Assembly: GCA_964544295.1 (NCBI GenBank)
Contig: CAZJBJ010000001.1
Span: 1 to 54,087 of the forward strand
Direction of reading: 5' to 3'
Length of the DNA: 54,087 nt
Source of the DNA: an uncultured Bifidobacteriaceae bacterium
GTDB lineage: Bacteria; Actinomycetota; Acidimicrobiia; IMCC26256; JAENVU01
In this document: in pieces, positions 1 through 54,087 of the stretch
Numbering within the stretch: the stretch's first letter is position 1
Layout of the letters: every line of letters begins with the position of its first letter
Made by a program: the position numbers and the translations under genes
Notes under the pieces: generated by a model
Databases searched by the model: none
The model's input: only the letters and a program-made list of their open reading frames with translations
Told to the model about the DNA's origin: nothing

Positions 1-68
1 GCGCCGTGTACCTCCACCCCGACTGCCCACCCGAGGTCACCGACGACATCATCGCGTCGTTGCGGTAG
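1..68 (+). CDS. 3-prime end of a CDS entering from the left edge (product unknown)
   Basis: Frame 3 is open from the window edge (..AVYLHPDCPPEVTDDIIASLR) with GC3-rich codons and ends at TAG 66-68. It is convergent with the nuclease gene. Too short for a family call. Confidence 0.3.
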   Translation, partial: AVYLHPDCPPEVTDDIIASLR

Positions 69-92
69 TCCCGCGCCGGTCCGCCGATCGGC

Positions 93-611
93 TCAACACG
101 CGCCCCACAATCCACGCCGGGCGCGCTTCGCCGCGAGTTCCTCCTCGAGCATCACCCGCGCGTGGGCGCCGTTCGGCGGAATCACCAGCAGTCGCGCGTA
201 GCCCTGGCGGAGGAGTTCGTCGTTGAACCGGTGCCCGTCGACGGACACGTAGGCGAGCAGCCGCCCGTACCGGTCCCGCCGTTCGACGTCGAGCTCCAAC
301 TCCACCCGACGGCCGGTGAGTATCCGATCGGTGTAGGCCGAGGCCTCGGGCCCGTAACACTCGACGCCCTTGGTCGGATGATGCGTCTCGGGGGTGTTGA
401 TGCCGAGCAGGCGGACGGTGTCGGAACCTCCGGACAACGCCACGCGCACGGTGTCGCCGTCGACCGTCCGCGTCACCGTGGCGGCGATCGAGGAGGCACC
501 AGAGGGTACGGAATCGGAATTCTCACCGGGTTCGTGGCGCCCCATCCACCACCCCGCGAGCGAAGCGGCAGCGATGAGGATCGCCACGACCGCGGCTCGC
601 GGAACAGCCAC
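93..611 (-). CDS. Membrane-anchored/secreted thermonuclease (staphylococcal nuclease, SNase family)
   Basis: GTG start. N-terminal hydrophobic anchor (AVVAILIAAASLAGWW) followed by SNase motifs TVDGDTVRV, VRLLGINTPE, RYGRLLAYV and KRARRGLW. Confidence 0.85.
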   Translation of the reverse strand: MAVPRAAVVAILIAAASLAGWWMGRHEPGENSDSVPSGASSIAATVTRTVDGDTVRVALSGGSDTVRLLGINTPETHHPTKGVECYGPEASAYTDRILTGRRVELELDVERRDRYGRLLAYVSVDGHRFNDELLRQGYARLLVIPPNGAHARVMLEEELAAKRARRGLWGAC

Positions 612-674
612 GGGGTGACCCTATCGGAGGGTTCACCGAGTCGGGGAGACGGGCTTCTAGGGTGGTGGGCCGTC

Positions 675-1214
675 ATGGATCGCACTCGTCGCCTCATCGG
701 CGCTCTCGTCATCGTCGTCGTCGCCGCCCTCGTGGTGCTCGTCGTGACCGTTCGACCGGGCCTGCGCAAGGATGCCGACGCGATCGATCGCACCTGGGCC
801 CCCCTCGTGGAACCGCTGGCATCGCGGTACGCCGCGTTGGGACAGGTGTCCACCGAACTCCAACGGGCCGGCGCCGCCGATCGACCGGTCACCGCCGAGT
901 TGAACCGGCTCCTGACCCGCTGGAAGATCATCCAGAACGGCGCGAACGCCGAGGACCAGGTCGTCACGGCCAACCGCTTGGAGGCGGTCGCCGCACGCGT
1001 CGCGGTCCTGGCGACGACCCCCCGCCTCGCGCTCGACCAGCAACTCACCGACGCGATCAATGCGTTCAAGGTGTCGCGTCCCGCCGCCGACGCGCTCGCC
1101 GCGTACCAACGCGACGTCATGGCGTACCAGGACCGACGCGACGGCCTGTGGGGCCGCATCGTCGCCGGACTCGACGACTATCCGATGCGGCCTACGCTGC
1201 AGCTCCTGGCCTGA
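675..1214 (+). CDS. Hypothetical N-terminally membrane-anchored protein (faint LemA-like pattern)
   Basis: ATG 675 lies inside track ORF 162..1214. One TM helix (LIGALVIVVVAALVVLVV). The gene ends 3 nt before purK. DRTWAPLVEPLASRY is only weakly LemA-like. Confidence 0.5.
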   Translation: MDRTRRLIGALVIVVVAALVVLVVTVRPGLRKDADAIDRTWAPLVEPLASRYAALGQVSTELQRAGAADRPVTAELNRLLTRWKIIQNGANAEDQVVTANRLEAVAARVAVLATTPRLALDQQLTDAINAFKVSRPAADALAAYQRDVMAYQDRRDGLWGRIVAGLDDYPMRPTLQLLA

Positions 1215-1217
1215 CCG

Positions 1218-2327
1218 ATGACCCGCCTTGCCATCCTCGGCGGCGGCCAGCTCGGCCGCATGCTGGCGCTCGCCGCGATCCCCCTGGGCGTCGAGATCAG
1301 CTCCCTCGATCCGGCTGATGCCGCGCCGGCCGGCGCGGTCGGACCGTTGACGGTCGCGGCGCTGGACGATCTGGACGCGGCGAGTCGCACCGCGGCGGAT
1401 GCCACGGTCGTGACGTTCGAGTGGGAAGGTGTGCCCGCCGTCACCACCCGCCATCTCGAAGCCGGCGGTGCCGTGGTCCGGCCGCCGACACCCGCCCTGG
1501 AGGTCTCTCAGGACCGGGTGACCGAGAAGACGACGTTCGCGGCGCTGGACATCCCCGTGGCCCCCTGGGCCGCCGTCGACTCCCGAGCGGACCTCGATGC
1601 GGCACTCGCCACGATCGGCGCCCCCGCGATCCTCAAGACCCGCCGCGGTGGCTACGACGGCAAGGGCCAAGCGGTGATCGACGCTCCCGCCGCGGCCGAC
1701 GCGGCGTGGCGCGATCTCGGTCCGGCGGGGGCGCTCGTGCTCGAAGCGATGGTGCCGTTCGATCGGGAACTCTCCATCATCGCCGTCCGGGGAGTCGACG
1801 GCGACGTCCGGACCTGGTCACTCGTCAAGAACGAACACCGGGGCGGCATCCTGCGCGTGTCGCGCGCGCCCGCGGCAGAGGTGACCGCCGACCAGCAACG
1901 CGTCGCCGACGAGTACGCGGCGGCGGTCCTCGGCCACTTCGACTACGTGGGGGTGCTCACCATCGAGCTGTTCGACGTCGGTGGCGAGCTCCTCGCCAAC
2001 GAGATGGCGCCCCGCGTGCACAACTCGGGCCACTGGACCATCGAAGGAGCACACACGAGCCAGTTCGAGAACCATGTGCGAGCGGTGCTCGGCTGGCCGC
2101 TCGGCGACACGGGCGCTCGCGGATACAGCGCCATGGTCAACTGCATCGGCCACGTCCCCGATCCCTCGACGCTGCTGGCCCTCGACGGCGTCCACGTGCA
2201 CGCCTACGGCAAGTCCGCCCGTCCGGGTCGCAAGGTCGGTCACGTCACGGTGACGGCGCCCTCGGCACCCGAGCTGGAGGCGCGGCTGGCGGCCACGCTC
2301 GCGGCCCTCCCGGACGACATCGGCTGA
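1218..2327 (+). CDS. purK: N5-carboxyaminoimidazole ribonucleotide synthase
   Basis: ATP-grasp PurK hallmarks: ILGGGQLGRM, ILKTRRGGYDGKGQ, ELSIIAVRG, ANEMAPRVHNSGHWT and GRKVGHVT. Confidence 0.95.
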   Translation: MTRLAILGGGQLGRMLALAAIPLGVEISSLDPADAAPAGAVGPLTVAALDDLDAASRTAADATVVTFEWEGVPAVTTRHLEAGGAVVRPPTPALEVSQDRVTEKTTFAALDIPVAPWAAVDSRADLDAALATIGAPAILKTRRGGYDGKGQAVIDAPAAADAAWRDLGPAGALVLEAMVPFDRELSIIAVRGVDGDVRTWSLVKNEHRGGILRVSRAPAAEVTADQQRVADEYAAAVLGHFDYVGVLTIELFDVGGELLANEMAPRVHNSGHWTIEGAHTSQFENHVRAVLGWPLGDTGARGYSAMVNCIGHVPDPSTLLALDGVHVHAYGKSARPGRKVGHVTVTAPSAPELEARLAATLAALPDDIG

Positions 2328-2448
2328 GCCGGTGAGACGGTGAGACGGTGAGACGGTCATTTAGTCGGAATTTGACCGTTCACGAGTTCAGCTGAGGTCG
2401 CGAAACCGCCGATATCTCTGGGAACACACCGTCACCCGGAGGTTCCCG

Positions 2449-2985
2449 ATGCCGAATCGCAAGGCCCTGACCATGGCCGGCGCCGTCACCGCCAGCCTGA
2501 TCAGCGGCGTCATCGCGGTGGGCGCAACCGTCGGCCACACCCCGCTCACGAGCCTCGCCGCGGCCGACGCCGCACCGACCCCGGCGGTATCACCGGCTCC
2601 GGCGACCGCGGCCCCATCGCCGTCGACTGCGTCCGATCCGATCGCCCCTGGCGCGCCGCAACGCGCGGACGTCCCCTCCAGTCCGGCCGCCGCCCTGTGG
2701 TTCGCCGGTCTGGCCGCGCAATCGCCGAGCGCGGCACCGACGTCCGGTGGGGCCGCCGGTGCTCCCGCCGCGCCGACGACCAAGCCCCCCAGCGGGGCCC
2801 GGGGCACACCATCGACCTCACCGGCGCCGGTGGTGCAGACGCCACCGTCGACCGCGGCGCCAGCCGCGACGACGACCACGACCGTCCCGCTCTACAACTG
2901 CTCCGGCAGCGACGACGGCCTGACCGAGTCCTACAAGCACGCTCGCGAGGTGTGGTGCGAAGCGCACGGAGGCATCCATGGGTAA
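2449..2985 (+). CDS. Exported Ala/Pro-rich protein with small C-terminal Cys-pair module
   Basis: GGAGG sits 7 nt upstream of the ATG. N-terminal signal/anchor (AGAVTASLISGVIAVGA), then a long A/P/S/T linker. C-terminus is YNCSGSDDGLTESYKHAREVWCEAHGG. The stop overlaps the next start. Confidence 0.55.
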   Translation: MPNRKALTMAGAVTASLISGVIAVGATVGHTPLTSLAAADAAPTPAVSPAPATAAPSPSTASDPIAPGAPQRADVPSSPAAALWFAGLAAQSPSAAPTSGGAAGAPAAPTTKPPSGARGTPSTSPAPVVQTPPSTAAPAATTTTTVPLYNCSGSDDGLTESYKHAREVWCEAHGGIHG

Positions 2986-3466
2986 GCGGACGAAGCCGGC
3001 CGCAGCCGCGCGCATCATGACCACCGGGCTGAGCACGACGGCGACGTTCGCGATCGTCGCGGTCCTGGCCGCCGGCGCCCCGGCGGCGTCGACCGCGGTG
3101 GCGGCACCCGGCGCGCCCGGTGCCACGACCGAACCGGCGCTCGCGGCGAGCGCGGTCAACCCATCTGGTTCGGTCACCCCGGCCGATCTCGCCGCGCTCG
3201 CGGCGGCGAATGCGGGGACACCGGCGGCCGGCGCCGCGCCTCCGCCCTCCCCCACCGCCCCGGCAGCCGGTGTCGCGTCGAGCGGTGGTGGTGCGACTCC
3301 CGCGGCGCCGCGTGCTTCGGCACCCGCACCCGCTCCGGTCGCGGCGGCACCGGCACCCGCCCCGGCCCCGACCCCGGCCCCGACGGCCGCGCCGACGCCG
3401 GCACCGACCACCCCTCCGGCGACGAGTCCTCCCCCGCCCCCGCCGCCGACCACCGGCGGGAGCTGA
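2978..3466 (+). CDS. Membrane-anchored Ala/Pro-rich low-complexity protein
   Basis: GGAGG sits 6 nt upstream of ATG 2978. TM segment (TATFAIVAVLAAGA); the rest is A/P-rich and ends in a poly-Pro tract. Low-complexity ORFs in high-GC DNA can be spurious, but the RBS, anchor and start/stop coupling support it. Confidence 0.5.
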   Translation: MGKRTKPAAAARIMTTGLSTTATFAIVAVLAAGAPAASTAVAAPGAPGATTEPALAASAVNPSGSVTPADLAALAAANAGTPAAGAAPPPSPTAPAAGVASSGGGATPAAPRASAPAPAPVAAAPAPAPAPTPAPTAAPTPAPTTPPATSPPPPPPPTTGGS

Positions 3467-3473
3467 TCCTCCC

Positions 3474-4307
3474 ATGGACCTCGATCCGAAGACCTGGTGG
3501 TACGTCACGCGCGCGAGCGGCTTCGTCGCCTGGGTGCTGTTGGCCGTCGCCGTCCTCTGGGGACTGTTCCTCACGAACAAGACGCTGCAGAAGAGCACCG
3601 CGCCGGCGTGGGTGCTGGACCTCCATCGCCACCTCGGCGGGTTGGCCGTCGTCTTCGTCGCCGTCCACGTCGGGGCGTTGCCGCTCGACGGGTACACCCA
3701 CTGGGGGTGGAGCGACCTGTTCGTCCCGATGTCGACCAGGTGGCACCCGCTCGCCGTCGCCTGGGGGATCGTGGGCCTCTACCTGCTGGTCGCCATCGAG
3801 GTCACGTCGCTCCTCGGTCGCCGCTTCCCCAAGAAGTGGTGGCGACGGGTCCACATGTTGTCGTTCCCGTTGTACGTCCTCGCGTCGATCCACCTCTTCG
3901 CAGCCGGCACCGACAGCGCCAACCGGGCCGTCCAGGCGATGGTGCTGATCGTGTCGACGCTGATCGTGTTCCTCGCCGGCGTCCGTGGCCTCGCGGTGGC
4001 CAAGCCGCGCGAGACCCGGTCGAACCCACGGGTCGCGGCCGCCAAGGCCCGCGCCACCGAAGCACCGGTCGCCTCGGTCACCGCGAGCACCGGTGATCTC
4101 CTCCCGGTCTCGGCCCCGCCGGCGGCGGTGAAGGCCGAGCAGGCCGCGAGTCAGACTCCATCAACGAGCCCGGTCGCCCACGGCCAGCTCTCGATGCAAC
4201 CACCGTCCCTCGAAGCCCGGGTGGCGAAGCTCCGGGCCGGCGCGCGTGCCGCCCGCGAACGGGTCCGCGATCAGTCGCCCAGCCCGGTCGGCTCGGGCCC
4301 GCCCTGA
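3474..4307 (+). CDS. Ferric-reductase-like (MsrQ/YedZ-type) di-heme transmembrane protein
   Basis: ATG 3474 lies inside track ORF 3120..4307. Multiple TM helices carry paired histidines in the ferric-reductase arrangement (HRHLGGLAVVFVAVH; RRVHMLSFPLYVLASIH). Ala-rich tail. Confidence 0.75.
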   Translation: MDLDPKTWWYVTRASGFVAWVLLAVAVLWGLFLTNKTLQKSTAPAWVLDLHRHLGGLAVVFVAVHVGALPLDGYTHWGWSDLFVPMSTRWHPLAVAWGIVGLYLLVAIEVTSLLGRRFPKKWWRRVHMLSFPLYVLASIHLFAAGTDSANRAVQAMVLIVSTLIVFLAGVRGLAVAKPRETRSNPRVAAAKARATEAPVASVTASTGDLLPVSAPPAAVKAEQAASQTPSTSPVAHGQLSMQPPSLEARVAKLRAGARAARERVRDQSPSPVGSGPP

Positions 4308-4325
4308 GTCACCCGCAGGCGGGCC

Positions 4326-5468
4326 TCAGGCGATCGCGCCGGCCGCCCGTCGGGCCGCGACGACGTCGTCGGCGAAACCCCAGTCCCGCAGCACCTCGTC
4401 GGTGTGCTGCCCGGGCCACGCGGGCGGCCGCTGGATCGCTCCCGGGGTACGACTGAACCGCGGCGCGGGCGCCGGCTGCAACAGACCGTCGCGCTCGACG
4501 ATGGTTTCGCGAGCCTGGATGTGCGGATGCTCGGCGGCCTCGTCCATGGTGAGCACCGGCGCGAAGCACACGTCGGTCATCTCCATGATCTCGCACCACT
4601 CGTCGCGGGTCTTGGCGAGAAACAGCGCGGTGAAGCGCTCGCGCAGGTCGGGCCAGGTCGTCTGGTCCATCTGTCCCGCGAGTTCGACGTCGTCGCTCAA
4701 CCCGGCCAGCCTGATCAACTCCGCGTAGAACTGCGGCTCGAGCGAACCGAGCGAGATGTACTTCCCGTCGGCGGTCTCGTAGGTGTCGTAGAACGGCGCG
4801 CCGGTATCGAGCAGGTTGGTACCGGCCGGACCCCAGAACCCGAGGGCACGGAATCCCCACATCATCGCCATGAGCGCGGCCGCGCCGTCGACCATCGCCG
4901 CGTCGATCACCTGACCCTGACCGCTCCGCCCGGCTTCGACGAGCGCGCACGCCACGCCGAAGGCCATGAGCATCCCCCCGCCGCCGAAGTCGCCGACGAG
5001 GTTGATCGGCGGGGTCGGCTTCTCCCCGACGCGACCGAAGTGGCCGAGCGCGCCCGCGAGCGCGATGTAGTTGATGTCGTGCCCTGCCGCCGGCGCGTAC
5101 GGGCCGTCCTGGCCCCACCCGGTCATCCGGCCGTAGACCAGCTTCGGGTTGCGGGCGAGGCACGCGTCCGGTCCGATACCGAGCCGATCGGCGACCCCCG
5201 GACGGAAGCCCTCGATGAGGGCGTCGGCCTGTTCGACGAGCTGGAGCACCGTCTCGACCCCGTCGGGGTGTTTCAGGTCGACGCCCACCGACCGGCGGCC
5301 GCGGTTGAGGATCTCGAGATTCTGCCGGTCGAAGTTGCCGGTCACGGTCTGGGCCCGATCGACGCGGATCACGTCGGCGCCCAGGTCGGCCAGCATCATC
5401 GCCGCGAACGGCCCCGGCCCGATTCCGGCGATCTCGACGATCTTGATTCCCGACAACGGACCCGACAC
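4326..5468 (-). CDS. Family III CoA-transferase (CaiB/BaiF; alpha-methylacyl-CoA racemase-like)
   Basis: GTG 5468 is preceded by GAGGAG. The N-terminus LSGIKIVEIAGIGPGPFAAMMLADLGADVIRVDR is typical of the family. 380 aa. The upstream extension in the track ORF is Arg/Pro-rich and rejected. Confidence 0.85.
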   Translation of the reverse strand: MSGPLSGIKIVEIAGIGPGPFAAMMLADLGADVIRVDRAQTVTGNFDRQNLEILNRGRRSVGVDLKHPDGVETVLQLVEQADALIEGFRPGVADRLGIGPDACLARNPKLVYGRMTGWGQDGPYAPAAGHDINYIALAGALGHFGRVGEKPTPPINLVGDFGGGGMLMAFGVACALVEAGRSGQGQVIDAAMVDGAAALMAMMWGFRALGFWGPAGTNLLDTGAPFYDTYETADGKYISLGSLEPQFYAELIRLAGLSDDVELAGQMDQTTWPDLRERFTALFLAKTRDEWCEIMEMTDVCFAPVLTMDEAAEHPHIQARETIVERDGLLQPAPAPRFSRTPGAIQRPPAWPGQHTDEVLRDWGFADDVVAARRAAGAIA

Positions 5469-5538
5469 GGCAAGCTCCTCTGGACGAACGGACGCGGCGA
5501 GGGACGCTACGCGGCCGGCGCCGAGTTCGTCAGATCGC

Positions 5539-6465
5539 TCAGAACTCCAGGGCCAGCCCGGGGCGCGGCCAGGGCAGGGAGACGATCTTGCCGGTGCCCG
5601 AACAGGTCGCGTAGGCGGTCGCGAGGTCGGGGCCACCGAAGCAGACGTTGGTCACGAGCAGATCGGGCAGCGGGATGTGCTCCACCCCGTTGATGCCCGA
5701 GCCGTCCGCGTCGGGCGAGATCACGGTGAGCCCACCGTTGAAGATGGTCCCGACCACGACGTTGCCGGCACTGTCGACCCCGAGCGAATCCAGGAGTTGC
5801 ATGCCGGGGAGACCCGCGAGCAGCGTGCCGCCGTTGCCCACCGGGCCACCCGCGGCGAGCACGCCCGGCGACTCGATCGGCCACCAGAACACCCGTCCCG
5901 TGTGAGTCTCCGCGACGTAGAGGCGGTCACCGCCGGGCGAGAGCCCGATGCCGTTCGGCGAATCCAGGGGGAAGATCACCTCCCGGATCTCGGAGCCGTC
6001 CGCGGCCGCGTAGTACACCGCGCCGATGGTGTGTACCCGGCCCCGCTGCTTGCCGTGGTCGGTGAACCACATGCCACCCGCGGCGTCGAACACGAGGTCG
6101 TTGGGACCGACCAGCTCGTTGCCGTCGCACTCGGTGTAGAGGACGGTGACCTGACCGGTGTCGAGATCGACGCGCTCGATGCGACCGCCCGTGTAGTCGC
6201 CGGGTTGACGCACGTCGGGCACGGTCATGCCCATGACCTCCGAGAAGCCCCAACCTCCGCTGTTGCAGACGTAGGCCGCGCCATCGGGCCCGATGGCGAG
6301 CCCGTTCGGGCTCCCACCCGGCGTCGCCACCGTTTCGACCCGTCCGTCGAGGTGCACCCGAACGACGGTGCGACCCTTGAGCTCCACGCACAGCAGCGTC
6401 CCGTCGGGCATCCAGACCGGACCCTCCGGGAACTGCAATCCGGTCGCGATCTCCGTGATCTCCAT
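5539..6465 (-). CDS. SMP-30/gluconolactonase/LRE family protein
   Basis: ATG 6465 (MEITEI). Propeller lactonase blocks: FPEGPVW, SPNGLAIGPDG, GPNDLVFD, SPNGIGLSP and NVCFGG. Confidence 0.85.
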   Translation of the reverse strand: MEITEIATGLQFPEGPVWMPDGTLLCVELKGRTVVRVHLDGRVETVATPGGSPNGLAIGPDGAAYVCNSGGWGFSEVMGMTVPDVRQPGDYTGGRIERVDLDTGQVTVLYTECDGNELVGPNDLVFDAAGGMWFTDHGKQRGRVHTIGAVYYAAADGSEIREVIFPLDSPNGIGLSPGGDRLYVAETHTGRVFWWPIESPGVLAAGGPVGNGGTLLAGLPGMQLLDSLGVDSAGNVVVGTIFNGGLTVISPDADGSGINGVEHIPLPDLLVTNVCFGGPDLATAYATCSGTGKIVSLPWPRPGLALEF

Positions 6466-6554
6466 CGTGTGCTCCTCGGTCGGCACGGCCGCGCTCGAAC
6501 GCGTCCGGACCCGCATTCGAGCGCACCCGCGCCGAACGTGGCAAGAATGCGCCC

Positions 6555-7568
6555 ATGAAGCTGCGCCTGGACCCCCAAGACGAATACATGCACCCGCTCG
6601 AAGACGCGACGAACTTCAACGAGAGCATGTACTTCAACGTGTACGACCCCGCCGAGAAGATCGGGGGATTCCTCCGCCTCGGCAACCGGGCGAACGAGGG
6701 CTATGCCGAGATGACGACGTGCCTGTACCTCCCCGACGGTCGCGTCGGCTTCATGTTCGGTCGCCCCGAGATCGCGAACAACGACGCCTTCGACGCGGGC
6801 GGCATGAAGTTCGAGGTGCGCACGCCGTTCGAGTCACTGCGCACCACCTACACCGGCAAGGTTGTCCTGCTCGACGAGCCGTTGCAGATGGCCAACCCAC
6901 GCCAGGCCTTCACCGACAACCCCTGGGTCGACGCGAGTGTCGAACTCGACTACCGGGGCATCGCCCCGATGTTCGGTGGCGAGCCGGTGAACGACGACGG
7001 CTCACCCCTGACCGAGGATCTCTCCGGCGGGTTCGCGCGCGGCCACTACGAGCAGCATGTCGGCGCGCGCGGCACGATTCGCGTCGGTGACGACGAATGG
7101 GTGGTCGACGGGTACGGGCTGCGCGACCACTCGTGGGGTCCACGCTTCTGGCAGGCGCCGTGGTGGTACCGCTGGCTGACGATGAACTTCGACGACCACA
7201 GCGGGTTCATGATCTCGATCGTCACCGCCCGCGACGGCAAGCAGCGCATCGGTGGCATCGCACTGGAGGACGGCGAGTACCGCCACATCGACCGCGCCAC
7301 CATCGACACCGACTGGGTCGGCGAGGACCTCTACCACCAGGAGATCCGCGTGACGGCGGGCGCGGGCGACCGCGAGTACGAGATCACCGGATCGGTCCTC
7401 AACCTCATTCCGCTGCGCAACCGGCGCACCTCACCCGAGGGCGAGAAACTCGTCACCCGGATCTCGGAGGGCATGACCGAGTGGCACTGGAACGGCCACA
7501 CCGGATACGGCCTCTCCGAATACCTCGATCAGATCATCGACGACAAACCCGTCGGATGGCTGCCTTGA
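6555..7568 (+). CDS. Conserved hypothetical protein, AttH/CrtC-like hydratase-type fold (tentative)
   Basis: Clean ATG and a GC3-rich 337-codon ORF. NESMYFN and GYGLRDHSWGPRFW resemble the AttH/CrtC superfamily. The gene looks real; the family call is uncertain. Confidence 0.6.
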   Translation: MKLRLDPQDEYMHPLEDATNFNESMYFNVYDPAEKIGGFLRLGNRANEGYAEMTTCLYLPDGRVGFMFGRPEIANNDAFDAGGMKFEVRTPFESLRTTYTGKVVLLDEPLQMANPRQAFTDNPWVDASVELDYRGIAPMFGGEPVNDDGSPLTEDLSGGFARGHYEQHVGARGTIRVGDDEWVVDGYGLRDHSWGPRFWQAPWWYRWLTMNFDDHSGFMISIVTARDGKQRIGGIALEDGEYRHIDRATIDTDWVGEDLYHQEIRVTAGAGDREYEITGSVLNLIPLRNRRTSPEGEKLVTRISEGMTEWHWNGHTGYGLSEYLDQIIDDKPVGWLP

Positions 7569-7736
7569 TTGCTCGTCCGGCTTCACCGCGAGGCTGGTGG
7601 AATGAGGCCAGACCACTTGAAGGCAGGTTCGCGCTGAGTCACACTCGAGCCGGAGCTTGCGGAGGCGAGCAGCTCGGCAGGGAGCCCACGGCATCCGGAA
7701 GCACCGAGATGGCGACCGTACGAGCCAAAGTGCAGA

Positions 7737-8603
7737 TCAGCGGTTGCGGAAGGTGCCGTCGGTGACCTGGGGGTCGTCGGCGTCGAGTTGCCAGAGCGCG
7801 AGCGCAGCTTCGGCCGGGTCGTCGGCAGCGGCCCGTTCGGGCATGCCGGCGAAGCCGAGGAGTTGGCGGGCCCGGGCCGGCAGGGTACGAGCGAGTTCCG
7901 GGCCGACTCCGACCGCGACCGCCTCTTCCGGGGTCAACCAGCCGACGAGGTAGGCGAGGTAGAGCGCCTTGCGCCACCGGTCGGCCGTCCGGTTCGCCCC
8001 GCCGCCGTGCACCAGGCTGCCGAGGTACACGAGGGCGTCACCCGGCTCGAGTTCGACCTGCACCGCGAGCGACTCGTCGATCGGCCGGTCGAGCGGCCAG
8101 AGGTGACTGCGCGGGATCACGCGGGTCGCGCCGACTTCGGCGTCGTAGTCACCCAACGCGACGAGACAGGAGATCTGCAACGGCACGCGGAGCTTGGCGG
8201 CGAGATTCCAGTTGAGGTCGTCGCGGTGGAGGGTCTGGGCCGGGTTGTCCGGGCCGATGAAGATCGTCTCGGACTGACTCATCCAGTAATCGCCGCAGTA
8301 CGGCAACAGCACGCGGTCGGCGAGGTCGAGCAGCGTCGGGTGGAGCAGGTACTCCTCGACCATCGTCCGACTCTTCGCGGGGATGCCCTGGACACGCACG
8401 GTGTTGCGTCCGTAGAAGGTGTCGTCGAAGCCCTCGCGGAAGCCGGGCTGGCGCGCCGCGACGGCCGGCGCCAGATCGCGGTCGATCTGGTCGACGGTCT
8501 CCGGCGTCAGGAGGCCGGTGATCACGAGACCACCATCGCGATCGATGGTCTCGAGGAGGAGGTCGGAGTCGGTGTCCGCGGTCAACCGCGCGAGGCCGTC
8601 CAC
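7737..8603 (-). CDS. Phytanoyl-CoA dioxygenase (PhyH) family Fe(II)/2-oxoglutarate oxygenase
   Basis: HRDD (HxD), RVIPRSH and SLVHGGGAN (distal His). No in-frame ATG follows the upstream gene, so GTG 8603 was chosen; TTG 8663 is an alternative. Confidence 0.8.
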   Translation of the reverse strand: MDGLARLTADTDSDLLLETIDRDGGLVITGLLTPETVDQIDRDLAPAVAARQPGFREGFDDTFYGRNTVRVQGIPAKSRTMVEEYLLHPTLLDLADRVLLPYCGDYWMSQSETIFIGPDNPAQTLHRDDLNWNLAAKLRVPLQISCLVALGDYDAEVGATRVIPRSHLWPLDRPIDESLAVQVELEPGDALVYLGSLVHGGGANRTADRWRKALYLAYLVGWLTPEEAVAVGVGPELARTLPARARQLLGFAGMPERAAADDPAEAALALWQLDADDPQVTDGTFRNR

Positions 8604-8758
8604 CGGACGGGAACTGCGACGGGACCACGCGGCGCCGAGGAATGACGAGGCACGGGTCAGCAAGGGAATCCAGTCTTCCAGCTCGGAGACATCACAACGG
8701 GTATCGACCAGTTTCGTCGTTCCCTGAGCTTCCCGGAGTGCGGAACCTGACCGACCTC

Positions 8759-9376
8759 TCAGGTCCGAATCGCCCGCCCGCACGACATCGTGGTCAGGAT
8801 TTTCGGTCCTTGGAGGACGAATCGGTCGACCGACTCGACCTGCAATCCGGCCCGCTCCGCCAACTCGGCCGGGTCGCGGGTGAGGTGACATCCGCCACCG
8901 ATCCGACGCTGGATGGGTTCGAACCGTCGTTGTCGAGCCTGGATCCTGGGGTCGTCGCTGCGACCGTGTTCGACGAAGTGGAGCGCACCACCCGGGCGCA
9001 GGACCCGCACGATCTCGCCCATCGCGGCGTCGATGTCGGGGATCGTGCAGAGGGTGAACGTCGACAGCACCGCGTCGGCGCCCGCCGTCTCGACGGGGAG
9101 CGATGCGCCGTCGAGACCGACGAACTCGATGGGCGGATGCGCGATGTCCGCCATGCGGCGCTCGGCCATCTCCCGCGCCCGGGCCGACGGCTCGACGGCC
9201 AGGACCCGCTCGACCTCGGCGGGATACAGGCCGACGTTGGGTCCGGACCCGAAACCGATCTCGACGACGGTGCCGTGCAATCCGGCCAATGCCGGTCGCC
9301 GGACCGGGATCATCTGCTTCCCACCGCAGGTGAGCTCGACGATGTGGGGCAGGACGTGCTCGGTGTACCAGCTCAT
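8759..9376 (-). CDS. Class I SAM-dependent methyltransferase
   Basis: Motif I VVEIGFGSGPN, plus VLSTFTLCTIPD and LRPGGALHFVEH. ATG 9376 overlaps the stop of the upstream gene (ATGA). Confidence 0.85.
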   Translation of the reverse strand: MSWYTEHVLPHIVELTCGGKQMIPVRRPALAGLHGTVVEIGFGSGPNVGLYPAEVERVLAVEPSARAREMAERRMADIAHPPIEFVGLDGASLPVETAGADAVLSTFTLCTIPDIDAAMGEIVRVLRPGGALHFVEHGRSDDPRIQARQRRFEPIQRRIGGGCHLTRDPAELAERAGLQVESVDRFVLQGPKILTTMSCGRAIRT

Positions 9377-9795
9377 ACCACCAAGGACTTCTCGGCGGCT
9401 CGCACGCGCGCACTCAGGCTGGCGAGCAACTTCACGGCCAATGCGGGATGCTGCTTCACCAGGGTACGGAAGTTGAACTCCGCGATCGACCAGGTGTCGA
9501 GCGGACTGGTGGCAACCACCGACGCGGATCGAGGTTGACCATCGAGCACTGCCAGTTCGCCGAAGTACGAGCCCGGGCCGAGGGTGATACGGGTGCGCCC
9601 GGCCGTCTGCACCGTCGCCGTCCCCGACTGGATCACGAAGAAGCGCCCGCCCAGCGAGCCTTCCTCGACGACCGTCGCACCTTCGCGGAACGTCACCCGC
9701 TTGGCCACTGCCGCGATGCGACGGCGCTCCCGGTCCGACAACGTCGAGAACAGTGGCACCTCGGCGAGCAAGTCCACATCACAGCGGTCGACCAT
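9373..9795 (-). CDS. Stand-alone cyclic-nucleotide-binding (CAP effector) domain protein
   Basis: LFSTLSDRERRRIA, FREGATVVEEGSLGGRFFVIQSG and the phosphate-binding cassette FGELAVLDGQPRSASVVA. No output domain. ATG 9795 was chosen; ATG 9846 is possible. Confidence 0.8.
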   Translation of the reverse strand: MVDRCDVDLLAEVPLFSTLSDRERRRIAAVAKRVTFREGATVVEEGSLGGRFFVIQSGTATVQTAGRTRITLGPGSYFGELAVLDGQPRSASVVATSPLDTWSIAEFNFRTLVKQHPALAVKLLASLSARVRAAEKSLVV

Positions 9796-9870
9796 CGCGC
9801 CACTCCTCGGATCGTCTGCGACCTGGCTGCCGACGAGCCACGCCATCTCGGGAGTGTCTAGTTTGACGCC

Positions 9871-11256
9871 ATGCCCGCTGTCGACGCCCCTCTGCTCGCG
9901 GCCGCGTGCCGGCGTCACCTCGACGACGAGGTTGCGGTCCACGACCTGCGGCGACTCTCGGGCGGGGCGTCCCGTGAGACCTGGGCCTTCACCGCGGTCA
10001 GCGCCCGCAACGGCGAACACCGTCTCGTGCTCCGGCGCGATCCGGGCGCGACCATCGGCTCCACCGACCGTTCGACCGAGTTCGAACTCCTCCGAGCGGC
10101 CGGCGCCGGCGGCGTCGCCGTACCCCGAGTGCGCTTCCTGCTCGAGGAGGCCGACGGCCTGGGATCCGGGTTCGTCATGGATCACATCGAGGGGGAGACC
10201 ATCCCCCGCAAGATCCTGCGCGACGACGAGTACGCGACCGCCCGGGCGAACCTCACCGCCCAGTGTGCCCAAGCCGCGGCCGCGATCCACGCGCTCCCCC
10301 TCGACACGCTGCCCCGCCTGGCACGGCAGGACGCGCCCGGCCAGATCGAGCAGTTCCAGGGAGTGCTCGACGCCCTGGGAGAGCCCCACCCCGCGTTCGA
10401 ACTCGGATTGCGCTGGCTGCGCGCCCACGCCTCGGCGTTGCCGCCGACGCCACTCACGCTCGTCCACGGCGACTTCCGCAACGGCAACTTCATCGTCGGC
10501 GACGACGGCCTGCGCTCCGTGCTCGACTGGGAACTCGCCCACCTCGGCGATCCGGTCGAGGACCTCGGCTGGCTCTGTGTGAAGTCCTGGCGGTTCGGGA
10601 ACGTCGATCGACCGGTCGGCGGCTTCGGCCACGTCGACGAACTCCTCGCGGGGTACGCCACCGCCGGCGGTCGCGAGGTGACCCCCGAGCACCTCCGGTA
10701 CTGGGAGGTGTTCGGCACGCTGAAGTGGGGCGTCATCTGCGAGATGCAGGCGTTCTCGCACCTCCAGGGCCTGGTGCGTTCGGTCGAACTCGCGGCGCTC
10801 GGCCGACGCATCGCCGAGATGGAGTGGGACCTCCTCGACCTCATCGATCCGGAGCCGCCGTCGCCCGCGCCCGAGTCGGAACCGGTCGACCCGCCGACGA
10901 TGCACGATCGACCGACGGCCGTCGAACTGCTCGAGTCCGTCCGCGAGTACCTCGAACGGGACGTGATGACCGGGGAAGGGCGGGTCGCGTTCCACGCCCG
11001 AGTCGCGGCCAAGGTGCTGGCGACCGTGGAACGCGAACTCCGGGCGGGACCGGGCCAGTACGCCTCCGAGCATGCACGACTCCGCGACCTCCTCGGTGAC
11101 GACGGAACCGTTCGCGACCAGACGATCGAACTCGCGCGGCGGATACGCGCCGGCGAGTTCGACGATCGGAACCGAGAAGTCCTCGACTCGGTGCGGGCTT
11201 CGGTACGGTCCAAGCTCGCGGTCAGCAACCCCGACTACACCATCTCCGGCGGATAG
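9871..11256 (+). CDS. Phosphotransferase (APH/ChoK fold) with C-terminal extension, of the type associated with acyl-CoA dehydrogenases
   Basis: Catalytic loop LVHGDFRNGNFIV and VLDWELAHLGDPVEDL. A Pro-rich linker is followed by a helical domain of about 120 aa. Confidence 0.85.
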   Translation: MPAVDAPLLAAACRRHLDDEVAVHDLRRLSGGASRETWAFTAVSARNGEHRLVLRRDPGATIGSTDRSTEFELLRAAGAGGVAVPRVRFLLEEADGLGSGFVMDHIEGETIPRKILRDDEYATARANLTAQCAQAAAAIHALPLDTLPRLARQDAPGQIEQFQGVLDALGEPHPAFELGLRWLRAHASALPPTPLTLVHGDFRNGNFIVGDDGLRSVLDWELAHLGDPVEDLGWLCVKSWRFGNVDRPVGGFGHVDELLAGYATAGGREVTPEHLRYWEVFGTLKWGVICEMQAFSHLQGLVRSVELAALGRRIAEMEWDLLDLIDPEPPSPAPESEPVDPPTMHDRPTAVELLESVREYLERDVMTGEGRVAFHARVAAKVLATVERELRAGPGQYASEHARLRDLLGDDGTVRDQTIELARRIRAGEFDDRNREVLDSVRASVRSKLAVSNPDYTISGG

Positions 11257-11265
11257 GAACACGTC

Positions 11266-12045
11266 GTGCGCATCGCCACCTGGAACGTGAACTCACTGAA
11301 GGCGCGCCTGGAGCGGGTCGAGGAATGGCTCGACTACGCCCAGCCCGACGTGCTGTGTCTGCAGGAGACCAAGCTCGCCGACAAGGCGTTCCCGGCGATG
11401 GCGTTCTCCGCGCTCGGGTACGAGAGCGTCCATCACGGCCAAGGCCAGTGGAACGGCGTCGCGATCCTGTCGAGAGTCGGGATCGAGGACCCCCAGAACG
11501 GTTTCGGTCCCGACGTCGTCGACCCGTACGAGGGCGACGCCCGGATGTTGGCCGCCACCTGTGGCGGGATCCGCATCGTGAGCGTCTACGTGCCGAACGG
11601 GCGGGAGGTCCCGAGCGAGTTCTACGACCGCAAGCTCGCCTGGTTCGAGCGACTGGCCGAGTGGCTCGACACCCATCACTCCCCGACGGATCCGATCATC
11701 GTCACCGGCGATTTCAACGTCGCGCCCGAAGACCGCGACGTCTGGTCACCGAAGGCGTTCGTCGGCTCGACCCACGTCACCGAACCCGAGCGCGCCGCGG
11801 TCCGTCGCCTCGAGGAATGGGGACTGGTCGACGCGTTCCGCAAGATCTACGACACACCGAATCTCTACAGCTACTGGGACTACCGCCGCGGCGACTTCCA
11901 CCAGGGGCGGGGCATGCGCATCGACCTGGTGTTGGCCAGCACGCCAGTGGCCGATCGGGTCACGTGGGCGCTGGTCGACCGAAATGCCCGGAAAGGCAAG
12001 CAACCGTCAGACCACGCACCCGTCGTGGTGGATCTCGCCGACTGA
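11266..12045 (+). CDS. xthA: Exodeoxyribonuclease III
   Basis: MRIATWNVNS, DVLCLQETK, VTGDFNVAP and SDHAPVVVDL. GTG start. Confidence 0.93.
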   Translation: MRIATWNVNSLKARLERVEEWLDYAQPDVLCLQETKLADKAFPAMAFSALGYESVHHGQGQWNGVAILSRVGIEDPQNGFGPDVVDPYEGDARMLAATCGGIRIVSVYVPNGREVPSEFYDRKLAWFERLAEWLDTHHSPTDPIIVTGDFNVAPEDRDVWSPKAFVGSTHVTEPERAAVRRLEEWGLVDAFRKIYDTPNLYSYWDYRRGDFHQGRGMRIDLVLASTPVADRVTWALVDRNARKGKQPSDHAPVVVDLAD

Positions 12046-12085
12046 CGCGTCGGCACCACGACCGGGACGTATAGCGTTCCGCCTC

Positions 12086-12538
12086 ATGACCGACACTCCA
12101 ACTCAGGATCCGAGCCCGACCACGTCGTCGTCGACTCGAACCATCGTCATCGCGATCATCGCCGTCATCGTCTTGGCGGGTGGCGCCTTCGCCGCCTACA
12201 AGCTCACTCGTTCCAAGGACGCAGGCGACCCGCCGTTCACCGTCGCGCACGAGATCCGCAAGGCGATCGAAGACGGCAACACCGCCACGATCACCAAGCT
12301 CTCGACGGCAAAGGGCAAAGTCGCCGTGCTGAAGATCAAGCCCGACGAGGTCTCCGGCCTCACCTGGGGTGGCTGCAAGCGGACGCTCGGCGCCGCGGCC
12401 GCCTCACAGGTCTGCGTCTGGACGCGCCCGGGCGGGCAGGTGGCGTTCATCCTGACCGCACCCGACAAGAAGTGGGTCGTCGACGACGTCCAGGTCGGTC
12501 CGGCCGGCCTGCCGCCGGCGACCACGGCCACGACCTGA
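12086..12538 (+). CDS. Hypothetical single-pass membrane protein
   Basis: ATG 12086 lies inside track ORF 11984..12538. S/T-rich N-terminus and one TM helix ([19 protein letters not shown]). No family recognised. Confidence 0.55.
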
Positions 12539-12557
12539 TCCCTCCCACCCCGGACGC

Positions 12558-12589
12558 GATGAAGGCGGCGCCGAGGCGCCGCCTTCATC
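12558..12589. terminator. Bidirectional hairpin between convergent genes
   Basis: GATGAAGGCGGCGCC-GA-GGCGCCGCCTTCATC is a 15-bp inverted repeat (effective stem about 13 bp). It lies in the 81-nt gap between the hypothetical gene and etfA. No U-tract, as is usual in high-GC actinobacteria. Confidence 0.55.
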
Positions 12590-12619
12590 ATGTCCGGGCA
12601 CCCGCGGGTGCGTGAGCGA

Positions 12620-13579
12620 TCAGCCCTTGCGAGCCTTGATCGCCTCGATGAGCTTCGGCACGACCTTGTGCACATCACCGACGATGCCGAGATCGGCGAC
12701 CGAGAAGATCGGCGCTTCGGCGTCCTTGTTGATGGCGATGATGTTGTCCGAGCCCTTCATGCCCACCATGTGCTGGGTCGCGCCGCTGATGCCGAGGGCG
12801 AGGTAGACCTTCGGCTTCACCGTCTTGCCGGTCTGGCCGACCTGCTTCGAGTACGGCACCCACCCGGCGTCCACGATGGCGCGGGAGGCACCCGACGCTC
12901 CACCGAGCAGCTTGGCGAGGTCGTCGACGAGCGGGTCGAAATTCTCGGCCGCACCGATGCCCCGACCACCCGAGACGACGATCGCCGACTCTTCCAGCTT
13001 CGGACCCTCGCGCTCCTCGACGTGCGTCTCGAGCACCTTGGCCTCCGCCGCCCGGCCCGCGTCCGGGGTCGCGACGTCGACGATCTCGGCTGCGGCCGCT
13101 CCGCCCGGCTCGGCCGCGAACGACTTCGGTCGGATGGCGGCGAGGCACGGCTTCGCACCGTCGAACTTCGTGTCGACGAGCGTGTTCCCGCCGAAGATGG
13201 CCGACCGGACCGTGACCGTGTCGCCGTCGACCGTGAGACCGACGCCGTTGGTGAGCACGGTGCGGTCGAGCTTGACCGACAGGCGGGCGATGGCGTCCCG
13301 GCCGTCGTAGGTCTGCGCGAACAGGATCAGGTCCGGGGCCTCGGCCTCGACCAGACCGGCGATCGCCGCCGCCCCCATGACCCCGGCGAGGCTGCCACCG
13401 GCGTCGACCGCGAACACCTTCGCCACACCGTGTTCGCCGAGCGCCGGCGCGACCGCCGCCGCGTTGGTGCCGACGTAGACCGCCTCGACGGTGCCGAACT
13501 CCCGAGCCTTGGTGACCAGCTCGAGCGTGGCCGTCGTCGGTGCGTCACCCTCGGATTCTGCGTATACCCAGATCTTCAT
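12620..13579 (-). CDS. etfA: Electron transfer flavoprotein subunit alpha
   Basis: ATG 13579 with a GGGGAG RBS. FAD-binding blocks [19 protein letters not shown] and [25 protein letters not shown]. Confidence 0.93.
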
Positions 13580-13598
13580 CGTGTCTGCTCCCCTACTC

Positions 13599-14369
13599 TC
13601 AGATGACCTTGAGACCGTCGAGGAACTCGACAACCTTCTGGAATGCTTCGCCGTCGTCTTCGATCTTCTCGCCCGCTTCACGGGCGGGGGCCGCAGCCAC
13701 CGACGTGATGGTCTGACCAGCGGCGAGCGCGTCGCCGCTCAGGCCGAGATCGCCCGTGGTGACCTGGTCGACCGGCTTCGACTTCGCCGCCATGATCCCC
13801 TTGAACGACGGGTAGCGCGGCTCGACCACACCGGCGGTCACGCTGACCACGGCCGGCAGCGACGCCTCGACGACGTCGTAGCCCGCTTCGGTCTGACGCT
13901 GGATCTTCGCCGTGCCGCCTTCGAGGTGCACTTCCTTGGCGAAGGTGAGCGACGGCCACCCGAGCAGTTCGGCCATCGCCGCGGGGATCGTGCCCGTGTA
14001 CCCGTCGGTCGATTCGGTGGCGGTGAGGACCAGATCGACCTCACCGGCGCGCTCGACGCACTTGGCGAGGACCTTCGCCGTGGTCAGCGCGTCGGCGCCG
14101 GCGAGCGCGTCGTCCGAGACGAGGATCGCCTTGGCCGCACCCATCGCCAGCGCGGTGCGCAGGCCCGAGACCTCGCCGTTCGGTGCCATCGAGATCAACG
14201 TGACCTCGCCACCACCGGCCTTGTCGACGAGCTGCAGCGCCATTTCCACGCCGTAGCTGTCGGATTCGTCGAGGATCAGCTTGCCCTCACGCTTCAGCGT
14301 GTGGTCGCTGTCGAGTTCGCCCGGTACCGCCGGGTCGGGAATCTGCTTCACGCAGACGACGACGTTCAT
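13599..14369 (-). CDS. etfB: Electron transfer flavoprotein subunit beta
   Basis: MNVVVCVKQIPD, ESDSYGVEMAL and TESTDGYTG..PAAMAELLGWP. 19-nt gap to etfA. Confidence 0.93.
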   Translation of the reverse strand: MNVVVCVKQIPDPAVPGELDSDHTLKREGKLILDESDSYGVEMALQLVDKAGGGEVTLISMAPNGEVSGLRTALAMGAAKAILVSDDALAGADALTTAKVLAKCVERAGEVDLVLTATESTDGYTGTIPAAMAELLGWPSLTFAKEVHLEGGTAKIQRQTEAGYDVVEASLPAVVSVTAGVVEPRYPSFKGIMAAKSKPVDQVTTGDLGLSGDALAAGQTITSVAAAPAREAGEKIEDDGEAFQKVVEFLDGLKVI

Positions 14370-14566
14370 ACTGGACGCTCCCAGAGACTGGACGGGACCC
14401 GCCGGGAGATCGGCGGTCCATCGGATTTCGGCCCCGATTCTGGCGTCCCATTACTGCGCATGTCGAAGCGGGGAGGAACCTCACCGCGAATCCCTCGAAA
14501 CGTGACGGTTCCCGGAGCCGAGCCAGTGCCGGATCGCACCGACGACCGAGCGGATATTTTGCGGAC

Positions 14567-15796
14567 ATGCCGTTGTCGCCCGACGTCGACCTGCTGGTGA
14601 TCGGCGCGGGTCCGGCGGGTACAGCGGCGGCGATCACCGCCCGGCGGGCCGGCCGATCGGTCCTCGTGATCGATCGGGCCGAGTTCCCCCGGGACAAGAC
14701 CTGCGGCGACGGCCTGACCACGAACGGGCTCCGACTGCTCGAAACCCTCGACGTCCCGCTCGCCGCGCTGCACGCTTCGGCGCCGGTGCGCACCGTCATG
14801 ATCATGGCGCCGTCGGGTCGAGAGATCCGCCTGCCGCTGCCGAGGACCGGTGAACACGCGCGGGTGATCCGCCGCATCGACCTCGATGCCGTGCTCGTCG
14901 ACCATGCGCGCGCCGCCGGCGCCGAGGTGCGAGAACGCTCCGAACTCACCGAGCTGAAGAGTCACCCCGACGGCGTCGAGGCCACGCTGGCCGACGGTCG
15001 GGTGGTAACCGCCCCGTTCGCGGTCGCGGCCGACGGCACCTACTCGACGGCGCGGAAGCTGCTCGGTGGTGACGTCGAACCGGTACGCGGCGAGTGGTCC
15101 GCATTCCGGCAGTACTTCGCCGAGGTCAACGACGACCGACTCTGGGTGATCTTCGAGCGCGACCTACTCCCCGGCTACGCCTGGGTGTTCCCGCTGCCCG
15201 ACGGTCGGGCCAACGTCGGCCTGGCGATGGTGCGCGGCCCGGGCGTGACCGGCAAGACGCTGGCGGCCGCATGGCGCGGCCTGCTCGACCGCCCGTCACT
15301 CCGCCGGGTGCTCGGTCCCCTCGCGACCCCCGAAGGTCCGCATCGCGCCTGGCCGATCCCGAGCCGCCTCGATCCCGGTCGACTCGCACACGGTCGCGTC
15401 TTGTTCGCGGGCGACGCCGCGGGCGTGGTCGATCCGCTGACCGGGGAAGGCATCGCCCAGGCGCTCGAGACCGGGATCCTCGCGGCGCGGGCGATCACCC
15501 ACGTGCCCGACCCGCCCGTCGGCCACCGATCGTTGTTCGACCCCGGGTCGATCGCGACGCGCTACCGCACCGATGTCCGCCGCGCCCTCGGCCGGGACCT
15601 CTCGTTCGCGCAACGGCTGCAACGGGGCTTGGCGAGGCCCGGATCCGCCGACCGGGTGCTCGGCCTCGTCGACACCAACGCCTGGACCCGCCGCAACTTC
15701 GCCCGCTGGATGTTCGAGGACTACCCCCGGGCGCAGCTGCTCACCCCCGACCGCTGGCACCGCCACATGTTCACGCCCCCCACCCCCTACCCCTGA
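14567..15796 (+). CDS. Geranylgeranyl reductase family FAD-dependent oxidoreductase
   Basis: DLLVIGAGPAGTAAA, VLVIDRAEFPRDKTCGDGL and GDAAGVVDPLTGEGI. Confidence 0.85.
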   Translation: MPLSPDVDLLVIGAGPAGTAAAITARRAGRSVLVIDRAEFPRDKTCGDGLTTNGLRLLETLDVPLAALHASAPVRTVMIMAPSGREIRLPLPRTGEHARVIRRIDLDAVLVDHARAAGAEVRERSELTELKSHPDGVEATLADGRVVTAPFAVAADGTYSTARKLLGGDVEPVRGEWSAFRQYFAEVNDDRLWVIFERDLLPGYAWVFPLPDGRANVGLAMVRGPGVTGKTLAAAWRGLLDRPSLRRVLGPLATPEGPHRAWPIPSRLDPGRLAHGRVLFAGDAAGVVDPLTGEGIAQALETGILAARAITHVPDPPVGHRSLFDPGSIATRYRTDVRRALGRDLSFAQRLQRGLARPGSADRVLGLVDTNAWTRRNFARWMFEDYPRAQLLTPDRWHRHMFTPPTPYP

Positions 15797-15862
15797 CCGT
15801 TCTCGTACACGTCGTGCACGCCAGGGCGTGCCCTCCGCGGGTCGGAATGAGGTCGGGCGGGG

Positions 15863-16927
15863 TCAGACCGCGGTGATCGTCGTGCCGACGGCCGTCGGAT
15901 CGACGATGACCTTGGCGTGGGTGTCGGGGCTCGCCAGCTCGGCGAACGCATCGGGCACCCCGTCGAGGCCGACCGTACCGGTGACGAGCGGTGACGGGTC
16001 GATCTCGCCCTCGGCGAGTTGCCGCAGGGTGTCGCCGAACTCGGCCGGGTCGTAATAGATGACGAACTGGAACTGGAGTTCCTTCGCCACCGCGACGAGC
16101 GGCAGGAACGTGTCCGGCTCCATGCACACCCCGACGACCGTGATGCGGGTCTGGGGCGGGACCGTCCGGCAGATGTCGTCGAGGATGCCGGGGATGCCGA
16201 TGGCCTCGAACACGACGGGGGTCGTGCCCCCGGCGGTGCGGTTCCAACCGTCCATCGCGGTCTCGACGCCGGGGTCGACGACCGCGGTCGCACCCATCGC
16301 CACTGCCAGGTCGCGCCGACGGGGCGAGAAGTCGCTGGCGACGATCGGCGCGATGCCTCGACCCTTCAGCACCGCGATGAGCGCGAGCCCGATCGGACCC
16401 GCACCGAGGACCAACGCACCCTCGCCGTCGGTGATCCCAGACTTGTTCACCGCGTGCACGGCGACCGCGATCGGTTCGGTCAGTGCCGCGATCCTGGGGT
16501 CGAGTCCGTTCGGCACCGGCAGGCACATGCCGGCCGTGAGTTGCATCCGCTCGGCGAATGCACCGACGTAGTTGTTGGAGAAGCCGATGAGCTCGAGACC
16601 GTGCGGCGCGAACGCCATCGGCAGACTCACCGCGATGTCGCCGACCTGGACCGGTGACCCCTCGGTGCCCGGCGCGAGCTCGAGCACCTCACCGCAGAAC
16701 TCGTGACCCATGACGAAATCGGCATCGGGGTCGAACGGGTTCTCCGCGCCGGTCATGCTGGCCAACGCCAACATCGAGTGGGCGTGACGAAGGGTGTGGA
16801 GATCGGATCCGCAGATCCCACACGCCTGGACGCCGAGGAGGACTTCACCGGGGGCGAGGACCGGTTCGGCCACCTCGCCCACGACCATCTGGCCCTTCCG
16901 GGCGATCGCTGCACGCATGCCGCGCAT
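15863..16927 (-). CDS. Zinc-dependent medium-chain alcohol dehydrogenase
   Basis: GICGSDLH, GHEFCGEV and the NAD fold LVLGAGPIGL. Confidence 0.88.
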   Translation of the reverse strand: MRGMRAAIARKGQMVVGEVAEPVLAPGEVLLGVQACGICGSDLHTLRHAHSMLALASMTGAENPFDPDADFVMGHEFCGEVLELAPGTEGSPVQVGDIAVSLPMAFAPHGLELIGFSNNYVGAFAERMQLTAGMCLPVPNGLDPRIAALTEPIAVAVHAVNKSGITDGEGALVLGAGPIGLALIAVLKGRGIAPIVASDFSPRRRDLAVAMGATAVVDPGVETAMDGWNRTAGGTTPVVFEAIGIPGILDDICRTVPPQTRITVVGVCMEPDTFLPLVAVAKELQFQFVIYYDPAEFGDTLRQLAEGEIDPSPLVTGTVGLDGVPDAFAELASPDTHAKVIVDPTAVGTTITAV

Positions 16928-16992
16928 CCTCGGGGCTCGCCGACCGGTCCGTCAAACGCACGCCCACCGACTCCCCGCCACGACTCCACGAG

Positions 16993-17044
16993 CGACTTTT
17001 GAACGAAGTTGTACCGCCCCGTGTACAACTTCGTTCAAAAGTCG
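16993..17044. repeat. AT-rich perfect 22-bp inverted repeat with 8-nt spacer
   Basis: CGACTTTTGAACGAAGTTGTAC (16993-17014) has its exact reverse complement at 17023-17044. The arms are 9/22 G+C. It lies between the ABC ATPase stop (17075) and the ADH start (16927). Confidence 0.9.
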
Positions 17045-17074
17045 GAGGGGTTGCGGCGGTGGGTACCTAGGTGT

Positions 17075-17770
17075 CTATGACGCACCGACCGGCTCGGCGA
17101 GACGGCCGTCGGTGATCGTCAGGACGCGGTCGCAATACCGGGTCACCCGTTGGTCGTGGGTGACGATCACCGCCGCGGTCCCCCGTCCCTTCACCTCGGA
17201 GCGGATCAGCTCCATCACCTGCTCGCCGAGTTGGGTGTCGAGGGCGGACGTAGGTTCGTCGAAGAGCACGAGGTCGGGTTCGTTCATCAGTGCGCGCCCG
17301 ATCGCGACCCGCTGGCGCTCACCGCCCGAGAGCTGCGCGGGCAGGTTGGCGCGCCGCCGTCCGAGACCGAGCTCGTCGAGCAGCTGATCGGCACGATCCC
17401 CGGCGCGCTTGCGTTCTGCCCGACCACCACCGGTCAGTTCGCCGACCACCAACAGGTTCTCCCGTGCGGTCAGGAACGGCACCAGGTTGACGGTCTGGAA
17501 CACGAACCCGATGTTCTCGGCCCGGAACCGGGTGAGTTCCTTGGCCGAGAACTCGGTGATGTCGGTCGCGCCGACCGTCACCCGACCGCGCGTCGGCGTC
17601 AGCAACCCGCCGGCCATCGAGATCAGCGTCGTCTTGCCCGATCCGGACGGGCCGACGAGCGCGACCATCTCGTCGCCGCCGAGGGTCATGGTGGCGGCGT
17701 CGACCGCGACGATCTCGTCGTCGCCGGATTGGTAGATCTTCGAAACCGCTTCGAGCTGCAGTGCGGGCAC
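17075..17770 (-). CDS. ABC transporter ATP-binding protein (MacB/LolD type)
   Basis: Walker A GPSGSGKTT, signature LSGGERQRVAIGRAL, Walker B LVLFDEPTSALD and H-loop VTHD. Confidence 0.93.
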   Translation of the reverse strand: MPALQLEAVSKIYQSGDDEIVAVDAATMTLGGDEMVALVGPSGSGKTTLISMAGGLLTPTRGRVTVGATDITEFSAKELTRFRAENIGFVFQTVNLVPFLTARENLLVVGELTGGGRAERKRAGDRADQLLDELGLGRRRANLPAQLSGGERQRVAIGRALMNEPDLVLFDEPTSALDTQLGEQVMELIRSEVKGRGTAAVIVTHDQRVTRYCDRVLTITDGRLAEPVGAS

Positions 17771-17779
17771 GGGGCCTCC

Positions 17780-18880
17780 TCAGGTTCCGGTGCCGATGGC
17801 GGTGACCGGATCGATGCGGGCGATCCGGCGGAGTGACAACGCACTCCCGATCGCGCCGGTGAGCAAGAGTCCGACGAGGGTCGTGACGGCACGCGACCCT
17901 TCGAGCTGGAGTGGGATCCGCGCCGGCAACAGGCTGACGACCCCGAACGTGATCGCCGCGCCGATCGCGAACGCGACCACCACGAGTACGCACCCCTGGA
18001 CGAGCACCCCCGCGAACAGCCGACGGGTCGTGGTGCCGAGCGCCTTCAACACGCCGTAGATCGGCGCGCGTTCCAGCGTCAGGAGCGCGAAGAACAGGGC
18101 GACGACCAGGCCGACGACCGCGAACGTCACGAAGATGATCCCGTTGAACGTCGACTTCTGTTGCCGGGTCCCGGGCGACGCGAGCACGGCCTCGTCCTTG
18201 GTCAGCGTCTTCGTCGACCCGGCGGTGGCCGCGTCGATCCGGCGCGCCAGATCGGCGGCGTCGCCGGTACCGGTGGCCACGAGGACCTGGAACGACCCGG
18301 GCGCGAACTGCGCGTCCGGGCGACTCGCGTTCTGTACCGAGCGCCAGGTGGTCGGCGACACCCAGAGTGACCCCTGCAGCAGGTAGTTGGTGTCCTCGAC
18401 CCACCCGCGCACGCGGATCGGGAACTGCTGCGGACCCAACTGGAGGGTCATGCCCTGCCTGACGCCGAATGCCTCGAGCCGCCGATCGGCCCACGCCTCC
18501 CCGGCCGGTGGCACCGCCGGCACCCCCTCGGGCGGGCGCTGGTACCCGATCACGGCGGCGTCGGCGAGATCCGCCTCCCCGGGCACCACGGCGCCGAGCA
18601 GGCTGATGCCGAGACCACCGGTCGCGGTCACTCCCGGAACGGCGGCCACGGTCGCCCGCAGCTCCGGCCCCACGCGGGAGCGAATGATCGAATTGTTGGC
18701 GTCGGCCGAGTACACCACGACGTCGGCGCGCTGGGCCCGGAGCGCACCGGTGCCACCGAGATACAACCCGTCGAGCAGACCACCGAGGAAGAGCAACAGG
18801 ACGGTCAACAACGTAAGCGCGGCCGTGATGGCGAAGAACCGGCGGGGCCGACGACGGAGTTCGCGCACGGCGTTCCTCAT
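17780..18880 (-). CDS. ABC transporter permease, FtsX/MacB-type (paralogue 2)
   Basis: ATG 18880 overlaps the upstream stop (ATGA). N-terminal TM helix, a large extracytoplasmic loop and a C-terminal FtsX TM bundle. Confidence 0.85.
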   Translation of the reverse strand: MRNAVRELRRRPRRFFAITAALTLLTVLLLFLGGLLDGLYLGGTGALRAQRADVVVYSADANNSIIRSRVGPELRATVAAVPGVTATGGLGISLLGAVVPGEADLADAAVIGYQRPPEGVPAVPPAGEAWADRRLEAFGVRQGMTLQLGPQQFPIRVRGWVEDTNYLLQGSLWVSPTTWRSVQNASRPDAQFAPGSFQVLVATGTGDAADLARRIDAATAGSTKTLTKDEAVLASPGTRQQKSTFNGIIFVTFAVVGLVVALFFALLTLERAPIYGVLKALGTTTRRLFAGVLVQGCVLVVVAFAIGAAITFGVVSLLPARIPLQLEGSRAVTTLVGLLLTGAIGSALSLRRIARIDPVTAIGTGT

Positions 18881-20025
18881 CCTTCGATCCCTCCGGGAAC
18901 GGTGGCGCGCACGGGATCGATCCGCAGGACCCGGCGCGCGGCGGCGAGCGCGGCAAGCAGTGAGAGGCCGAGCACCAGGGCACCGGTCTGGAGGACGGCA
19001 CCGAGTTCGACCCGGGCCCCGAGGTTGTTGCCGGCGACGTTGAGGCTCAACCAGCCGAGCAGCGTGCCCACGGCCAGACCCGCGACCACGACGACCACGA
19101 CCTGGACGAGCAACGACCGCACCAATGAGCCCGCCCGGACCCCGATGGCGCGCAGCAAGGTGAGCGCCGGCGCTTTCTGCACGGTGAGGATGAGGAAAAA
19201 GAGCCCGGCGACCATCACCACGACGAAGAAGCACAGGAGCACGACGAGCCCGATCGACTCACTCACGTTCGCGACGCCGGGCGCCTGGGCGACCGCCTCG
19301 GCGCGGGTCAGCGCTTCCACCCCGTCGATCGTCTCATTGATGCGGGCGGCAACGGCCTCGGGCGTGGATCCGGGGGCCACGGTTGCCGCAACCGCCGACG
19401 GGATGACCTCGCGCACGCCAGGACTCGCATCGCGGCGGGCGGCTTCGTAGGTGGCGTACGTGGTGAACAGCGTGGGATTCACGGAATAGTTGATGTCACG
19501 CGCGATGCCGACGATGCGGATGGTCCGATCACCCTTCTCCAGCTGCACCGAGTTCCCGAGGGCGAAGCCCTTGTCGGCACTGCCGTCGCTCGCGACCGCT
19601 TCGAAATCGGCGCGCGGCAACCGGCCCTCGATCAACGTCGTCGGCTCACCGGGAAGACCGAGTTCGTATCCGAAGATCGTCGTGTCGTTGAGCGCGCCCC
19701 CCGACCGCACCGAGAAAGTGCCTTGACCGATCGGACCGGCCGCCTTCACCCCCTCGACCGCGCCCACCGCGTCGACCGTCGCCGGCGGCACGCGCGACCC
19801 CTCGAGGTTCTTGCGGGCATCGGACCCGTACACCAGCACCTGGCCGGATTGATGGTCGATCGCACCGATGAACTGGCGGATCAATGCGCCAGTGAGGGCC
19901 TGGACGAAGATGATCAGGAACACGAGCAGCCCGATCGCACCGGCGAGCAGCGCGAAGCGCGCCTTCGAACGCAGGATCTCACGCCGGGCCAGGAACACGA
20001 CCCCGAAGGTAGAGCGCTTCGACAC
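18877..20025 (-). CDS. ABC transporter permease, FtsX/MacB-type (paralogue 1)
   Basis: GTG 20025. Same topology as the downstream paralogue but clearly diverged in sequence. Confidence 0.85.
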   Translation of the reverse strand: MSKRSTFGVVFLARREILRSKARFALLAGAIGLLVFLIIFVQALTGALIRQFIGAIDHQSGQVLVYGSDARKNLEGSRVPPATVDAVGAVEGVKAAGPIGQGTFSVRSGGALNDTTIFGYELGLPGEPTTLIEGRLPRADFEAVASDGSADKGFALGNSVQLEKGDRTIRIVGIARDINYSVNPTLFTTYATYEAARRDASPGVREVIPSAVAATVAPGSTPEAVAARINETIDGVEALTRAEAVAQAPGVANVSESIGLVVLLCFFVVVMVAGLFFLILTVQKAPALTLLRAIGVRAGSLVRSLLVQVVVVVVAGLAVGTLLGWLSLNVAGNNLGARVELGAVLQTGALVLGLSLLAALAAARRVLRIDPVRATVPGGIEG

Positions 20026-20078
20026 CGGTCCCCCAACCAGCCGGCTCGTCGCGCGGAAATCGCGCGTAGGTTCGGGGC

Positions 20079-21656
20079 GTGAGCGACGACTCGATTTGGC
20101 AACCCGAACTCGACGAACTCGAACGCCGCCGGGCGCTGGCCGGCGAGATGGGTGGCACCGAGAAGGTCGATCGCCATCACGCGAACGGGAAGCTGACGGT
20201 GCGCGAACGCATCGATGCGTTGCTCGATCCGGAGTCGTTCCGCGAGGTCGGCATGCTCACGGGCCGCGCCACTCGCGACGATGACGGCAACCTGACCGGG
20301 GTCATGCCCGCGAACTTCGTGATGGGACGCGGCCGGATCGACCGGCGACCGGTCGTCGTCGGCGGGGACGACTTCACCGTCCGCGGCGGCGCGGCCGACG
20401 CGTCGATCTTCCAGAAGCAGGTGATGGCCGAGCGCATGGCCCACGACTTCGGGCTGCCGCTCGTCCGTCTGGTCGACGGGTCCGGCGGCGGTGGCAGCGT
20501 CAAGACGCTCGAGACCGAACGGCGCAGCTTCGTCCCGTTCAACCCCGGCTGGGAGTGGGTCGTCGCCAACCTCGGCCGCGTGCCGGTGGTGAGCCTCTGC
20601 CTCGGCAGCGTCGCCGGTCTCGGGGCCGCTCGGGTCGTGACCAGTCACTACTCGCTCATGGTGCAGGGGACGAGCCAGCTCTTCGTCGCCGGACCGCCCG
20701 TCGTGAACCGACTCGGCATCGAGGAAGTCGACAAGGAAACACTCGGTGGCAGCGGCATCCACACGCGCAACGGCGCCGTCGACGACGAGGTCGCGAGCGA
20801 GGTCGAAGCGTTCGCCCGCACGCGTGCGTTTCTCTCCTACCTGCCGAGCAGCGTGGAGGAACTTCCACCGCGCACCGAGCCGACCGACGATCCCGACCGC
20901 GCCGACGCGTCGCTCGCCGACGCGATCCCCCGCGAACGGCGACGGGTGTACCAGGCGCGGGCCATCATCGACGCGGTCGTGGATCGCGGCCAGGACGGCG
21001 AGTCGACGTTCTTCGAGATCGGACGGAGGTGGGGCCGATCGGCCGTGACCGGTCTCGCCCGGATCGACGGCTGGCCCGTGGCCGTGCTCGCGAACGACCC
21101 GTACCACTACGGCGGTGGCTGGACCGCCGACGCGAGCCGCAAGGTCGAACGGTTCGTGGACCTCGCCGAGACGTTCCGCCTCCCGGTGATCCACCTCGTG
21201 GACAACCCCGGGTTCGTCATCGGTACGCAGTCCGAGCAACAGGCCACGATCCGCCACGGCGCGCGGGCGCTCGCCGCGATCTACCAGGCGACGGTGCCGT
21301 GGTGTTCGGTGATCATCCGGAAGGTCTATGGCGTCGCCGGGGCCGCGCACCAGAACGCGAGTCGGCTCTCGTACCGGTTCGCGTGGCCGTCCGGCGAGTG
21401 GGGATCACTCCCCCTCGAAGGCGGGATCGAGGCCGCCTACAAGGCGCAGCTCGAAGCCGCCGACGATCCCGCCGCGTTGCGCGCCGAGATCGAGGCCCGG
21501 CTCGCGAAGTCGCGCGACCCGTTCAAGACCGCCGAGGTGTTCCTGGTCGAGGACATCGTCGACCCCCGCGAAACCCGGTCGCGCCTGTGCGAGTTCGCCA
21601 ACCTCGCCGCCCCCCGCCGCGCCCGCACCGGCCCAATCCACCTGCCGCGGCCGTAG
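20079..21656 (+). CDS. Acyl-CoA carboxylase carboxyltransferase (beta) subunit
   Basis: GKLTVRERIDALLD, GGDDFTVRGGA, VRLVDGSGGG, GWPVAVLANDP and LPVIHLVDNPGF. Confidence 0.92.
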   Translation: MSDDSIWQPELDELERRRALAGEMGGTEKVDRHHANGKLTVRERIDALLDPESFREVGMLTGRATRDDDGNLTGVMPANFVMGRGRIDRRPVVVGGDDFTVRGGAADASIFQKQVMAERMAHDFGLPLVRLVDGSGGGGSVKTLETERRSFVPFNPGWEWVVANLGRVPVVSLCLGSVAGLGAARVVTSHYSLMVQGTSQLFVAGPPVVNRLGIEEVDKETLGGSGIHTRNGAVDDEVASEVEAFARTRAFLSYLPSSVEELPPRTEPTDDPDRADASLADAIPRERRRVYQARAIIDAVVDRGQDGESTFFEIGRRWGRSAVTGLARIDGWPVAVLANDPYHYGGGWTADASRKVERFVDLAETFRLPVIHLVDNPGFVIGTQSEQQATIRHGARALAAIYQATVPWCSVIIRKVYGVAGAAHQNASRLSYRFAWPSGEWGSLPLEGGIEAAYKAQLEAADDPAALRAEIEARLAKSRDPFKTAEVFLVEDIVDPRETRSRLCEFANLAAPRRARTGPIHLPRP

Positions 21657-21789
21657 GCCGCGCTTCGGGACCCACCGGGTCGACAGGCCCCGATATCCGG
21701 GATGTCCGGTTTCGGGACCTGGGTCACAACTTCTCGGTGCGGGGCCCAGAAACCTGGCAATTCCGGGTTCCGTCCGTAGACTTTCCCCC

Positions 21790-22527
21790 GTGACCTCCTC
21801 CCTCGACACCGCCGCGAACGCCCGACCGGCCGACGGCTGGTGGCCGAACCAGGACCACTGGTCCGTCGCCATCCCCCGCGAAACCCCCCATCCCCGCCCG
21901 GCGGCGATGGCCGAACGCGGCGTCGTGGCCCTGACCGACGCGCCGTTCACCGTGCCCGAGGCCGAGTTCGTCGACCTCGAATACATGGACTGGAAGAGCG
22001 GCGGCGACACGAACTTCGCGCCGATCGCCACCGCCGACGGCAAGCTCGACTGCCGCGGATTCTGGAACGACGGCGATGAGCGTCCCGACAAAGACGCCCG
22101 CTTCACCAGCAACGCTCTGCGCTGCCCGACCATCGCGACCTACGTCGAGAGCGTCGGTGCGAACTTCGGCCGGGTTCGGATCATCAAACTCGAACCGCAG
22201 GGCTACGACACCGCGATCCGTTCGTTCCACCGCGACGACAACAACCGCTTCAACCCACCGGCCGACGGCTGGGTGGTGCGGTCCTGGCTCGAACTCACCG
22301 ACAACCCCGACTCGTACATGCTCCTCATGGAGAGTGGGACCGACGGGTTGCCCGACCCCACCACCGAGATCCGCGTGCCGCTCCACCGCGGCGCCCGCTT
22401 CGTCGTCGACACGCAACGCCTCTGGCACGTGGTGGTCCACAACGGCACCGAGCCGCGCTACGCGCTGATCACGAGCTTCGAGAGCGGTCCCGTGCTCGAC
22501 CGCTGGATCGAGTCACAACTCCCCTGA
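21790..22527 (+). CDS. Cupin-type oxygenase resembling aspartyl/asparaginyl beta-hydroxylase (tentative)
   Basis: GTG 21790 (ATG 21907 alternative) lies inside track ORF 21328..22527. The pattern is FHRDD .. RSWLEL .. LWHVVVHNGTEPRYALITSF (HxD..H). Confidence 0.5.
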   Translation: MTSSLDTAANARPADGWWPNQDHWSVAIPRETPHPRPAAMAERGVVALTDAPFTVPEAEFVDLEYMDWKSGGDTNFAPIATADGKLDCRGFWNDGDERPDKDARFTSNALRCPTIATYVESVGANFGRVRIIKLEPQGYDTAIRSFHRDDNNRFNPPADGWVVRSWLELTDNPDSYMLLMESGTDGLPDPTTEIRVPLHRGARFVVDTQRLWHVVVHNGTEPRYALITSFESGPVLDRWIESQLP

Positions 22528-22611
22528 CACCGCGTGACCGACCGACCCGCCGCGCCGACCCGTCGGAACGGTCGATGACATCCGGGTGAACGGTCGGTAG
22601 CCTCGCCGGCC

Positions 22612-23931
22612 ATGGCACCGATCGATCGTCGTCAGTTCCTCACCTTGAGCGCGACGGCGGCCGTCGCGGCCGCCCTCGCCGCGTGTTCGAGCGACGCGAA
22701 ACCCGGTCGCGCGTCGTCATCGAGCACCCGGCCACGACCGGCGAACGGCCTCGGCGACCCGAAAGACGCGCCGTTCGAGCACGTCGTGGTCCTCATGATG
22801 GAGAACCGTTCGTTCGACCACATGCTCGGCTGGTTGCCGGGCGCGGACGGGAAGCAGGCCGGGCTCGAGTTCCCCGACCTCACCGGCGCGACGCACCCGA
22901 CGTGGGACCTCGGCACCGACTACCAGGGCTGCCAGTACATGGACCCACAACACCAGTGGCCGGCCGGGCAGACCCAGTACAACAACGGCAAGGGCGACGG
23001 GTTCCTCTTCACCCAGGTCGAGGACGGCCAGCAGACGCCGGTCGACCTCTGGCCGATCAGTTACTTCGGTCCGGACGCCGTGCCCGTCCTCGGCGGCCTG
23101 GCCCAGCAGTACACGACCCTCGACCACTACTTCGCCGCACTCAACGCGGGCACGTGGCCGAACCGCATCTACCAGGTCGCCGCGACCACCGACATCAACT
23201 TCACCGGGCTCTTCCTGCCCGACGGCACCGCTGCACCCCAGTCGAAGATCGAGACGACGATCTGGGACCGCATCAAGGACGCCGGGCTGACGGGCGGGTA
23301 CTACTCGTACGGTGAGCCGATGACCAAGGTGTTCGCGTCGGGCAAGTACGACGACATCTCCTTCGGCGTCGACGCGTTCTTCGACGCGGCCGCGAAGGGA
23401 ACCCTGCCGAACCTCACGCTCGTCGAACCCGATTACACGTCCGCCGCCGAGGAGGCCGGCACGTCGAGCGACGATCACCCGTACGGTTCGATCCAGGTGG
23501 GTGAGGGCTACATCAAGCGGGTCTACGACGCGATCGCGTCGAGCCCGCAGTGGGACAAGACGGTGCTCGTCGTGAACTTCGACGAGTGGGGCGGCTTCTA
23601 CGACCATGTCGTCCCGCCGCAGGTGGAGGACGACACGGTCGGCCCGCCGCCCGGACCGAACCCGGACTACAAGCAGCTCGGCTTCCGGGTGCCCTGCATC
23701 GTGATCTCGCCGTGGTCACCCAAGACGGTCGTGTCGGCCGGGCCCTACGAGCACTGCTCGATTCTGCGGATGATCGAGTGGCGCTGGGGCCTCGAACCGC
23801 TGACCCTCCGCGACAAGCAGGCGAAGAACCTCGCCGAGGTGCTCGACTTCTCCCTGTCGCGCGCTCCCGCGAAGTTGCCGGCGTTCACCGCGCCCGCACC
23901 GGTCGCCTGCGCCACCACCGGAACCGAGTAG
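22612..23931 (+). CDS. Tat-exported lipoprotein phosphoesterase (phospholipase C / AcpA family)
   Basis: Twin-arginine signal plus lipobox (DRRQFLTLSATAAVAAALAAC). Family blocks HVVVLMMENRSFDHMLGW, NFDEWGGFYDHV and GFRVPCIVISPW. Confidence 0.88.
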   Translation: MAPIDRRQFLTLSATAAVAAALAACSSDAKPGRASSSSTRPRPANGLGDPKDAPFEHVVVLMMENRSFDHMLGWLPGADGKQAGLEFPDLTGATHPTWDLGTDYQGCQYMDPQHQWPAGQTQYNNGKGDGFLFTQVEDGQQTPVDLWPISYFGPDAVPVLGGLAQQYTTLDHYFAALNAGTWPNRIYQVAATTDINFTGLFLPDGTAAPQSKIETTIWDRIKDAGLTGGYYSYGEPMTKVFASGKYDDISFGVDAFFDAAAKGTLPNLTLVEPDYTSAAEEAGTSSDDHPYGSIQVGEGYIKRVYDAIASSPQWDKTVLVVNFDEWGGFYDHVVPPQVEDDTVGPPPGPNPDYKQLGFRVPCIVISPWSPKTVVSAGPYEHCSILRMIEWRWGLEPLTLRDKQAKNLAEVLDFSLSRAPAKLPAFTAPAPVACATTGTE

Positions 23932-23987
23932 CCCGGCCGCTTTGACCCGGCCGCTTTGACCCGGCCGCTTTGACCCGGCCGCTTTGA
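23932..23987. repeat. 14-bp tandem repeat, 4 perfect copies
   Basis: CCCGGCCGCTTTGA x4 head-to-tail, starting at the first base after the TAG of the preceding gene. A degenerate partial copy follows. It ends 24 nt before the next start. Confidence 0.9.
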
Positions 23988-24011
23988 CCCGCCCGGTCCC
24001 GGCCGAGTCGA

Positions 24012-25169
24012 ATGCGGGCCATGCGCTTCGGAACCTTCATGGCCCCGTTCCACCCCGTCGGTCAGAACCCGACGCTCGCGATCGAACGCGACCTCGACAC
24101 GATCGTGCACCTCGATCAGCTGGGGTTCGCCGAGGCCTGGGTCGGTGAGCACCACTCGGCCGGGTACGAGATCATCGCGTCGCCCGAGGTGTTCCTCGCC
24201 GTCGCCGCCGAGCGCACGAAGCACATCAAGCTCGGCACCGGGGTCAGCTCTCTCCCCTACCACCACCCCCTGATGCTCGCGGACCGGATGGTCCTGCTCG
24301 ACCACCTCACGCGCGGGCGCATCATGCTCGGCGTCGGCCCCGGCCAGCTCACCTCCGACGCGGGGATGATGGGCATCCCGTCGGACCAGCAGCGCCCCCG
24401 CATGGAGGAGGCGCTCGATGTGATGATGCGCCTGCTCCGGGGCGAGACGGTCACCTACGAGTGCGAGTGGTTCACCGTGCACGAGGCTCGCCTCCAGATG
24501 CGGCCGTACAGCGACCCGTGCTTCGACATCGCGGTCGCCGCGTCCTTCTCCCCGACGGGTGCGCGCGCGGCCGGCAGGCACGGCATCGGGATGCTGTCGG
24601 TCGCGGCCACCGCGAAGCAAGGGATGGACCTGCTCGCGCACCATTGGGACATGTGGGAGGAGCTCGGCCGCGAGAGCGGGCACGAAGCCGATCGTTCCAA
24701 ATGGCGGCTGGTCGGGCCCATGCATCTGGCCGAGACCCGGGAGCAGGCCGAACGCGACGTCGGGTACGCGATCGCACCGTTCTCGAAGTACTTCACCCAT
24801 GTCCTGCCCGGTGGCCCGGTCACGGGCGACACGCCCGCCGAGATCATCGAGAACAACAAAGCCAGCGGCTTCGCGGTGATCGGCACGCCCGAGGACGCCA
24901 TCGCGAAGATCCAGGAGCTCGTCGACTCCTCCAACGGCGGCTTCGGCGCGTTCCTCCTGTTCGACCACAACTGGGTGCGCCCCGACGCCAAGCGTCGCTC
25001 ATACGAGCTGTTCGCGCAGTACGTGATGCCCCACTTCACCGGACAGTTGGCCCCGGTGCAGGCGTCACACGACTGGGTGACGGGCAGCGGCGGCGTCTTC
25101 GTCGACCGCGCCGCGACTGCGATCGCGAAAGCGATCGAGGACCACGCCGCCGAACGTGCCGGACACTGA
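24012..25169 (+). CDS. Luciferase-like (LLM class) flavin-dependent monooxygenase
   Basis: FGTFMAPFH, GFAEAWVGEHH, LGTGVSSLPYHHP and GRIMLGVGPG. ATG 24021 is an alternative start. Confidence 0.88.
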   Translation: MRAMRFGTFMAPFHPVGQNPTLAIERDLDTIVHLDQLGFAEAWVGEHHSAGYEIIASPEVFLAVAAERTKHIKLGTGVSSLPYHHPLMLADRMVLLDHLTRGRIMLGVGPGQLTSDAGMMGIPSDQQRPRMEEALDVMMRLLRGETVTYECEWFTVHEARLQMRPYSDPCFDIAVAASFSPTGARAAGRHGIGMLSVAATAKQGMDLLAHHWDMWEELGRESGHEADRSKWRLVGPMHLAETREQAERDVGYAIAPFSKYFTHVLPGGPVTGDTPAEIIENNKASGFAVIGTPEDAIAKIQELVDSSNGGFGAFLLFDHNWVRPDAKRRSYELFAQYVMPHFTGQLAPVQASHDWVTGSGGVFVDRAATAIAKAIEDHAAERAGH

Positions 25170-26043
25170 TCCGACCATGACGCGGGCGCAGAGCTCGTTC
25201 CGCGCGCCGTCCGGGCTCGACCTCGCCATTCACGAGTGGGGCGGTGCCGGCGCGCCGGTCCTGCTCGCCCACCCCACCGGGTTCCACGGGGTCGTGTGGC
25301 AACCGGTCGCCGAACGGCTCGTCGCCGCCGGACGGCAGGTCTGGTCGTTCGACTTCCGCGGCCAGGGGGATTCGGGCCCGTCCCCCGACGCCACGTATTC
25401 GTGGAGCGAGTTCGCCGACGATGCCGACGCCGTGCTCGACCACCTCGGCCTCCGCGCGCACCCCGAACTCCTCGCGGCCGGACACTCGAAAGGCGGCGCC
25501 GCACTGTTCATGGTCGCGATGCGCGACCCTGCCGCACTCCGCCGCATCTGGACCTTCGAGCCCATCGTGTTCCCGGTCGAGGAGGTGCTCCCCGCCGACC
25601 CCGACAATCCGATGTCGAACGCGGCCCGGAAACGTCGAGCGGTCTGGACCTCACGCGCCGACGCGATCACGTCGTACGGCTCTCGACCGCCGATGAACTC
25701 CCTGCACCCGGATTCGCTGCGCGCCTACGTCGAGTACGGCTTCCGCGACCGGCCCGACGGTCGGGTCGAGCTCAAGTGCCGACCCGAGCACGAAGCGAAC
25801 ATCTACATGATGGGCGCCGCCAACGGTCTGTTCGCCCGGTTGGGCGAGGTCGCCCCGCCCACCCTCGTCGCCTGCGGTGGTGACAGCCGCTCGATCACGC
25901 CGGGGTTCGCGGCCCGCATCGTCGATCGACTGCCGCACGCGACCCTCGAAGTCTGGGACGGCCACGGCCATTTCGGCCCGCTTGACGACCCGGACCGTGC
26001 AGTCGCCTCGATGCTGGCCTTCGATGCCAGACTTCCGGGATGA
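25156..26043 (+). CDS. Alpha/beta hydrolase
   Basis: LLAHPTGFHG, nucleophile elbow AGHSKGG and C-terminal GHFGP. GTG 25156 overlaps the previous gene by 14 nt; ATG 25177 is an alternative. Confidence 0.85.
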   Translation: MPDTDPTMTRAQSSFRAPSGLDLAIHEWGGAGAPVLLAHPTGFHGVVWQPVAERLVAAGRQVWSFDFRGQGDSGPSPDATYSWSEFADDADAVLDHLGLRAHPELLAAGHSKGGAALFMVAMRDPAALRRIWTFEPIVFPVEEVLPADPDNPMSNAARKRRAVWTSRADAITSYGSRPPMNSLHPDSLRAYVEYGFRDRPDGRVELKCRPEHEANIYMMGAANGLFARLGEVAPPTLVACGGDSRSITPGFAARIVDRLPHATLEVWDGHGHFGPLDDPDRAVASMLAFDARLPG

Positions 26044-26091
26044 CACACTGGCACTGATCAAAGAGCCCAAGGCGGCACGAGATAGGGCAGT

Positions 26092-26772
26092 ATGAAAAGG
26101 ATCTCCGCGCGCAACAGAGGACGAGCGAGACAACGCCTTGTTCCATACGTGCTGATCGTGGCCGTGATGGGTTGTGGTGCGTCCAACGACGGTGGAGTCT
26201 TGACGCCACCTCAACAACTCGACGGGGCAGCGAACGCCACTGCGAGGGAAGCAACTGATCCCGTCGTTTCCCACGTCGAGTGGTCGACGATCTTCGCTGA
26301 TATTGATGACATCAAATCGTCCGCTGATCTCGTTGTTCATGCTCGCGTCATGGCCGTCGAGGAAGACGGCCGAGTGGGTGGAACCTCCGGCAAGGACGCC
26401 GCCATACAGTTCCGTGAACTCACCGCTGAGGTCAAAGGACGACTGTTCGGCAACGCAGGCGAAACCATCCGGATACTGCAGGAGGGTTACAGCCTGTTCC
26501 CAGCCGGTTCTGTCCCCGAGGATCAGGCAACTCGATTCCCCTATTCGCCTGACGGGATGCGCTGGGCGCAACCCGGTGACGAGCTCGTTGTTGTCTTGAA
26601 GCGGGTGCAGACGACCGCTGGTGAGGCCTACACGATCGTCAATAGTCAGAGCTTGTTCTTCGTTGAAGATGGCGTCTTGGCTTCTTCCGGAGAAGTCAGA
26701 GACGACAGAGTCATCGATCAGATCGCTGGCGGTACCGTTGAGGACGTGACCGACCTCTTGTCATCCCAGTAG
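26092..26772 (+). CDS. Hypothetical lipoprotein encoded by a low-GC ORF
   Basis: Basic n-region, hydrophobic core and a lipobox-like VMGC. Many A/T-ending codons, unlike all neighbours. No family recognised. Confidence 0.6.
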   Translation: MKRISARNRGRARQRLVPYVLIVAVMGCGASNDGGVLTPPQQLDGAANATAREATDPVVSHVEWSTIFADIDDIKSSADLVVHARVMAVEEDGRVGGTSGKDAAIQFRELTAEVKGRLFGNAGETIRILQEGYSLFPAGSVPEDQATRFPYSPDGMRWAQPGDELVVVLKRVQTTAGEAYTIVNSQSLFFVEDGVLASSGEVRDDRVIDQIAGGTVEDVTDLLSSQ

Positions 26773-26895
26773 AACAGATGCGCTCCGACCAGACCTCTTG
26801 GGATTGGATCCTCCTCGCCGGACCGGTCGCTTCGGTGATCGCATCGTGAACCGCGGACGCGCCGTGAGTTCATCACACCGATATGGAGCGACCAG

Positions 26896-27954
26896 ATGAC
26901 CACCATCGAGGACATCACCGCCGACTACCTCAGCCGCGTGTTGGGGCAGGAGATCGTCGCCGTCGCCGCCGAACCGGTCGGGCTCGGCGTCGGCCTCATC
27001 GGCCAGCTGTACCGCGTCGTGCCGACGTACGCCGCCGGCGCGACCGGCCCCGCGGCGCTCATCGCGAAGCTGCCGGGCGCCACCGAGGAGTCCCGCTTCG
27101 TCGCGATGGTCCTGAACATGTACCAGAAGGAATGTGGCTTCTACCGCGAGTTGGCGGAGACGAGCGGCGGCATGTCGCCACCGGCGCATCACGTGGAGTT
27201 CGAACCCGAGAGCCATGACTTCGTGCTCCTGCTCGACGACCTCGGTCACCATCGCCAGGCCGACCAGATCACCGGCATCGAACTCGCCGACGCCGAGGTC
27301 GCGGTGCGCGGGCTCGCCCGTCTGAACGCGACGTGGTGGGAGCACCCGGATCTGCTCGCCAGCCCGTTCCTGCGGCCGCTCAACGAGTCCCCGTTCCCGG
27401 AAGCGGTCTCGATGAGCTACGACGCGGCCTGGCCGATCGCGTTGGAGACCTACGGCTCGATGATGTCCGACGACATCAAGGAGTTCGGGGCCCGCTACTC
27501 CGGCCGGTTCCGCTGGTTCTGCGATCGGCTGTGCGAATCGCCGGTCACGCTCACGCACGGGGACTGGCGCGGCGACAACCTGTTCTTCACCGGTGACGCG
27601 GAGCTCCCCCTCCTCGCGGTCGACTGGCAGCTGATCTCGGTCGCGAAGGGCATCAAGGACTTCACCTACTTCGTGGCCCAGAGCCTCCGGCCGGCAGACC
27701 GCTCCGCCCACGAGGAGGGGCTGCTCCGCATTTGGCTCGACGAGCTGAAGGCCAACGGCGTCGGCGGGTACGAGTTCGACCAGGCCTGGGAGGACTACCG
27801 CCTGAGCGTGGCGTGGGCGTTCGTCTACCCGGTGATCGCAACCTCGACCCTCGACGCCGCCGACGCCCGCGGCGTCGAACTCACCCGCTCGATGATGGAA
27901 CGCTCCATCGCCGCCATCGAAGGCGTGGACGCGCTCGCGGTCATCCCGGACTGA
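26896..27954 (+). CDS. EcKL/CHK-type small-molecule kinase (APH fold)
   Basis: Catalytic loop LTHGDWRGDNLFF, AVDWQL and ALIAKLP. Confidence 0.85.
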   Translation: MTTIEDITADYLSRVLGQEIVAVAAEPVGLGVGLIGQLYRVVPTYAAGATGPAALIAKLPGATEESRFVAMVLNMYQKECGFYRELAETSGGMSPPAHHVEFEPESHDFVLLLDDLGHHRQADQITGIELADAEVAVRGLARLNATWWEHPDLLASPFLRPLNESPFPEAVSMSYDAAWPIALETYGSMMSDDIKEFGARYSGRFRWFCDRLCESPVTLTHGDWRGDNLFFTGDAELPLLAVDWQLISVAKGIKDFTYFVAQSLRPADRSAHEEGLLRIWLDELKANGVGGYEFDQAWEDYRLSVAWAFVYPVIATSTLDAADARGVELTRSMMERSIAAIEGVDALAVIPD

Positions 27955-28025
27955 GCCCTCCACCACCCGAGCCGACGGGCAGAAATATTTGGCGCTCGGT
28001 CATCCGCGCGAGCGCCGAGACCGAA

Positions 28026-28053
28026 CCAGTCCCGTCACACTCAACGGGACTGG
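28026..28053 (+). promoter_or_regulatory. 5-prime leader hairpin overlapping the Shine-Dalgarno of the DUF4331 gene
   Basis: CCAGTCCCGT-CACACTCA-ACGGGACTGG forms a 10-bp stem. Its 3-prime arm runs into the GGGAGG located 7 nt upstream of ATG 28064. Confidence 0.35.
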
Positions 28054-28063
28054 GAGGTTCCTC

Positions 28064-29107
28064 ATGCGCAAGCTCTTCATTGGCGTGGGCGCGCTGACGC
28101 TCGCTGCCACCTCGATTGGCGTCGGCACCAGTGCGTACGCCGCCGATCACCTCGATGCCCCGGCGGTCAAAACCGACGGTCGCACCGACATCAACGACGT
28201 CTACGCGTTCCGCTCACCCAACAACTCGGCCAACACCGTGCTGATCGCGACGGTGAATCCGCTCGCAGGAACGCAGAACGGCACGACGTTCCATCCTGAC
28301 GCCAAGTACCAGATCGTCGTCGACAACGACGGGGACGCACGATCGAACGGCTACATCGACTTCACCTTCGGCAAACCCTCCAAGTCCGGATCTCAGTCGG
28401 TCGAAGTCGAGTTCGACGTCGCGAAGAAGTACAAGGCCAAGGGCGACACCGACAAGGTGTTGTCGTTGAAGAAGTCCGACCAGGCCGTGGCGTGGGCCGG
28501 CCTCGCCGACGATCCGTTCTTCTTCGACCTGCAGGCGTTCAAGGACCAGGTCGTCGGTGAAGGCGGAGGTCGCACGTTCTGCGATGCCCATGCGACCAAC
28601 TTCTTCAAGGGACTGAACACGAACGCGATCGCGGTCGAAGTCCCGAGCCGGTGGCTCGGTGGCAACGCGATCGGCGTCTGGGGTCGTACTCGCCTCAACG
28701 GTGAGACGATCGACCGCATGGGTCGACCGGCGATCAACACCGTGTTCATTCCCGCCGCCGGGAAGGACGAGTTCAACCAGACCAAGCCCCAGAGTGACCG
28801 ATCCCGGTGGCTCTCGACCGTGGTCACCGGACTCAAGACCCTCAGTGGCCTCGATGGGACGGGCTACAACGACGAACAGGCGACGAGCATCGCCAACCTG
28901 TTGTTGCCCGATGTGCTCACCATCGACACGTCGTCGAACGCCGGTTTCGCGGACCTCAACGGCCGGAAACTCGACGACGACGTGATCGACACCGAGCTGA
29001 ACATCGTCACCGGTGGTCTCGGGGTCGGAGCCGTCCTCACCTCCGACTGTGTCGGGAACGACTCGGCCTTCACGGCGAGCTTCCCGTACCTCGCACCGAA
29101 GAACTGA
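28064..29107 (+). CDS. Secreted DUF4331 family protein
   Basis: ATG 28064 with a GGGAGG RBS. The Sec signal ends AYA-ADHLDAP, the conserved mature N-terminus of this family. Further blocks: DINDVYAF, ADDPFFFDL, DRMGRPAINTVFI and FPYLAP. Confidence 0.85.
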   Translation: MRKLFIGVGALTLAATSIGVGTSAYAADHLDAPAVKTDGRTDINDVYAFRSPNNSANTVLIATVNPLAGTQNGTTFHPDAKYQIVVDNDGDARSNGYIDFTFGKPSKSGSQSVEVEFDVAKKYKAKGDTDKVLSLKKSDQAVAWAGLADDPFFFDLQAFKDQVVGEGGGRTFCDAHATNFFKGLNTNAIAVEVPSRWLGGNAIGVWGRTRLNGETIDRMGRPAINTVFIPAAGKDEFNQTKPQSDRSRWLSTVVTGLKTLSGLDGTGYNDEQATSIANLLLPDVLTIDTSSNAGFADLNGRKLDDDVIDTELNIVTGGLGVGAVLTSDCVGNDSAFTASFPYLAPKN

Positions 29108-29120
29108 CCGCGTCGACGTC

Positions 29121-29151
29121 GGGGGTGGGCGGGTAATGCCCGCCCACCCCC
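29121..29151 (+). terminator. GC-rich intercistronic hairpin (attenuator or terminator-like)
   Basis: GGGGGTGGGCGGG-TAATG-CCCGCCCACCCCC forms a 13-bp stem 14 nt after the DUF4331 stop. No U-tract. Confidence 0.45.
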
Positions 29152-29177
29152 GACGCGCCACCCACGGAGCAGACACC

Positions 29178-30542
29178 ATGATCGTCCAGCCTGTGCTCGT
29201 CCCGAACCGCCACTTCCCGAACGCTGCTCGTGCTGCGCTCGTCGCCGTCGTCATCGCCGCGGTCATCGCGGTCGGGATCGCCGTGACCCGTCCCGATGCG
29301 CCCGGCCCGGTCGGCACGCCACTCCCGGATCCGGTCGTCATGCGTTCGGCATCGACGGGCACACCTGCGATTGCGACGACGGTCGGGTTCTGGGCGCAAC
29401 GGGTGGCTGCCGATCGGATCGACCTGCCCTCCCGGAGGTTCTACGCGCGATCCCTGATGGCCCAGGCCGCCGAGTCGGGCGACCTCACGGGCTACGAGGC
29501 GGCCGAGGAACAGTTCCGCACGGCAGTTGCGCAGAGCCCTCGGGACGCCCAGTCCCTGCTCGGGCTCGCCGGCGCGCTCGCGGCGCAACATGAATTCGCG
29601 ACGACAGCATCGCTCGCTCGGCAAGTTCTCGACCGCGATCCGGCGTCGATACCGGCTCGCGTCAGCCTTGGCGATGCGCAGTTCGAACTCGGCCAGTACC
29701 GGGCGGCCCGTGCCACCTACGACGGGCTCGCGGCGATGTTGCCCGGCTCGGGCACCGTCGCAAGCCGCGCCGCACGGGTCGCGCAGCTCGACGGCGACGC
29801 GACGAGGGCCGTCGACGCCGCCCGCCGCGCTCTCATCGCCGTCGGCGACCTCGATCAGCGGCCGGCCGACGCCGCGTTCTACTGGTTCCAGCTCGCGAAC
29901 TACGAGCTCCAAGCGGGACGAATCGTCGATGCGGGCAAGCACCTCGAAGCGGGGCTGCGGATCGCACCCCGACACCTTCCCAGCCTCGAACTCCTCGCCC
30001 GTGTCCGCGTGGAGCAAGGCCGGTTGCCCGAAGCCCGACGCCGCTACCGGAGTCTGGTCACCACCACACCTGCAGCGGATCTGCACGGTGAGCTGGCGAA
30101 GGTCGAACGCGCGCTCGGGCACACCGCGGCCGCACGCGAACAGGTTGCGCTGGGGCTCCGAGTCGGTCACGAGCAACTCGGACGGTTCCCGGCGGAGCGA
30201 CGCCACCTCGCGTCGTTCTTCGCCGACACGGAACCGGCGACCGCTCTGGCCGCCGCGCGCACCGACTTCGCGGCCCGTCAGGACATTCACTCCGCCGGAA
30301 TCCTCGCGTGGGCCGAATACCGCACCGGCCACCTCGCGGCCGCCGTCCGCCACTCGCGCGCCGCGCTCCGATTCGGCACGGCCGACCCCGTGCTGCGGGC
30401 CCAGGGCGGGCTCATCGAGGCCCGGGCCGGTCACGACACCCGGGCCCGACGGCTCCTCACCGCGGCGCTGCGAGACCGACCGAACTACGACCTCGAGTGG
30501 GCACCCCGGGCGCGGGCCGCCCTGGACCGACTCGAGGACTGA
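29178..30542 (+). CDS. Membrane-anchored tetratricopeptide (TPR) repeat protein
   Basis: ATG 29178 was chosen because ATG 29136 lies in the hairpin loop. TM helix (ALVAVVIAAVIAVGIAV), then repeated A/L/R-rich helix pairs typical of TPR. Confidence 0.75.
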   Translation: MIVQPVLVPNRHFPNAARAALVAVVIAAVIAVGIAVTRPDAPGPVGTPLPDPVVMRSASTGTPAIATTVGFWAQRVAADRIDLPSRRFYARSLMAQAAESGDLTGYEAAEEQFRTAVAQSPRDAQSLLGLAGALAAQHEFATTASLARQVLDRDPASIPARVSLGDAQFELGQYRAARATYDGLAAMLPGSGTVASRAARVAQLDGDATRAVDAARRALIAVGDLDQRPADAAFYWFQLANYELQAGRIVDAGKHLEAGLRIAPRHLPSLELLARVRVEQGRLPEARRRYRSLVTTTPAADLHGELAKVERALGHTAAAREQVALGLRVGHEQLGRFPAERRHLASFFADTEPATALAAARTDFAARQDIHSAGILAWAEYRTGHLAAAVRHSRAALRFGTADPVLRAQGGLIEARAGHDTRARRLLTAALRDRPNYDLEWAPRARAALDRLED

Positions 30543-30631
30543 CCGACTCGCCCCTCGCTCCACCTGAGTCGCCCGGACGTCGGAGTTCGTACGCGCACCA
30601 CCCGGTCCAAGACTCCGGCGATCGAGGCGCC

Positions 30632-31723
30632 TCAGACTCCGGACACGGCATCGAGCCGGAGGTATTCCTCACTCGTGTCGACGTGGTCTTCGAAGTCGAT
30701 CACGCCGAGTTCGGTGAAGCGGTCGCGCAGCCACCGGTCGCGACCGTCGAGCAGGCCGAGCTTCTTGCAGTTCGGCACGATCTTGGCGAACAGCATGCGC
30801 TGGAACAGCACCTCCTCCTCGCTCTGTTGCCGCACGAAGTAGGGCACGATCTCGCGGGGTGACACGCCGAGTCGTTCCCACACCTCCTGGTGCAGGAACC
30901 GGTCGCGCATGCGCACCGCGGCCTCGAAGACGAACTCCTGGCGTTCGCGCAGCTCCGGACCGGAGATCTCGGCGTAGGCCTCCTGGAGGCTCAACACTCC
31001 GAACGCGACGTGGCGCGCCTCGTCCGACATCACGTACCGCAACAGCTGTTTGAGGAGCGGCTCGTTCGTCGTCTGGTACATCGCGCCGAACGCGGCGAGG
31101 GCGAGCCCTTCGACCATGATCTGCATGCCGAGGTAGGTGATGTCCCACCGTGAGTCGGACAGGATGTCGTCGATCAGCGCGCCGAGGTGCGCGTTCATCG
31201 GATACCGCGTGTCGAGCTTCTCGTCGAGGTACCGCGCGAACACCTCCACATGGCGGGCTTCGTCCATCACCTGGGTCGACGCGTAGTACTTGGCGTCGAT
31301 CCAGGGGACGGTCTCCACGATCCGAGCGGTGCAGAGCAACGCACCCTGCTCCCCATGGAGGAACTGGCTCGCCCGGTGGGCCAGGTTCTCGACCGCGTAC
31401 CGGTTGAACTCCTGCTCGCCCCAGCGGGCGACCGGCGAGCCCTTCTCGTCCATGATCGCCCGCACGTACTTCATACGGCCGTCGCGCGCACCGAGCTCGA
31501 CCGCGGTCCGTTCGGGATCCACATCGATCGACCAGTCGAGATCCGTCGAACCGTTCCACTGGCCGGTCTTGGCCTTCTCGTACAGCTTCTCGAGCTGCGG
31601 GCGTGCGCCCTTGGCGTAGTCCGAAGTGAACAGGGCTCCGGCGTCGGAACTCACACCGTGGAGCGTTTCGTCAGGCGCGGCATTGGTCATCGCGAGGATG
31701 GCGTCGACATCGTTGAGGTCCAT
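30632..31723 (-). CDS. Ferritin-like diiron oxygenase (AurF-like family)
   Basis: ATG 31723. Two E-x-x-H diiron motifs (MDEARHVEVF and SDEARHVAFG) in a helical-bundle-sized protein. Confidence 0.8.
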   Translation of the reverse strand: MDLNDVDAILAMTNAAPDETLHGVSSDAGALFTSDYAKGARPQLEKLYEKAKTGQWNGSTDLDWSIDVDPERTAVELGARDGRMKYVRAIMDEKGSPVARWGEQEFNRYAVENLAHRASQFLHGEQGALLCTARIVETVPWIDAKYYASTQVMDEARHVEVFARYLDEKLDTRYPMNAHLGALIDDILSDSRWDITYLGMQIMVEGLALAAFGAMYQTTNEPLLKQLLRYVMSDEARHVAFGVLSLQEAYAEISGPELRERQEFVFEAAVRMRDRFLHQEVWERLGVSPREIVPYFVRQQSEEEVLFQRMLFAKIVPNCKKLGLLDGRDRWLRDRFTELGVIDFEDHVDTSEEYLRLDAVSGV

Positions 31724-31874
31724 CGCCGCACCGTACGGGCGAGGGTCACCGGTGGTCAACGAGTCGTCGCTCACCTGGCGCGCCCAGCGGTTGACGCGAC
31801 GGGCGGACGGCGCGACGATCACGGTCTCCGAGGCAGGGAGGGCAGATGAGAGCATCATCCAGTGAGTTCGCCGC

Positions 31875-32666
31875 ATGAGCGCGACCTTCGTCGTCACGCG
31901 CGGCTGGGCGTTGGTGTTCGTACTCGGCGGTACGGCCCTGCTGCTCATCGTCGCACGGGCGATCATCGGCACCCGACCACCCGAAGGGGCAACTCCCGCG
32001 ATGGCTCGGCGACGGGGCCTCGGCGGCCTGGTGATCGGGACCGACGGTCGCGCCTCGACATCGAAGGTCCAGGCGGTGCTGTGGACGTTCGCCGTCTTCT
32101 TCGCGATCACATTCCTCCTGATCTGGGGCCGCTCGTCGGGTTGTGACGCCGAGAATCCGCCGGGCGAGTGCCGGGAAGCGGCGCAGGCTCGCGCCGCATT
32201 CGAGAGGCTCGTCGACCATGGGATTCAGGGTCAGTACTTCGTGCTCATGGGATTCCCGGTCGCGGTGGCGATCGCGGCCAAGGCGATGACGCAGGCGCAG
32301 GTCGACGACCATGGCGACGACACGAAGCCGGCCATCGACGACGATCGCGATGGCATCATCCAGGGCCTCCGTGAGGTCGCGTCGAACGATCACGGCGAGC
32401 TCGACCTGCTCGACTTCCAATACTTCGTCTTCAACCTGTTGGCCCTGGCGTTCTTCTTCGTCGAGTTCCTGACCCACCCGGGCCAGGGGCTTCCCGATCT
32501 GCCGGCGACCCTCGTCGCACTGACCGGGGTCTCGGCCGCCGGCTACACCACGAAGAAGGGCCTGATCGCGGCCGCACCACCGAAGCCGACGGCACGCCGT
32601 CGGCGGGGCGATGCCGCAGAGCGCGACGCGACCCCGGGCGCGACCGGGACGGAGCCCGTCACATGA
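31875..32666 (+). CDS. Hypothetical 4-TM membrane protein
   Basis: TM helices WALVFVLGGTALLLIV, VLWTFAVFFAITFLLIW, YFVLMGFPVAVAIAA and FVFNLLALAFFFVEF. Acidic loop and basic tail. No family recognised. Confidence 0.6.
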   Translation: MSATFVVTRGWALVFVLGGTALLLIVARAIIGTRPPEGATPAMARRRGLGGLVIGTDGRASTSKVQAVLWTFAVFFAITFLLIWGRSSGCDAENPPGECREAAQARAAFERLVDHGIQGQYFVLMGFPVAVAIAAKAMTQAQVDDHGDDTKPAIDDDRDGIIQGLREVASNDHGELDLLDFQYFVFNLLALAFFFVEFLTHPGQGLPDLPATLVALTGVSAAGYTTKKGLIAAAPPKPTARRRRGDAAERDATPGATGTEPVT

Positions 32667-33313
32667 CGGCTGCGAGGACCCGTGGGCGCACCGCGGCCGG
32701 CCTCAGCGGCGTGATCGTGGCGGCCAGCGCGTTCGGCATCACCGCGCTCGATCACGCGTCCCGACCGGTCCGGCGCACCCCCACACCCGCGACCCGCACC
32801 AACCACGTCGAACGGGATCTGGAACCCACCGTGCGCTGCGGCCGCCAACGGTGGGCGGTCAAGACCGCGACCGACCCAGCCGCCGCCTCGATCGATCTGC
32901 AGACCGTGAAGTCCACGACGATCGCCCGACTGAGCTCGCTCCCCCGGCCCGCAAATACGGGCACCCGCACAGCACCGGTCGAGACGACGATCTACTCCGT
33001 CCGCGCGACGTTGACGACGTACCTCCGCGAAGACGACAGCGACTACCACCTCGTGCTCGAAGACACCCGCGGGAACACGATGATCGCCGAGATGCCGTCG
33101 CCCGACTGCGCCGTCGGGAGTCGACTCCGCCGCGAGATCACCGCGGTCCGAGGCGCGTTCGACCGGAAGTTCGCGGTGTCCGGCTCGGCCAAGTCGGTGT
33201 CGCAACGCGTCACCGTGACCGGGGTCGGCTTCTTCGACTTCGTCCACACGCAGACCGGCGTCGCCGACAACGCCATCGAGCTGCATCCCGTGACCGAGAT
33301 CCACTTCGGCTGA
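32663..33313 (+). CDS. Hypothetical exported protein (family not recognised)
   Basis: The ATG overlaps the previous stop (ATGA). Signal/anchor LSGVIVAASAFGITAL. Blocks CGRQRWAVKT, DDSDYHLVLED and GVGFFDFVHTQTGVADNAIELHPV. Two Cys. Confidence 0.6.
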   Translation: MTAARTRGRTAAGLSGVIVAASAFGITALDHASRPVRRTPTPATRTNHVERDLEPTVRCGRQRWAVKTATDPAAASIDLQTVKSTTIARLSSLPRPANTGTRTAPVETTIYSVRATLTTYLREDDSDYHLVLEDTRGNTMIAEMPSPDCAVGSRLRREITAVRGAFDRKFAVSGSAKSVSQRVTVTGVGFFDFVHTQTGVADNAIELHPVTEIHFG

Positions 33314-33412
33314 TCGGGCAGGCGCACGACCCCGCCCGCCCGCCATCGGCACCAGGTCGCTTCCGCCCGGGAGACCCTACGATCCCCGCACCGGCGAGCG
33401 ACGGGAGCAACG

Positions 33413-34216
33413 ATGCAACTCGACAGTGCCCACGTGGTCCTCACCGGAGCGAGCCGCGGTATCGGTCGCGAACTCGTCCACGTCCTCGCCGACCGCGGCG
33501 CGCGGCTGGCGCTCGTCGCCCGCGACGCCGACGCGCTGGACGCGCTCGTCGGCGCCATCGGTGAGACGCGCGCGGCCGCATACCCCTGCGATCTCGGTGA
33601 CCCGACGGCGATCGACGGTCTGATCGCTCGCATCGAGGCCGACCGAGGCGCGGTGGACGTGCTCGTCAACAACGCCGGGCTCGACCACACCGGCTCGTTC
33701 ACGGCCATGACGGCCGCGCAACTTCGCGCCGTGGTGGGTGTGAACCTCATCGCCACCGCGGAGCTCTGTCGGCAGATCCTGCCGGGCATGACCGGGCGCA
33801 GTCGCGGGCACGTCGTCAACGTGTCGAGCATCGGCGGATCACTCCCGAGCGCGGGCGTCATCGCCTACTGCGCGACGAAGGCGGGGGTGAACCAGTTCAC
33901 CGCCGGTCTGCGCGCCGAACTCAAGCACACCGGGGTCGGGACCACGCTCGTGGAGGTCGGCCCGGTCGCCACCGAGATGATGGATCACCTGCGGGAGTAC
34001 GCGCCGACGGCGAACGGCGTGCGTCGGCTCGAACGCCTCGGCCTCTCCCGGGACCTCGACCCGCACGTCGTCGCGGTGGCCATGGCCGATGCGATCGCGT
34101 CCGACCGGCCCCACCTGCGGATGCCGAAACGTCAGGCCCCGATCTCGGCCATCGCCGAACTCCCCCGCCGCATCGGCTCCCTGATCACCCTCGGCCTCAC
34201 AACCTCCGCGAGCTAG
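33413..34216 (+). CDS. Short-chain dehydrogenase/reductase (SDR)
   Basis: TGASRGIGRE, NNAG and catalytic YCATKAG (Y-x3-K). Confidence 0.9.
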   Translation: MQLDSAHVVLTGASRGIGRELVHVLADRGARLALVARDADALDALVGAIGETRAAAYPCDLGDPTAIDGLIARIEADRGAVDVLVNNAGLDHTGSFTAMTAAQLRAVVGVNLIATAELCRQILPGMTGRSRGHVVNVSSIGGSLPSAGVIAYCATKAGVNQFTAGLRAELKHTGVGTTLVEVGPVATEMMDHLREYAPTANGVRRLERLGLSRDLDPHVVAVAMADAIASDRPHLRMPKRQAPISAIAELPRRIGSLITLGLTTSAS

Positions 34217-35250
34217 CGCTTGTCAGCCTTCAGGCCCTCGATCACCGCGGCCCAGCGTTCGCGATCGGCTTCGTAGGGGGCGTAGAACGAGAGCCGGTCG
34301 ACGATGTCGCCGTAGCGCGCCGAGAGTTCGGCGGCGATCGACTCGGGCGCACCGACCACGGCGAACGTCTCGAGGATTTCGTCGTCGATGAGCTCGCCCA
34401 TCTCGACCCACTTCCCCTGCTTCGAGAGCGCGTTGAGGTCGGTCTGGAGATCACCCCAGCCGTGCAGTTCCAGCACGCCCCGGTACGCGGGGGTCGATCC
34501 GTAGAACGCGATCTGCTGCTTGGTTCCCGCGCGAGCCTTCTCCATCTGCTCGTCGTTCGTCCCGGTGACGACGAAGAGCGGCCCGGAGAGCTGGAAGTCG
34601 GCCCGGGTCTTGCCAGCCTTCTCCCAGCCGCGGGCGAGCGCCGGGAGGGTCACCTCGCGGACGTACCGCTCAGTGGTGAAACCGTGCAGGATGATGCCGT
34701 CGCACACCTCGCCCGCGACCTCGGTCATCTTCTCGCCGACCGCCGCGAGGAACACCTTCGGCGGGCCCCACTCGATCGGACCCGGGTTGAAGAACGGCGT
34801 CATCAGGGTGTGGCGGTAGAACTCGCCCTCGAACTGCAGCGGCGTCCCGTCCTGCCAGTTGGCCCAGATCGCCCGCATCGCCAGCACCAGCTCGCGCATG
34901 CGCGCCGCGGGCGACGACCACGGCATCGAGAACCGCTTCTCGATGTGCGGCTTGATCTGGCTGCCCAACCCGAGAATGAACCGGCCACCGGAATAGCCCT
35001 GCAGATCCCACGCGGTGTTGGCGAGCGTCATCGGGCTGCGGGCGAACGCCACCGCGATCCCGGTGCCCAACTCGATGCGCTCGGTGTGTTCGGCCGCGAT
35101 CAGTAGCGGATAGAACGGGTCGTGGTTGGTCTCGGCCGACCAGATCCCGTCGTAGCCGAGTTCCTCCTGTGCTCGGGCCGCCGACCCGATCCCTGCCAGA
35201 CCCTGTGCCCCACTCGCCGAGATCGAACCGATCCCCCCATCGACCTTCAT
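34213..35250 (-). CDS. LLM class F420-dependent oxidoreductase
   Basis: ATG 35250 with a GAAGGAGG RBS. GYDGIWSAETNHDPF, LGTGIAVAFARSP and GRFILGLGSQ. Confidence 0.88.
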   Translation of the reverse strand: MKVDGGIGSISASGAQGLAGIGSAARAQEELGYDGIWSAETNHDPFYPLLIAAEHTERIELGTGIAVAFARSPMTLANTAWDLQGYSGGRFILGLGSQIKPHIEKRFSMPWSSPAARMRELVLAMRAIWANWQDGTPLQFEGEFYRHTLMTPFFNPGPIEWGPPKVFLAAVGEKMTEVAGEVCDGIILHGFTTERYVREVTLPALARGWEKAGKTRADFQLSGPLFVVTGTNDEQMEKARAGTKQQIAFYGSTPAYRGVLELHGWGDLQTDLNALSKQGKWVEMGELIDDEILETFAVVGAPESIAAELSARYGDIVDRLSFYAPYEADRERWAAVIEGLKADKR

Positions 35251-35289
35251 ACGTCCTCCTTCAGACCGGCCGGAGGTTATCGACCACGC

Positions 35290-35332
35290 CTTCATGGTGT
35301 GGGTTCGCACCGAAACGGTGAGATCTCACCCC
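35290..35332 (+). repeat. 43-bp direct repeat, left copy (contains palindrome GGTGAGATCTCACC)
   Basis: CTTCATGGTGTGGGTTCGCACCGAAACGGTGAGATCTCACCCC recurs at 36273-36315 with one mismatch. Confidence 0.9.
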
Positions 35333-35368
35333 ATGAAGCAACACCGCGTGTCACACCCCGCGAGTTGG

Positions 35369-36304
35369 ATGGTCGATATGTCCACTTCTCCGGTCACTCA
35401 GCTCGAGCGCTTCGCGGCGCAGCGGTACGGCGTCTTCACCGCGACCGAGGCCGAGGCTCACCACGTCAGCCGCCGGATGATCTCGGCCCGCCTGGACAAC
35501 GGCCGGTGGCAGCGCGTGCTCCCGAACGTCTACCGGGTCAGCGCGGTGCCGGTCAGCTTCCGGCAGCGGTGCCTGGCCGCGACGCTCTGGGCGGGTGGCC
35601 GTCTGTCCCACGTCTGCGCCGGACGGTTGTGGCAGTTCGAAGGGATCGTCACCCAGGCACTCCACCTGACGGTCGGTCGCAACCGAGGTCTGAGCCACGC
35701 CGATGTGATCGTCCACCGGACCGACGACCTGATCGATGCCGACCTCGCGACCATGCACCGCATTGCCGTGACCTCTCCGCTGCGCACCGTGCTCGACCTC
35801 GCGGCGACAACCCCGGCTCCGGCGCTCGAGGTGGCCATCGAAGATGCGTTGCGCCGCCAGCTCTTCACCGTCGGCCAACTGCGATGGCGGGCGGATGCAC
35901 GACTCGGCACCGGCGTCGCGGGATCAGCACGGATCCGTCGACTTCTCGATCGACGCTTGGGCGACACCGACAGTGGGTGGGAGGTCCGGGTCGCCCGCGC
36001 CCTGACCGACGGCGGATTGCCGGAACCGGTCCGCCAGTACGAGGTCCGCACCATGGACGGGCCTCGCTGGGTGGATCTCGCGTATCCGGGCCATCCGCCT
36101 GTCGTCATCGAGTACGACAGCGATCGGTGGCACACCGGCGTCGCCCGTCGCCATCGCGACGCGGCTCGTCGGAACGCGTTGCGGCTCGCCGGCGCCACGG
36201 TGGTCGAGGTCACGCCTGATCTCGCCGGGGACCCCCGACGGTTGGTGAGCCTGGTGCGGACCGCGCTCGATGCTTCATGGTGTGAGTTCGCACCGAAACG
36301 GTGA
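35369..36304 (+). CDS. AbiEi-like wHTH / DUF559 (Vsr-like endonuclease domain) protein
   Basis: N-terminal GVFTATEAEAHHVSRRMISARLDNGRWQRVLPNVYR. C-terminal VDLAYPGHPPVVIEYDSDRWH..RRNALRLAGATVVEV. Start is ATG 35369 or 35378. The last ~10 codons lie in the right repeat. Confidence 0.8.
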   Translation: MVDMSTSPVTQLERFAAQRYGVFTATEAEAHHVSRRMISARLDNGRWQRVLPNVYRVSAVPVSFRQRCLAATLWAGGRLSHVCAGRLWQFEGIVTQALHLTVGRNRGLSHADVIVHRTDDLIDADLATMHRIAVTSPLRTVLDLAATTPAPALEVAIEDALRRQLFTVGQLRWRADARLGTGVAGSARIRRLLDRRLGDTDSGWEVRVARALTDGGLPEPVRQYEVRTMDGPRWVDLAYPGHPPVVIEYDSDRWHTGVARRHRDAARRNALRLAGATVVEVTPDLAGDPRRLVSLVRTALDASWCEFAPKR

Positions 36305-36315
36305 GATCTCACCCC
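36273..36315 (+). repeat. 43-bp direct repeat, right copy
   Basis: CTTCATGGTGTGAGTTCGCACCGAAACGGTGAGATCTCACCCC has one G>A difference from the left copy. Confidence 0.9.
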
Positions 36316-36374
36316 GAGCAGGGCCGGCGACGGTCATCCCGGCGGTGGTCACACCTCCCCGGTACCCTGGCCCC

Positions 36375-37220
36375 ATGGGAGTAGGAAAGCCGCGAGGGTT
36401 GTCACCGTCGTCGTTCTCGGCGTTCAAGGACTGTCCGCTCGCGTTCCGTTTCTCCTACCTGGATCGGCTCCCCCAACCGCCCTCGGCGGCCGCGAGCAAG
36501 GGCACGCTGGTCCACCGGGCGCTCGAGCTGCTCATGCTGCGCGACGGGCCGGACCGCACCACCGCCAACGCGCTCACCGATCTCGCCCGGGCCCGCACCG
36601 AACTCGCCCTCCATCCCGATTTCGCCGATCTCGAGCTCACCGACGACGAGTGGGACCGGTTCCACGAGGACGCCGAGGTTCTCGTCCACAAGTACTTCGA
36701 GCTCGAGGACCCGACCACGATCGTGCCGATCGGGCTCGAACTCCGGCTCGCCGCCACGATCGGCACGGTACAGCTGCGCGGCATCATCGACCGGCTCGAA
36801 CTCGATCCCGACGGTGAGCTCGTCATCACCGATTACAAGACCGGCTCCGTCCCCGGCGAGAAGTACGAGATCAAGCGACTGGCCGGGGTGCACATGTACG
36901 CGGCGATGGTCGAGCACGTGCTCGGCAAGCGCCCGGTCCGGGTGCAGCTGCTGTATCTGTCCAAGCCCGAGGCGATCATCACCACTCCGTCGGACCAGTC
37001 GATCACCGGCGTGATGCGCAAGACCGACGCCTTGTGGTCGGCGATCGGCCGCGCCTGCGAGCGCGACGACTTCCGTCCGAGTATCGGGCCGTTGTGCAAC
37101 TGGTGCGCGTACAAGCCGTACTGCCCCGCGTACGGGGGCGATCCGCTCCAGGCCGCCGAACTCCTCGGCCCCGGCCAGATGATCGAGCCTTCGCTCCCGT
37201 TGGCCACCTCGTCGGCCTAG
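36375..37220 (+). CDS. PD-(D/E)XK nuclease, RecB/Cas4-like with Cys cluster
   Basis: KDCPLAFRFSYL, nuclease core GIIDRLE..LVITDYKTG and C-terminal CNWCAYKPYC. Four Cys in the Cas4-like pattern. Confidence 0.85.
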   Translation: MGVGKPRGLSPSSFSAFKDCPLAFRFSYLDRLPQPPSAAASKGTLVHRALELLMLRDGPDRTTANALTDLARARTELALHPDFADLELTDDEWDRFHEDAEVLVHKYFELEDPTTIVPIGLELRLAATIGTVQLRGIIDRLELDPDGELVITDYKTGSVPGEKYEIKRLAGVHMYAAMVEHVLGKRPVRVQLLYLSKPEAIITTPSDQSITGVMRKTDALWSAIGRACERDDFRPSIGPLCNWCAYKPYCPAYGGDPLQAAELLGPGQMIEPSLPLATSSA

Positions 37221-37747
37221 TGCACCCCGCGATCGACCGGTTCGACGAGCGCGTCGAGACCGCGGTCGAAGCCGTCCGTTCTCCGACCCTCGATCGGATC
37301 TTCTACCCGCTGTCGACCGCGGCCGATCACAGCACGTTGTGGTTCGCCATCGGGTTGGCTCGATCGGTCCGCACCGGCGACGTGGGGTACGCGCTCCGCT
37401 ACGGCGCCAGCATGGGCTTCGAGTCGGCGCTCACCAACGGACCGATCAAGGCGATGTTCAAGCGCACCCGACCCGCGCCCGACACCGAGGACGGCCCACT
37501 CCCCTACGGCATGCGCCGACCCATCACCTCCTCGTTCCCGTCCGGCCACGCGACCGCGGCGTTCACCGCGGTCTCGTTGCTCGCCCGGCCCGGTCGGCGG
37601 GGGCCGTGGTGGATCCTGGCCGGGTTGGTGGCCGGCAGCCGGGTCTATGTGCGCATGCACCACGCGTCCGACGTGGTCGGCGGCGCCGCGTTGGGGCTGA
37701 TCCTCGGTCGCCTGTTGAGCAAATGGGTCGGTGAGCCGACGGCGTAG
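37220..37747 (+). CDS. PAP2 family phosphatase
   Basis: GTG 37220 overlaps the upstream TAG by 1 nt. KAMFKRTRP (K-x6-RP), FPSGHATAA and SRVYVRMHHASD. Confidence 0.85.
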   Translation: MHPAIDRFDERVETAVEAVRSPTLDRIFYPLSTAADHSTLWFAIGLARSVRTGDVGYALRYGASMGFESALTNGPIKAMFKRTRPAPDTEDGPLPYGMRRPITSSFPSGHATAAFTAVSLLARPGRRGPWWILAGLVAGSRVYVRMHHASDVVGGAALGLILGRLLSKWVGEPTA

Positions 37748-37802
37748 GCTCACCACCACCGATGCCCCGAACGCGTCGGACGCCACCGAACAGGTCTCAG
37801 CC

Positions 37803-39215
37803 ATGCGCATGTCGCCGAGCGAAGCAATCATGTGGGCCGTCGAGAAGGACCCGGCCCTGCGCTCCGACTTCTGCAATGTGACGGTGCTCGACCGCGTCCC
37901 CGACGACGACCGGATGCACGCCACCATCGACCGGGCCCTCGCCGCCATTCCCCGGCTCGGTGAGCGGGTCGTCTCACCGCCGTTGCGGGTGGCCCCGCCC
38001 GAATGGCGAGCCGATCCCACCTTCGAGCCCGACTACCACCTGCGCCGGATCGCGATCCCCGCGCCGGGTTCGATGCGCGGGCTGCTCGATCTCGCGTCGT
38101 CCGTCACCGCCCCACCGCTCGACCGGTCCCGACCACTCTGGGAGTTCACCCTCGTCGAGGGGCTCGACGGTGACCGCGCCGCGCTCATCCAGCGCCTCCA
38201 CCACACCATCACCGACGGCGTGGGCGCGATGCGGCTCTCGCTCAGCCTCGTCGACCTCGAACGCGAGCCCGATCCGGATCCGGAATCGGGCGTGCAGGCA
38301 CTGATCGACGACATCGGCCGTGACCGGCTGGACGGCGCCGCCGAGGATCCGATCGACCGGGACGGACCCGTCGACGTGATTCGCGACGCCATCGCCGATC
38401 GTGGCCGCAGCACCCTCGAGCTCGCCCGGAACACGCTCGGCGCCACGATCACGACGTGCACCCGGCCTGCCGAGCTCCCGGGCCTGACCCGGCGGGCCTT
38501 CGAGTTCGTCGGCTCGTTGCGGCGCCAGGTCCTCGTCACCGAACGGGGTCGCTCGCGTCTGTTCGCCACCCGCTCGCTCGCGCGCCGCTACGACCACCTC
38601 GCCGTGGAGTTCGACCCCCTCCAGCGGGTGGGCAAGGCCCGCGGCGCGAGCGTCAACGACGTGTTCGTCACCGGCGTCGCCCGCGCGCTGGCCGCGTTCC
38701 ATCGGGAGTTCGGCGAGGACGTCGACGAGCTGCGGATGGCGATGCCGGTCAGCACGCGCGATCGCGGCGATGCGAGCGCCAACCGATTCGCACCCACCCG
38801 CGTGCTCGTGCCCACGCCGGCGATCGGCGTCGCCGACCATCTCGACGCCGTCCACCAAGCGCTCCACACCATCCGCGCCGAACCGGCCCTCGACGCCGCC
38901 GACCTCCTCGCGGCGGCCGCCAGTGGAGTGCCCACCGCCGCGCTCGTCTCGCTCCTGCGCGCGCAGACCCGCACCATCGACTTCGCGACGTCGAACCTGC
39001 GCGGCAGCCCGATCGACCTCTATCTCGGCGGCGGCCGCATCGAGGCGAGCTACCCCTTCGGCCCGCGCGCCGGGGTGCCGGTCAACGTCACGATGATGTC
39101 CTACTGCGGTGAACTGCACCTCGGGATCAACTCCGACCCCGCGGCCGTGATCGATCCCGACCGGTTCGTCGAACTGCTCCGGGAATCCTTCGCCGAACTC
39201 GCCACCCTCGCCTGA
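37803..39215 (+). CDS. Wax ester synthase/diacylglycerol acyltransferase (WS/DGAT)
   Basis: ATG 37803. Catalytic HHTITDG (HHxxxDG), PLWEFTLVEGL and C-terminal NLRGSP. Confidence 0.9.
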   Translation: MRMSPSEAIMWAVEKDPALRSDFCNVTVLDRVPDDDRMHATIDRALAAIPRLGERVVSPPLRVAPPEWRADPTFEPDYHLRRIAIPAPGSMRGLLDLASSVTAPPLDRSRPLWEFTLVEGLDGDRAALIQRLHHTITDGVGAMRLSLSLVDLEREPDPDPESGVQALIDDIGRDRLDGAAEDPIDRDGPVDVIRDAIADRGRSTLELARNTLGATITTCTRPAELPGLTRRAFEFVGSLRRQVLVTERGRSRLFATRSLARRYDHLAVEFDPLQRVGKARGASVNDVFVTGVARALAAFHREFGEDVDELRMAMPVSTRDRGDASANRFAPTRVLVPTPAIGVADHLDAVHQALHTIRAEPALDAADLLAAAASGVPTAALVSLLRAQTRTIDFATSNLRGSPIDLYLGGGRIEASYPFGPRAGVPVNVTMMSYCGELHLGINSDPAAVIDPDRFVELLRESFAELATLA

Positions 39216-39242
39216 CCGACCTCCCCCAGCCGGGGCAGTCCT

Positions 39243-39593
39243 TCAGGGCCGGCGGCGGATCATCCCGGGGGGCATGACCGCGTCCGTCCACTCCTCGTGT
39301 CCGGGATCGCGCCACCGCGGATGGGCGCACAGCGCGACCCGGTCGACGACGTACACGTGCAGCGTCGGCGCATCGTCCGCGAGTTCGAGCAGATCCCCGG
39401 TGCGGGGGTGCGGCGGCGCCGCCTCGAGCAGATCGGCGAGGGCCACCACCGACACCACCCGGCTCCGACAATCCGGACACGCCGACGTGGTCGCGGCGTC
39501 GAAGCGGTCGGTGAGGCTCATCAGCGTCTCCGCCTCGACCGCGTCGAGTTCCACGCTGGCACCCTCGTCGTCGACGATGGTCAGATCGGCCAC
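39243..39593 (-). CDS. Hypothetical small protein with CPDC motif
   Basis: ATG start, 116 GC3-rich codons. CPDC plus a later Cys/His suggest a small metal-binding module. No family recognised. Confidence 0.45.
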   Translation of the reverse strand: MADLTIVDDEGASVELDAVEAETLMSLTDRFDAATTSACPDCRSRVVSVVALADLLEAAPPHPRTGDLLELADDAPTLHVYVVDRVALCAHPRWRDPGHEEWTDAVMPPGMIRRRP

Positions 39594-39667
39594 GGGCGCA
39601 ACCTACATGCCGTCGACGTCCCGACCGTCGACGGCCCGGAGTCGACGGCCCCGAGTACGGTCGCCGG

Positions 39668-40648
39668 ATGCGTGCACTGATCAGCCCCGGTGACGGAACC
39701 CTGCGGATCGAGGACCGCCCGACTCCGGCACCGGGACCGGGCGAGGTCCGCGTCCGGGTCGCCGGGGCCGGGCTCAATCGGGCCGACCTGTTGCAACGGG
39801 CCGGCTTCTACCCGGCACCGCCGGGCATGCCCGCCGACATCCCCGGCCTGGAGTTCGCCGGGACCGTCGATGCCCAGGGCGAAGGCGTCACCACCCCGGC
39901 GGTGGGCGCGCCCGTGTTCGGCGTCACCGGTGGCGGTGCGCAGGCCGAGTACGTCGTGGTTCCCGCGCGTCATTGCGCCGCGGTCCCCGAACGGCTGGAC
40001 CTCGTCACTGCGGGCGGCGTCCCCGAGGTGTTCGTGACCGCGCACGACGCCATGCGGACGCGCGGCCGCCTCCAACCCGGAGAGCACGTGCTCGTGCACG
40101 CGGTCGGATCCGGCGTGGGCACCGCGGTCGTGCAACTGGCCAAGGCCTTCGGCGCGACCGTGACCGGAACCGCCCGCACCGCATCCAAGTTGGAGGCGGC
40201 CGATGCCCTCGGACTCGACCACGGAATCCTGGTGCCCCGTGAGCTCGATCCCTTCACGTTGGCGCACCAGATCCTCGAACAGGGTGGCCCGCCGGACGTG
40301 GTCATCGACCTGGTCGGCGGCGCGTACGTCGCGGCCGAAGTCAACGCCCTTGCCCCGGGCGGCCGGATCGTCATCGTCGGCACCCTCGCCGGCGGGAACC
40401 CGCCGGTCCCCCTCCTCGGACTCATGCAGAAGCGCGGCGAGATGCACGGGACGGTCCTGCGGCCACGATCCATCGCTGACAAGGCCGCCGCCACCGACGC
40501 GTTCGTCGCCGAGGTGGTGCCGATGCTCGCAGACGGTCGAGTCGCGCCGGTGGTCGATCAGATCGTCCCGTTGGCCGACGCCGAGGCCGCATACGCGCGG
40601 GTCGAGGCGGACACCAACTTCGGCAAGGTCGTGCTCGACGCCTCGTAG
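39668..40648 (+). CDS. NAD(P)H:quinone oxidoreductase (zeta-crystallin type MDR)
   Basis: GAGLNRADLLQRAG, VHAVGSGVGTA and FGKVVL. No catalytic Zn ligands. Confidence 0.88.
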   Translation: MRALISPGDGTLRIEDRPTPAPGPGEVRVRVAGAGLNRADLLQRAGFYPAPPGMPADIPGLEFAGTVDAQGEGVTTPAVGAPVFGVTGGGAQAEYVVVPARHCAAVPERLDLVTAGGVPEVFVTAHDAMRTRGRLQPGEHVLVHAVGSGVGTAVVQLAKAFGATVTGTARTASKLEAADALGLDHGILVPRELDPFTLAHQILEQGGPPDVVIDLVGGAYVAAEVNALAPGGRIVIVGTLAGGNPPVPLLGLMQKRGEMHGTVLRPRSIADKAAATDAFVAEVVPMLADGRVAPVVDQIVPLADAEAAYARVEADTNFGKVVLDAS

Positions 40649-41938
<1,290 letters not shown>

Positions 41939-41942
41939 CGCG

Positions 41943-42785
41943 GTGACCGACGCGGTCCCGTTGGCCGAACGGTTGGGTCACCGACCGGACGATCGGTTGA
42001 TGATCATCAACTGCGACGACCTCGGGTCGTCGCGTGCCGCCAACGTGGCCGTGTACGAATCGCTCCGATCCGGCGTCGCGACCAGCGCGACGCTCATGGT
42101 TCCGTGCCCGTGGTCGCGCGACGCGGCCGCGATGTATCGGGGCGAGGACATCGGCGTCCACCTCACGTTGAACTCCGAGTGGAAGAACTACCGCTGGGGT
42201 CCGATCACCCGAGCGCCGAGCCTGCTCGACGGCGACGGTGGATTCCCCCGCACCATCGAGGACGTCTGGGACCATGCCGACCTCGACGAGGTCCGCAAGG
42301 AGTGCCGGGCCCAGATCGAACGGGCGATCCTCTGGGGCTTCGACGTGTCACACCTCGACAGCCACATGGGCACGTTGCAACTGCGCCCCGAGTTCTTCGA
42401 CGTCTATCTCGAACTGGCCGTGGAGTTCGCCCTCCCGCTCCGGCTCTCGGGCGCCAGCTCCGAACACCGCGTGGGGTTTCCGTTCCGTCGACTGGCCGCC
42501 GAGGAAGGCGTCGTGTTCACCGACCACATGGTCGACGTCCCGATCGGCGGTCGCCGAACCATCGAGCGGGTGCTGTTCGATCTCCGGCCCGGGATCACCG
42601 AGGTGTTCCTGCATCCGGCCGTCGACTCCGACGAGTTGCGCGCATCGCACCCGGACTGGGCCGGTCGGGTCGAGGATCACGCGACCTTGTGTCAGGACGC
42701 GGCGTTCGCCGACCTGCTGGACCGAGCGTCGGTCACCCTCATCGGCTACCGCGAGCTCCGAGACCTCCAACGCGCCAACCGGTGA
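41943..42785 (+). CDS. ChbG/HpnK (YdjC) family carbohydrate deacetylase
   Basis: LMIINCDDLGSS, TLMVPCP, GVHLTL and SHLDSHMG. Confidence 0.85.
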   Translation: MTDAVPLAERLGHRPDDRLMIINCDDLGSSRAANVAVYESLRSGVATSATLMVPCPWSRDAAAMYRGEDIGVHLTLNSEWKNYRWGPITRAPSLLDGDGGFPRTIEDVWDHADLDEVRKECRAQIERAILWGFDVSHLDSHMGTLQLRPEFFDVYLELAVEFALPLRLSGASSEHRVGFPFRRLAAEEGVVFTDHMVDVPIGGRRTIERVLFDLRPGITEVFLHPAVDSDELRASHPDWAGRVEDHATLCQDAAFADLLDRASVTLIGYRELRDLQRANR

Positions 42786-42798
42786 GCGCCGTCATCGG

Positions 42799-45333
42799 TC
42801 ACTGATGGTGACCGGCGTGATCCGTCGCCGCCATCGACGACGCGAACGGATCGTCGGTCCGATGTGCCCAGACGTGCAGCATCTCCGGTGACCGCAGCTC
42901 GGGACGGCCGCGGACACAGCTCCCGTCGGCAGCCGCGAGCTCGAGTGGAAATCCCCCCTGGATCATGCAGACCGGCGCACCGAAGACGTGGTAGTGCCAG
43001 GTCGTGTCCGGGCCACCCGGTTGCGGCCCCCGACGGTCCCCGTCCGCGAGGTACATCGCGCCGAGGAACCGCCGGGCTCCGGGGCCCGGTGAGTACATCA
43101 ACGCCTCGGGCGCACGCGGGTCGAGCGTTCGATGGTCCGTCACGGCGGCCGGGTTCACCCAGTGGGTCTCGTCGACCTGCACGAACCCCTCACGCCGGGC
43201 GACGGTGAGGTCCCGGAAGCGCCGACTGCGATCGAGGGTGTCCTGGACCAACTGTCGACCCACCGCCCGCTGACTCCCTGTGGTCGCCGTCGACGCCGGC
43301 CACTCCGAGACGCTGAACGCCTGCGCCTCGATGCGGCGGAGGTAGCGACCGTCCGGCGCGCGGCCGACGGCGGACACGGTTCCCGAATACGGCCCGATCG
43401 CCGCGGCCACGGCCCGGTAGGCGTCCTCGGCCGCCGCGCCGTGGAGCGATCGGTCGGCCACCGGTGACACCGTCGCGGCCGCGACGTGTCCGAGCACGAC
43501 CGGTGCCGCGGCGCGTAGTTCGGCCGCAGTGGCGGCCTGACGCTTCGAATCGCGTCGGGCGGGTGCGGGCCCGAGCGCGTCCACCACTGCCTGCGCGACA
43601 CATTCGCCCGCGTCCAGGCCCGCCGCGTTCGCCTTCGGAATATGGATACCGCCGTACTCCCGACTCTTGGCCGCTTGTCGCGCCGCGGCCATGAACGACG
43701 GGAACCGGCGCGGCCGGATCGAGAAGGACGCCCGGACATCGGAGCCGGTGCTGAATCCCTCGTCCCGGTAGGCCATCGGTCCGACGAGTTCGGTCAAGGT
43801 GCGGGCGGCGGCGCCGGACACGGTCGCGTGGCCGGACACCCAGTCCGGGAACGGGGGCGTGTTGAGGTACGGCGCCCAGTCGGGGTCGATCGACTCTCGG
43901 ATGACGGTCACCGGTCGGATCTGGTTCCATTGGTACTTCGATGCCCACGCGGTGATGAACGCGTCGCCCACCGCCGCGCCGACCGCCCCCTGCAGCCGCG
44001 CCGCGTCGCCGAGGGACAGGGCGCGGCGGTCGATCGCGATGTTCGCGGTGGCGACCCAGTGACCACCGGGAGTGCCGGTATGACCGCGATCGTCGTTCCA
44101 GAATCGAGCGATGGCGCGTTGATCCCGGGTGAGCGAACGTGACGTCTCGTAGACCGCACGCTCCTCGGTCATGAACTCCGAGCCCGGATCGGTCGAGTAC
44201 TCGGGTGGCGCCGGCGCGGCGCACTCCGAGGCGCCGCTCACGACGTAGGGCCGCAGATCGCCCCACCACGGCTCCTGGGCGGCCTGAAAGGTGGTGGGCG
44301 TGGGAACCCACCGCCCCGGACCGGTCGGTGCGACATACGGGCGGGTCCTCGTCTCCGCGAACCCGTCGCGGGCGGACCACTCGATCAGTCGTGTCGCCAC
44401 CCCCTGCCCGTAGCGCACCGACGCGCGGAAGCGACCGGTCGAGACGCGGTCGGCCGCCGCCGCCAGGGCATCGTCCCGGAACGCGGCGAACGCCGCCCGG
44501 GTGGACGGCACCTGCGACAGCGCGCGTGGCACGAGCGGTGCGCCCGAGGCGGCCACGGTGCGTTCGTCGACCTGCCGCGGCGCGGCCGGGATCGGTGCCA
44601 GGTCGCGCACCGGAAGGGCATTCGGCTGAACGGTCTCGAGCAGCGCGAGCCCCGACAGCGCGTACACCCGCGACGCGACCGGTGGGTTCAGCCGATCCCG
44701 CTGCACCAGCCGGATCACGAGTCGGGTCAGGTCCACGACGAGGCCCGGCGAGCCGGTGACCCGACGCGGCTCCGCGGATCGGTTCCCCGTCAACGGTCGC
44801 GCGCACGACGCGACCGTCCCGTCCGGCAACACGGTGTCGCACCGCCCGACCGCGGGCAGGTCTCGCAGGCGCATCCGCGCGTCCGTGAGATCCGCATCGG
44901 TCCAGAAACTGAGCCCGAAGCGGGCGGCGCGCAGGTCCGCCTGACCGAGCCGCGCCGCACTGAACCGCGCGCGGTCGAGGCGAGCGCGGCGGAGGTCCGC
45001 GCCCTCGAGCGCGCCGCTCGCCCAGCCGCTCCGTCGCAGATCCGCGCCGCGCAGATCCGTACGGGTCGCGTTCACCCGATCGAGACGCGCGCCGCGCAGG
45101 TCGACACCGCGCAGGTCGGATCGGGACAGATTCGCGCCTCGGAGATCCGAGTCGCGGAAGTCCCACCCGCGCAGATCTCGCCGTGACAGGTCGACGCCGA
45201 CGCAGTCGGTCGTCCGACCCCGTCGACACCGGTCGGCCGCGCCCGCCCGGTCGGCCCCGCCCGAGAGGGCGGTGAGGGCGATCGTCGCGACGACCAACCC
45301 GATCGGGACGACGCGACCGCGCTTCCGGATCAC
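42799..45333 (-). CDS. Exported fusion protein: pentapeptide repeats + vanadium-haloperoxidase/PAP2-like domain + unknown His-rich C-terminal domain
   Basis: GTG 45333 overlaps the upstream stop (GTGA). Anchor VVPIGLVVATIALTALSG. Pentapeptide run DLSRRDLRGWDFRDSDLRGANLSRSDLRGVDLRGARL.. PAP2/VHPO blocks KYQWNQIRP, PDWVSGHATVSG and SREYGGIHIPK. The C-terminal ~230 aa carry THWVN, WHYHVFG and LHVWAH and end in DHAGHHQ. Confidence 0.8.
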   Translation of the reverse strand: MIRKRGRVVPIGLVVATIALTALSGGADRAGAADRCRRGRTTDCVGVDLSRRDLRGWDFRDSDLRGANLSRSDLRGVDLRGARLDRVNATRTDLRGADLRRSGWASGALEGADLRRARLDRARFSAARLGQADLRAARFGLSFWTDADLTDARMRLRDLPAVGRCDTVLPDGTVASCARPLTGNRSAEPRRVTGSPGLVVDLTRLVIRLVQRDRLNPPVASRVYALSGLALLETVQPNALPVRDLAPIPAAPRQVDERTVAASGAPLVPRALSQVPSTRAAFAAFRDDALAAAADRVSTGRFRASVRYGQGVATRLIEWSARDGFAETRTRPYVAPTGPGRWVPTPTTFQAAQEPWWGDLRPYVVSGASECAAPAPPEYSTDPGSEFMTEERAVYETSRSLTRDQRAIARFWNDDRGHTGTPGGHWVATANIAIDRRALSLGDAARLQGAVGAAVGDAFITAWASKYQWNQIRPVTVIRESIDPDWAPYLNTPPFPDWVSGHATVSGAAARTLTELVGPMAYRDEGFSTGSDVRASFSIRPRRFPSFMAAARQAAKSREYGGIHIPKANAAGLDAGECVAQAVVDALGPAPARRDSKRQAATAAELRAAAPVVLGHVAAATVSPVADRSLHGAAAEDAYRAVAAAIGPYSGTVSAVGRAPDGRYLRRIEAQAFSVSEWPASTATTGSQRAVGRQLVQDTLDRSRRFRDLTVARREGFVQVDETHWVNPAAVTDHRTLDPRAPEALMYSPGPGARRFLGAMYLADGDRRGPQPGGPDTTWHYHVFGAPVCMIQGGFPLELAAADGSCVRGRPELRSPEMLHVWAHRTDDPFASSMAATDHAGHHQ

Positions 45334-47177
45334 GTGGGCTCCGTGATCACGAACGTTCGATCGGGCTTGACGTTCCGCATCGTCACCACCTTGCCGCTCG
45401 CGGGGAATCGCACCTGCACCCGGTCCACTCGCGCTCGCTGCGTTCCCAGACCGACCTGCACGGCCCGTTCGCTCTGACCGAGAAACGCGGTCCCGGTGCC
45501 GACTTCGATGACCGTCGACGGTCCGCGCCGCTTCGGGCGGACACTCACCACCGCTCCCAGTCCGTCCCGGTTCGACGACGTGCCCCGGACCTCGACGCGC
45601 AGATAGTGCGCCGGCCGACTGGTGTTCCGCAGCAGGACCGGGCGCGCACCGGGTTGCACCGCGATGACGTCGAGGCGACCGTCGCGGTTCTGGTCGAGCA
45701 CCGCGAGTCCGCGTGCGTTGATCACGTCGAACCCGGCAGGACCCGCGACCTGGGTGAACCCGTCCTTGCCGTCGTTGCGCCACAGGCGACTCCGACCGCC
45801 CGCGAACGGCTTGGCCAGGGGGATGTCAGGGAAGTCCACCCCGCTCACCTGCAGCAGGTCCCGCCGACCCCGGTTCATCGTGTCCACCATGGCCGTTCCC
45901 CAGCCCCACCCGCCGTTGCGAACCCCGGCGAGATCGGTGGCGTCGCGGAACGTGCGCTTCCCCAGTCCGAGAAACAGCCGATTGCCGCTCCCACCCCAGT
46001 TGCCGCCGTCGGTGAAGGAGGAGCCACGCGGATCGAAGATGGACGTCACCATGACGTCGGCGAGACCGTCACCGTTGACGTCGCCGACCGCCAGCCCCAT
46101 ACCGTTCTCCTCGGTTCCGAGCCCCGCGGCCTTGGTGCCCTCGGCGAAGGTCCCGTCGTGACGGTTCCAGAACAGATGACTCGTGCCGAAGTCTCCCGCG
46201 ACGAGCAGATCCTGCCAACCGTCCCGGTCGAGGTCGGCGAACGTCGCCCCGAAGGCGAAGACCGGATCGTTCGTCCGTTCGATCGCCACCCCCGCCGCGG
46301 TCGTGACGTCGTCGAAGTAGCCGGGTTGCGCTTCGCCGCGGTTGTGGAGGAGCCGGGCATCCGAGGCGGCGATCGGCGTCGCGCCGGACGCGCCCCGGTA
46401 CTCGGTGAAATACACGTCGACGAAACCGTCGCGGTCGTAGTCACCGACGGCGATCGAGTACCCGATGTGGATGTTGCCGTTCTCGAGCGCCGTCCCCCGA
46501 GCCTGCGCCGCTTCGGTGAACCGTCCCGAGCCCTCGTTCACGAACAGGTAGTAGCGATGCGACGCGATGGTGCTGACGAACAGGTCCTCGTCGCCGTCGT
46601 TGTCGATGTCGGCGAAGGCGGCACCGACCGACGCCTCGGGGAGCGCCTCGAGCCCGGAACCTGCCGTCGCATCATGGAAGCCATCGTCGTCGGCGAGCAT
46701 CAACCGGCCCGGGCCGTCGAGGCGGGGCACGTAGACGTCGACGAGTCCGTCCTGGTTCGCGTCGCCCACCGCCACGCCGCCCGTGAACCGCTCGAGCTGG
46801 CAGAGCGCGCCGTTCAACGCGTCGCCGACCGGCAGCGACACTCCCGGGAACTCGGCCCGGAGTTCGGGCTCGCTGAGCAGACAGCCCGGAGCACCACACA
46901 GGGGCGCCCGCGCGAACGTGAGACCCACCCGTCCGGACACGTCGCGGAACTTCGGGGTCCGACCCTTCACGCGACGCGGACCGATGGCCCGGGCCGACGG
47001 CGAAGCACGGTACTCGGGTCCGTCGCCGCAGGCCCCCGAGGGCGCCGCGACCTGATCCGCTCCCGGGTCCGCCGCGGCGCGGGGCGCGTCACCGAAGGCA
47101 CCCCCGCCGCCCAGGCCGACGATGGCGGCCACACCTACGCTGAGGATCGCGCCTGATCGCCCCCGACGAACGCTCAC
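45330..47177 (-). CDS. CRTAC1-type FG-GAP/VCBS repeat protein with ASPIC/UnbV C-terminal domain
   Basis: GTG 47177 (GTG 47213 alternative). Signal peptide. Ca-loop repeats GDANQDGLVDVYV, ADIDNDGDEDLFV, GDYDRDGFVDVYF, ADLDRDGWQDLLV and GDVNGDGLADVMV. UnbV-like NRDGLGAVVSV..GTAFLGQSE. Confidence 0.85.
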   Translation of the reverse strand: MSVRRGRSGAILSVGVAAIVGLGGGGAFGDAPRAAADPGADQVAAPSGACGDGPEYRASPSARAIGPRRVKGRTPKFRDVSGRVGLTFARAPLCGAPGCLLSEPELRAEFPGVSLPVGDALNGALCQLERFTGGVAVGDANQDGLVDVYVPRLDGPGRLMLADDDGFHDATAGSGLEALPEASVGAAFADIDNDGDEDLFVSTIASHRYYLFVNEGSGRFTEAAQARGTALENGNIHIGYSIAVGDYDRDGFVDVYFTEYRGASGATPIAASDARLLHNRGEAQPGYFDDVTTAAGVAIERTNDPVFAFGATFADLDRDGWQDLLVAGDFGTSHLFWNRHDGTFAEGTKAAGLGTEENGMGLAVGDVNGDGLADVMVTSIFDPRGSSFTDGGNWGGSGNRLFLGLGKRTFRDATDLAGVRNGGWGWGTAMVDTMNRGRRDLLQVSGVDFPDIPLAKPFAGGRSRLWRNDGKDGFTQVAGPAGFDVINARGLAVLDQNRDGRLDVIAVQPGARPVLLRNTSRPAHYLRVEVRGTSSNRDGLGAVVSVRPKRRGPSTVIEVGTGTAFLGQSERAVQVGLGTQRARVDRVQVRFPASGKVVTMRNVKPDRTFVITEPT

Positions 47178-47234
47178 CGATCCAGTGTCGCACAGGCACC
47201 GGCCTCGCCCCACCGCGGGCCGGGCGGCGCCGCC

Positions 47235-47621
47235 TCAGAAGTCGGTGATGGCCCGGATCTCGGCCTGGAGCGCCAGATATTCGGGTGACGTCGTCAGCGG
47301 CAGCAGCTGCATCAGCGAGCCCATGTTGCCGGTCACCTTCATCCGTCCCTGCATGAACGCCGCGTTCGCGTCGAGCTCACCGCGCTGGATCTTCACCGAG
47401 TCCTCGTACGACAACGTCAAGGTGAAGTCCGGTTCGTCGATGACACCGGCCGCGCTCTCGAGCAGCTTCCCGTTCTCCAGGCGCCACCAGTACTTGATGT
47501 CACCGTCGGGACCACCGGTCACGACGTACTGGATCCGCGCCGACGCACCCGGGCGTTCGGGCTGGCCGGCGGCCAGCCCCCGAGCCTCGTCGAACCACGC
47601 ATCGGTCAGGTACTTGGTCAT
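47235..47621 (-). CDS. SCP2 sterol-carrier-like domain protein
   Basis: ATG 47621 with a GGAGGG RBS. GELDANAAFMQGRMKVTGNMGSLMQL. Confidence 0.85.
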   Translation of the reverse strand: MTKYLTDAWFDEARGLAAGQPERPGASARIQYVVTGGPDGDIKYWWRLENGKLLESAAGVIDEPDFTLTLSYEDSVKIQRGELDANAAFMQGRMKVTGNMGSLMQLLPLTTSPEYLALQAEIRAITDF

Positions 47622-47637
47622 CAGCCCTCCAGCCGGA

Positions 47638-48531
47638 TCAACGGGCAGTGGTCGTGACCGACCGCAGCCCCGCGAACAGGTCGTCCTCGGGTTCGCCCTC
47701 GGGGGTACCCGTCTCGACGAGCGAGCGCGCCAGTTCGAACTCCTCCCACGGGAACACCTCGCGCACGACGTCGTCCGGGAGCCGCATCCAGAACCCGTCC
47801 GGATCCACCTGCGTGCGATGAGCGAGCAGTGCCGCCCGCCGGTTGGCGAGATGGTCACTGACGTCGATGAACGTGGTGAACCGTCCGTCGCGCGCCTCGG
47901 TGAACCCTCGTTCGAACCACTGGGCGTACGGGCTCTCATCGCCCCGGGCGAGGAACGCCTCGTGCAGCGCGCGCACCCGCCGGGCCGACCACCCGGTGAA
48001 GTAGAGCTTGCTCGGCTGCCAGGGCTCGCCGGCGTCGGGAAACCGATCCGGGTCACCCGCCGCGTCGAAGGCCGGACCGGAGATCTCGTGCACCCGGACG
48101 TGGTCCGGATGGGGGTAGAACTCGCGCTCGTCACCGTAGGTGACGATCACCTGCGGCCGCTCGGCCCGGATGATCCGCACCAACCGTCCGACCGCTTCGT
48201 CGAGCGGCGCGTTGGCGAAGTTCTCGGCGTGCGCGTTCGCGTCGGAGTCCTTCATGCCGGAATCGCGGTACCCCAGAAGGTGCAGCCGGTCGTAGCCGAT
48301 GGCTGCGACGCTCGCCTCCAACTCCGCGATGCGCACCGCGTGCAGGTTGGCTCGGACCTCTTCGGTGTCCATTGCCGGGTTGAGGATGTCGCCCTCCTCC
48401 CCACCGGTGCAACAGACGAGCACGCCACGAATGCCTTCCGCGGCGTACTTGGCGACGGTTCCGGCACCCTTGGACGCCTCATCGTCGGGGTGGGCGTGGA
48501 CCGAGAGCAGACAGAGTGGAGCATCGACCAT
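47638..48531 (-). CDS. mca: Mycothiol S-conjugate amidase (LmbE/PIG-L fold)
   Basis: VHAHPDDE, TGGEEGDILNPAM, YPHPDH, RFPDAGEPW..SKLYF and EEFELARS..LFAGL. This is collinear with the characterised mycobacterial Mca pattern. Confidence 0.88.
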   Translation of the reverse strand: MVDAPLCLLSVHAHPDDEASKGAGTVAKYAAEGIRGVLVCCTGGEEGDILNPAMDTEEVRANLHAVRIAELEASVAAIGYDRLHLLGYRDSGMKDSDANAHAENFANAPLDEAVGRLVRIIRAERPQVIVTYGDEREFYPHPDHVRVHEISGPAFDAAGDPDRFPDAGEPWQPSKLYFTGWSARRVRALHEAFLARGDESPYAQWFERGFTEARDGRFTTFIDVSDHLANRRAALLAHRTQVDPDGFWMRLPDDVVREVFPWEEFELARSLVETGTPEGEPEDDLFAGLRSVTTTAR

Positions 48532-48540
48532 GCCGCGAAC

Positions 48541-49641
48541 CTACCCGGTCGTCACCGGACCCGGTTCGGACTCGCGGTCGGTCTCCGGGCCGAGATCGGC
48601 GACCGCGAACAGCTCCACGCGCCCGATCCCGCGGATCTTCCGGCTGCGAATCCGCCGGAACTGGAACCGGTCATGGGGATCGAGCGCCTCGGCGAGTTCG
48701 GCCGCGGCAACCACGGTGCCCGGTCGAGCGATCTCGACCAACCGATGGGCCAGGTTCACGACTCCCCCGTAGTAATCGCCTTCTCGGGCCAAGGCCGGAC
48801 CCACGGCGACTCCGGCTCGTGCCGGCGGCAGCCCGCCGTCGGGACCGGTGCGGGCGGTCAGCTCCAGGGCCACGCTCACCAGCACCTCGGGGTCTTCGGT
48901 CACGAACATCACCTCGTCGCCGATCGTCTTCACCAGCCGGGCGCCGAGCCGGGCCACTGTGTCGTAGGTCACCGACTCGAATCGCGAGACCAGTGCCGCC
49001 AGCTCACGACCGTCGAGCTCCTGACTGATGGCCGTGTATCCGACCAGATCGACGAAGCCGACTCCCAGGTTCGGCACCTCGCCGGCGAGCCGTTGATCGC
49101 CGAGCACCTTCCGCCAGACCGCGGCCCGCAACTGAACCCGCAGTGCGTAGTCGTTCAGACGAGCCAACGTCGGCCAATCGAGCGTGTCGACGAGTTCGAG
49201 TGCGATCGTGGCGTCGTCCACGCCGTCGGCGCGCGCGGTCAGGATGCCCTCGGCCAACTGGTCGGAGATCGCCTCCGCGACCCGCGAGAGTCCCGAGCCC
49301 ACCGCGCGCACCTGCGCCACCAACGCGTCGTCGTCGCCCTCCGCATACAGCAGCGACTCGGCGCGCGACTGCAACAACCGCAACACCTCGACGGACTCGT
49401 CGGTGAACACCGGCACACCGTCGGGCACGTCGGGAAACCCGAGCGCGCGCCACAACATCGTCGCGGTGTCCGCCGGCATGCCACTGCGCGCCGCCACCGC
49501 GTCCGAGTCGAGATGGTGCTCACCCGGAACGAAGAGGCGATCGATCGCCAGCAGGGTGAGCGTCCCGTCGCGTTCGGCGGATTCGAGATCAGCCGCGGAC
49601 GCGCCTCGCTTGCGCAGGAATCGGGCGAGCCTGCGGTCCAC
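48541..49641 (-). CDS. Class III adenylate/guanylate cyclase with N-terminal helical domain
   Basis: GVGFVDLVGYT, VKTIGDEVMFV and GDYYGGVVNLAHRL. GTG start. The ~190-aa N-terminal region has no known role. Confidence 0.88.
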   Translation of the reverse strand: MDRRLARFLRKRGASAADLESAERDGTLTLLAIDRLFVPGEHHLDSDAVAARSGMPADTATMLWRALGFPDVPDGVPVFTDESVEVLRLLQSRAESLLYAEGDDDALVAQVRAVGSGLSRVAEAISDQLAEGILTARADGVDDATIALELVDTLDWPTLARLNDYALRVQLRAAVWRKVLGDQRLAGEVPNLGVGFVDLVGYTAISQELDGRELAALVSRFESVTYDTVARLGARLVKTIGDEVMFVTEDPEVLVSVALELTARTGPDGGLPPARAGVAVGPALAREGDYYGGVVNLAHRLVEIARPGTVVAAAELAEALDPHDRFQFRRIRSRKIRGIGRVELFAVADLGPETDRESEPGPVTTG

Positions 49642-49674
49642 GGGGTCAGCGCCGTCGACCGTGCGCGACCACCG

Positions 49675-50949
49675 TCATGCCGACCGGGGCACCTGGACCC
49701 AGGGCAGTTCGCGCGAGGAGTCCGGCTCCTTCGGCAGACCCAGGACCCGTTCCCCGAGAATGTTGCGCATCACGTCGGAGGTGCCACCCTCGATCGTGTT
49801 CGCCTGGGCCCGCAGGAATCCGAACGCCACGAGCGCATCCGGATCGACCTGCGGGCTGCGACCGACCCGCTCGGTCTTCGACAACGGGGAGCCTTCCCAG
49901 GCCATTCCGGATGCGCCCTCGATCTGGAGCGACAGGTTCTGGAGGCGCTGGTTGAACTCGGCCTGCATCAGCTTGGTGATCGAACCCTCCGGGCCCGCTT
50001 CGCCACCGCTCTTGCGCTTGTTCGCCGCCCGCTCGTTGTTCAACCGGATGAGCCGGCTCTCGATGTAGGCCTGCGCGAGTTGCTGACGGACGATCGGGTC
50101 CGTCGTGCCCTTGGCGCGTTCCATGAGTCGACTCACCGGACTCCCGCCGACCGCCTCGCCGCCGATCGAGCCCGCGCCCGACAGCGAGACGCGTTCGTTC
50201 ATGAGCGTGGTGATCGCGACCTTCCAGCCGTCGCCCTCGCGACCGAGCATCCAGTCGTGGCGTACGCGCGCGTCGTTGAAGAACACCTCGTTGAACTCGG
50301 CGTCGCCCGTGATCTGCACCAGCGGGCGAACCTCGACCCCCGGCTGATGCATGTCCACGACGAAATACGACAGCCCGCCGTGCTTGGGGACGTCGGGGTC
50401 CGTGCGGCACAGCAACATCCCCCACCGCGCGATGTGGGCCACCGTCGTCCAGACCTTCTGGCCGTTGACGACCCATTCGTCGCCGTCGCGTACCGCCCGA
50501 GTCGCGAGGCCCGCGACGTCCGAACCCGCTCCCGGTTCGGAGAAGAGCTGACACCAGATCTCCTGATTGCAGGCCAACGGTCGGAGCAACCGGTGCTTCA
50601 TCTCCTCGGTGCCCCACGCGATGAGGGTCGGGCCCCCCATGCCGATCCCGATGATGTTGTAGGGACGCGGCACCTTGTACCGGGCCAGCACGTCGTTCAC
50701 GTGCTTCGCCTCACCCGGGTTGAGCGACAGGCCCGCGCCGTACTCGGCGGGCCAGGTCGGGGTGGCGAGTCCCGACTCACCCAGCCGGACGCACCAGTCG
50801 TCGTAGTCGAGCGCGCCGCGCAGCTCCGCCACCGCGCCCTCGTCGCCCCGGTCCACGGCCGCCATCCAACCCTCGGGCAACTGCTCGGCCAACCACGCGG
50901 TCGCGAACTCGCGGAGCGCATCGGCCGAACGGTCTTCGAGTACCGACAT
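49675..50949 (-). CDS. Acyl-CoA dehydrogenase
   Basis: ATG 50949 with a GGGAGG RBS. CQLFSEPGAGSD, VNGQKVWTT and TIEGGTSDVMRNILGERVLGLP. Confidence 0.92.
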   Translation of the reverse strand: MSVLEDRSADALREFATAWLAEQLPEGWMAAVDRGDEGAVAELRGALDYDDWCVRLGESGLATPTWPAEYGAGLSLNPGEAKHVNDVLARYKVPRPYNIIGIGMGGPTLIAWGTEEMKHRLLRPLACNQEIWCQLFSEPGAGSDVAGLATRAVRDGDEWVVNGQKVWTTVAHIARWGMLLCRTDPDVPKHGGLSYFVVDMHQPGVEVRPLVQITGDAEFNEVFFNDARVRHDWMLGREGDGWKVAITTLMNERVSLSGAGSIGGEAVGGSPVSRLMERAKGTTDPIVRQQLAQAYIESRLIRLNNERAANKRKSGGEAGPEGSITKLMQAEFNQRLQNLSLQIEGASGMAWEGSPLSKTERVGRSPQVDPDALVAFGFLRAQANTIEGGTSDVMRNILGERVLGLPKEPDSSRELPWVQVPRSA

Positions 50950-51136
50950 GTTGCAAACCTCCCAGACGACGAGAGTCGGAGGATATCGGCAACCCCGACC
51001 GGACGAGGCCGACTGCAAACGCGGAGGGACCGTCCACTAATTTCACGGTGCTTTGGCCAACGAACCACCCTCCGTGCCCACGGTTCGACCGCCGCTCGCG
51101 CCCCTGGAACCCCAGGGACGTGTCGCGCTCGAACGG

Positions 51137-52909
51137 ATGTGGCAGAACCAGCGCGTCGCGCTGCTCGCGCTCCTGGCCGCCTGCTGCGCCCTCGTCCTGG
51201 TCGGATTGTCACTCGCCGAACGAATTGCCAACCGGGACCGGGTGCTCCCGGGGATCACCGTGGCCGGCACGCGGGTGGGCGGCGACACCGAACGGACCGC
51301 GCTCCACGAGGTGGAGGATCTGGCCGAGCGGCTGCGCAACCAGCCGATTCATGCCCACGCCGGCAGCCAGGCGTTGAGTTTCCGACCCGACGACATCGAC
51401 TATCACGTCGACGCGGCCGCCACCGTCCGGGCCGCTCGACGAGCGGGACGCTCAGCCAATCCGCTGGACACCATCGGCGGAACCGTGCTGCGGCGCTTCC
51501 GACCGGATCGCGTGCCCCTCGTCGTTCGTTACGACCGACGTCGCCTGGCCGAGACCATCGACGTCTGGGTCGGGGCCACGGGCAAGGGGTTGGTCGACGG
51601 CGGGCTGCGATTCGACGGCGCCCAGGTCGCGGAGATCCGCCCGCGGCGCGGCATCGGCATCAATCGAGGCGAGGCCGAGCGACGAATCCTGGAGGCGCTG
51701 CGTTCGGGTCGCACCGACATCGGCGAACTCCGCATCGGCCCGACAACGCCCACCATCGACACCGAGGAGGTGCAGCGCGCCGCCCGGGCGGCACGGAGCA
51801 TTCTCCGCCACCCCGTGAAGATCCGCGTCAACGACACGACCATGACACTCACGCGCGATCAGCTGGCATCGACCCTGCGGACCCGGATCAGCGGAGCACG
51901 ACTCCACCTCGAAGTCGACGAGACCGCGCTGCGGTCCGCGCTCGGACCGGCGCTGTCGGCCGTCGAGACCGCGCCGAGTGACGCCGGGTTCGCGATCAAC
52001 GGAACGACCGTCTCGGTGATCCCGGCCGTGACGGGGCAGACCGTCGAGCTCGCACCGCTCGGCCGGGCGATCGCGTCCGGCCGGCATCGCATCACCGCAC
52101 GTTTGCAGTCCACCGAACCCGCACGATCCACGAAGTGGGCCGAGGATCTCCACATCACGGAGTTGGTCGGGAGCTACACGACCAACCATCCCTGCTGCCA
52201 GCCCCGCGTGACCAACATCCACACCGGCGCCCAGGTCATCGACGGGACGATCCTGCTCCCGGGCGAGACCTTCAGCCTCAACGACGCCCTCGGACCCCGG
52301 ACGGTCGAGAAGGGGTACGTGTCCGCTCCGGGCATCGGCGCCAACCTCGAGTTCGAGGACTCGGTCGGCGGTGGGGTCAGTCAGCTGTCCACGACGTTGT
52401 ACAACGCCACCTTCTTCGGGTGTTACCAGGACGTCACCCACACGGTTCACGCGCTCTACATCTCCCGGTATCCCATGGGTCGGGAGGCGACCTTGAACTA
52501 CCCGTCCATCGACAACAAGTTCCGCAACGACAGCCGGTCCGGAGTGTTGATCCGTACCTATTTCAGCAACACCTCGATCACGGTCGCGCTCTACGGCAGC
52601 AAGGAAGGGCGCTCGTGCACGGCCGAGGGCCCCAATATCCTCGAGACCATCCCGATCGTGCCGGAGTACATCGACGATCCGACCTTGCCACTCGGTACCG
52701 AACGCAAGCTCTCGGCCGGCTCGACCGGGTACGTGGTCGAGAACTTCCGGATCATCAGCCGGCCGGGTCAACCCGAAAAGCGCGAGCGCTACGTCGAGAA
52801 CTACGCGATGGCGAAGGCGAAGACCGCGCGGGGCACCGGTCCGCCACCGCCGACGACCACCACGTCGACCGTTCCGCCACCGCCGGGGACACCCGCCCCG
52901 ACGCCGTAG
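51137..52909 (+). CDS. VanW domain-containing membrane-anchored protein
   Basis: TM helix (VALLALLAACCALVLVGL). VanW blocks LLPGETFSLNDALGPRT, GGGVSQLSTTLYNA and SRYPMGREATL. P/T-rich tail. ATG 51137 was chosen; the track start TTG 51053 is possible. Confidence 0.85.
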   Translation: MWQNQRVALLALLAACCALVLVGLSLAERIANRDRVLPGITVAGTRVGGDTERTALHEVEDLAERLRNQPIHAHAGSQALSFRPDDIDYHVDAAATVRAARRAGRSANPLDTIGGTVLRRFRPDRVPLVVRYDRRRLAETIDVWVGATGKGLVDGGLRFDGAQVAEIRPRRGIGINRGEAERRILEALRSGRTDIGELRIGPTTPTIDTEEVQRAARAARSILRHPVKIRVNDTTMTLTRDQLASTLRTRISGARLHLEVDETALRSALGPALSAVETAPSDAGFAINGTTVSVIPAVTGQTVELAPLGRAIASGRHRITARLQSTEPARSTKWAEDLHITELVGSYTTNHPCCQPRVTNIHTGAQVIDGTILLPGETFSLNDALGPRTVEKGYVSAPGIGANLEFEDSVGGGVSQLSTTLYNATFFGCYQDVTHTVHALYISRYPMGREATLNYPSIDNKFRNDSRSGVLIRTYFSNTSITVALYGSKEGRSCTAEGPNILETIPIVPEYIDDPTLPLGTERKLSAGSTGYVVENFRIISRPGQPEKRERYVENYAMAKAKTARGTGPPPPTTTTSTVPPPPGTPAPTP

Positions 52910-52918
52910 ACGTTCGGT

Positions 52919-53536
52919 TCAGGCCTCCTCGGGGAGTTCACCCACCGAGAGATTGACCTGCGGTGCGTCGGCGTCGAACTCCCGCAGTGCGCCGACCACG
53001 CGCACCGCCGCCCGCGCCCGGGCCGCCGCCGAGGTCTCCGGCGCGACGAGCAACGTCACGTCGAGTCCGTCGCGCGTCCGGGTGACCCGCGCCTGCGCGG
53101 AGTCCGCGGACTGTTCCGCCCGGGTGAGGGTCTCCCGCAGCACCGATTCCGCCACCGCCTCGTGCTCGGGACGGCGCGCCGTGGCCGCGGCCTCGACCGT
53201 CGCGACGGCATCGGCCTGCCCCTCGGCGGCGACCGCGTCGAATGCGCCGAACGGGTGCAACAGGGTCTGGCCGAGCACGACGAGCGGGACATGAGTGCGC
53301 AGCGCGCAGACCGCGCCGTCCTCGGTCGGGGCCGGCGTCGATTGTGGGTGCGCCCGCACCGTCACCGCGACGTCGACGCCGACCTCGACCGGGCACGGCT
53401 CGCCGGCGAGCCCGACGCACGGAAAGGCCGGACCGGATCCGGCATGACACCGCAGGACTTCGTGACCCGACGCGGTGAGCTCGTCGACCACTCGGTCGGC
53501 GGCCTGGGAGTGCGATTCGGTCACCAGTACACGCAT
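52919..53536 (-). CDS. Hypothetical protein
   Basis: ATG 53536 with a GAGGAG RBS lies inside track ORF 52919..54022. GC3-rich. Several Cys in the N-terminal third. No family recognised. Confidence 0.55.
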   Translation of the reverse strand: MRVLVTESHSQAADRVVDELTASGHEVLRCHAGSGPAFPCVGLAGEPCPVEVGVDVAVTVRAHPQSTPAPTEDGAVCALRTHVPLVVLGQTLLHPFGAFDAVAAEGQADAVATVEAAATARRPEHEAVAESVLRETLTRAEQSADSAQARVTRTRDGLDVTLLVAPETSAAARARAAVRVVGALREFDADAPQVNLSVGELPEEA

Positions 53537-53749
53537 GAGAACTCCTCGTCCCGGGGCAAGAACCTCAGCCTCGACGGTCACCGATCTCGAAGGCAGGGCG
53601 CGACGACCCCGTTCGCGCGGGACCAAGGTCCCGAGTTGGGGTCCCGATGCGCAGCGGCGGACTTGGTCAACTCCGAACAATTCTCTGATCGGGCCGGAAT
53701 CTGGCCGGGCGATGCTCTTCACCGTCACCCCGCAACCAAGGAGCACCCC

Positions 53750-54087
53750 ATGAAGCACCACTCCCTCCGACGCCTCATCGGTACCGGCGTCACCACCGCG
53801 GCACTGTGCGTCGCGGCCGTGGGCGTCGCCGGTCCCGCCGGCGCCGCCACCGACGGATCCTCGTCCGACCGCCACCCCGCCCGGCAGCTGACCGACGAGC
53901 AGAAGCAGTGCCTGAGCGACCAGGGCATCACCCGACCGGTCCGACCCCTCACCCCCGAGAAGGTCGACCAGCTCAAGGCCGCCGCCAAGGCCTGTGACAT
54001 CAAGCTCCCGCACCGACGGCACCTCGGCGACAAGCTGACCGACGAGCAGAAGCAGTGCCTGAGCGACCAGGGCATCACCCGACCGGT
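53750..54087 (+). CDS. Secreted Cys-containing repeat protein (5-prime partial, runs off the window)
   Basis: ATG 53750 with an AAGGAG RBS. It is absent from the ORF track because no stop lies inside the window. Sec signal TTAALCVAAVGVAGPAGAA, then 49-aa repeats (LTDEQKQCLSDQGITRPV..AAAKACDIKLP). Confidence 0.65.
   Translation, partial: MKHHSLRRLIGTGVTTAALCVAAVGVAGPAGAATDGSSSDRHPARQLTDEQKQCLSDQGITRPVRPLTPEKVDQLKAAAKACDIKLPHRRHLGDKLTDEQKQCLSDQGITRP

What the first reader, a model, noticed from the sequence alone, without database searches (positions are those of the whole stretch)
35290..36315. One AbiEi/DUF559 gene exactly bracketed by 43-bp direct repeats carrying a perfect 14-bp palindrome
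R1 (35290-35332), CTTCATGGTGTGGGTTCGCACCGAAACGGTGAGATCTCACCCC, recurs at 36273-36315 with a single G>A change. Each copy contains the perfect palindrome GGTGAGATCTCACC. R1 plus the next 6 nt also closes an 8-bp outer stem (CTTCATGG/CCATGAAG). The 983-bp repeat unit holds exactly one gene, and that gene takes its last ~10 codons and its stop from R2. Deleting one unit would leave an ordinary ~141-nt divergent spacer between the F420 oxidoreductase gene and the RecB/Cas4-like nuclease gene. This is the footprint expected of a site-specific single-gene insertion (attL/attR-like, or a long target duplication). Yet no transposase, integrase or recombinase is present; the only candidate catalyst is the cassette's own Vsr-like DUF559 endonuclease domain. 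DUF559/AbiEi genes are typically multi-copy in actinobacterial genomes, and to my knowledge no mobility mechanism is established for them. An alternative reading is that the palindrome is a shared operator, lying ~37 nt and ~60 nt upstream of two nuclease-type genes.
Basis: partly seen in the sequence, partly recalled or inferred. Interest (0 to 1): 0.75.

Follow-up and report, generated by a model that had tools for sequence, protein, structure and literature searches.

The report
Nuclease gene flanked by operator-like palindromes
A gene for a DNA-binding nuclease sits between two near-identical copies of a 49-bp palindrome shaped like the known AbiEi repressor binding site; relatives of this gene in many bacteria are flanked the same way, which suggests the protein acts on both sides of its own gene rather than marking a fresh insertion.

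Summary
A 43-nt direct repeat (42/43 identical) brackets one AbiEi-wHTH + Vsr/DUF559 nuclease gene, and the gene's stop codon lies in the second copy.

Each copy is most of a 49-bp imperfect palindrome: two 23-bp arms separated by 3 bp. That is the published geometry of the AbiEi operator.

The gene is not a recent arrival. Eight other Acidimicrobiia MAG or assembly loci carry it at the same luciferase|PD-(D/E)XK spacer, and its divergence tracks that of the flanking genes. Twelve relatives lack it. The three closest have no repeat copy at all, and two others keep a single palindrome.

So the repeat is not a target-site duplication. Its 98% identity reflects recent homogenisation.

In a wider sample, 32 of 44 homologous loci from at least 12 lineages are flanked by cognate repeats, direct or inverted. 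No transposase, target duplication, extra copies or plasmid copies were found.

Best reading: the repeats are paired binding sites of the gene's own product. Each lies just upstream of a RecA-NDp-like promoter, one for this gene and one for the neighbouring nuclease gene. A self-acting, mobile-like cassette remains possible but unproven.

The parts
35290..35338 (.). Upstream palindrome (R1 plus 6 nt): CTTCATGGTGTGGGTTCGCACCG-AAA-CGGTGAGATCTCACCCCATGAAG. It has two 23-bp arms and a 3-bp spacer. The first 43 nt are the direct repeat.
   Evidence: 19/23 complementary pairs against a shuffle maximum of 14. The geometry equals that of the AbiEi operator.
35349..35370 (+). RecA-NDp-like promoter of the nuclease gene: TGTCACAC, 8 nt, TTGGAT, then 7 nt to the ATG. 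This implies a leaderless mRNA.
   Evidence: the motif occurs only twice in the window against 0.14 expected. It is conserved upstream of homologues, including those at other loci. The consensus is given in PMC5656591.
35378..36304 (+). Gene for the AbiEi-like DNA-binding module (residues about 7-176) fused to a Vsr/DUF559-type nuclease domain (residues about 230-306). The gene caller started it at 35333.
   Evidence: Pfam AbiEi_4 4.4e-10. PADLOC AbiEi 1e-29. AlphaFold2 pLDDT 86.8. Foldseek hits 6Y8Q (AbiEi), 1ZEL, 3R3P and 3HRL. The D...ExD...H residues are invariant in 19 homologues. dN/dS is 0.22-0.29.
36273..36321 (.). Downstream palindrome (R2). It has the same 43 nt plus GAGCAG, overlaps the last 10 codons and the stop codon of the gene, and ends 25 nt upstream of the promoter box of the next gene.
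   Evidence: 17/23 pairs; 45/49 identical to R1, at most 30/49 to any copy in other genomes.
36347..36368 (+). RecA-NDp-like promoter of the PD-(D/E)XK nuclease gene: GGTCACAC, 8 nt, TACCCT, then 6 nt to the ATG.
   Evidence: Conserved in all orthologous loci, including outgroups without the cassette.
36375..37220 (+). Resident PD-(D/E)XK (RecB/Cas4-like) nuclease gene. It is the right-hand flank and a possible second target of the palindrome.
   Evidence: Pfam PDDEXK_1 2.2e-34. 84-95% identical orthologues in 20 MAG loci.
34213..35250 (-). Luciferase-like (F420-type) oxidoreductase gene, the left-hand flank, divergently oriented. R1 lies 40-88 nt upstream of its start.
   Evidence: Pfam Bac_luciferase 1e-68. 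Syntenic in all relatives.

Best explanation
The 43-nt repeat is the main part of a 49-bp palindrome made of two 23-bp arms separated by 3 bp. This is the architecture that AbiEi-family winged-helix proteins are known to bind, as two monomers, in their own promoters.

The gene between the copies encodes such an AbiEi-like module fused to a Vsr/DUF559 nuclease domain. I therefore read both copies as binding sites for the gene's own product.

Site 1 ends 10 nt upstream of the gene's own DNA-damage-type (RecA-NDp-like), leaderless promoter, and most likely mediates autoregulation. Site 2 overlaps the 3' end of the gene and ends 25 nt upstream of the same type of promoter, which drives the adjacent PD-(D/E)XK nuclease gene. 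It may couple that gene to the regulator, or pair with site 1 (for example by DNA looping) to shut the nuclease gene down tightly.

The unit site-gene-site is an old accessory cassette at this locus. It is inherited vertically, evolves fast, and is often degraded or deleted. The near-identity of the two copies in this genome comes from recent homogenisation, meaning gene conversion between the copies, and not from a recent insertion.

Shown here: the anatomy, the homology, the synteny, the presence/absence pattern, the family-wide recurrence of flanking repeats, and the identity between copies.

Inferred, not shown: that the protein binds the sites, the regulatory outcome, looping, and gene conversion as the cause of the identity.
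For: 1. Geometry. The arms are 23-3-23 with 19/23 and 17/23 complementary pairs. S. agalactiae AbiEi binds two 23-bp inverted repeats separated by 3 bp in its own promoter, and Rv2827c binds four such repeats (PMC7319586).

2. Protein. Pfam AbiEi_4. PADLOC AbiEi models cover residues 7-176 at E = 1e-29. The best structural matches of the model are AbiEi 6Y8Q (E = 3e-7) and Rv2827c 1ZEL.

3. Position. The motif GTCRCAC-N8-TWNNNT occurs only twice in 54 kb. Each occurrence lies just downstream of one palindrome and just upstream of one nuclease gene.

4. Restriction to this gene. The four 23-nt arms are the only matches in the window.

5. Site and gene travel together and co-vary. Orthologues in L001, L002/L009 and L010 are flanked by their own versions, which share the core CACC(G/A)AAACGGTG.

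6. Family-wide recurrence. In the sample, 32 of 44 loci have flanking repeats scoring at least 40. None of 64 displaced controls reach that score, and control genes score at most 27. Both orientations occur. Some loci carry arrays of 22-29-nt units, which is about the size of one AbiEi repeat.

7. Palindrome mismatches. G.T 21, A.C 17 and other 56: there is no wobble bias on the sense strand. This fits a double-stranded protein-binding site better than an RNA hairpin.

8. Age. The DUF559 tree agrees with the tree of the flanking genes. The divergence ratio is about 3-4.5, and dS of the gene is close to dS of its neighbour for L002/L010.

9. Homogenisation. R1 and R2 share the same left-arm versus right-arm asymmetries and are 45/49 identical. 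dS to the closest relative is 0.64.
Against: - Binding was not tested.
- The palindromes lie 10-64 nt upstream of the putative promoter box in the four clade-2 genomes, rather than over the -35/-10 region as in the abiE promoter.
- In several lineages the downstream copy lies between convergent genes, where there is no promoter to regulate. Examples are L032, L042 and the inverted-repeat lineage. A classical operator role therefore cannot explain the second copy in general.
- Selection for binding alone does not predict 42/43 identity, so an extra process (conversion) has to be assumed.
- The Vsr-like domain keeps its catalytic residues and is under purifying selection. The protein is therefore probably more than a repressor.
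Confidence: 0.5

Rival explanations
1. Self-acting cassette. The palindromes are the ends of a selfish single-gene element. The encoded protein binds them through its AbiEi module and nicks or cuts there with its Vsr-like domain. This would drive excision, replacement or copying of the cassette at this site, and would incidentally homogenise the two ends. Known analogues are a homing endonuclease gene, or a REP-associated transposase gene flanked by its REPs.
For: - The unit that is present or absent includes both palindromes. The indel boundaries between the window and L003/L004 fall within a few nt of the outer edges of R1 and R2.
- Solo palindromes remain in L013 and L017.
- The nuclease domain resembles the catalytic domain of the Vsr-like homing endonuclease I-Bth0305I (3R3P, probability 0.99). 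That enzyme is a homodimer with a ~60-bp footprint on a pseudopalindromic target.
- The catalytic motif is invariant.
- In about 20 loci the flanks are 57-100-nt terminal inverted repeats, each occurring exactly once per side.
- The two ends are homogenised.
- Between L014 and L015 the block from R1 to R2 is about 72% identical while the flanks are about 92%. dS is 0.885 against 0.43 for the neighbour, as if a cassette allele had been swapped.
- The gene shows the invade-decay-loss pattern: frameshifts in L001 and L011, a remnant in L016, and at least five losses.
Against: - No case of two contexts for one cassette type was found. P0058 sits in the same neighbourhood on all six contigs.
- There are no target-site duplications outside the inverted repeats.
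- The 90%-identity protein clusters sit on one to six contigs, not on many.
- No full-length homologue occurs on PLSDB plasmids.
- The gene tree agrees with the host tree.
- The sites are intact on both sides of the gene. A homing endonuclease normally disrupts its own target.
Confidence: 0.2
2. A recent site-specific insertion of a single-gene cassette either duplicated a 43-bp target or recombined a cassette-borne site with an identical chromosomal site (attL/attR).
For: - The two copies are direct, nearly identical repeats that bracket exactly one gene.
- The empty sites L013 and L017 hold a single palindrome.
- The window's flanks are closest to empty-site genomes right up to the cassette.
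Against: - The three closest empty sites, and all outgroups, contain no copy of the repeat.
- The gene is as diverged from its orthologues as the flanking genes predict. The insertion is therefore old while the repeat identity is young.
- No recombinase is present.
- Inverted flanking repeats occur in most other lineages.
Confidence: 0.07
3. The palindromes act as RNA or single-stranded DNA hairpins. They would serve as terminators, insulators or stabilisers around a potentially toxic nuclease gene, and the similarity of the two copies would come from duplication.
For: - R1 folds at -28.7 kcal/mol (z = -4.75) and R2 at -24.1 kcal/mol.
- R2 overlaps the stop codon.
- In the inverted-repeat lineage both copies sit directly after the stop codons of neighbouring genes.
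- Stems are kept by different sequences in L001 R1 and R2.
Against: - There is no T-run and no terminator-like hit, and no Rfam family.
- R1 lies between divergent genes, upstream of the putative leaderless promoter.
- Mismatches show no G.U preference on the sense strand.
- The non-palindromic parts of the repeats are conserved on both sides as well.
Confidence: 0.08

Closest known systems
AbiEi / Rv2827c antitoxin-repressors of type IV AbiE toxin-antitoxin systems and their operators
   Same: The winged-helix N-terminal domain and the following domain are shared (Pfam, PADLOC and fold matches to 6Y8Q and 1ZEL). The cognate site is built from 23-bp inverted repeats separated by 3 bp and sits next to the gene's own promoter.
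   Different: There is no AbiEii nucleotidyltransferase partner. Instead a Vsr/DUF559 nuclease domain is fused to the C-terminus. The site occurs twice, on both sides of the gene, and lies upstream of the promoter rather than over it.
RAYT genes flanked by their REP/REPIN palindromes (from my own knowledge: Nunvar 2010; Bertels and Rainey 2011)
   Same: Both are single-copy, vertically inherited genes for a DNA-cutting enzyme, flanked on both sides by copies of the palindrome the enzyme is thought to recognise.
   Different: RAYTs are HUH/Y1 transposases, and their palindromes are dispersed in tens to hundreds of copies. Here no extra copy occurs in 54 kb, and the enzyme has a restriction-endonuclease-like fold.
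I-Bth0305I and the EDxHD / Vsr-like homing endonucleases (PMC3239194; PMC2677866)
   Same: Both have a Vsr-like catalytic fold joined to a separate DNA-binding region and a long pseudopalindromic target. The gene shows presence/absence polymorphism at a fixed site and frequent decay.
   Different: Those homing genes lie in introns or inteins, or split their target. Here the putative target is intact on both sides, the DNA-binding module is AbiEi-like, and horizontal spread has not been shown.
Recombination-site-bounded modules without their own recombinase (integron cassettes with attC; Acinetobacter pdif modules) and IS200/IS605-type elements with hairpin ends
   Same: In each case one gene is bounded by imperfect palindromes whose structure is better conserved than their sequence, and no recombinase lies inside the unit.
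   Different: There is no IntI, Xer-type site (11-6-11) or TnpA. The attC R'/R'' consensus is absent, there are no arrays, and no second location is known.
RecA-NDp / PafBC-dependent DNA-damage promoters of Actinobacteria (tTGTCRgtg-8 nt-TannnT; PMC5656591)
   Same: Both nuclease genes carry TGTCR, an 8-nt spacer and a TAnnnT-like hexamer 6-7 nt before the ATG.
   Different: The three bases after TGTCR are CAC, not GTG. The -10 hexamer of the DUF559 gene is TTGGAT in this genome. PafBC dependence is untested in Acidimicrobiia.

Membership tests
AbiEi family (DNA-binding antitoxin/repressor) | N-terminal AbiEi-type winged helix plus second domain | tested here: met
   Pfam AbiEi_4 39.9 bits against a cut-off of 25. 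PADLOC AbiEi E = 1e-29 over residues 7-176. Foldseek 6Y8Q E = 2.9e-7 and 1ZEL.
AbiEi family (DNA-binding antitoxin/repressor) | Adjacent AbiEii (DUF1814 nucleotidyltransferase) toxin gene | tested here: not met
   The neighbours are a luciferase-like gene and a PD-(D/E)XK gene. No nucleotidyltransferase was found in the genes scanned between 18.8 and 52.9 kb.
AbiEi family (DNA-binding antitoxin/repressor) | Cognate operator of 23-bp inverted repeats (3-bp gap) near its own promoter, bound by the protein | tested here: inconclusive
   The geometry is met (23-3-23) and the site ends 10 nt upstream of the promoter box. Binding cannot be tested with these tools.
DUF559 / Vsr-like (REase_MTES_1575) nucleases | Vsr-type restriction-endonuclease fold with conserved acidic and His residues | tested here: met
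   Pfam PF18741 scores only 17.2 bits against a cut-off of 38.2 for this protein, but many homologues carry PF18741 or PF04480. Fold matches to 3R3P and 3HRL have TM about 0.63. D248, E260, D262 and H267 are conserved. Activity is untested.
Transposable element with target-site duplication | The empty site holds one copy of the duplicated sequence | tested here: not met
   L003-L008, L012 and L018-L020 have no copy. Only L013 and L017 keep one palindrome.
Transposable element with target-site duplication | Transposase or recombinase gene, and several copies or contexts | tested here: not met
   There are no such domains. The gene sits at one locus per lineage and P0058 has the same context on six contigs. 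No target duplications lie outside the inverted repeats. Whole genomes could not be scanned.
Integron gene cassette (attC) | IntI integrase, attI, and attC with RYYYAAC/GTTRRRY core sites | tested here: not met
   No integrase is present. No GTTRRRY core is found in the repeat (read).
REP/RAYT system | Palindrome dispersed at many intergenic sites, and a Y1 HUH transposase | tested here: not met
   Only the four arms occur in 54 kb. The 24-mer is absent from 185,579 species genomes. The enzyme fold is different. The rest of this genome is not available.
Homing endonuclease gene | The nuclease cuts the empty allele, and insertion destroys the target | tested here: inconclusive
   Presence/absence at a fixed site and the fold similarity are met. 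The palindromes are intact on both sides, empty sites lack them, and cleavage is untestable here.
Intrinsic terminator | GC-rich hairpin followed by a T-run at a 3' end | tested here: not met
   No terminator-like site occurs in 35150-36500. R1 is not at a 3' end.

The most novel reading that the evidence does not exclude
AbiEi-Vsr/DUF559 genes form a very large uncharacterised family: 11,835 clusters at 50% identity with E <= 1e-3. On this reading they are self-contained nuclease cassettes bounded by arrays of their own recognition sites. The protein would cut or nick those sites to drive conversion, exchange or excision of its own gene. That would be a new kind of selfish or self-editing element, combining the logic of homing endonucleases with that of REP-associated transposases.
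Probability: 0.17. Interest if true: 0.85.

Novelty: new variant of a known kind. Interest (0 to 1): 0.55.

Why it matters
AbiEi repressors and their 23-bp repeats are known only from two-gene toxin-antitoxin operons. The AbiEi-nuclease fusions are far more numerous, and I found no experimental study of them in the library I searched.

If the paired palindromes are the fusion protein's own sites, three things follow:
- Every member of this large family comes with a readable candidate recognition sequence.
- The family offers a testable model of how a potentially dangerous nuclease gene is kept silent and induced after DNA damage.
- It gives a natural case of concerted evolution of cis sites together with a fast-evolving DNA-binding protein.

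If instead the nuclease acts on the sites, the family would be a new class of site-specific selfish cassettes, and a source of long-target nucleases.

Tried and rejected
- tRNA or tmRNA as an attachment site: none in the window.
- Known RNA families: none.
- Sigma-70 promoter or terminator consensus near the repeats: none.
- Exact 24-mer of the repeat in 185,579 species genomes: no hit, so the window's own genome and close strains are not in that collection.
- Own-contig look-up for the window protein: not on record.
- REP-like dispersal: no further 23-nt units in the window with up to 5 mismatches, beyond two chance-level hits. Counts at 6 mismatches (14) sit just above the shuffled range of 3-12.
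- Plasmid-borne copies: no full-length homologue in PLSDB, only AbiEi N-terminal matches on Thermus and Deinococcus plasmids.
- Multi-context copies: P0058, the cluster seen on most contigs, is always in the same neighbourhood.
- Target-site duplications outside the inverted repeats: none seen.
- Imported flanks: the window's flanks stay closest to the empty-site genomes L003/L004 right up to the cassette.
- Exact insertion point: I tried by eye to decide whether the window and the L001/L002 lineages share the same point in the spacer. The spacer is short, GC-rich and too diverged (dS 0.6-1.1), so I treat this as unresolved.
- The CTTCA/CACCCC ends of the repeat abut as CTTCACCCC in L003. This could be a scar of palindrome loss or could be chance. 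It is not relied on.
- Ungapped 23-N-23 palindrome scoring is insensitive where the arms carry indels (L002, L011, L014), so geometry is claimed only for the loci that passed.
- PDB sequence-profile search: no hit. The fold search was needed.
Full report
**1. What is in the sequence**

The 43-nt repeat is real. R1 lies at 35290-35332 and R2 at 36273-36315. They are 42/43 identical and 983 nt apart.

Its inner 14-bp palindrome and a 28-mer from it occur nowhere else in the 54-kb window.

The ORF between the copies carries an AbiEi_4 winged helix and a weak REase_MTES_1575 (Vsr/DUF559-type) match. Its flanks are a divergent luciferase-like oxidoreductase gene and a co-directional PD-(D/E)XK nuclease gene.

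The ORF runs into R2 and stops there. Homologues end with unrelated tails, so the last ten codons are an accident of where the repeat lies.

Folding showed that the repeat is not two small hairpins. It is one long imperfect palindrome centred on CACCG-AAA-CGGTG. Counted out, it is 23 nt + 3 nt + 23 nt, with 19/23 complementary pairs in R1 and 17/23 in R2. The single G>A difference turns a G.T position into an A-T pair.

**2. What the protein is**

PADLOC's AbiEi models match residues 7-176 at E = 1e-29.

An AlphaFold2 model has a mean pLDDT of 86.8. Its best PDB matches are the AbiEi antitoxin of S. agalactiae (6Y8Q, E = 2.9e-7) and Rv2827c (1ZEL). The C-terminal domain resembles three structures: the catalytic domain of the Vsr-like homing endonuclease I-Bth0305I (3R3P), the DUF559 protein NGO0050 (3HRL) and, more weakly, the R2 and TnsA nucleases.

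The acidic and histidine residues of the nuclease motif (VDLAY...IEYDSDRWH) are invariant or nearly so in 19 homologues. dN/dS is 0.22-0.29, so the gene is functional but evolves fast.

The family is very large. It has 11,835 clusters at 50% identity with E <= 1e-3 and 4,342 with E <= 1e-10. Most of the best hits are full-length, about 310 aa.

I found no paper on these fusions in the library I searched.

**3. The link to known biology**

Beck et al. 2020 (PMC7319586) state that S. agalactiae AbiEi binds two 23-bp inverted repeats separated by 3 bp within its own promoter. They also report that M. tuberculosis Rv2827c binds four 23-bp repeats.

A second motif fits the same picture. GTCRCAC-N8-TWNNNT occurs only twice in the window against 0.14 expected. 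One occurrence starts 10 nt after the end of the R1 palindrome and ends 7 nt before the conserved ATG of the DUF559 gene. The other starts 25 nt after the end of the R2 palindrome and ends 6 nt before the ATG of the PD-(D/E)XK gene.

This motif resembles the actinobacterial RecA-independent DNA-damage promoter tTGTCRgtg-8 nt-TannnT (PMC5656591). It is also present upstream of DUF559 homologues at other loci.

**4. Relatives: occupied and empty sites**

Homologues 60-66% identical to the window protein turned out to lie at the same locus.

A scan of species-representative genomes with the PD-(D/E)XK protein returned about 20 orthologous loci from Acidimicrobiia MAGs.

- Occupied: nine genomes carry the DUF559 gene between the same two flanking genes. 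These are the window, L001, L002, L009, L010, L011, L014 and L015, plus a C-terminal remnant in L016.
- Empty: twelve do not. These include the three closest relatives L003-L005, whose flanking proteins are 94-96% identical to the window's.
- Repeat content of the empty sites: L003-L008, L012 and the outgroups L018-L020 contain no copy of the palindrome. L013 and L017 keep a single palindrome homologous to those flanking the gene in L015 and L011.

So the repeat is not a duplicated target. The unit that is gained or lost contains both copies.

**5. Age of the cassette**

The DUF559 tree has the same topology as the tree of the flanking genes.

The ratio of DUF559 to flank protein divergence is about 3-4.5 for 26 of 28 pairs.

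For L002/L010, dS of the gene (0.25) is similar to that of the neighbour (0.37).

The window's flanks remain closest to the empty-site genomes L003/L004 right up to the cassette.

The simplest history is one old acquisition, followed by vertical descent, fast evolution and repeated decay. The decay includes frameshifts in L001 and L011, an internal deletion in L016 and at least five complete losses.

One exception is L014 versus L015. The block from R1 to R2 is about 72% identical while the flanks are about 92%, and dS is doubled. This could be a swapped cassette allele.

**6. Why the two copies are so alike**

dS between the window and its nearest relative is already 0.64. Two neutral copies as old as the cassette would be unrecognisable by now.

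Yet R1 and R2 are 45/49 identical over the whole palindrome, and at most 30/49 identical to any copy in another genome. They also share the same differences between the left and right arms.

That is the signature of whole-unit homogenisation, meaning gene conversion or re-duplication, and not of selection on contact bases alone.

In L001, L002 and L010 the two copies are also more alike, or as alike, within a genome as between orthologous positions. In the L011/L014/L015 clade they have drifted apart.

**7. A family-wide pattern**

I compared the 260 nt around the start with the 320 nt around the stop for 44 homologous loci. Most came from a metagenome scan and are about 30% identical to the window protein.

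Thirty-two loci have a flanking repeat scoring at least 40. None of 64 controls displaced by 500-800 nt reach that score, and the PD-(D/E)XK control genes score at most 27.

At least 12 independent lineages are involved.

- Direct and strongly palindromic repeats: the window's clade, L039/L042, L043, L052, L077 and L032.
- Inverted repeats: a lineage of about 20 loci has 57-100-nt inverted repeats containing GCGTGTCGG..CCGACACGC. Each occurs exactly once per side. L049 has three tandem 22-nt units on each side, and L095 has about 29-nt units.

Several downstream copies lie between convergent genes. A promoter-operator role cannot explain the second copy in general.

No target duplications flank the inverted repeats. 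No cassette was seen in two contexts. None is on a PLSDB plasmid.

**8. Weighing the explanations**

Binding of the palindromes by the gene's own AbiEi module is the common core of the two leading explanations. I rate that core as likely, about 0.7.

What the binding does is less clear.

- Regulation (0.5). This covers autorepression at R1, and coupling to the neighbouring nuclease gene or looping through R2. It has the direct precedent and fits the promoter positions.
- Self-acting cassette (0.2). This better explains why the sites sit on both sides in either orientation, why the ends are homogenised, why the gain/loss unit includes both sites, and why a catalytically intact nuclease of a fold used by a homing endonuclease is attached. 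Positive evidence of movement is lacking.
- RNA hairpin (0.08). There is no T-run, no wobble bias, and R1 sits upstream of a leaderless promoter between divergent genes.
It is contradicted by the repeat-free empty sites and by the age of the gene.

**9. Verdict**

The mobile-insertion interpretation is only partly right: the unit is a discrete, often-lost cassette, but the repeats are not an insertion footprint.

The best-supported reading is a new architectural variant of a known kind. It is an AbiEi-type DNA-binding protein fused to a nuclease, whose gene is bracketed by two homogenised copies of its operator-like palindrome.

The recurrence of this bracket across a very large, unstudied family is the part most worth following up.

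Noticed in passing
window 35349-35370 and 36347-36368: GTCRCAC-N8-TWNNNT occurs only twice in 54 kb (0.14 expected), directly upstream of the two adjacent nuclease genes and 6-7 nt before their ATGs. It resembles the RecA-NDp/PafBC DNA-damage promoter and implies leaderless mRNAs. The same box precedes DUF559 homologues at unrelated loci (L033, L034).
   Followed up: partly
L032 about 4770-5000 and 5007-5038 / 5921-5952: Two features lie next to a DUF559 homologue at a different locus, between a response regulator gene and rpsA. A roughly 113-bp tandem duplication of the 3' end of the response regulator gene plus spacer lies immediately upstream of the DUF559 start. A 24-32-nt direct repeat sits at the 5' and 3' ends of the DUF559 gene. 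The 3' copy is part of a perfect 14-bp-stem hairpin.
   Followed up: partly
L014 923-1965 versus L015 (aligned region): In two genomes whose flanks are about 92% identical at the nucleotide level, the whole block from R1 to R2 is only about 72% identical. dS is 0.885 against 0.43 for the neighbouring gene. L016 shares the L014 type. This may be replacement of a cassette allele, with boundaries in or next to the palindromes.
   Followed up: partly
L046-L085 (e.g. L054 2831-2906 / 3864-3938; L051 2804-2870 / 3847-3913): About 20 loci of one lineage carry the homologue between 57-100-nt terminal inverted repeats (CCGCGAGCGTGCGTGTCGG..CCGACACGCCGC...). The repeats are packed tightly between the stop codons of the neighbouring genes and are better conserved than the gene itself. 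No target duplications were seen.
   Followed up: partly
L049 1152-1218 / 2234-2300; L095 2784-2870 / 3931-4017: The flanks consist of three tandem units of about 22 nt (L049) or about 29 nt (L095) on each side, with the two sides inverted relative to each other. They look like arrays of binding sites, each unit about the size of one AbiEi repeat.
   Followed up: no
L001 about 1671-1815; L011 about 3685; L016 1193-1411: The gene is decaying in three of the nine occupied genomes. L001 has a frameshift after residue about 270 and L011 has one near residue 254. L016 keeps only the last 73 codons, fused directly to the promoter box. Assembly errors cannot be excluded for the two frameshifts.
   Followed up: partly
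L012 and L033 (both from MAG GCA_031422675.1): The MAG whose luciferase|PD-(D/E)XK spacer is empty carries a 56%-identical homologue at another locus, between amidohydrolase genes and a penicillin-binding-protein gene. That copy has the same promoter box but no flanking repeat pair.
   Followed up: partly
window 35331-35340 and 36271-36280: The stretch between the two palindrome cores begins with CCATGAAGCA and ends with its reverse complement TGCTTCATGG. ATGAAGCA also starts the homologue in L032. It is probably just the outer arm of the palindrome, but it creates the upstream ATG (35333) that the gene caller used.
   Followed up: partly
L003 and L004 spacers (about 3900-3960): The empty sites read ...CGCTTCACCCCGGG... 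(L003) and ...CGCTTCACCACCGGGTGGTGA... (L004). The first 5 nt and the last 6 nt of the window's repeat (CTTCA / CACCCC) abut there. This could be a scar left when a solo palindrome was lost by slippage between TCA repeats, or it could be chance in a GC-rich spacer.
   Followed up: partly
L022 1500-4000: In a more distant genome the same spacer holds a MerR/GyrI-like regulator gene and an SRPBCC (Polyketide_cyc2) gene instead of the nuclease cassette.
   Followed up: yes

Follow-up and report, generated by a model that had tools for sequence, protein, structure and literature searches.

A predicted cell-envelope gene pair linking a FG-GAP/ASPIC propeller protein to a vanadium-haloperoxidase-like fusion enzyme in an uncultured actinobacterium

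The window analysed here, a stretch of DNA of 54,087 nucleotides, carries a pair of overlapping genes that as a whole is best explained as a small cell-envelope cassette, in which a propeller protein and a translationally coupled enzyme with a vanadium-haloperoxidase (VHPO) domain would carry out halide oxidation outside the cell. We consider this reading fairly likely. To our knowledge, the physiological role of bacterial VHPOs is largely open, they have no described partner proteins, and Zg-VIPO1 is the one proven bacterial iodoperoxidase.

Results

Layout and setting of the gene pair

Gene 1 (45330..47177; this and all coordinates below refer to the minus strand) encodes a putatively exported FG-GAP/UnbV_ASPIC (CRTAC1-like) beta-propeller protein of 615 aa and has two candidate starts, GTG 47177 or GTG 47213. 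Gene 2 (42799..45333) starts at GTG 45333 and stops at 42799, 844 codons in all, and encodes a fusion of signal or anchor segment, pentapeptide-repeat solenoid, VHPO domain, linker and His/Met/Cys domain. The four-part architecture that an earlier note on this DNA had described for the 844-aa protein was borne out, with the Pfam domains, cited motifs and His motifs all located. The stop of gene 1 and the start of gene 2 overlap as GTGA (45330..45333), as the same note had claimed and as can be read directly in the sequence, an arrangement that indicates translational coupling. A 4-nt overlap is common to all four relatives in which both are called genes (L001, L003, L004 and L005), and a Shine-Dalgarno-like GGAG lies 5 nt upstream of the gene 2 GTG. 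An upstream-extended ORF of 994 aa for gene 2 was rejected because homologues begin at the position equivalent to GTG 45333, and many antisense ORFs in this region of 70% GC were discarded as non-genes. A promoter and terminator scan gave nothing above chance.

The co-directional string reported upstream is present as listed, with flanking acyl-CoA dehydrogenase, cyclase, PIG-L/Mca and SCP2 genes, but its link to the cassette is positional only. In L001 and L005 the neighbours of the cassette are unrelated to these genes, and the FG-GAP gene has been lost from relatives at the same genomic position as the window cassette; in the reading favoured here, the cassette is not part of the upstream lipid/mycothiol genes. 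No description of a pentapeptide-VHPO/CRTAC1-like propeller architecture was found in the literature searched.

The propeller protein and probable export of the pair

The FG-GAP and UnbV_ASPIC domains assigned to the upstream protein were recovered in profile searches, with Pfam matches to FG-GAP_3 (5.8e-38), FG-GAP (1e-12) and, at aa 539-608 (45354..45563), a C-terminal UnbV_ASPIC domain (PF07593, 5.9e-10). FG-GAP repeats followed by UnbV_ASPIC are the arrangement of the secreted CRTAC1/ASPIC family (human CRTAC1, 9ETN, and bacterial UnbV_ASPIC proteins), but human CRTAC1 itself is matched only weakly (2.8e-8 over ~130 residues). We know of no function for human CRTAC1 or the bacterial UnbV_ASPIC proteins, and the literature searched held no link between this family and VHPOs.

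Both proteins are probably extracytoplasmic, as had been proposed, judging from a hydropathy profile in which each has one strongly hydrophobic segment, at its N-terminus, and from homologues with lipoboxes on the pentapeptide-VHPO protein and on the stand-alone third protein. In the gene 1 protein, which has 4 Cys, this segment spans aa 9-29. The candidate signal peptide or membrane anchor of gene 2 (aa 1-33; 45235..45333) reads RKRGR, then VVPIGLVVATIALTALSGG, then AGA|AD, and is the only part of the protein with Kyte-Doolittle hydropathy >1.6. It has a charged n-region and no apparent Tat motif; the signal was judged from hydropathy and from lipoboxes at the same position in homologues P0004, P0005, P0014 and P0015, the AF2 model having pLDDT <50 in this segment. 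The gene 2 protein contains 8 Cys in four sequential pairs.

The pentapeptide solenoid

The ~110 aa of pentapeptide repeats noticed earlier correspond to a solenoid of 22 contiguous repeats at aa 45-154 (44872..45201). A Pfam Pentapeptide match (E=1e-19) starts at aa 43, and 22-23 unbroken repeats can be followed in one register over aa 45-159, compared with the >=8 contiguous repeats that define a pentapeptide-repeat protein. The solenoid is bracketed by Cys36/Cys44 and Cys165/Cys177. Its AF2 model (pLDDT 91-98) has a strand every 5 residues and matched the Rfr-fold proteins Rfr32, HetL, Np275/276 and Qnr in Foldseek, from which a beta-helix that is quadrilateral and right-handed (Rfr fold) is predicted. 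An exported solenoid has precedents, since Rfr32 and At2g44920 already carry signal peptides and have a predicted lumenal location (PMC8145042). Rfr32 (2F3L) and At2g44920 (3N90) share with the window protein a ~5-coil Rfr solenoid behind a signal peptide and disulfide-stabilised ends, but they are stand-alone proteins of unknown function, whereas the window solenoid is the N-terminal module of an enzyme. Fusion of a pentapeptide solenoid to a VHPO is rare (a single close relative in 185,579 species representatives), and it attaches the solenoid to an enzyme of predictable chemistry.

The catalytic domain

The VHPO-like catalytic domain (aa 198-587; 43573..44742) matched the Zobellia iodoperoxidase 4CIT/4USZ over its whole length in phmmer (E=1.8e-57), with 37.6% identity to 4CIT over 380 aligned positions. 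With an AF2 model containing the domain (pLDDT 85.1, pTM 0.86), Foldseek aligned gene 2 to 4CIT at E=1.3e-27 and a target-normalised TM of 0.84; the best 17 matches in the PDB were all VHPOs, and acid phosphatases, matching the core only, came far lower in the list. The three acid-phosphatase/VHPO signature blocks reported earlier were located at KYQWNQIRP (K466, R473 and P474, with W463 just upstream; 43912..43938), S500-G501-H502 (43828..43836) and R558-x5-H564, where H564 is the presumed vanadate-ligating residue (43642..43662). All three motifs agree with 4CIT and are invariant in the homologue alignment: K466, R473, S500, G501, H502, R558 and H564, and also W463, F495 and H425, are each the same residue in 4CIT and unchanged across 14 homologues. 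Residue roles are assigned from identity to 4CIT and by analogy with other VHPOs; in chloroperoxidases, the positions of W463 and F495 line the halide pocket. The domain thus combines homology over both helical bundles with the vanadate-binding residue set and aromatics near the halide site, and PF22778 VCPO_2nd, the extra N-terminal bundle, was found in homologues. By homology, the central domain is a complete VHPO with both bundles, and its closest match is an iodoperoxidase proven by biochemistry. The earlier label, haloperoxidase/PAP2-like, holds in that Pfam PAP2 (aa 460-584) passes its gathering cut-off (29.6 against 27.2 bits), but falls short of a domain that matches the VHPO 4CIT as a whole.

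The closest characterised enzyme, Zobellia galactanivorans Zg-VIPO1 (4CIT/4USZ), shares the catalytic domain over its full length and has identical vanadate-binding residues and nearby Trp and Phe. It differs in being a single domain of ~450 aa, to which the window protein, from an actinobacterium and with a predicted activity, adds the pentapeptide solenoid and the His/Met/Cys domain. The window protein also lacks two loops near the active site: the loop aligned with 4CIT's ...NPYVSVT... and ...FATKKI... is deleted, so that halide preference is not deducible from the window sequence. Streptomyces NapH1 (3W36) and NapH3 (8CXL) and the Curvularia chloroperoxidase (1VNC) have the same two-bundle fold and vanadate site, but they are only 15-18% identical to the window domain, and none is known to carry a pentapeptide solenoid or a His/Met domain or to have an ASPIC partner. 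The Streptomyces enzymes belong to cytoplasmic biosynthetic clusters, and the Curvularia enzyme is fungal and secreted.

The C-terminal His/Met/Cys domain

The C-terminal domain (aa 621-838; 42820..43473) belongs to an uncharacterised family of stand-alone lipoproteins and membrane proteins; its stand-alone homologues include P0121-P0138. The repeated His motifs noticed in the C-terminal ~230 aa were placed at aa 723-727, 779-785, 817-822 and 838-844. The last of these is the His-rich tail DHAGHHQ (42802..42822), which is common to close relatives only and elsewhere in the family takes other forms (HAGNHE, MPGHDH) or is missing; many family members carry His-rich linkers. The family-invariant residues are G716, H724, W779, H780, H782, C789, C806, M818, H820 and W822; all are in the window protein, and among 160 family domains each has a conservation of at least 99%. 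The family comprises at least 3,709 representatives of clusters at 50% identity (E<=1e-3).

Searches of Pfam and NCBIfam with the C-terminal 253 and 133 aa and with all 19 family members returned only chance matches to His-rich linkers, and a PDB profile search gave no sequence match. Structure prediction, which had been suggested for this region, yielded a confident AF2 model (pLDDT 83.6, pTM 0.82) that Foldseek matched to no solved fold in the PDB (best E 2.3, TM ~0.1). A G-x5-H-x-H pattern partly resembles cupin motif 1, but the candidate was rejected, as no cupin was among the fold matches. Judged from strand positions in the model, one Met and four His of the invariant set sit on adjacent strands, and one disulfide is predicted; on this basis the domain may be a metal-binding module, perhaps most plausibly with a copper-type site. 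The periplasmic His/Met copper proteins CusF, CopC and PCuAC offer a functional analogy only: they too are small exported beta-rich domains, with invariant His and Met beside an invariant Trp, and relatives of the window domain have His-rich tails or linkers, but the C-terminal domain resembles no solved structure in either sequence or fold. The likeness is a resemblance and not membership. No relative of known function was detected for the domain, and contexts of the stand-alone members P0128 and P0133 were uninformative on the function of the family.

Pairing of propeller and enzyme across bacteria

A FG-GAP/ASPIC gene lay <=6 kb from the VHPO-like gene in 44 of 79 distant loci, on the same strand in 43 of the 44. 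Where at least 5 kb of flank was available on both sides, the two were neighbours in 35 of 49 loci. The adjacency is thus conserved across phyla, from Acidimicrobiia to Bacteroidota and Gemmatimonadota, and the survey proposed in the earlier note found its pairing to be recurrent; no report of it was found in the literature searched. Six loci (L030, L031, L069, L079, L083 and L084), likely Zg-VIPO1 orthologues at 64-72% identity, have the same FG-GAP/ASPIC arrangement. When the neighbours of 80 metagenomic loci were clustered, only FG-GAP/ASPIC (few loci), DUF3738 (~7 loci) and a cluster of unannotated downstream ORFs emerged.

Where close relatives keep FG-GAP they also keep the C-terminal domain, and where they lose one they lose the other. 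FG-GAP/ASPIC genes lie upstream of C-terminal-family genes in L092, L094 and L095, where the VHPO is absent. Since L002, L088 and L089 keep the pentapeptide-VHPO without a propeller, this partner appears to be dispensable in some lineages.

Ancestry of the fusion

That gene 2 encodes a single 844-aa protein, as first described, was confirmed for the ORF, but it arose by a lineage-specific joining of two genes. L001 has a lipoprotein gene of its own for the His-rich part, with an ATGA overlap followed by the lipobox ...VIGAC, and in L004 this part is likewise separate, with the lipobox ...LAIVSC. In the window, a junction and linker of low pLDDT (aa 588-620; 43474..43572) replaces the stop codon and lipoprotein signal peptide of relatives with separate genes. 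Sequence comparison shows that the cassette was ancestrally three genes, for the propeller, the pentapeptide-VHPO and a His/Met/Cys lipoprotein, and that in the window lineage the third gene lost its lipoprotein signal peptide by deletion and was joined in frame to the second.

Alternative readings

Other accounts of the central domain and the solenoid have to be weighed. The residues that bind vanadate also define the PAP2 phosphatases, apo-VHPOs are capable of dephosphorylation (PDB 3BB0, among the fold matches), and the fold is not always that of a halogenase, as NapH3, another fold match, catalyses a rearrangement. The central domain might accordingly not act as a haloperoxidase in vivo and might be an exported PAP2-type phosphatase or a NapH3-like non-halogenating enzyme whose accessory domains bind substrate. 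The three motifs shared with PAP2 phosphatases, the PAP2 score over the Pfam cut-off and the significant fold matches to acid phosphatases 7F17 and 7F18 are in keeping with this, as is the other chemistry that NapH3 and the phosphate-trapped apo-chloroperoxidase 3BB0 show on the fold. Only a few bacterial VHPO-like proteins have been assayed, and the annotation of five Zg-VIPO homologues in Arenibacter reads simply PAP2 (PMC5064120). We nevertheless regard this account as rather unlikely: homology to the proven iodoperoxidase spans both helical bundles end to end, W463 and F495 are the same residues as in 4CIT, and the domain spans 390 aa, as against the compact single core of class A PAP2 phosphatases (~200-250 aa). 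The small acid phosphatases 7F17 and 7F18 align to only ~230 columns, the core, at E ~1e-5, some 22 orders of magnitude weaker than 4CIT. It is hardly credible that the pentapeptide region is a cytoplasmic DNA mimic of the MfpA/Qnr type in a protein that is not exported. The NCBIfam matches to Qnr and MfpA models that might suggest it score 18-23 bits, far under the equivalog cut-offs of 240-500 bits, and the N-terminal hydrophobic signal, the paired Cys flanking the solenoid and the lipobox-bearing homologues argue against a cytoplasmic location. Exported pentapeptide proteins with disulfide caps are, moreover, already known (PMC8145042).

The integrity of gene 2 was considered in the same way. 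The two parts of the 844-aa protein are separate genes in L001 and L004 and lie in different frames in L003, which could mean that a sequencing or assembly indel joined two genes and that the His-rich protein is made separately. This is highly improbable. One indel cannot remove a lipoprotein signal of ~25 residues, and no hidden signal peptide was found in the other two frames of the window junction or in any junction frame. A second in-frame fusion with the same junction organisation, P0286, 70% identical over aa 223-844, comes from an independent short-read assembly, and the fusion is therefore not an assembly error. The closest relative, P0001, continues into the same linker up to its contig end, and the frame shift of L003 falls at a G-run in a long-read metagenome of which another contig, L089, is riddled with broken genes. 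Nor do the losses within the clade (only out-of-frame remnants of the C-terminal domain and no FG-GAP in L002, neither part in L089, no FG-GAP in L088, and in L004 a third gene with an internal deletion and a lost stop codon) persuade us that the cassette is decaying and the fusion a neutral step towards pseudogenisation without joint function, which we judge very unlikely. Between the window and L003, dN/dS was 0.14, 0.14 and 0.26 for the three parts (0.14 for gene 1 and 0.26 for the C-terminal domain), so that all three are under purifying selection; all catalytic and family-invariant residues are intact in the window, and the 4-nt coupling overlap and the GGAG are retained.

Discussion

In the envelope cassette that we favour, both proteins would leave the cytoplasm by the Sec route, and the paired cysteines would form disulfides. 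The VHPO domain would bind vanadate through H564, with K466, R473, S500, G501 and R558 holding the oxyanion and H502 as acid/base, and would use H2O2 to oxidise halide to hypohalous species outside the cell; from the closest characterised relative, iodide or bromide would be the most likely substrate. The purpose could be to detoxify peroxide/halide or to modify a substrate, in the envelope or external, by oxidation. The solenoid, of ~5.5 coils, could act between the enzyme and the membrane-proximal N-terminus as a rigid spacer or as a module for oligomerisation. The C-terminal copper-type site might perhaps assist the redox chemistry, for instance by supplying peroxide or handling metal, and the propeller, a putative calcium binder in the earlier note, might be a conserved binding or scaffolding partner.

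A bolder reading, which we consider unlikely, is that FG-GAP/ASPIC proteins and VHPO-like enzymes form an unrecognised extracytoplasmic halide/peroxide redox system found across phyla, to which Acidimicrobiia recruited a new-fold metalloprotein domain supplying or controlling the oxidant or metal cofactor; one possibility would be a copper-dependent oxidase feeding H2O2 to the haloperoxidase. If true, this would give the first functional handle on the CRTAC1/ASPIC family and on an unannotated family of >3,700 clusters.

The fusion of the genes provides evidence of the Rosetta-stone type that the VHPO enzyme works together with the His/Met/Cys family, whose members number in the thousands and which lacks a Pfam model and any solved or matching fold. 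The propeller, as the usual operon neighbour, provides a testable lead both on the envelope role of VHPOs and on ASPIC/CRTAC1 function. In Gillisia limnaea, two ASPIC genes run into the VHPO gene.

Gene pair and domain content

The propeller gene (FG-GAP/UnbV_ASPIC, CRTAC1-like; 45330-47177, minus strand, 615 codons, with an alternative GTG start at 47213) and the fusion gene (42799-45333, minus strand, 844 codons, GTG start) share the bases GTGA, the stop of the first and the start of the second, and that GTG has a GGAG 5 nt upstream. An ORF finder extended the second gene upstream to 994 aa; this version was rejected because homologues begin at the residue equivalent to the 844-codon start. 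Also rejected was a 1,619-aa ORF (window positions 47122-51981, plus strand) antisense to the SCP2, mca, cyclase and acyl-CoA dehydrogenase genes, which we regard as a by-product of the G+C content of the window (about 70%); several similar antisense ORFs overlap both genes of the pair. A YdjC-like gene (plus strand, ending at 42785) converges on the fusion gene (stop at 42799) with 13 nt between them, where a search for a terminator-like hairpin found none.

Pfam models matched FG-GAP_3 (5.8e-38), FG-GAP and UnbV_ASPIC (5.9e-10) in the propeller protein, and in the fusion Pentapeptide from aa 43 (1e-19) and PAP2 at aa 460-584, slightly over the cut-off; approximately the last 250 residues of the fusion had no Pfam match. 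The pentapeptide repeats, 22-23 in number, keep a single uninterrupted register over aa 45-159. The domains, the overlap and the motifs, all of which were found where the earlier note had placed them, bear out its description of the pair as a whole. Four other long pentapeptide-repeat proteins (P0020, P0027, P0048, P0084) carry PF07995, a glucose/sorbosone dehydrogenase propeller, so attachment of the solenoid to other enzyme domains is not unique to this locus.

A full-length vanadium haloperoxidase domain at the centre of the fusion

Residues 198-587 matched the Zobellia galactanivorans iodoperoxidase Zg-VIPO1 (4CIT/4USZ) from end to end in a PDB sequence search (E=1.8e-57), with 37.6% identity to 4CIT over 380 aligned positions. 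K466, R473, S500, G501, H502, R558 and H564, as well as W463, F495 and H425, are identical in 4CIT and invariant among 14 homologues. In an AlphaFold2 model of aa 1-600 (pLDDT 85.1, pTM 0.86) the best 17 PDB fold matches were without exception vanadium haloperoxidases (VHPOs), led by 4CIT (target-normalised TM 0.84) and followed by XhnO11, NapH3, NapH1 and Curvularia chloroperoxidase. The earlier label "haloperoxidase/PAP2-like" was right about the signature motifs but fell short of the complete VHPO domain. Sequence and model together give good support to membership of the VHPO structural family, with catalysis predicted. Two loops near the active site of 4CIT are missing from the window protein, and halide preference therefore cannot be inferred from its sequence.

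Both proteins are probably extracytoplasmic

In each protein strong hydrophobicity is confined to a single segment, which is N-terminal and preceded by Arg/Lys. The fusion contains eight cysteines as four sequential pairs (36/44, 165/177, 371/578 and 789/806), the first two of which bracket the pentapeptide solenoid; the propeller protein contains four, and the cysteine columns are kept in homologue alignments. Four pentapeptide-VHPO homologues (P0004, P0005, P0014, P0015) carry a lipobox at the position of the N-terminal hydrophobic segment, and lipoboxes are also present in stand-alone homologues of the C-terminal domain. N-terminal hydropathy, paired cysteines and homologue lipoboxes indicate that both proteins are probably extracytoplasmic. 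The earlier note's placing of characterised pentapeptide proteins in the cytoplasm was too narrow, since Rfr32 and At2g44920 are exported pentapeptide proteins with disulfide caps (PMC8145042).

The 844-aa protein arose by fusion of two ancestral genes

With the whole protein as query, the nearest database relatives span just 65-71% of its length, and the last 253 residues searched alone retrieved stand-alone proteins 197-409 aa long. L001 (GCA_046597715.1) has, in order, an FG-GAP/ASPIC protein of 595 aa, a pentapeptide-VHPO of 586 aa and a 285-aa protein, with a 4-nt overlap at each junction, and the third protein starts with MTTRRARSIVGAAIVAMAAIVIGAC, a lipoprotein signal. The third gene is likewise separate in L004, with the lipobox LAIVSC. 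In the window the VHPO domain is followed by a short linker and then by the third protein in its mature form; the lipoprotein signal was sought at this junction in all three frames and is absent.

P0286, assembled independently from short reads, is a VHPO::C-terminal fusion in frame; over aa 223-844 it shares 70% identity with the window protein, and its junction is built in the same way. The Acidimicrobiia MAG (L003/L006, long-read contig) shares this junction except for a frame shift of one base at a G-run, which we read as an assembly error because a sister contig from the L003 metagenome has broken genes throughout. The contig of P0001, the closest relative (83% identity), ends where the reading frame has already entered the same linker. 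These sequence comparisons indicate that the 844-aa protein is a real fusion of two ancestral genes, common to at least two lineages. P0009 (L089:6001-8553), called as a protein of 850 aa with matches to PIG-L, SCP2 and pentapeptide models, is a gene-calling artefact from an indel-rich long-read contig on which adjacent genes are split or merged; contigs of that metagenome, L003 included, thus carry frame errors.

The C-terminal domain belongs to a large unannotated family

When 1.84 billion cluster representatives were searched with a profile of the C-terminal His/Met/Cys domain (aa 621-838), 3,709 family members scored E<=1e-3 and 792 of these E<=1e-30. Neither Pfam nor NCBIfam has a model for the family, and a PDB sequence search with the domain gave no match. 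Ten residues, numbered as in the fusion, are conserved in at least 99% of 160 family domains (G716, H724, W779, H780, H782, C789, C806, M818, H820, W822), and the DHAGHHQ tail is common to close relatives only. The AlphaFold2 model of the domain (pLDDT 83.6, pTM 0.82) found no match in the PDB with Foldseek (best E 2.3, TM ~0.1), and the fold is apparently new. W-H-x-H and M-x-H-x-W sit on beta strands in the model, so that H780/H782 and M818/H820 would each face one side of a strand. This suggests that these four residues and H724 could form a mononuclear metal site, with a stabilising C789-C806 disulfide.

Most of the listed members have 1-6 predicted N-terminal transmembrane segments, 3-5 being commonest, a lipobox-like motif occurs in 17 of 147, and several aligned homologues have His-rich linkers. 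Many members, among them P0128, P0129, P0131, P0133 and P0138 (alignment A1), combine an N-terminal block of 3-5 transmembrane helices bearing conserved His (GAGAIHFA...P.H...) with long His/Asp/Glu-rich linkers that precede the conserved domain. Two domain copies occur in 17 family representatives. Upstream of more distant members, on the same strand, lies a gene for a DUF3738 protein (L097:1455-2900, L115:635-1423 and about five other metagenomic loci).

Propeller and haloperoxidase genes are associated across phyla

Scanning one genome per species (185,579 species) returned a single close pentapeptide-VHPO relative, the Acidimicrobiia MAG, and hundreds of VHPO-only homologues in Bacteroidota, Gemmatimonadota, Planctomycetota, Chloroflexota and others. 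Among 79 distant loci fetched, 44 had an FG-GAP/ASPIC homologue within 6 kb, on the same strand in 43; among loci flanked by at least 5 kb on each side the figure was 35 of 49 (71%). As a rough comparison, not drawn from the same genomes, only 6 of 80 unrelated metagenomic loci had any FG-GAP match, and most of these six belong to this cassette. Two ASPIC genes run straight into a VHPO-like gene in Gillisia limnaea, and a distant pentapeptide-VHPO (L005, 38% identity) has a 4-nt overlap with its FG-GAP gene. The FG-GAP/ASPIC-VHPO arrangement is also present with VHPOs 64-72% identical to, and likely orthologues of, Zg-VIPO1, in Dokdonia (L030), Gillisia (L031), Salegentibacter (L069, L079, L084) and a Flavobacteriaceae locus (L083).

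In close relatives the propeller and C-terminal domain co-vary. Pentapeptide-VHPO is present in all six loci compared; the propeller and C-terminal domain accompany it in the window (fused), L003 (fusion-type junction), L004 and L001 (separate gene in both), while L002 lacks the propeller and retains only out-of-frame remnants of the domain, and L089 lacks both. The two also meet at loci with no VHPO: an FG-GAP/ASPIC gene 51% identical to that of the window comes immediately before a His/Met/Cys-family gene (L092:16-2051), and in L095:1479-5652 and L094:978-6031 FG-GAP/ASPIC is followed by a polytopic membrane protein and then a C-terminal-family gene. The L095 FG-GAP/ASPIC protein has 623 aa and the third member there is a lipoprotein. 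The membrane protein of these two loci has a soluble C-terminal part and no Pfam match, and contains ...FLGFMITDPRTVP..., which we take to recall NqrB/RnfD-type motifs.

Proposed mechanism and alternatives

In decreasing order of support, we propose that the fusion would be an exported, membrane-proximal VHPO oxidising halide with H2O2 outside the cell; that the solenoid may be a rigid spacer or oligomerisation module; that the fused His/Met/Cys domain, once a lipoprotein partner, may be a metal-binding accessory; and that the ASPIC propeller would be a conserved partner for binding or scaffolding. The genomic associations, as read from sequence, are solid; how the accessory parts work is speculative.

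The central domain might instead be a phosphatase or a non-halogenating VHPO-like enzyme, given that the vanadate-site residues also define PAP2 phosphatases and that NapH3 performs non-halogenating chemistry on a VHPO fold. We consider this unlikely: small acid phosphatases matched a core of ~230 residues only (E ~1e-5), against 17 best fold matches that are all VHPOs. That the cassette is decaying is quite improbable, as all three parts show purifying selection when the window is compared with L003: dN/dS is 0.14 for both the propeller and the pentapeptide-VHPO part and 0.26 for the C-terminal domain. Still less probable is an assembly artefact, because no single indel could have removed the lipoprotein signal at the junction and P0286 is fused in frame in an independent assembly. 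A cytoplasmic DNA-mimic role for the pentapeptide part is hardly credible, with Qnr and MfpA models (NCBIfam) scoring the fusion at 18-23 bits against cut-offs of 240-500 bits.

Each Pfam-recognised domain comes from a known family, so the gene pair is not categorically new. In the literature searched, no paper connected VHPOs with pentapeptide repeats or with ASPIC, CRTAC1 or FG-GAP proteins, and none described the architecture, as the earlier note had supposed. Undescribed in that literature are the pentapeptide-VHPO fusion, its further fusion to a domain of a large unannotated family with an apparently new fold, the three-gene cassette, and the ASPIC/VHPO operon conserved across phyla. These associations make the functions of bacterial VHPOs, ASPIC/CRTAC1 propellers and the new family testable together.

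Genomic neighbourhood

Upstream lie acyl-CoA dehydrogenase, cyclase, PIG-L/Mca and SCP2 genes, as previously listed, and YdjC, thiolase, ADH and WS/DGAT genes converge from the other side. This set is syntenic in L002, L003 and L004. The cassette occurs in unrelated neighbourhoods in L001 and L005, and the propeller is missing at the same genomic position in L002, L088 and L089; on this gene-order evidence the association with mycothiol and lipid genes is therefore positional, not functional. In L002, a multicopper oxidase gene (L002:1324-2727) and a P-type ATPase gene (L002:1-1334) lie ~7 kb upstream of the cassette position.
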